A stretch of 18,545 nucleotides of DNA from Pedosphaera sp. (lineage in GTDB: Bacteria; Verrucomicrobiota; Verrucomicrobiia; Limisphaerales; SIBH01): the NCBI GenBank assembly GCA_031414955.1, contig JANOQV010000098.1, forward strand, positions 1-18,545. The letters are read 5' to 3'. The notes below the pieces were generated by a model that was given only the letters and a program-made list of their open reading frames with translations, ran no database searches and had not been told where the DNA came from. Made by a program: the position numbers and the translations under genes. Below, piece after piece: positions 1-18,545 of this stretch (positions within the stretch are counted from its first letter, which is position 1; every line of letters begins with the position of its first letter).

Positions 1-79
1 TCCAGATGGAACCGGAAAGCGCGGCCGCGATGCGTGTCGCCCAGGATTCCGTCGGCGGCGTCGGCCCAGCCGTAGTTGC
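1..79 (-). pseudogene. Fragment of a paralog of the 76..936 gene, inverted, running off the left window edge
   Basis: The reverse complement of 1..79 matches 164..242 at 74/79 nt and encodes the same NYGWADAADGILGDTHRGRAFRFHL peptide. All 5 differences are synonymous third-position changes. There is no start: an in-frame TAG lies just upstream across the junction. Confidence 0.85.
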
Positions 80-936
80 ACGTCAGCTATTCCAACCGCG
101 ACTTTGGCGCGTTCTCCGGGCAGACCAACGGCACCAAGTCCATCACCAATCAAACGGTGACGGGCAACTACGGCTGGGCCGACGCCGCCGACGGCATCCT
201 GGGCGACACCCACCGCGGACGCGCCTTCCGGTTCCATCTGGATAACACCGCGCTGGTCAGCCTGACCGTCTCGGCCAATCCCACGACGAACTTGCTCGTG
301 CTGACTCCGGCCTTCTCGATCTACTCGGGACTGGCGGGCATCGCGCCGTACCCGCCATCGCAGACCACCAATGCCGTCAGCGCCGATCATGATGGCAGCG
401 CTGCTGGTGCCGCCTGGCGAACCTGGTGGGTGCAACAGAATCTGAATCCGCTGGCGACGGATCCGAGTCCGACGGATGGAAGCTGGAATGCGCTGGGCAA
501 CTGGAAAATCGGCGGCGATGGCGACCTGCCCGGCGACTTCGCCCAGTTGAGCAGTTTCATCTACCAAGGTTCGGCGGCGGCCACCGTCGGCGGCACCACC
601 GTGTCCGGCAGCTTCCTACTCCCGGCGGGCGACTACACCATCTTCATCGGCGGCAACGACCTCGCGAACAAAACCTCCGGCACCGCCCTTACCGCTCACG
701 GCCTCACCGCGACCTTGTCAGTGGCTCCGACACCCGGCCTCAGCATTGCGCCGAAAGTTTTTGTTGGCTGGCCGTCCGGCACCACCACCAACTGGGTGCT
801 GCAATCCGCACCGAGCGTCACCGGCCCCGCTTGGACGGGCGTGACCAACGCTCCCATGGTTCTGGACGGACAACCCGGCGTCCTGCTCGACAGCGGCGCG
901 GGCCAGCAGTTCTTCCGCTGGAATTACCTCCCGTGA
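76..936 (+). CDS. Secreted His-containing protein with a C-terminal W...FFR domain; 5' end (signal peptide) missing
   Basis: Strong GC3 bias and Thr/Gly/Asn/Ser-rich extracellular composition, with motifs HVSY, GDTH and ADHD. An in-frame TAG at 73-75 lies within the inverted fragment, so the TTG start is probably not native. Tail: VLQSAPSVTGPAW...QQFFRWNYLP. Confidence 0.8.
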   Translation: MHVSYSNRDFGAFSGQTNGTKSITNQTVTGNYGWADAADGILGDTHRGRAFRFHLDNTALVSLTVSANPTTNLLVLTPAFSIYSGLAGIAPYPPSQTTNAVSADHDGSAAGAAWRTWWVQQNLNPLATDPSPTDGSWNALGNWKIGGDGDLPGDFAQLSSFIYQGSAAATVGGTTVSGSFLLPAGDYTIFIGGNDLANKTSGTALTAHGLTATLSVAPTPGLSIAPKVFVGWPSGTTTNWVLQSAPSVTGPAWTGVTNAPMVLDGQPGVLLDSGAGQQFFRWNYLP

Positions 937-937
937 C

Positions 938-1792
938 GTGAACCGGCTCGTCATTCAATCGGCCTTCGTCGTGCTCGGCCTGGGAGTGCTTGCGCTCCCG
1001 GGCCGGGCCGACACGCACATCTTCGGCGGCGCGCTCGGCACGAACCAAAATGACAAGCTCTTCTTCAGCAACGGCAGCGCGTTCGACGCCACCCTGAGCA
1101 GTTACTCGTTTCCGCAAGTGCTGCGCACCAACGGATTGAATGCCGGTTACTATCGGGGCGAGGTTATTTCGCTCACATCGCTCGCTGCACTGCCGGAGAA
1201 CGGCGGGCCGATTCCCGGCCACGCGGCCTTCGGCGCGCAACTCGCTATCCAAGTCGTGAGTGTGCAGGGCCCGGCGGGCGGCAGCTTCGCGTTTTGGGAA
1301 GGCGATGGTGAAAGCGATCTCGGCGCGATCACGTTCAGCGTTCCCGTCGGCACCACCAACGGATCGAACTACCTCCTCATCAGCGAAAACGCCGGCGCAC
1401 CCGACACCGATCCCTACGGCCACATCCACGGACGCGAATTCACCACGAGTTTGCCGGGAACTTACCTTGTGGGCTTCCGCGTGATTGACGTGTCGGGCAA
1501 CGGCGCGGGCGGCGGCGCGATTCATGCGCCCTCGGACGTTTTGCCAGTGCGGTTTCAGGCCGGCCTGCGGATGGAAAGGCTTCAAACCTTCACCAACCGG
1601 GTGGCGGTTTCATTTCGCAGCCCGCCCGCCATCAGCAATGTGCTGGAAGCCACGACCTCGCTCACCGGGACCAACTGGTTCCCCGCCGCCGCCCCGCTGC
1701 GCGGCAACAACAACCTCCAGACTTTTACGGACACGAACGCGCCCGCTGGCAATCGCTTCTACCGGCTCCGGCAACTCAACAATCTGCCCTGA
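938..1792 (+). CDS. Secreted His-rich protein resembling the All3515 (Zur-repressed) family, with a C-terminal FYR domain instead of PEP-CTERM
   Basis: GTG start 1 nt after the upstream stop, and a signal peptide ending GRA|DTH. The motif SEN...DPYGHIHGR.FT...PG.Y.VGF...D.S.NG.GGG.IH.PS is recalled as typical of All3515-like proteins (not searched). Tail: LEATTSL...NW...FTDTN...RFYRLR. Confidence 0.75.
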   Translation: MNRLVIQSAFVVLGLGVLALPGRADTHIFGGALGTNQNDKLFFSNGSAFDATLSSYSFPQVLRTNGLNAGYYRGEVISLTSLAALPENGGPIPGHAAFGAQLAIQVVSVQGPAGGSFAFWEGDGESDLGAITFSVPVGTTNGSNYLLISENAGAPDTDPYGHIHGREFTTSLPGTYLVGFRVIDVSGNGAGGGAIHAPSDVLPVRFQAGLRMERLQTFTNRVAVSFRSPPAISNVLEATTSLTGTNWFPAAAPLRGNNNLQTFTDTNAPAGNRFYRLRQLNNLP

Positions 1793-1904
1793 TGCAAAAA
1801 CCCAAATTAAGGCCGTGAAAAATTTCGGGGCGCAGGCACATGTGATGAACCAGTTGGTTTCGCAGCCTCACTGGTCCGTTGACCCCGTGCGTCCTGCCCC
1901 CGGG

Positions 1905-1952
1905 TTGCGGCGTGCGGCGGACGGCAGGAAACTGCCTCCGCCCGCGTCGCGA
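1905..1952 (+). other. GC-rich intergenic stem-loop with GAAA tetraloop
   Basis: GCGGA-C-GGCAG-GAAA-CTGCC-TCCGC core (loop 1928-1931), extendable with G-U pairs. No U-tract. Confidence 0.5.
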
Positions 1953-2036
1953 GGCCAGAGCAAACGGCTTGGCCTTCGCGCTCACCCTTGTTGAAACAAT
2001 CTTTCCTTTCGTGGAACCAAGTGAGAAAAAAACAAA

Positions 2037-2999
2037 ATGAAATCCAAACTGATTCCCGCCCTGCTTGCCGCCGCTTGCGGTCTGCCCGCTGCCGCTTGTG
2101 ATCTGTGCGCGGTTTACAACGTCAATGCCGCCGAGGGGACTCGGAATCACGGCTTCTCCGCCAGCTTGGCCGAACAATTCACTCACTTCGGCACCTTGCA
2201 GGAAGATGGCCGCAAGGTCGCCAATCCGGCCCACCAGTATCTCGACAGCCTCATCGCGCAGGCCGTCCTCGGCTACACCTTCAACGATTGGGCGACGGTG
2301 CAGTTGAACATTCCAGTCATCGCGCGGGAGTTCAGGCGTCCGGTCGAAGGCGTCAATGAACGAGATGATGAATCGGGCCTCGGCGACATCTCACTGATTG
2401 GTCACTTCACGCCGGTGCGTTACGAGAAAATGCACACGACCTTCAATTGGAGTGTGTTTGGCGGCGTGAAGTTTCCCACCGGCGACAGCCGGCGGCTCAA
2501 GGAGGAAACTGAGCACGAGCACGAGCATGAGGAGGAAGAGGAGCATATCGCGAGCGGCATCCACGGCCACGACCTGGCGCTGGGCAGCGGTTCGTTCGAC
2601 GGCATCATTGGCACGGGCATTTATGCGCGTCATCGACGGGTTTTTTTCAATGCCAGTGTCCAGTACGCGATCCGCACATGCGGCGACTTCGATTACGAGT
2701 TCGCCAACGACTTCATGTGGTCGGGCGGGCCGGGTGTGTTCCTCGTGCTGGAGGAAAGCTGGACGGCTTCCCTGCAATTCGTGGTCAGTGGCGAGGACAA
2801 GGGAACGGATGAATTCCGCGGAGAGAAGGCGGCGGATACGGGCATCACTTCGGTGTTCGTTGGTCCGCAGGTCAACGTCACCTGGTCGGACAAGTTGAGC
2901 GCGCAGATGGGAGTGGATATTCCCGTGCTGCTCAACAACACCGCCCTCCAAGCCGTGCCGGATTACCGGCTGCGCGGTGCGGTGACGTGGCGGTTCTGA
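2037..2999 (+). CDS. Outer-membrane beta-barrel transporter (MetA/phenol-degradation channel-like) with N-terminal CxxC and His/Glu-rich loop
   Basis: Signal peptide followed by CDLC; motifs SGLGDISL, GVKFPTG and LGSGSFD; amphipathic strands; C-terminal Phe (GAVTWRF); insert EETEHEHEHEEEEEHIASGIHGHD. Confidence 0.8.
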   Translation: MKSKLIPALLAAACGLPAAACDLCAVYNVNAAEGTRNHGFSASLAEQFTHFGTLQEDGRKVANPAHQYLDSLIAQAVLGYTFNDWATVQLNIPVIAREFRRPVEGVNERDDESGLGDISLIGHFTPVRYEKMHTTFNWSVFGGVKFPTGDSRRLKEETEHEHEHEEEEEHIASGIHGHDLALGSGSFDGIIGTGIYARHRRVFFNASVQYAIRTCGDFDYEFANDFMWSGGPGVFLVLEESWTASLQFVVSGEDKGTDEFRGEKAADTGITSVFVGPQVNVTWSDKLSAQMGVDIPVLLNNTALQAVPDYRLRGAVTWRF

Positions 3000-3037
3000 G
3001 CACGCAATCAGCACTCACCCAACCAACCGTCACGCTC

Positions 3038-4141
3038 ATGTATCAAGAAGCCACCCTCCGCCACATCTCGAAGCAGTTCCAAATCTACGGCGAGATTCTG
3101 CACGCCGAGCTTTGCAAGATCGGTCACATCAACGAGACCTACACCGCCACCTACGATCAGGGCGGCACGCGGGTCCGCTACGTTCATCAGAAGCTCAACC
3201 AGAACGTCTTCAAAAAACCCGCCGAGGTCATGGACAACTTCATGCGCGTGACCCGGCACATCCGGCGCAAGCTGGAGGACGCCGGCGGCGAGGACATCAC
3301 CCGCCGCGTGCTCACGCTCGTGCCCACGCACGACGGCAAATCCTTCTACCGCGACAAGTCGGGCGATTACTGGCGCACCTTCGTCTTCATCGAGCGCGTG
3401 CAGACCTACGAGACGGTCGAGACGCCGAAGCAGGCTTACCAGGCCGCGCGCGCCTTCGGGGAATTCCAGCAGCAACTCGTCGATCTGCCCGATGGCCGGC
3501 TGCACGAGACGATTCCCGACTTCCACAACACGCAGAAACGTTTCCAGGCACTGCTCGCCGCCGTGAAGGCCGACCGCTACAACCGCGCCCAGACCGCCCA
3601 GGCCGAAATCGACTTCGCGCTCGCGCAGGAAAAGATCGTGGACGTGATTCTCAAGGCGCTGGCCAGCGGGAAGATTCCCGAGCGCGTCACGCACAACGAC
3701 ACCAAATTCAACAACGTGATGCTCGACAGCGATACTGGCGCCTCCATGTGCGTGGTCGATCTGGACACCGTGATGCCCGGCTGCGTGCTCTACGATTTTG
3801 GGGACATGGTCCGCACCACCACCAGTCCGACGCTCGAAGACGAGCCTGACCTCTCGAAGGTCAACATGCGCATGAACATGTTCAAGGAACTGGCCCGCGG
3901 CTATCTCGATGCCGCCGGCTCCTTCCTCACCAAGGCCGAGCGCTCGCACATCGCGTTCTCCGGCCGGCTCATCACCTTCACCATCGGCATCCGGTTCCTC
4001 ACCGACTATCTCAGCGGCGACACCTACTTCCGTGTCCATCGCCCGCACCACAACCTCGATCGCAGCCGCACCCAGTTTAAGCTCGTGGAATCCATCGAAC
4101 GCCAGGAGTCCGCGATGCAGAAGTTCGTGGATGGGTTGTGA
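3038..4141 (+). CDS. Aminoglycoside phosphotransferase-family kinase, N-acetylhexosamine 1-kinase-like
   Basis: Motifs GHINETY, LHETIPDFHNT, RVTHNDTKFNN, VVDLDTVMPG, YDFGDMVR and GIRFLTDYLSGDTYF. ATG at 3038 is preferred over the ORF-track start, which overlaps the upstream gene. Confidence 0.88.
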   Translation: MYQEATLRHISKQFQIYGEILHAELCKIGHINETYTATYDQGGTRVRYVHQKLNQNVFKKPAEVMDNFMRVTRHIRRKLEDAGGEDITRRVLTLVPTHDGKSFYRDKSGDYWRTFVFIERVQTYETVETPKQAYQAARAFGEFQQQLVDLPDGRLHETIPDFHNTQKRFQALLAAVKADRYNRAQTAQAEIDFALAQEKIVDVILKALASGKIPERVTHNDTKFNNVMLDSDTGASMCVVDLDTVMPGCVLYDFGDMVRTTTSPTLEDEPDLSKVNMRMNMFKELARGYLDAAGSFLTKAERSHIAFSGRLITFTIGIRFLTDYLSGDTYFRVHRPHHNLDRSRTQFKLVESIERQESAMQKFVDGL

Positions 4142-4180
4142 TTTGGTCTCAATCAGCGTCGCCACATGACCAGCAGGAAG

Positions 4181-4334
4181 AACCGCGAACCACGCGGAAT
4201 ACGCGAACAAGAACCCTGAATCGCCACAAAGAACGCAGAGAACGCAAAGACCGGATTCTCTCTATGTGCCCTCTGTGATCTCTGTGGCAAATCCCGCAGT
4301 TTTCCTTTCCGCGTGTTCCGCGTGGTTCGCGGTT
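4181..4334. repeat. Nested inverted repeats between convergent genes
   Basis: Outer arms 4181..4205 and 4310..4334 match at 24/25. Inner arms 4223..4250 and 4261..4288 match at 21/28. Both arm types have an internal period of about 9 nt. Confidence 0.85.
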
Positions 4335-4345
4335 TCAAATCCCCC

Positions 4346-6289
4346 TCAATACACCAGCACCAGCACCGCCGCCTGCTCGACCGACTTCACCACGTCCTCA
4401 AACTTCCGCTCCTTCGTGTTTGCGTCTTTGAGTTTGGCCGACACTTCCGGCACGGATTCGAGGAAGCTGAGCAGGAAGCTGCTCTTCACCGCGTAATTCA
4501 CGTTTTCCGGCAAGGCTCCGCTCGCGGCCAGCGCCGCCCGCGCGCTCAGCTTGGCCGACACCACGCCCACCACGTTCCCGCGCTCCTCCACCAGCGCCCC
4601 GCCCGAATTGCCCGGCTGCACCGGCACGCTGATTTGAAAATACCGCGCGTCATCCTGTGCGCCGGAGAGCGCGGCGATTTCGCCCCGGGCCAGCTTGGGC
4701 GCGAACCCTTGCAGACCCACGTTGGGGAAACCGACTGTGGCCACCGTGCTCCCCAGCCGCATCCCACGGCTCGCCACCACCGGCAACGCCGCAAACCGGC
4801 CCTCCGCCTTGAGCAACGCGAGGTCATTGGCCGCATCCACCTTCACCACTTTGGCGGCGATGATTCCCGCGCTCGTGACCAGCCGCACTTGCGAGGACTC
4901 TTTGACCACATGCTCGTTCGTGATCAGAAATCCATCCTCGGTGATGAAGAAACCGGTGCCGTAAGATTCCGGGCGTGCTTTTGCAATGCCCGTGCTTGAA
5001 CTATCGTTCTCGGCGGAAGGCGTCTGCCGCGACTTGAAATTGCGCGCCAATTTTTGTCCCTCCGCAATTTCCTCTCGCCCCATCTTGGCTTCCAGTAGGG
5101 ACACCATCTTGTTCGCATTCTCCTCGCCCTTCCCCGCAGCTAGAATTAGCCATTTGTAGGCCTCCACCTCATCTTTAGCAACGCCTCGACCAAAGGCGTA
5201 GCAGAAGCCCAGAACAGATTGTCCTTGGGCATCATTCTGCTCGGCTGCCTTGCGAAACCACTTGACCCCTTCCACGTCATTCTTCGCCACGCCTTCGCCC
5301 TTTTGATAGCAGACGCCCAGATTGGATTGAGCTTGGGCGAGATTCTGTTCGGCGGCTTTGCGATACCATTTTACCGCCTCGGTGTAATCTTGCACCACGC
5401 CCTGGCCATTGGCGTAGCAGCGACCCAAGCCGAATTGAGCCGTTGAGTTGTTCTGCTCGGCGGCTTTCTGAAACCATTTTACCGCTTCGGTGTAGTCTGT
5501 CGCCACTCCCCGAGCGTAGGAAAAGCACACGCCGAGTTTAACCTGAGCATTGACGTTATTCTGTTCAGCGGCTTTCCGATACCAACTCACCGCTTCCGCC
5601 TGATCCTGCTCGATGCCTTTGCCAAGCGCATAGCAAATACCCATGTTGTATTGAGCGGTGGCGTGATTCTGCTCGGCCGCTTTGCGATACCAATCCACGG
5701 CCACGACATCGTCCTTGGGGACGCCTTGTCCAAAGGAGTAGCAAACACCCAGATTGAATTGAGCCTCGCCGTCATTTTGCGCGGCTGCTTTGCGGTACCA
5801 TTTTACCGCTTCGATGTGGTCCTCGGCCACACCGCTGCCTGTGTGGTAGGAACGACCGAGGTGGAACTGAGCCGCCGGCAATCCCTTTTCTGCGGCTTTG
5901 CGAAACCATTTGGCAGCTTCGGCTTCGTCTTTGGCAACTCCAATACCGAAACGATACGCGAGTCCTTTGTAGTACTGCTCGTTAGCATCTTCACTTTCTG
6001 CTTTGGGTTTGACTTGAACACGGTCTGAATTCCGTGGTGCTCGCTTCCAATGGTGTAGCACGAGTACCGATGCAATTGCCGCGATGACCACTGCCGCACA
6101 TGTAGTCACCGCCCATTGAAGCAGACGTTTGGAACGTGCGGCCGGTGCTGGTGCCGCAAGCTCGCTTGCGGAATTTGGAATACTGAGGGATTTGGCGCAA
6201 ATCGGGCAGGGAATTTCCATGCCGGCACCTTCGTCCTCGACTGCAAGGTTGCTGCCGCAATGTGGACATTGGAACTTAATGTCGGCCAC
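4346..6289 (-). CDS. Zinc-ribbon + TM + 8 Sel1-like repeats + trypsin-like (S1) serine protease
   Basis: Likely GTG start at 6289 (VADIKFQCPHC...CPIC); TM AAVVIAAIASVLVL; eight 36-aa Sel1 repeats; catalytic triad motifs TNEHVV, ANDLALLK and QPGNSGG. Confidence 0.92.
   Translation of the reverse strand: MADIKFQCPHCGSNLAVEDEGAGMEIPCPICAKSLSIPNSASELAAPAPAARSKRLLQWAVTTCAAVVIAAIASVLVLHHWKRAPRNSDRVQVKPKAESEDANEQYYKGLAYRFGIGVAKDEAEAAKWFRKAAEKGLPAAQFHLGRSYHTGSGVAEDHIEAVKWYRKAAAQNDGEAQFNLGVCYSFGQGVPKDDVVAVDWYRKAAEQNHATAQYNMGICYALGKGIEQDQAEAVSWYRKAAEQNNVNAQVKLGVCFSYARGVATDYTEAVKWFQKAAEQNNSTAQFGLGRCYANGQGVVQDYTEAVKWYRKAAEQNLAQAQSNLGVCYQKGEGVAKNDVEGVKWFRKAAEQNDAQGQSVLGFCYAFGRGVAKDEVEAYKWLILAAGKGEENANKMVSLLEAKMGREEIAEGQKLARNFKSRQTPSAENDSSSTGIAKARPESYGTGFFITEDGFLITNEHVVKESSQVRLVTSAGIIAAKVVKVDAANDLALLKAEGRFAALPVVASRGMRLGSTVATVGFPNVGLQGFAPKLARGEIAALSGAQDDARYFQISVPVQPGNSGGALVEERGNVVGVVSAKLSARAALAASGALPENVNYAVKSSFLLSFLESVPEVSAKLKDANTKERKFEDVVKSVEQAAVLVLVY
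5123..5986 (-). repeat. Eight tandem 108-bp Sel1-like coding repeats
   Basis: The AQxxLGxCYxxGxGVxxDxxEAVKWxRKAAEQ unit was counted 8 times. Confidence 0.9.
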
Positions 6290-6479
6290 AGAATTTTTTG
6301 GAACGTAGTGCGACTGCCCTTGAAACGCCAAGAGTTGGGCAGCCGCATGTCGCCATTCCTGAGACTGTGCGTCCCTGTATCTTCCGTCCAGTTTTTTAAC
6401 CCACCCGTAATTTTTGAATGGATCAAAAATGTCGCCGCTTGAAAACCGTTGGGCATAATGCTCCAAGAAACGAGATACG

Positions 6480-7151
6480 ATGAGCCGAACCACCAGCATC
6501 CATTACGACCCAGCGAAGCTCAAAGAGCAGTATCCCGCCATCGCTGAATCTCAGCAAAATGCGCTCAAAAAAATTATCGACGACGCTTACGTTCGTACGA
6601 CGGAATTGAACCTTGATGACCCACATGAATTGTTACGGTTCGCACTCACTCGGCTTGAACCGCTTTCGGATTCCGAACCGTACATGCAACTCCGAGCCTC
6701 CCTTAAAAACCTAACGCTGCGTGAGTCTGTCCTGAGTCTTGCGAAACGCATTGAGGATGATGCCGCGCTGGCAAAGCATCTCGCAACGCTGCTCAAGATT
6801 TTCGAGCGTGGGCCATTGACGAAGTCTGATTACGATTTCAACCGTGCGGATCAGGACCCGAGCGTTCGTCTCCTGGTCGAGCATTGGATTCAAGACCCGG
6901 CGCGGAAAAACTTTCTGTGGGAAAGCCTTTGCTTTTGCAGCGATCTGGCAATGGCGAAGTTGGTCTATGCAAAGACAAAAGGAATGGAGCTGCCACCGCG
7001 ACTGCTCACCAAAGAGCCGGAACGAATCAGAAAGTTGTATGGCCGTCTCGGGCTGATCCCGGCACGTCCGCGAATCATCAAAGACGTTGATCTCAAGGGT
7101 GGGAAGGTCCGTTGGGTTTGCTTCAAGAACGCGCTCGGTAGAAGATCCTAA
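6480..7151 (+). CDS. Hypothetical protein, 223 aa, in a lower-GC segment
   Basis: Long ORF with natural helical, charged composition. 6541-6600 is 26/60 GC. No family recognised. Confidence 0.7.
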   Translation: MSRTTSIHYDPAKLKEQYPAIAESQQNALKKIIDDAYVRTTELNLDDPHELLRFALTRLEPLSDSEPYMQLRASLKNLTLRESVLSLAKRIEDDAALAKHLATLLKIFERGPLTKSDYDFNRADQDPSVRLLVEHWIQDPARKNFLWESLCFCSDLAMAKLVYAKTKGMELPPRLLTKEPERIRKLYGRLGLIPARPRIIKDVDLKGGKVRWVCFKNALGRRS

Positions 7152-7221
7152 GAAAAGCGGACACGAGGCCACTTCGCTATTCTCCGAAAAAGGTGTGGAC
7201 GTTGTTGCCAACCTCGCGTCC

Positions 7222-7362
7222 ATGAAGAGGAAGTTGAAGCCGAATAATCGTAAAGCCTGCGAAGTGAAAAACCGTGCTTTGTGGGAAGCACGCAAGCGTA
7301 TCCGCGCCGAATCGTTGGCTCCTGGTTGCGCAACTTTTGATTCTCCAAAAGCACGCTTATGA
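7222..7362 (+). CDS. Possible small basic protein (46 aa, MKRKLKPNNRK...)
   Basis: ATG-initiated Lys/Arg-rich ORF at the end of the lower-GC segment. No family recognised. Confidence 0.3.
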   Translation: MKRKLKPNNRKACEVKNRALWEARKRIRAESLAPGCATFDSPKARL

Positions 7363-7572
7363 ACTTACCCGCCCGTCCCGCGTCGCGGCCTTCGGGAGCC
7401 AGCCGCCCGCTTCTTCCCCAGCCCGCCGCTGCCGCCCGTCTCGCGAACTCCCCTGCTCATGGGTGGTCATGGGGTCGGTTCCTAGCTTCTACAACTTGCC
7501 CACGAACCCGCCGCGCTGCCGTCCGCCTCGCTAACTCGCCATGGGCCGCGCTCTGCCGCCGCAAGAATCTTT

Positions 7573-7601
7573 TTGCCGCGCTCTGCTGCGGGCGATACAT
7601 T
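7573..7601 (+). promoter_or_regulatory. Sigma70-type promoter for a leaderless toxin-antitoxin transcript
   Basis: TTGCCG (7573-7578), N17, TACATT (7596-7601), with the ATG at 7608 six nt after the -10. No Shine-Dalgarno sequence. Confidence 0.55.
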
Positions 7602-7607
7602 CGGCGC

Positions 7608-7862
7608 ATGACGGCAACAGCCGAACAGGTATTGGAAAAAATCAAGCGCCTGCCTCCCGCAGATTTGCGCGAGGTTTGCCAGGCTGTGATCCAATTGGCG
7701 GCGCAGGCCGGTCCCGCGACACTCTCTCTCCCGCAAAACGGGAGTGCGCCGGTCACCGCACAGGAAGAAGACGACGCCAATGAAGCTTCGTTCTTCGCCG
7801 CGCTGGAAGAGCTTCGCCAGCGTGGGGTGGTTCGCCTGGACACGCCGGGTTTCGTCCACTGA
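7608..7862 (+). CDS. Putative antitoxin (84 aa)
   Basis: MTATAEQVLEKIKRLPPADLREV N-terminus and an acidic C-terminal half. Ends 3 nt before a PIN-domain gene. Confidence 0.7.
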   Translation: MTATAEQVLEKIKRLPPADLREVCQAVIQLAAQAGPATLSLPQNGSAPVTAQEEDDANEASFFAALEELRQRGVVRLDTPGFVH

Positions 7863-7865
7863 CCC

Positions 7866-8291
7866 GTGTGGCTCCTCGACACCAACGTGGTTAGTGAACT
7901 GGTGAAGCGCCTGCCGGACGCCGCCGTTTAATCCCGATTCGACGCGACCCCCAAAGCTGAACTGGCCATCAGCGCGGTCACGCTTTTTGAACTCCGCTTT
8001 GGGGCCGCGCGTGCCCCGTATCCCGCGAAGCTCTGGCCGCGCATCGAAGACCGGATCTTATCGCACTGCGCGGTGCTGCCGTTGCGCCCGGACGACGCGC
8101 TGGCTGCCGCCGACCTTTTCTCAACGATCCTCGGTGGCGGCGGGAACATCACCGTGCAGGACATTCTCATCGGCGGAACCGCGTGGGCGGCGCGGCACAC
8201 GCTGGTGACGCGCAACACGCGGCATTTTCAGAGCATCGCGGGTTTGAAACTGGAGAATTGGTTCGAGCCGCCGGGGTCGGTTCAAGGTTGA
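7866..8291 (+). pseudogene. vapC: VapC/PIN-domain toxin with in-frame TAA at 7929-7931
   Basis: Reads MWLLDTNVVSELVK...DAAV*SRF...ISAVTLFELRFG...QDILIGGTA...LVTRNTRHF...LKLENW. The PIN motifs are in one frame on both sides of the stop. Confidence 0.88.
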
Positions 8292-8361
8292 ACTGGTTTT
8301 TCGCGCGTCCGCGCCGCAACGACGGTTCCTGCCTCACGCACATCGCCGCCTTCGCGAGACT

Positions 8362-8674
8362 TCAAACGTAAAGCGCCGCCTGCAACTCCAGCACCAACAT
8401 GTTCATGATGGGGTGGCGCTTGTTCGGATCGCGCTCCAGGCATTTGAGGATGGTTTTCTCCAGCGCGGGTGGGATGCCGGGATTCACTTCGCGCGGCGGG
8501 GCGAGGAAGTGCATGTCGAGTTGCTGGCGGAGCACGTCCTCGGGCGTCTCGCCGGGGAAGGGCTTGCTGCCGGTGAGCAGTTCATACGCAGTGACGCCAA
8601 AGGCAAAGATGTCCACGCGATGGTCGATGCCGGCGCGGCGCAGTTGCTCGGGCGCCATGTAGCTGGGCGTGCCG
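8362..8674 (-). pseudogene. C-terminal fragment of a Hanks-type Ser/Thr kinase (subdomains VIII-XI)
   Basis: Motifs GTPSYMAPEQ, DIFAFGVTAYELLTG and KCLERDPNKR. No DFG, HRD or ATP-binding lobe upstream, where the frame closes within a few codons. Confidence 0.88.
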
Positions 8675-8786
8675 TTCGAGGGTGCGATCACGTCGAGCTT
8701 TCATTGCACGAACTGCCGCGAGATGGGATTGCACTTTGCCGCAGAGCATTCCGCGGTCGCGGCGCGCGGGCCGGTGCTGGACGCCA

Positions 8787-9089
8787 TTCAGCGCGCGGGT
8801 CATGGATTATAAAGGCGGCGTGAAGCAGACGAACATCACCACTTTGTTCTACACGGACCCGCTGCACGTCATCACTCCGGGCGGGATGATCACCAACACC
8901 TTCCGCCTCTGCATGGTGGGCGAGACAGGCCAGACCTACCAGGTGTTCGGCAGCACGAACATTGCGACGCCCGGATCGAACTGGGTGAATCTCGGAGTGA
9001 TGGAACTGCTGACCAACGGGCCGCTGCGTTTCGTGGACACAAACGCGACAAACTTCGGGCAACGCTTCTATCGCGCAAAACAGCAGTAG
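8787..9089 (+). pseudogene. C-terminal fragment of a secreted protein with FYR domain
   Basis: FSARVMDYKGG (resembles the last strands of an Ig-like domain), then GETGQTYQVFGSTNI...NW...FVDTNATNFGQRFYRAKQQ. No signal peptide or credible N-terminus. Confidence 0.7.
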
Positions 9090-9100
9090 GCGAGAGACGG

Positions 9101-9706
9101 TCAGGGCTGTTCGCGCACGGAGGAGACGCGCGCCTCGGTGACGGACTTCTGGACCAGCAGCGCGCGGAAGGACCATCGACCGCGCGGCTCGATGGTGTCC
9201 TTGTAATCCCGGGCGCTGCCGAGCCGGGTGCCTGCGGCATCGAACAGGCCCAGTTCGACGGTGACGCCATAGCGCGGTTTTTCGGTCTCGTTCTTGATCG
9301 TGCCCACGGCATAAACCAGCGTGCTGCCGGCCGTACTTTCAATCCGGGCGGGGGCGGCGGAGAAGCCGTCGAAATTCTCGGCGCGGGGCGCGGGCGGTGT
9401 GGCTTTGGGAGCGGCCAGGACGATTGAGCGGGCATCTGCGGCGCGTGCTTTTTTCGCCAATCGTTGAGCTAGGATCAGCGCGCCCACCACCCCGGCCACG
9501 CCCACCATGAGAACCATTGCGCCCGCCATAATCCACTTCCGGTTCCGCGAGTCGAATGCCGAGGTGGGCGCAGGCAGCACGAGGGCCAGTTCGGTTGGCT
9601 GGGCGCAGTGCGGACAGTCGATGCTCAGTCCGAGTCCTTCGGCGGGAAACTCGATGTGTCCCCCGCATTGCGCACAACTGCATTTGAGAAAACTCTTCGC
9701 GCTCAT
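9101..9706 (-). CDS. Zinc-ribbon + TM + FxLYD-domain protein
   Basis: Start MSAKSFLKCSCAQC...CPHC; TM WIMAGAMVLMVGVAGVVGALIL; C-terminal GTIKNET...VTVELGLFDAAGTRLG...IEPRGRWSF. Confidence 0.85.
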   Translation of the reverse strand: MSAKSFLKCSCAQCGGHIEFPAEGLGLSIDCPHCAQPTELALVLPAPTSAFDSRNRKWIMAGAMVLMVGVAGVVGALILAQRLAKKARAADARSIVLAAPKATPPAPRAENFDGFSAAPARIESTAGSTLVYAVGTIKNETEKPRYGVTVELGLFDAAGTRLGSARDYKDTIEPRGRWSFRALLVQKSVTEARVSSVREQP

Positions 9707-9778
9707 GGAATGGCGCGACCGAAGTTTCCAAGAAACCAATCTCGCGCCCGATTCGTCCTGTATGCTATTGCTGAAATT

Positions 9779-11203
9779 ATGAACGCCACAAACAAATACA
9801 TCGCCGGGCACGCGGCGAAACCTGAGGACTTTTTCCAGACCCGACGGCAGTTCCTACAGCGCGCCGGCATGGGCTTTGGGGCGCTGGGACTGGCGGGTTT
9901 GATGGGCGGGAGCCTCGTGCCGTCCCAGGCCGCCGCTGCGGACGTGATGAATCCGCTCTCCCCGAAAGCGCCGCACTTCCCCGCCAAGGCCAAGCACGTC
10001 GTGCATATTTTCGCCCAAGGCGCTCCCTCGCAGGTGGACACTTGGGACCCGAAACCTGCGCTGGCCAAATACGACGGCAAGCCAATCCCCGGCCAGAACG
10101 GCGGCCTGGCCATGGCCTCTCCGTTCAAGTTCGCCAAGCACGGCAAGTCGGGCATTGAGGTCAGTGAAGTCTTCCCCAAACTCGCGCAGCACGTCGATGA
10201 ACTGGCCATCATCCGCTCCTGTTACACGGACATTCCCGCCCATGATGTCGCGACCACCTTCATGAACACCGGCTCGCTGCGCCTCTCGCGGCCGAGCATT
10301 GGCTCATGGGTGCTGTATGGGTTGGGCACGGAGAACCAGAACATGCCGGGGTTTGTTTCGCTGCGGCCCGGCGGCCAGCCGGGCAGTTCCAACTGGGGTT
10401 CGGCTTTCTTGCCCGGCGTCTTCCAGGGCGTGAGCATCAACACTCAGGACACCGACGTGAATGCGCTCATCCAAAACATCCGCAATCAGTACACCGTGCT
10501 GCCCGAGCAACGTCGCCAGCTTGACCTCGTGCATAAGCTGAACGAAATCCACAGCCAGAATCTCCAGAAGGAGGCGCAGCTCGAAGCGCGCCTCCAGGCC
10601 TACGAGATGGCCTTCAAGATGCAGACCGAGGCCACGGATGCTTTCGACATCACCAAGGAATCCGCCGAGACGCGCGCCGCCTACGGCAACACGAATCAGG
10701 GGCGGCAACTGCTCATCACCCGCCGCCTGATCGAACGCGGCGTGCGCTTCGTGCAAGTGTGGGCGGGCGGATGGGACCATCATCAGGACATCGAGGATCG
10801 CCTGCCGCAGAAAGCGAGAGAGATTGATCAGCCGTTCGCCGCCTTCCTCACCGATCTGAAGAAGCGCGGACTTTTCGACAGCACGCTGGTCATGTGGGGC
10901 GGCGAATTCGGCCGCAAGCCGGTCAAGGATCGCAACGGCAACGACAATCCCGGCCGCGACCATAACAACAAGGCTTTCACCACTGTGCTCGCGGGCGGCG
11001 GAGTAAAGGGCGGCACGGTCTATGGCGCGACGGATGAATTCGGAGCCGCCGCCGTGACGGACAAGGTTCACGTCCACGACATCCACGCCACGCTGCTCGC
11101 GCTGCTTGGCTTCGACCACGAGAAGCTGACCTTCCGCAACAACGGCCGCGACTTCCGGCTGACGGAAGTCTATGGCCATGTGGTCAAGGGCATCATGGCG
11201 TAA
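9779..11203 (+). CDS. DUF1501 sulfatase-like protein with Tat-like signal
   Basis: Motifs TRRQFL, HFPAKAKHVVHIFAQGAPSQVDTWDPKP, RRLIERGVRFVQV, WDHH, WGGEFGR, GRDH, YGATDEFG and VHVHDIHAT. ATG at 9779. Confidence 0.93.
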   Translation: MNATNKYIAGHAAKPEDFFQTRRQFLQRAGMGFGALGLAGLMGGSLVPSQAAAADVMNPLSPKAPHFPAKAKHVVHIFAQGAPSQVDTWDPKPALAKYDGKPIPGQNGGLAMASPFKFAKHGKSGIEVSEVFPKLAQHVDELAIIRSCYTDIPAHDVATTFMNTGSLRLSRPSIGSWVLYGLGTENQNMPGFVSLRPGGQPGSSNWGSAFLPGVFQGVSINTQDTDVNALIQNIRNQYTVLPEQRRQLDLVHKLNEIHSQNLQKEAQLEARLQAYEMAFKMQTEATDAFDITKESAETRAAYGNTNQGRQLLITRRLIERGVRFVQVWAGGWDHHQDIEDRLPQKAREIDQPFAAFLTDLKKRGLFDSTLVMWGGEFGRKPVKDRNGNDNPGRDHNNKAFTTVLAGGGVKGGTVYGATDEFGAAAVTDKVHVHDIHATLLALLGFDHEKLTFRNNGRDFRLTEVYGHVVKGIMA

Positions 11204-11318
11204 CCGCCACGGTCTTTCCTTCACGCCGCGTTTCGACCCGCCCGGAACGCGGCATGTTCATTCTCCGTCCAGCCGGAAGCAGCACGCCTGAACCTTGCCC
11301 CCAAGTCACGGACGCGTG

Positions 11319-11339
11319 GTAGAGCGCGTCGCTCCGCGC
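11319..11339 (+). repeat. Possible solitary GTAG-type REP palindrome
   Basis: GTAG-A-GCGCG-TCGCTC-CGCGC in intergenic DNA. Confidence 0.3.
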
Positions 11340-11453
11340 GCCGCCGCCCGCAACCCCATCAGTGGCACCTGTTAGGTGCGCCCCTATTTTTTGCGCCCCG
11401 CGAATTCCTTCGCCTTTCCCCATCCGCTCCGCTTTCATGGTCGCAGAATTTGC

Positions 11454-12206
11454 ATGGCGATGAACAATCCAGACAGCCAGCCCCCGGTCCATTTCGCCCG
11501 CGAATTTGCCACGACCCATTGGAGCGTCGTTCTCCTCGCGGGCAGCGCGGCGTCGGAACAGGCGGACACGGCCTTGGAACATCTCTGCCGCGCTTACTGG
11601 TATCCGCTTTACGCGTATGTGCGGCGGCAAGGTCACGATGCGCACGACTCCCAGGATTTGACCCAGGATTTTTTCGCGCGCTTTCTGGAGCGGAAACATC
11701 TGCGCCTCGCCGATCCCGGGCGCGGCCGGTTCCGAACCTTCCTGCTCTGCTCGTTGAAGCACTTCCTGATTAACGAATGGGAAAAATCACGGGCGATAAA
11801 ACGCGGCGGCGCGCACACGATTGTCTCCTGAGATGAACAAACGGCAGAGGGACGTTACCTCGCCGAGCCGGTGGCCACACTGACACCCGAGAGCATTTAC
11901 GAAAAGCGCTGGGCCGTCACTCTGCTGGAGAAAGTCCTCGCGCGCCTGCGGGAGAGTTATGTGACTGCGGAGAAGGCTCCGCTCTTTGATGCCCTCAAGC
12001 CCTACGTATGGGGCGACACGATCACGGAGGGCTACGAGGTGCTGGCGGCACGGCTTGGCATGAGCGACGGCGCGGTTCGCGTGGGGATGCACCGTTTGCG
12101 TGAATCGTATCGCGACCTCCTGCGCGATGAGGTGGCGCGCACCGTGGCGTCGCCCGCGGAGGTGGATGAGGAGCTGCGGCACTTGGTCGCCGCGCTGCGC
12201 AGTTAG
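11454..12206 (+). pseudogene. ECF sigma factor (kinase-associated type) with in-frame TGA at 11829-11831
   Basis: FATTHWSVV, LEHLCRAYWYPLYAYVRRQG, DSQDLTQDFF, GRFRTFL, KRGG...IVS*DEQTAEGRY...YEKRWA...LAARLGMSDGAVRVGMHRLR...EVDEELRHL, all in one frame through the stop. Confidence 0.9.
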
Positions 12207-12211
12207 CAGGT

Positions 12212-12303
12212 GGAGCTGCGGACCGCCGAGTCCGCAGAAGCTTTGCTGAAATAAGCCAGGATTGGGAGTGAGGCAAACTGCGGACTTGGAGGTCCGCGAC
12301 TCC
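12212..12303. repeat. Inverted pair of REP-like palindromes (REPIN-like)
   Basis: 12212..12237 matches the reverse complement of 12278..12303 at 22/26. Each arm is itself a hairpin (GCGGAC-N6-GTCCGC). Confidence 0.8.
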
Positions 12304-12306
12304 GGG

Positions 12307-12338
12307 CTGTAACAATTCTGCCGCAGTGCTGTAGCAAC
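12307..12338 (+). promoter_or_regulatory. Putative ECF promoter, copy 1
   Basis: CTGTAAC-N15-CTGTAGCAAC, ending 19 nt before the kinase ATG (12358). Confidence 0.7.
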
Positions 12339-12357
12339 GAAGTAAGTACAACGAACA

Positions 12358-15300
12358 ATGTCCAAGCCCAAAGAGCAACTCTGCGCCAAGTGCGGAGCGG
12401 AACTCGCCGCCTTTGCGACCGAGGGTTTTTGCTCGGCGTGCCTCCTTGAGCGGGGCTTGGGCGCGCTTGATGCCACTTCAGTTGCTGCCACCGAGCGCGT
12501 GACTTCCGCCGCCTCGGAAGCCCCCGGTGATCGCATCGACCGCTACAAGCTCCTCCAACAAATTGGCGAAGGTGGTTGCGGCGTGGTGTACATGGCCGAG
12601 CAGACGGAACCGGTGCGCCGGCGTGTTGCGCTCAAGGTCATCAAACTGGGCATGGACACCCGGCAGGTCATTGGCCGGTTTGAGGCAGAACGCCAGGCGC
12701 TCGCGCTCATGGACCATCCGAACATCGCGAAGGTGTTCGATGCCGGGGCCACGGGGACGGGGCGGCCATATTTTGTGATGGAATTGGTGAAGGGCATTCG
12801 CATCACCGACTATTGCGATCAAAACCACCTCTCCACCCGCCAGCGCCTCGATCTTTTCACGCAGGTTTGTCAGGCCATCCAACACGCACACCAGAAGGGC
12901 ATCATCCATCGCGACATCAAACCCTCGAACATTTTGGTGACGTTGCACGACGGCGTGCCGGTGCCCAAGGTGATCGACTTCGGCATCGCCAAGGCAACCG
13001 AACAACCCTTGACCGAGAAGACAGTGTTCACCGCGCTCGGGCAGTTCATGGGCACGCCCGCCTACATGAGTCCGGAGCAGGCGGAATTGAGCGGCCTGGA
13101 CATCGACACGCGCAGCGACATCTACGCGCTGGGTGTGCTGCTTTACGAATTGCTCACGGGCCGGACGCCCTTTGACGCGAAAGAACTGTGGCAGGCTGGC
13201 CTGGATGAGATGCGCCGCAGAATCCGCGAGGAAGAACCGGTGCGGCCCAGCACCCGGTTGAGCACGATGACCGACGCCGACCTGACCCAAGTCGCCCAGC
13301 ACCGTCAGTCCGAACCGGCCAAGTTGACGCGTTTCCTGCGGGGCGATCTGGACTGGATCGTAATGAAGTGTCTGGAGAAGGACCGGACGCGCCGCTACGA
13401 GACGGCCAACGGACTGGCGACAGATTTGCGGCGACACCTCGACAACGAGCCGGTCTTGGCCTGTCCGCCGAGCGCGACCTACCGATTCCAAAAACTGGTT
13501 CGTCGGAACAAGCTCGGGTTTGCGGCCGTGAGCGCGGTGGCCGCGGCGCTGGTGATCGGATTGGGCATCGCGGCCTGGCAGGTTTTCGAGAAGACCAAGG
13601 CTTACAACCGGGCGGTCGCCGCTGAGAAACAAGCTGGAATCCATGCCAAGGCGGAGGAAGCGCAACGCAAGCAGGCTGAATCGCAACGAGAGCACAACCG
13701 CCAACGTCTTGTGCGTGCCCATGTCTCTCAAGGCGCACAACTGGTCGAGCAGGGCGATTACTTCGGCGCGCTCCCGTGGTTCGTCGAGGCGCTGAACATC
13801 GATCAAGGTCATCCGGACGAGGAGGAGCATCACCGCATGAGGATCGCCGCGGTCCTGGAACAATCGCCCCGACTATTCCACACCTGGTTCCATCAAGGAC
13901 CGGTGCGACATGCTGAGTTCAGTTCCGATGGCCGCAGCATTCTGACGGCGAGCCAGGATCGTACGGCGTGTGTTTGGGATACGTTCACGGGAGTCCGGCG
14001 TGCGGTGTTTCAGCACGCGGATGATGTCCAGCACGCGGCGTTCAGCCCGGATGGAGAACATGTCGTGACCGCCTGTGCCGACGGGACGGTGGTGATTTGG
14101 GATGTTGCCACCGCGAAACCAATTGGCCTGCCGATGAAACACGAGGCCCGCGTGAATCGGGCGGTGTTCAGCGCGGATGGACGCCGGATCGTTTCAGCCA
14201 GCGAAGACAAGACGGCCAGAATTTGGGAGGCCGCGACCGGCGAACCCCTGGCCGTGGCCCTCGGTCACGGCGCCGGAGTCAAGGACGCGCGCTTCAGGCC
14301 GGACGGACGCCACATCGCAACCATCAGCAGCGACACTTCCATTCGCATCTGGGACAGCACCACGGGCAAGCAAATCCATAGCTCGCCCGCTTATTCCCGC
14401 TACGTGTTTGGCGTCAGCTACAGTTCCGACGGCAGCCGGCTGGTTGGGGCCAGTTGGGGGAAGGCACTGGTGCTGGACGGGAAGAGCGGCAGCCGAATCG
14501 CTCCCATACTTGAGCACCTTCAAGGCATCAGAAGCGCCGACTTCAGTCATGATGGCAAGCGCATCATCACAGCCAGTGAAGACCAGACCGTGCGCGTATG
14601 GGACTCGACAACCGGTCACGAGTTGATCGCTCCGCTCCGTCATCCCCACTCGGTGACCCGGGCCTCGTTCAGCCCGACGGGCCAATGGATTATCACCGCC
14701 TGTGACGACGGAGTGGCGCGCATCTGGGACGCGAAGACGTCGGAGCCGGTGGCCCCGTTCTTAAAGCAGAGCGGGCCATTGACCGAGGCGTGTTTCAGTC
14801 CGGGGGGATCCTACGTGTTGACCGCAGGGAGCGACGGCACGGTGCGGTTATGGGACATGGCGAGCAGCCAGCCTCGATCTGTCCCGCTCGATCATGGGGA
14901 TCAGGTCCGCCAAATAAGATTCAGCACCGACGGCCGATGGGTTCTGACAACGAGTGCCGACAGGATTGCACAGGTCTGGGAGGCCTCGACTGGACGAAGG
15001 AGTGGCCCGCGGCTGGAGCACAGTTCTGCGGTGCTGGATGGCTGCTTCAGTCGGGATGGTTCACGAGTCGCGACCGCGAGTATGGGCGGCACGGCGGAGG
15101 TTTGGGATCGCGCATCGGGCCGAAAGCTATTCCCGTCCCTGCTCCACACCGGAGAAGTCGTCCGCATTCAGTTCAGCAAAGCTGGGCGTCAGCTTCTCAC
15201 GGTCAGCGGCAACAAGCTCGTTAACAGAACAGCGCGGCAGGAGTTGAACATCAGCGAAAGTCCAGTCTTCGTGCAGACCTGGGATGTTGAAACAGGCCGG

Positions 15301-17088
15301 CCCATCACCGGTTCGATTCCTTTGGAGAATTCCCTCGGCCCCCTGGACGTGAGCGCAGATGGGCTCCGGATTGTGACTGCCTGCAAGGATGGGTTCTTCC
15401 GCATTTGGGCGACGACCACCGGCCAGTTCCTTGCGACGTTGCCGATCACCAACGGTTTTTTGATGACCGTGACCTTCAGCCCCGACGGAGGGCTTGTGGC
15501 GACGGCGGTGACCAAGTCGGATGTAGGTGAGGTCTCCGTTTGGGAGACCTCCACGGGCCGACCGTTGGCTCCGCCGATCAAGCACCGCAAATTCATCTAC
15601 GAGATGACGTTTAGTCGGGACGGCAGACGCATTGTCACCGCCAGTGCCGATGGCACGGCGCGCCTCTGGGACACCGCGACCAGCCAGCCCACAACCCCGC
15701 CCCTGGTGCATCAATTTGATGTCTTCAGCGCCGATTTCAGCCTAGATGGCCGCCGGGTCGTCACGGGCAGCGGTGACCACACCGCGCGGGTTTGGGACGC
15801 GCAAACCGGGGAACTGATCGGCCCGCCTTACCAGCATAACGGCTATGTGATTCGCGTGGTCTTCAGCCCGGACGGACACCAGATTCTGTCCGCGATGTCG
15901 CAGTCAGTAGATGTGACCAAAATCGAAACGGCCGCCCAGCTTTGGCACCTGCCGACCGATTCGAGGACTGTAGAAGACTTGCAACGGGCCGCCGAGATTC
16001 TCTCCAGCCACCGCATCGACGCCACCAGCAGCCTGGTCCCGCTGGAATCGGAAACCTTGCCAGTCGCCTGGTCCAACTTTGTGCAAAAATCTTCCGGCCC
16101 GAAGTCCGGGGTGGATGAACTGGCGCCCGACTGGCATTGGCGCAAGATGGAACAGGCTGAAAAATCCGGCCGATGGTCCGTGGTGCTCCTCCACGCTGAA
16201 CGACTCATGGCCAGCGGAACAAACCTGACGCGAGGGGGACGGACTGAAGACCGGTTGAAACTCGCCCGAGCCGGAGTGCTGTGCAAAACAGGCCGATTCG
16301 AGGAGGCACAAAAGTTGGTGAGCGAACTTCCCCCCGCCACGATTCAGGCAGAAGCGCAGACGGCCGGGAAGGTCATCCACGCTTTGGGCCGTTGGGCTGC
16401 GGGCGAGAACCGATGGCGGGAAGCCGCCGCTCATTACAACGTGCTCGTCTATGGGGCCGCCAATGGGATTGGACTGGAAAGAGAATTCCATCCAATGACG
16501 ATGGCCTATACCGAGTATGCCGCCTTGCTGGTCACGCTGGGGGATACGAACCGCTATCTGGCACTCCGTGAAGCCGCGCTTCGCAATCACGGTGCCACGC
16601 GTAACCCAACGGCAGGAGAACGAATGCTGATCACTTCCCTGCTTTGGCCGCTGGAGCCAACACAAATGGCAGCGATGACCAACTGGGGGAACATCGCTGT
16701 ATTCACACCTCAGAATCCAAAAGAGTTGGAAGCGTGAGCCAGTGTCGCGCTTGCCCTGTACGAATATCGCCGGGGCGGCTACCAGCAAGCAATCGCGTGG
16801 GGCAAGAAATGCCTCAGCTTCGGTGAGTTTCCCGCCCGCAGTCACCGCGCGCACCTTCTGATGGCCATGTCTTATCTCCAGCTTGGTCAACGCCCGGAAG
16901 CTCAAGCTGAACTGAGCCAATGCCGCGAAACCATCGAGAACAATGCCCGCGGAAGACTGGGCGTTGGAGACTATCAAACCAACGGCCACTGGCACGACAG
17001 ACTCATCAACCACATCCTCCTGCGTGAAGCCGTGATGAACCTGCCCGGGAATCAGTCCGCTGTTCCCAATGTCATCACGGTGAAATGA
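12358..17088 (+). CDS. Membrane Ser/Thr kinase with 16 WD40 repeats and TPR-like tail; in-frame TGA at 16735-16737 cuts off the last ~116 aa
   Basis: CAKC/CSAC N-terminus; motifs [21 protein letters not shown] and [10 protein letters not shown]; a TM segment; 16 WD repeats counted (~13891-15948). The frame continues after the TGA as [13 protein letters not shown]...[10 protein letters not shown]...[14 protein letters not shown] to the TGA at 17088. Confidence 0.92.
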
Positions 17089-17260
17089 GCCGGGAACAGT
17101 TCACGAACCGTTTGTTCCCGCAAACATCGCCCTGGATCGACGTGCGAAGCATCGACTTCCCATCCTTCGGGACCGAATGCGCTCCTTGCCTCCTGGCCCT
17201 GACCGCTGAATGAGTTTTGCCTGGCCACGCTGCCGTGCTCGCCAGGTTTTCCAGGAAAGC

Positions 17261-17292
17261 CGGTAACACCTGCGGTTGCCTTCTGTAGCAGC
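17261..17292 (+). promoter_or_regulatory. Putative ECF promoter, copy 2
   Basis: CGGTAAC-N15-CTGTAGCAGC, ending 6 nt before the ATG at 17299. Confidence 0.65.
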
Positions 17293-17298
17293 AGTTGA

Positions 17299-17583
17299 AT
17301 GCGTGAACTCGTCTGCGCCGAAATTTTCCAAGTACCGGGGAAAGTCCGGCCAGTCGTGGATGGCCAAGAGAACTGCATGAGAATTTGCCGTTGTTGCGGT
17401 AGGTGGATGAACATGTGCAGTCCCAGCAATCCGAATCTTTGCCTGGATTGTGAGACGCTCACGCTCGACGACTCGCCCTCGCGGGCGGCTGGCCAAGCCG
17501 AAACGGAGCCCGCTCCGCAGGAATCGGACAAGGCCAAAACATTTCCTGTAACGAGGGCGGCGGTTCTCTGTAGCAACCGGTGA
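17299..17583 (+). CDS. Small Cys-rich (zinc-ribbon-like) hypothetical protein
   Basis: CRCC...NPNLCLDC followed by an acidic low-complexity tail. Starts immediately after motif copy 2. Confidence 0.6.
   Translation: MRELVCAEIFQVPGKVRPVVDGQENCMRICRCCGRWMNMCSPSNPNLCLDCETLTLDDSPSRAAGQAETEPAPQESDKAKTFPVTRAAVLCSNR
17546..17577 (+). promoter_or_regulatory. Putative ECF promoter, copy 3
   Basis: CTGTAAC-N15-CTGTAGCAAC, in the 3' end of the small ORF, 107 nt before the ATG at 17685. Confidence 0.7.
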
Positions 17584-17684
17584 GTGCCCGAACCGTTCTC
17601 CGCTGAAATGCTCCGGGTGCTGGGAAAAGCCAGCACCGCCGTCATGGATCACGAGTCGGGCCGAATCCAAACCAACGACTCGTT

Positions 17685-18147
17685 ATGAAACATTTGTTTT
17701 TGTTCCGCACCCGGCGCTCCAGCCAGCCGGAAGCCGTCACTCCAACGTGGGCCTCAGCGGGGCTAGCCAAAGTCGGCCTCTGGATAGTGTTGGGCGCGGC
17801 CATGATCTTCGCGGCCGGCCGTCTGGTGATCTTCGCTGCGGAATGCGGCACTATTGACAACACTTTCTGGAGGTTTACGGCCGCCAGTTCCGCAACCAAG
17901 GCCGCAGTGGATGGCACGAATATCTACCTCGTTGCTGGGGACAGGATCAGCATCCTCGACATGCCAACCGGGGTGGAAACTGTGTCCAACACCTTCCTCG
18001 GGGTGACCCTTGGACGACCAATCGTCGCCAGTTTGAAGGGAGCCTCGAACGAAGTGATCGTCGCGGGTGATATTGGTTACTTGTACGGCCTCAATGGCAG
18101 CACGCTGATCACGAACTGGACTCGCAGCACGCTGCGCGGCAGTTGTA
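17685..18147 (+). pseudogene. Secreted or membrane-anchored PQQ-like beta-propeller protein truncated by an IS insertion
   Basis: Hydrophobic N-terminal segment and the repeats VDGTNIYLVAGDRISILDMPTG and VIVAGDIGYLYGLNGSTLITNW. The frame runs into the IS end at 18148 and stops at 18176. Confidence 0.65.
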
Positions 18148-18545
18148 GGGTGCATCCGTACACCGTACTTAATTAGGCGGGTTGCCAGAGTTGATCCCAA
18201 TGGTGGTTGCGGCGGGCTTCGTCGAGGGCGAGCAGAGCGCGCAAGCCGGGCCGCGTCCAAAATTGTCCGGCCCGCTTGAAGCGGCACTGTTTCTGCCGAC
18301 AGGCACTTTCCACCGCGCCGCTCCCGATGGGCCAGCCGCGCCGCGCCACGGCCTGATAGTTCATCCGCCCGGCGTGGCCGCCAAAATAGCCCTGCTCCCG
18401 CGCTAGGATTTTGCCCGCCGCCCCGCGCCGCTTTTTTAGCCGGGCGATTTCTCCCAGCACCGCCCGCTCCCGTCCGTGGCGCAACCGGTGCCGCCGCGGT
18501 TCCACCCACGCGCTCAACTCCGGCGGGGCTTCCCCGCGCAGCGCG
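18148..18545 (-). mobile_element. Right end of an ISKra4-like insertion sequence (partial)
   Basis: Transposase 3' end followed within 25 nt by ...TACGGATGCACCC on the minus strand, a plausible terminal inverted repeat. Confidence 0.75.
18173..18545 (-). CDS. ISKra4-like DDE transposase, C-terminal part (open to the window edge)
   Basis: GYF..HAGRMNY...RRGWPIGSGAVESACRQ..CRFKRAGQFW motif. Confidence 0.88.
   Translation of the reverse strand, partial: ALRGEAPPELSAWVEPRRHRLRHGRERAVLGEIARLKKRRGAAGKILAREQGYFGGHAGRMNYQAVARRGWPIGSGAVESACRQKQCRFKRAGQFWTRPGLRALLALDEARRNHHWDQLWQPA

Follow-up and report, generated by a model that had tools for sequence, protein, structure and literature searches.

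A conserved element behind kinase-linked ECF sigma factor genes, mostly of Verrucomicrobiota, very likely serves as the promoter that the adjacent sigma factor recognizes

A two-box motif occurs three times at fixed spacing close to a gene for an ECF sigma factor and a Ser/Thr kinase gene in the window, the 18,545-nt stretch of a Pedosphaera sp. contig analysed here. The question raised by this locus is whether the motif is a promoter and, if so, whether the neighbouring sigma factor reads it, as the original prediction had proposed. The features of the locus are listed in order of position.

11454..12206, + strand: gene of 250 codons for an ECF sigma factor of the FxTTxWS type (Sigma70_r2 match)
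12308..12337, + strand: copy 1, with -35 TGTAAC (12308-12313), 16 nt and -10 TGTAG CAA (12330-12337); 27.9 bits; predicted start 12344, before the kinase ATG at 12358, with the same position in homologous loci
12358..17088, + strand: Ser/Thr kinase (Pfam Pkinase, WD40 and weak TPR matches; catalytic motifs; hydropathy)
17262..17291, + strand: copy 2, with GGTAAC, 16 nt and TGTAG CAG; predicted start 17297; the weakest copy
17299..17583, + strand: Cys-rich ORF, unverified as a gene, 94 codons, or 68 from the ATG at 17377
17547..17576, + strand: copy 3, with TGTAAC, 16 nt and TGTAG CAA; predicted start 17582; 29.7 bits
17685..18147, + strand: third gene, codons 1-154 of a predicted giant surface protein (NCBIfam domains)
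18148..18545, - strand: one end of an ISKra4-like insertion sequence (IS), which splits the third gene (transposase match)

The pattern CKGTAAC-N15-CTGTAGCARC was matched at 12307, 17261 and 17546 on the + strand of the whole window, while 200 dinucleotide shuffles yielded no match (mean 0.00, largest 0), the pattern having been derived from the same three copies that it counts. The three fixed-spacing copies originally described are real, and the earlier claim that no copy lies 5' of the sigma gene holds within the window. The T[AG]A[AG]T element coincides with the predicted start site; predicted starts were inferred from the pyrimidine-purine step, which was present at 60 of 103 sites of the family. 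From the predicted start of copy 3 to the ATG at 17685, the leader would measure 103 nt.

The genome was scanned using a class matrix trained on 24 TGTAG-class sites, all from other genomes. Copies 3 and 1 ranked third and fourth in the genome, whereas copy 2 scored 17.7 bits, below the best reversed-control match (21.9 bits), and only 9.9 bits with the family matrix; copy 2 is weak, and genome-wide its strength is no better than that of chance matches. The bare core GTAAC-N16-TGTAG occurred five times genome-wide, compared with 0 to 7 times with any other spacer between 10 and 23; across 61 genomes, matches to the reversed control were often as numerous or more so. Counting of the bare core was dropped as evidence because it gave no excess over other spacers or reversed controls. 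Of the core matches outside the window, one lay 68 nt behind the closest sigma paralog (on contig C202, 57%) and the other was divergent, before the start of a close sigma paralog (on contig C61, 52%). The non-random feature of the bare core is its position and not its count.

These loci, mostly from Verrucomicrobiota with homologues also in Pirellulales, share one element, written YGTAAC-N16-(variable six bases)-A for the family as a whole. It lies between the sigma gene and the kinase, shortly upstream of gene starts and on the same strand. A cross-validated family matrix matched 102 of 159 regions downstream of the sigma gene compared with 5 of 151 upstream regions, so that the family site does occur before the sigma gene in a few loci. 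The downstream matches were found in 86 of 106 loci with a kinase close behind and in 16 of 53 without. In held-out loci of the order Pirellulales, the site was found downstream in 25/31 and upstream in 1/31; a search centred on this order recovered homologues with 42-53% identity and zinc-finger kinases in 38 of 201 genomes. The start of a zinc-finger ORF followed the site in 89 of 103 cases, within 58 nt in 79 of these 89. A sigma-70-like pattern preceded 34 of 154 sigma genes (vs 2 and 2 further upstream); no such site was found before the sigma gene of the window. The closest homologue of the window locus carries an identical CTGTAGCAA.

The letters of the motif change with the predicted DNA-reading residues of the sigma factor across about 200 related genes. 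The covariation set comprised the 103 of 162 sigma factors that had a strong site, the other 59 being left out. Among 7820 residue-base pairs from 64 sigma factors with less than 65% identity, the top 11 all joined region 2 to the -10 (N107, A86, E110, I106, H103 and R90) or region 4 to the -35 (V210 and R209). N107 was accompanied by T in 70/75 and D107 by C in 15/16, while A86 went with A in 60/61 and V86 with T in 27/35. Predictions for the held-out Pirellulales were right in 10/15, 20/23 and 20/24 cases; 5 of 14 Pirellulales sigma factors with N107 lacked T at the paired base. A strict phylogenetic test was under-powered, with 2-5 independent pairs on well-supported branches and none significant, and pairing on an unsupported tree gave 10/11, 14.5/16, 8/10 and 6.8/10 in the same direction and none in the opposite one.

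Equivalence of these residues to the published ECF code was drawn from alignment to a solved SigE together with RpoE numbering. The covariation agrees with the tested ECF rules, in which Arg171 gives -31C, Ser172 sets -34 and Asn84Asp prefers -13C (bioRxiv 2020.06.23.168245). The code of Todor et al. 2020 in the same source relies on the same key positions and likewise links D to C at -13; its promoters were collected upstream of the sigma gene, its operon or a divergent gene, and that collection would therefore not include the present downstream site. The present data set is the source of three further rules: A/V-to-A/T at residue 86, one at 106, and K/R107-to-G.

The motif could instead be the operator of another factor or a relic of duplication. 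The short core is not enriched genome-wide and the related loci share ancestry, as this explanation would have it. Against it, both boxes and the distance separating them are conserved despite unrelated spacers, the bases covary domain by domain with the predicted DNA-reading residues of the sigma factor, and the family matrix transfers to another phylum; we consider this explanation very improbable.

To return to the promoter reading, secondary sites were searched for with the -10 blanked, and 42 were found in 35 of 72 loci. They matched the -10 of their own locus at 5.05 of 6 bases compared with 2.92 in shuffles (maximum 3.60 in 2000 shuffles). The -10s of the paralogs differ from TGTAG, which had been taken as the -10 of the family and is the version of the window's clade, not of the whole family. 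The data point very likely to paralog-specific local regulons. Because of the downstream position, the covariation and the shared locus-specific -10s, the motif is very likely the cognate promoter; a promoter read by the neighbouring ECF sigma factor is the best explanation overall, and the original proposal that it drives the kinase and downstream genes is supported to that degree.

The kinase of the window begins with an N-terminal CxxC-CxxC zinc finger (HMM score 42 bits), followed by the kinase domain, WD40 repeats and a TPR-like tail, with one hydrophobic segment at about residues 386-408; the earlier kinase-WD40 label is borne out by the Pfam matches. Two effector genes had been proposed behind it, but the third gene is the only one established. 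As for the Cys-rich ORF, it overlaps copy 3 and had no Pfam match, and no homologue was found either for its 68-aa form or in the homologous loci examined; a stand-alone copy of the kinase zinc finger was rejected (HMM -7.8 bits). An RNA between copies 2 and 3 was rejected (no Rfam match in 11150-18545; fold z -0.59), and no conserved stretch was found there in comparison with a similar tandem pair in locus L188. The third gene is predicted to encode PQQ-type domains, as its label 'PQQ-like protein' suggested, but what the window holds is the beginning of a giant predicted surface protein split by the IS. A continuation ORF on contig C132 holds the other 2665 codons, a 9-bp target duplication flanks both sides of the IS, and the protein has a PQQ/BamB propeller, choice-of-anchor Q domain and GloVer repeats, with weak PQQ_2 leads; its first 161 codons had no homologue among longer proteins. 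The transposase match (E 2.8e-19) fell under the whole-protein cut-off, and the IS end is common to at least 18 other contigs among the 20 BLAST matches listed.

Both regulatory genes are also broken. In the sigma gene, codon 126 (11829-11831) is a TGA, which falls in the linker joining regions 2 and 4; read with X at this break, the gene aligns over its full length with paralogs. In the kinase, TGA at 16735-16737 removes the last 116 residues, and the frame runs on beyond the stop. Assembly error at both stops is disfavoured, since contigs from two runs, X1 and X2, which come from one study and may be the source sample itself, have the same letters at both, with zero differences at the sigma codon. 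A fold model (pLDDT 78) matched ECF sigma factors only weakly, and no match reached E 0.001. If TGA were read as tryptophan, sigma and kinase would be intact: both breaks are TGA, and the codon matching the sigma break is TGG (Trp) in the closest homologue (70%). This was rejected as hardly credible on the kinase matches and sigma paralogs. The genome's 29 kinase matches contain 27 Trp and no stop, the other long sigma paralog matches have no stop, with only one 41-residue fragment holding one, several paralogs end in TGA, and the same locus has an IS in its third gene. Because of the nonsense codons in the sigma and kinase genes and the splitting of the main target by the IS, the window module is probably dead or dying in this strain. 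With a nonsense codon in the sigma gene, the circuit is probably not working, and the motif copy in the window is probably non-functional.

It is conceivable, though unlikely, that the three sites are real promoters now read by the sigma factor on C202, whose -10 is TGTAGT, and that expression of the kinase and targets persists despite the broken local sigma. This C202 sigma shows no stop over its aligned part and shares A86, H103, N107 and the TGTAG core. However, the sixth -10 base is C in all three window copies and T at the C202 and C61 sites; among TGTAG-class sigma factors, S95 goes with T in 16/16 and T95, the residue of the window's sigma, with T in 1/10. The target gene is also split by the IS, and this alternative concerns the present reader, not the nature of the sites.

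Taking the motif as the cognate promoter, TGTAAC (-35) would be bound by region 4 of the sigma factor and TGTAG (-10) by region 2, which would also melt it, with transcription starting about 10 nt past the A of TGTA. The sigma gene would mostly not be autoregulated in the family; since the promoter sits behind it, active sigma would raise the levels of the partner membrane kinase and of secreted or surface proteins encoded nearby. Each paralog probably recognizes a six-base -10 of its own, set in a common scaffold of -35 and spacer; the local regulons of the roughly 25 paralogs in one genome would thereby stay apart. The earlier description of the -10 as atypical does not hold, because TGTA stands in the ECF -13..-10 register and a B. 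subtilis SigW -10 is CGTA (PMC5758882). TGTAAC, given earlier as the -35 of SigX, has 0 occurrences in the main text of that paper; it is named for an Acinetobacter sigma factor (PMC12153292).

The 16-nt spacing is presumably shared with the B. subtilis SigW, SigX and SigM promoters. Those promoters likewise have a -35 ending in AAC, a T-rich stretch just behind it, as in the family consensus, and the -10 core GTA, seen in the CGTA of SigW (PMC5758882). In contrast, the -10 of the present element begins with T and not C, is preceded by a second T tract and followed by a conserved G and A, and the element stands behind the sigma gene, not before it. Elements of this type are common; the novelty lies in the location behind the sigma gene and in the code within the family.

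The kinase most likely controls the activity of the sigma factor, presumably by other means than supplying a missing charge as in EcfP. In ECF43, EcfP/PknT of Vibrio parahaemolyticus and EcfK/PknS of Xanthomonas citri likewise pair a sigma gene with a membrane Hanks kinase gene just behind it and have no anti-sigma gene of their own, but in ECF43 the acidic DxxD is missing and phosphorylation supplies the charge (PMC8999054, PMC13147305). Activation in this style had been suggested earlier; the kinase would phosphorylate a threonine that replaces the acidic DAED of region 2.2. The sigma gene here also adjoins a membrane Hanks kinase, no separate anti-sigma gene is present, and T70, just past the DxxD motif, is S/T in 92% of the 103 sigma factors. 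The present family does not have the DxxD-to-Thr trait, however: position 65 is D or E in 95/103, D68 is D in 102/103, and the window's sigma has DSQD. Its kinases begin with a zinc finger, groups beyond ECF43 keep DAED and may work differently (PMC8999054), and the Sig-70_X6 model reached 22.5 bits on an intact homologue, compared with a cut-off of 126. Since the acidic DxxD is kept, EcfP-type activation is unsupported, and we regard it as improbable. Of the domains expected for ECF43, Sigma70_ECF matched neither half of the broken sigma, and TIGR02999 was far below its cut-off on one intact homologue and absent on another.

ECF62, likened here by gene context only, has the same kinase at +1 with one membrane helix, WD40 and an N-terminal zinc finger, traits also found in the present loci (PMC7826278, Casas-Pastor et al. 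2021). That group is described as confined to Planctomycetes (100%), and its 'predicted target promoter motifs' are given as 'not conserved', whereas the present loci are mostly from Verrucomicrobiota with Pirellulales homologues and have a conserved motif behind the sigma gene. Tentatively, and with the odds clearly against it as a whole, the zinc finger of the kinase may be a built-in anti-sigma, with phosphorylation, possibly at T20, T21 or S24 of FxTTxWS or at T230, freeing a competent sigma. Such a cassette would be widespread in Verrucomicrobiota and Planctomycetota and would let the sigma transcribe its own regulator from the promoter behind its gene, and a code of three to five residues would give each genome dozens of natural sigma-promoter pairs insulated from one another. 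This scheme agrees with the stand-alone zinc-finger ORFs that follow this promoter in loci L184 and L188; covariation between sigma and zinc finger was under-powered with 44 pairs, the top scores not exceeding shuffles.

Within a literature search by title and abstract start, with some Planctomycetes papers and the full classification supplement outside its scope, no paper describing this promoter was found. Kinase-linked ECF sigma factors that keep DAED had been predicted, and the group with this gene context was listed without a conserved promoter. The promoter, its predicted start and the residue-to-base code provide a basis for reporters addressing the sign of the kinase effect and the responsible residue. 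From sequence alone, the local regulon of each paralog, mostly the kinase and secreted or surface proteins, can be predicted, and the paralogs represent a natural set of possibly orthogonal switches.

The proposed two-box pattern matched the window three times, all on the + strand (12307, 17261 and 17546), and never in 200 shuffles. Each copy comprises TGTAAC or GGTAAC, 16 unrelated bases, and TGTAGCA, and the copies alternate with the genes in the order sigma, copy 1, kinase, copy 2, Cys-rich ORF, copy 3 and third gene. The two long features read as follows.

11454-12206, + strand: sigma gene, with TGA at codon 126
12358-17088, + strand: kinase, with zinc finger, kinase domain, one hydrophobic segment, WD40 and TPR-like tail

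Copy 2 was the weakest (17.7 bits vs 21.9 for the top control match); it may serve the third gene as a second promoter in tandem, and not the Cys-rich ORF. This ORF overlaps copy 3, and a homologue search with it found none. Elsewhere in the window, a short piece of a second Ser/Thr kinase domain (8362-8691, -; Pfam Pkinase, positions 158-258 only) was observed, and CxxC zinc-ribbon motifs lie close to the start of both a Sel1-repeat/trypsin protein (4346-6499, -) and an FxLYD protein (9101-9706, -).

A genome scan for the motif, as the original prediction advised, gave no enrichment by count and a non-random position near sigma paralogs. The short core occurred 5 times in the 6.5-Mb genome vs 0-7 times at other spacers, and the bare core was present in 33 of 61 genomes, with the reversed control frequently equal in number. 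The remaining two core matches of the genome adjoin two of the closest sigma paralogs. In related genomes the matches were clustered (five copies in G008, three in G034, and two each in G001, G002 and G007), with the first copy 30-50 nt 3' of the homologous sigma gene. The signal is positional, not numerical.

The sigma factor has about 25 paralogs in this genome (27 tblastn rows) and a homologue in 110 of the 151 genomes of the order. A family set of 162 distinct full-length sigmas was assembled from the best 150 of 441 matches, 25 loci and the genome's own paralogs, and is skewed toward the best-scoring relatives. YGTAAC was found in 69/159 downstream regions vs 8/159 on the opposite strand and 17/154 upstream, and an iterated matrix gave the scaffold YGTAAC-cttt-N7-ttTt-C-[six variable bases]-A. 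With training sets that excluded the scored locus and any relative sharing more than 65% identity with it, the matrix matched 102/159 downstream regions vs 5/151 upstream; downstream matches were seen in 86/106 loci with a kinase behind the sigma gene and 16/53 without. A search centred on Pirellulales supplied 31 new sigmas, of which 25 had a downstream match and 1 an upstream match; 23 further Verrucomicrobiae sigmas (24 rows minus the window's own) yielded 9 downstream matches, all kinase-linked, and none upstream.

A sigma-70-like pattern lay 5' of 34/154 sigma genes, two of the 34 being the family motif itself. The corresponding counts were 2 and 2 for windows placed further upstream, 6 for the opposite strand and 8.6 for shuffled sequence. 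With the site downstream and this pattern upstream, the sigma genes would therefore mostly lack autoregulation, and this would account for the absence of a reported motif from upstream searches. The family motif does lie upstream of sigma in five loci (L191, at 1380; contig C37 of this genome, upstream of 16989; L176; L183; L103), and this minority may be autoregulated. Loci L240, L247, L248, L250, L252-L256 and others have neither a kinase behind the sigma gene nor a downstream site; many carry L86, and they are possibly a kinase-free subgroup under other control.

The covariation analysis covered the 103 sigmas whose site was strong and omitted 59/162. When every residue-base pair was scored by mutual information, the -10 was linked to region-2 and the -35 to region-4 residues, and the pattern was kept in 64 representatives below 65% identity (7820 pairs). 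N107 occurred with T in 70/75 and D107 with C in 15/16; A86 with A in 60/61 and V86 with T in 27/35; I/V106 with G in 30/30 and A106 with T in 42/51; V210 with T in 70/70 and S210 with C in 8/13. The residues of the window's sigma (A86, I106, N107, R209, V210) predict TGTAAC and TG-A, as in the copies. Held-out Pirellulales predictions, tallied by hand, were correct in 10/15, 20/23 and 20/24, and G accompanied K/R107 in 9/9 vs N107 in 4/14 (also a hand tally). A tree test on supported branches, with just 2-5 pairs, was not significant; pairing on the unsupported tree was concordant in 10/11, 14.5/16, 8/10 and 6.8/10 with none opposite, and mismatched controls split evenly.

The sigma profile was alignable to the sequence of a solved SigE structure, which places residues 107 and 209/210; we take these to be the RpoE Asn84 and Arg171/Ser172 positions. 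Mutagenesis by Todor et al. (bioRxiv 2020.06.23.168245) ties Arg171 to the -31 C and Ser172 to -34, and Asn84Asp prefers C at -13; the geometry of the family's pairs agrees with the code as given there.

A secondary-site scan that ignored the six variable bases covered 72 loci and yielded 42 extra sites across 35 of them. Agreement with the first site of the same locus was 5.05 of 6 bases, vs 2.92 in 2000 shuffles (maximum 3.60); outside the TGTAG class, the clade sharing the window's -10 core, it was 4.81 vs 2.39. In the window's genome, paralogs on contigs C123 and C132 lead their own site clusters, with -10s such as GTTGGGAA, TTTGGGAA, TGTGGGAA and GTTGGTAA. These two sigma paralogs, at C123 34644-47293 (-) and C132 30299-35232 (+), are near-identical and have 4 and 2 copies of the GTTGGGAA/TTTGGGAA type; two of their targets are homologous to each other and begin with a signal-peptide-like stretch. 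Behind TGTAG-class copies lie kinases and, as judged by eye, proteins with signal-peptide-like starts. A pyrimidine-purine step 9-10 nt beyond the A of TGTA was present in 60/103 sites vs 9-42 at adjacent positions; such a start step is described for ECF promoters (bioRxiv 2020.06.23.168245). The T[AG]A[AG]T element noted behind each copy coincides with this step, with predicted starts at 12344, 17297 and 17582.

The sigma factor would transcribe from the motif, and the kinase would control the sigma. EcfP-type activation, as originally suggested, is unlikely because the sigma family retains the acidic motif (D/E at 65 in 95/103; D68 in 102/103); according to a review (PMC8999054), groups outside ECF43 differ likewise in this motif. 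Conserved Ser/Thr residues of the sigma occur within the N-terminal FxTTxWS motif and as T230. Nearly all of the homologous loci have the kinase zinc finger. Separate ORFs for a zinc finger like the one at the kinase N terminus were found at L184 4805-5023 (+) and L188 4128-4328 (+) (72 and 66 residues), both behind a promoter copy, the latter in the kinase's place. Together these raise the possibility that the zinc finger is a candidate anti-sigma; alternatively, the two ORFs could be kinase remnants.

The window's locus itself looks like a decaying copy, since the sigma and kinase genes carry stops and the third gene an insertion. Codon 126 of sigma is TGG in the closest homologue, and the kinase TGA falls 116 codons short of the natural end; both stops were identical, letter for letter, in contigs from two runs of one study (X1, X2). 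A non-standard code was rejected: 29 kinase matches in the genome had 27 Trp and no stop, as under the standard code. An ISKra4-like element interrupts the third gene at 18148, and the other 2665 codons, encoding PQQ/BamB, choice-of-anchor Q and GloVer repeats, open contig C132 after a 9-bp target duplication. The module in the window is probably non-functional. The IS end (18148-18545) recurs at the termini of many contigs, and the IS contig has ~20x the depth of its neighbours in both runs, which suggests recent activity. A second broken clade member, a 52% paralog on contig C61 (19130-19747), ends within region 4, and its promoter copy is predicted to drive a divergent gene.

ECF62 has a gene context that matches the window's locus; its promoter motifs are given as not conserved in the classification supplement (PMC7826278). 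A literature search, judged on titles and the opening of abstracts, found no description of this promoter. Position, covariation and locus-specific repeats support the proposed promoter: the motif is very probably a real, cognate ECF promoter, and within the family a code between sigma residues and promoter bases can be read.
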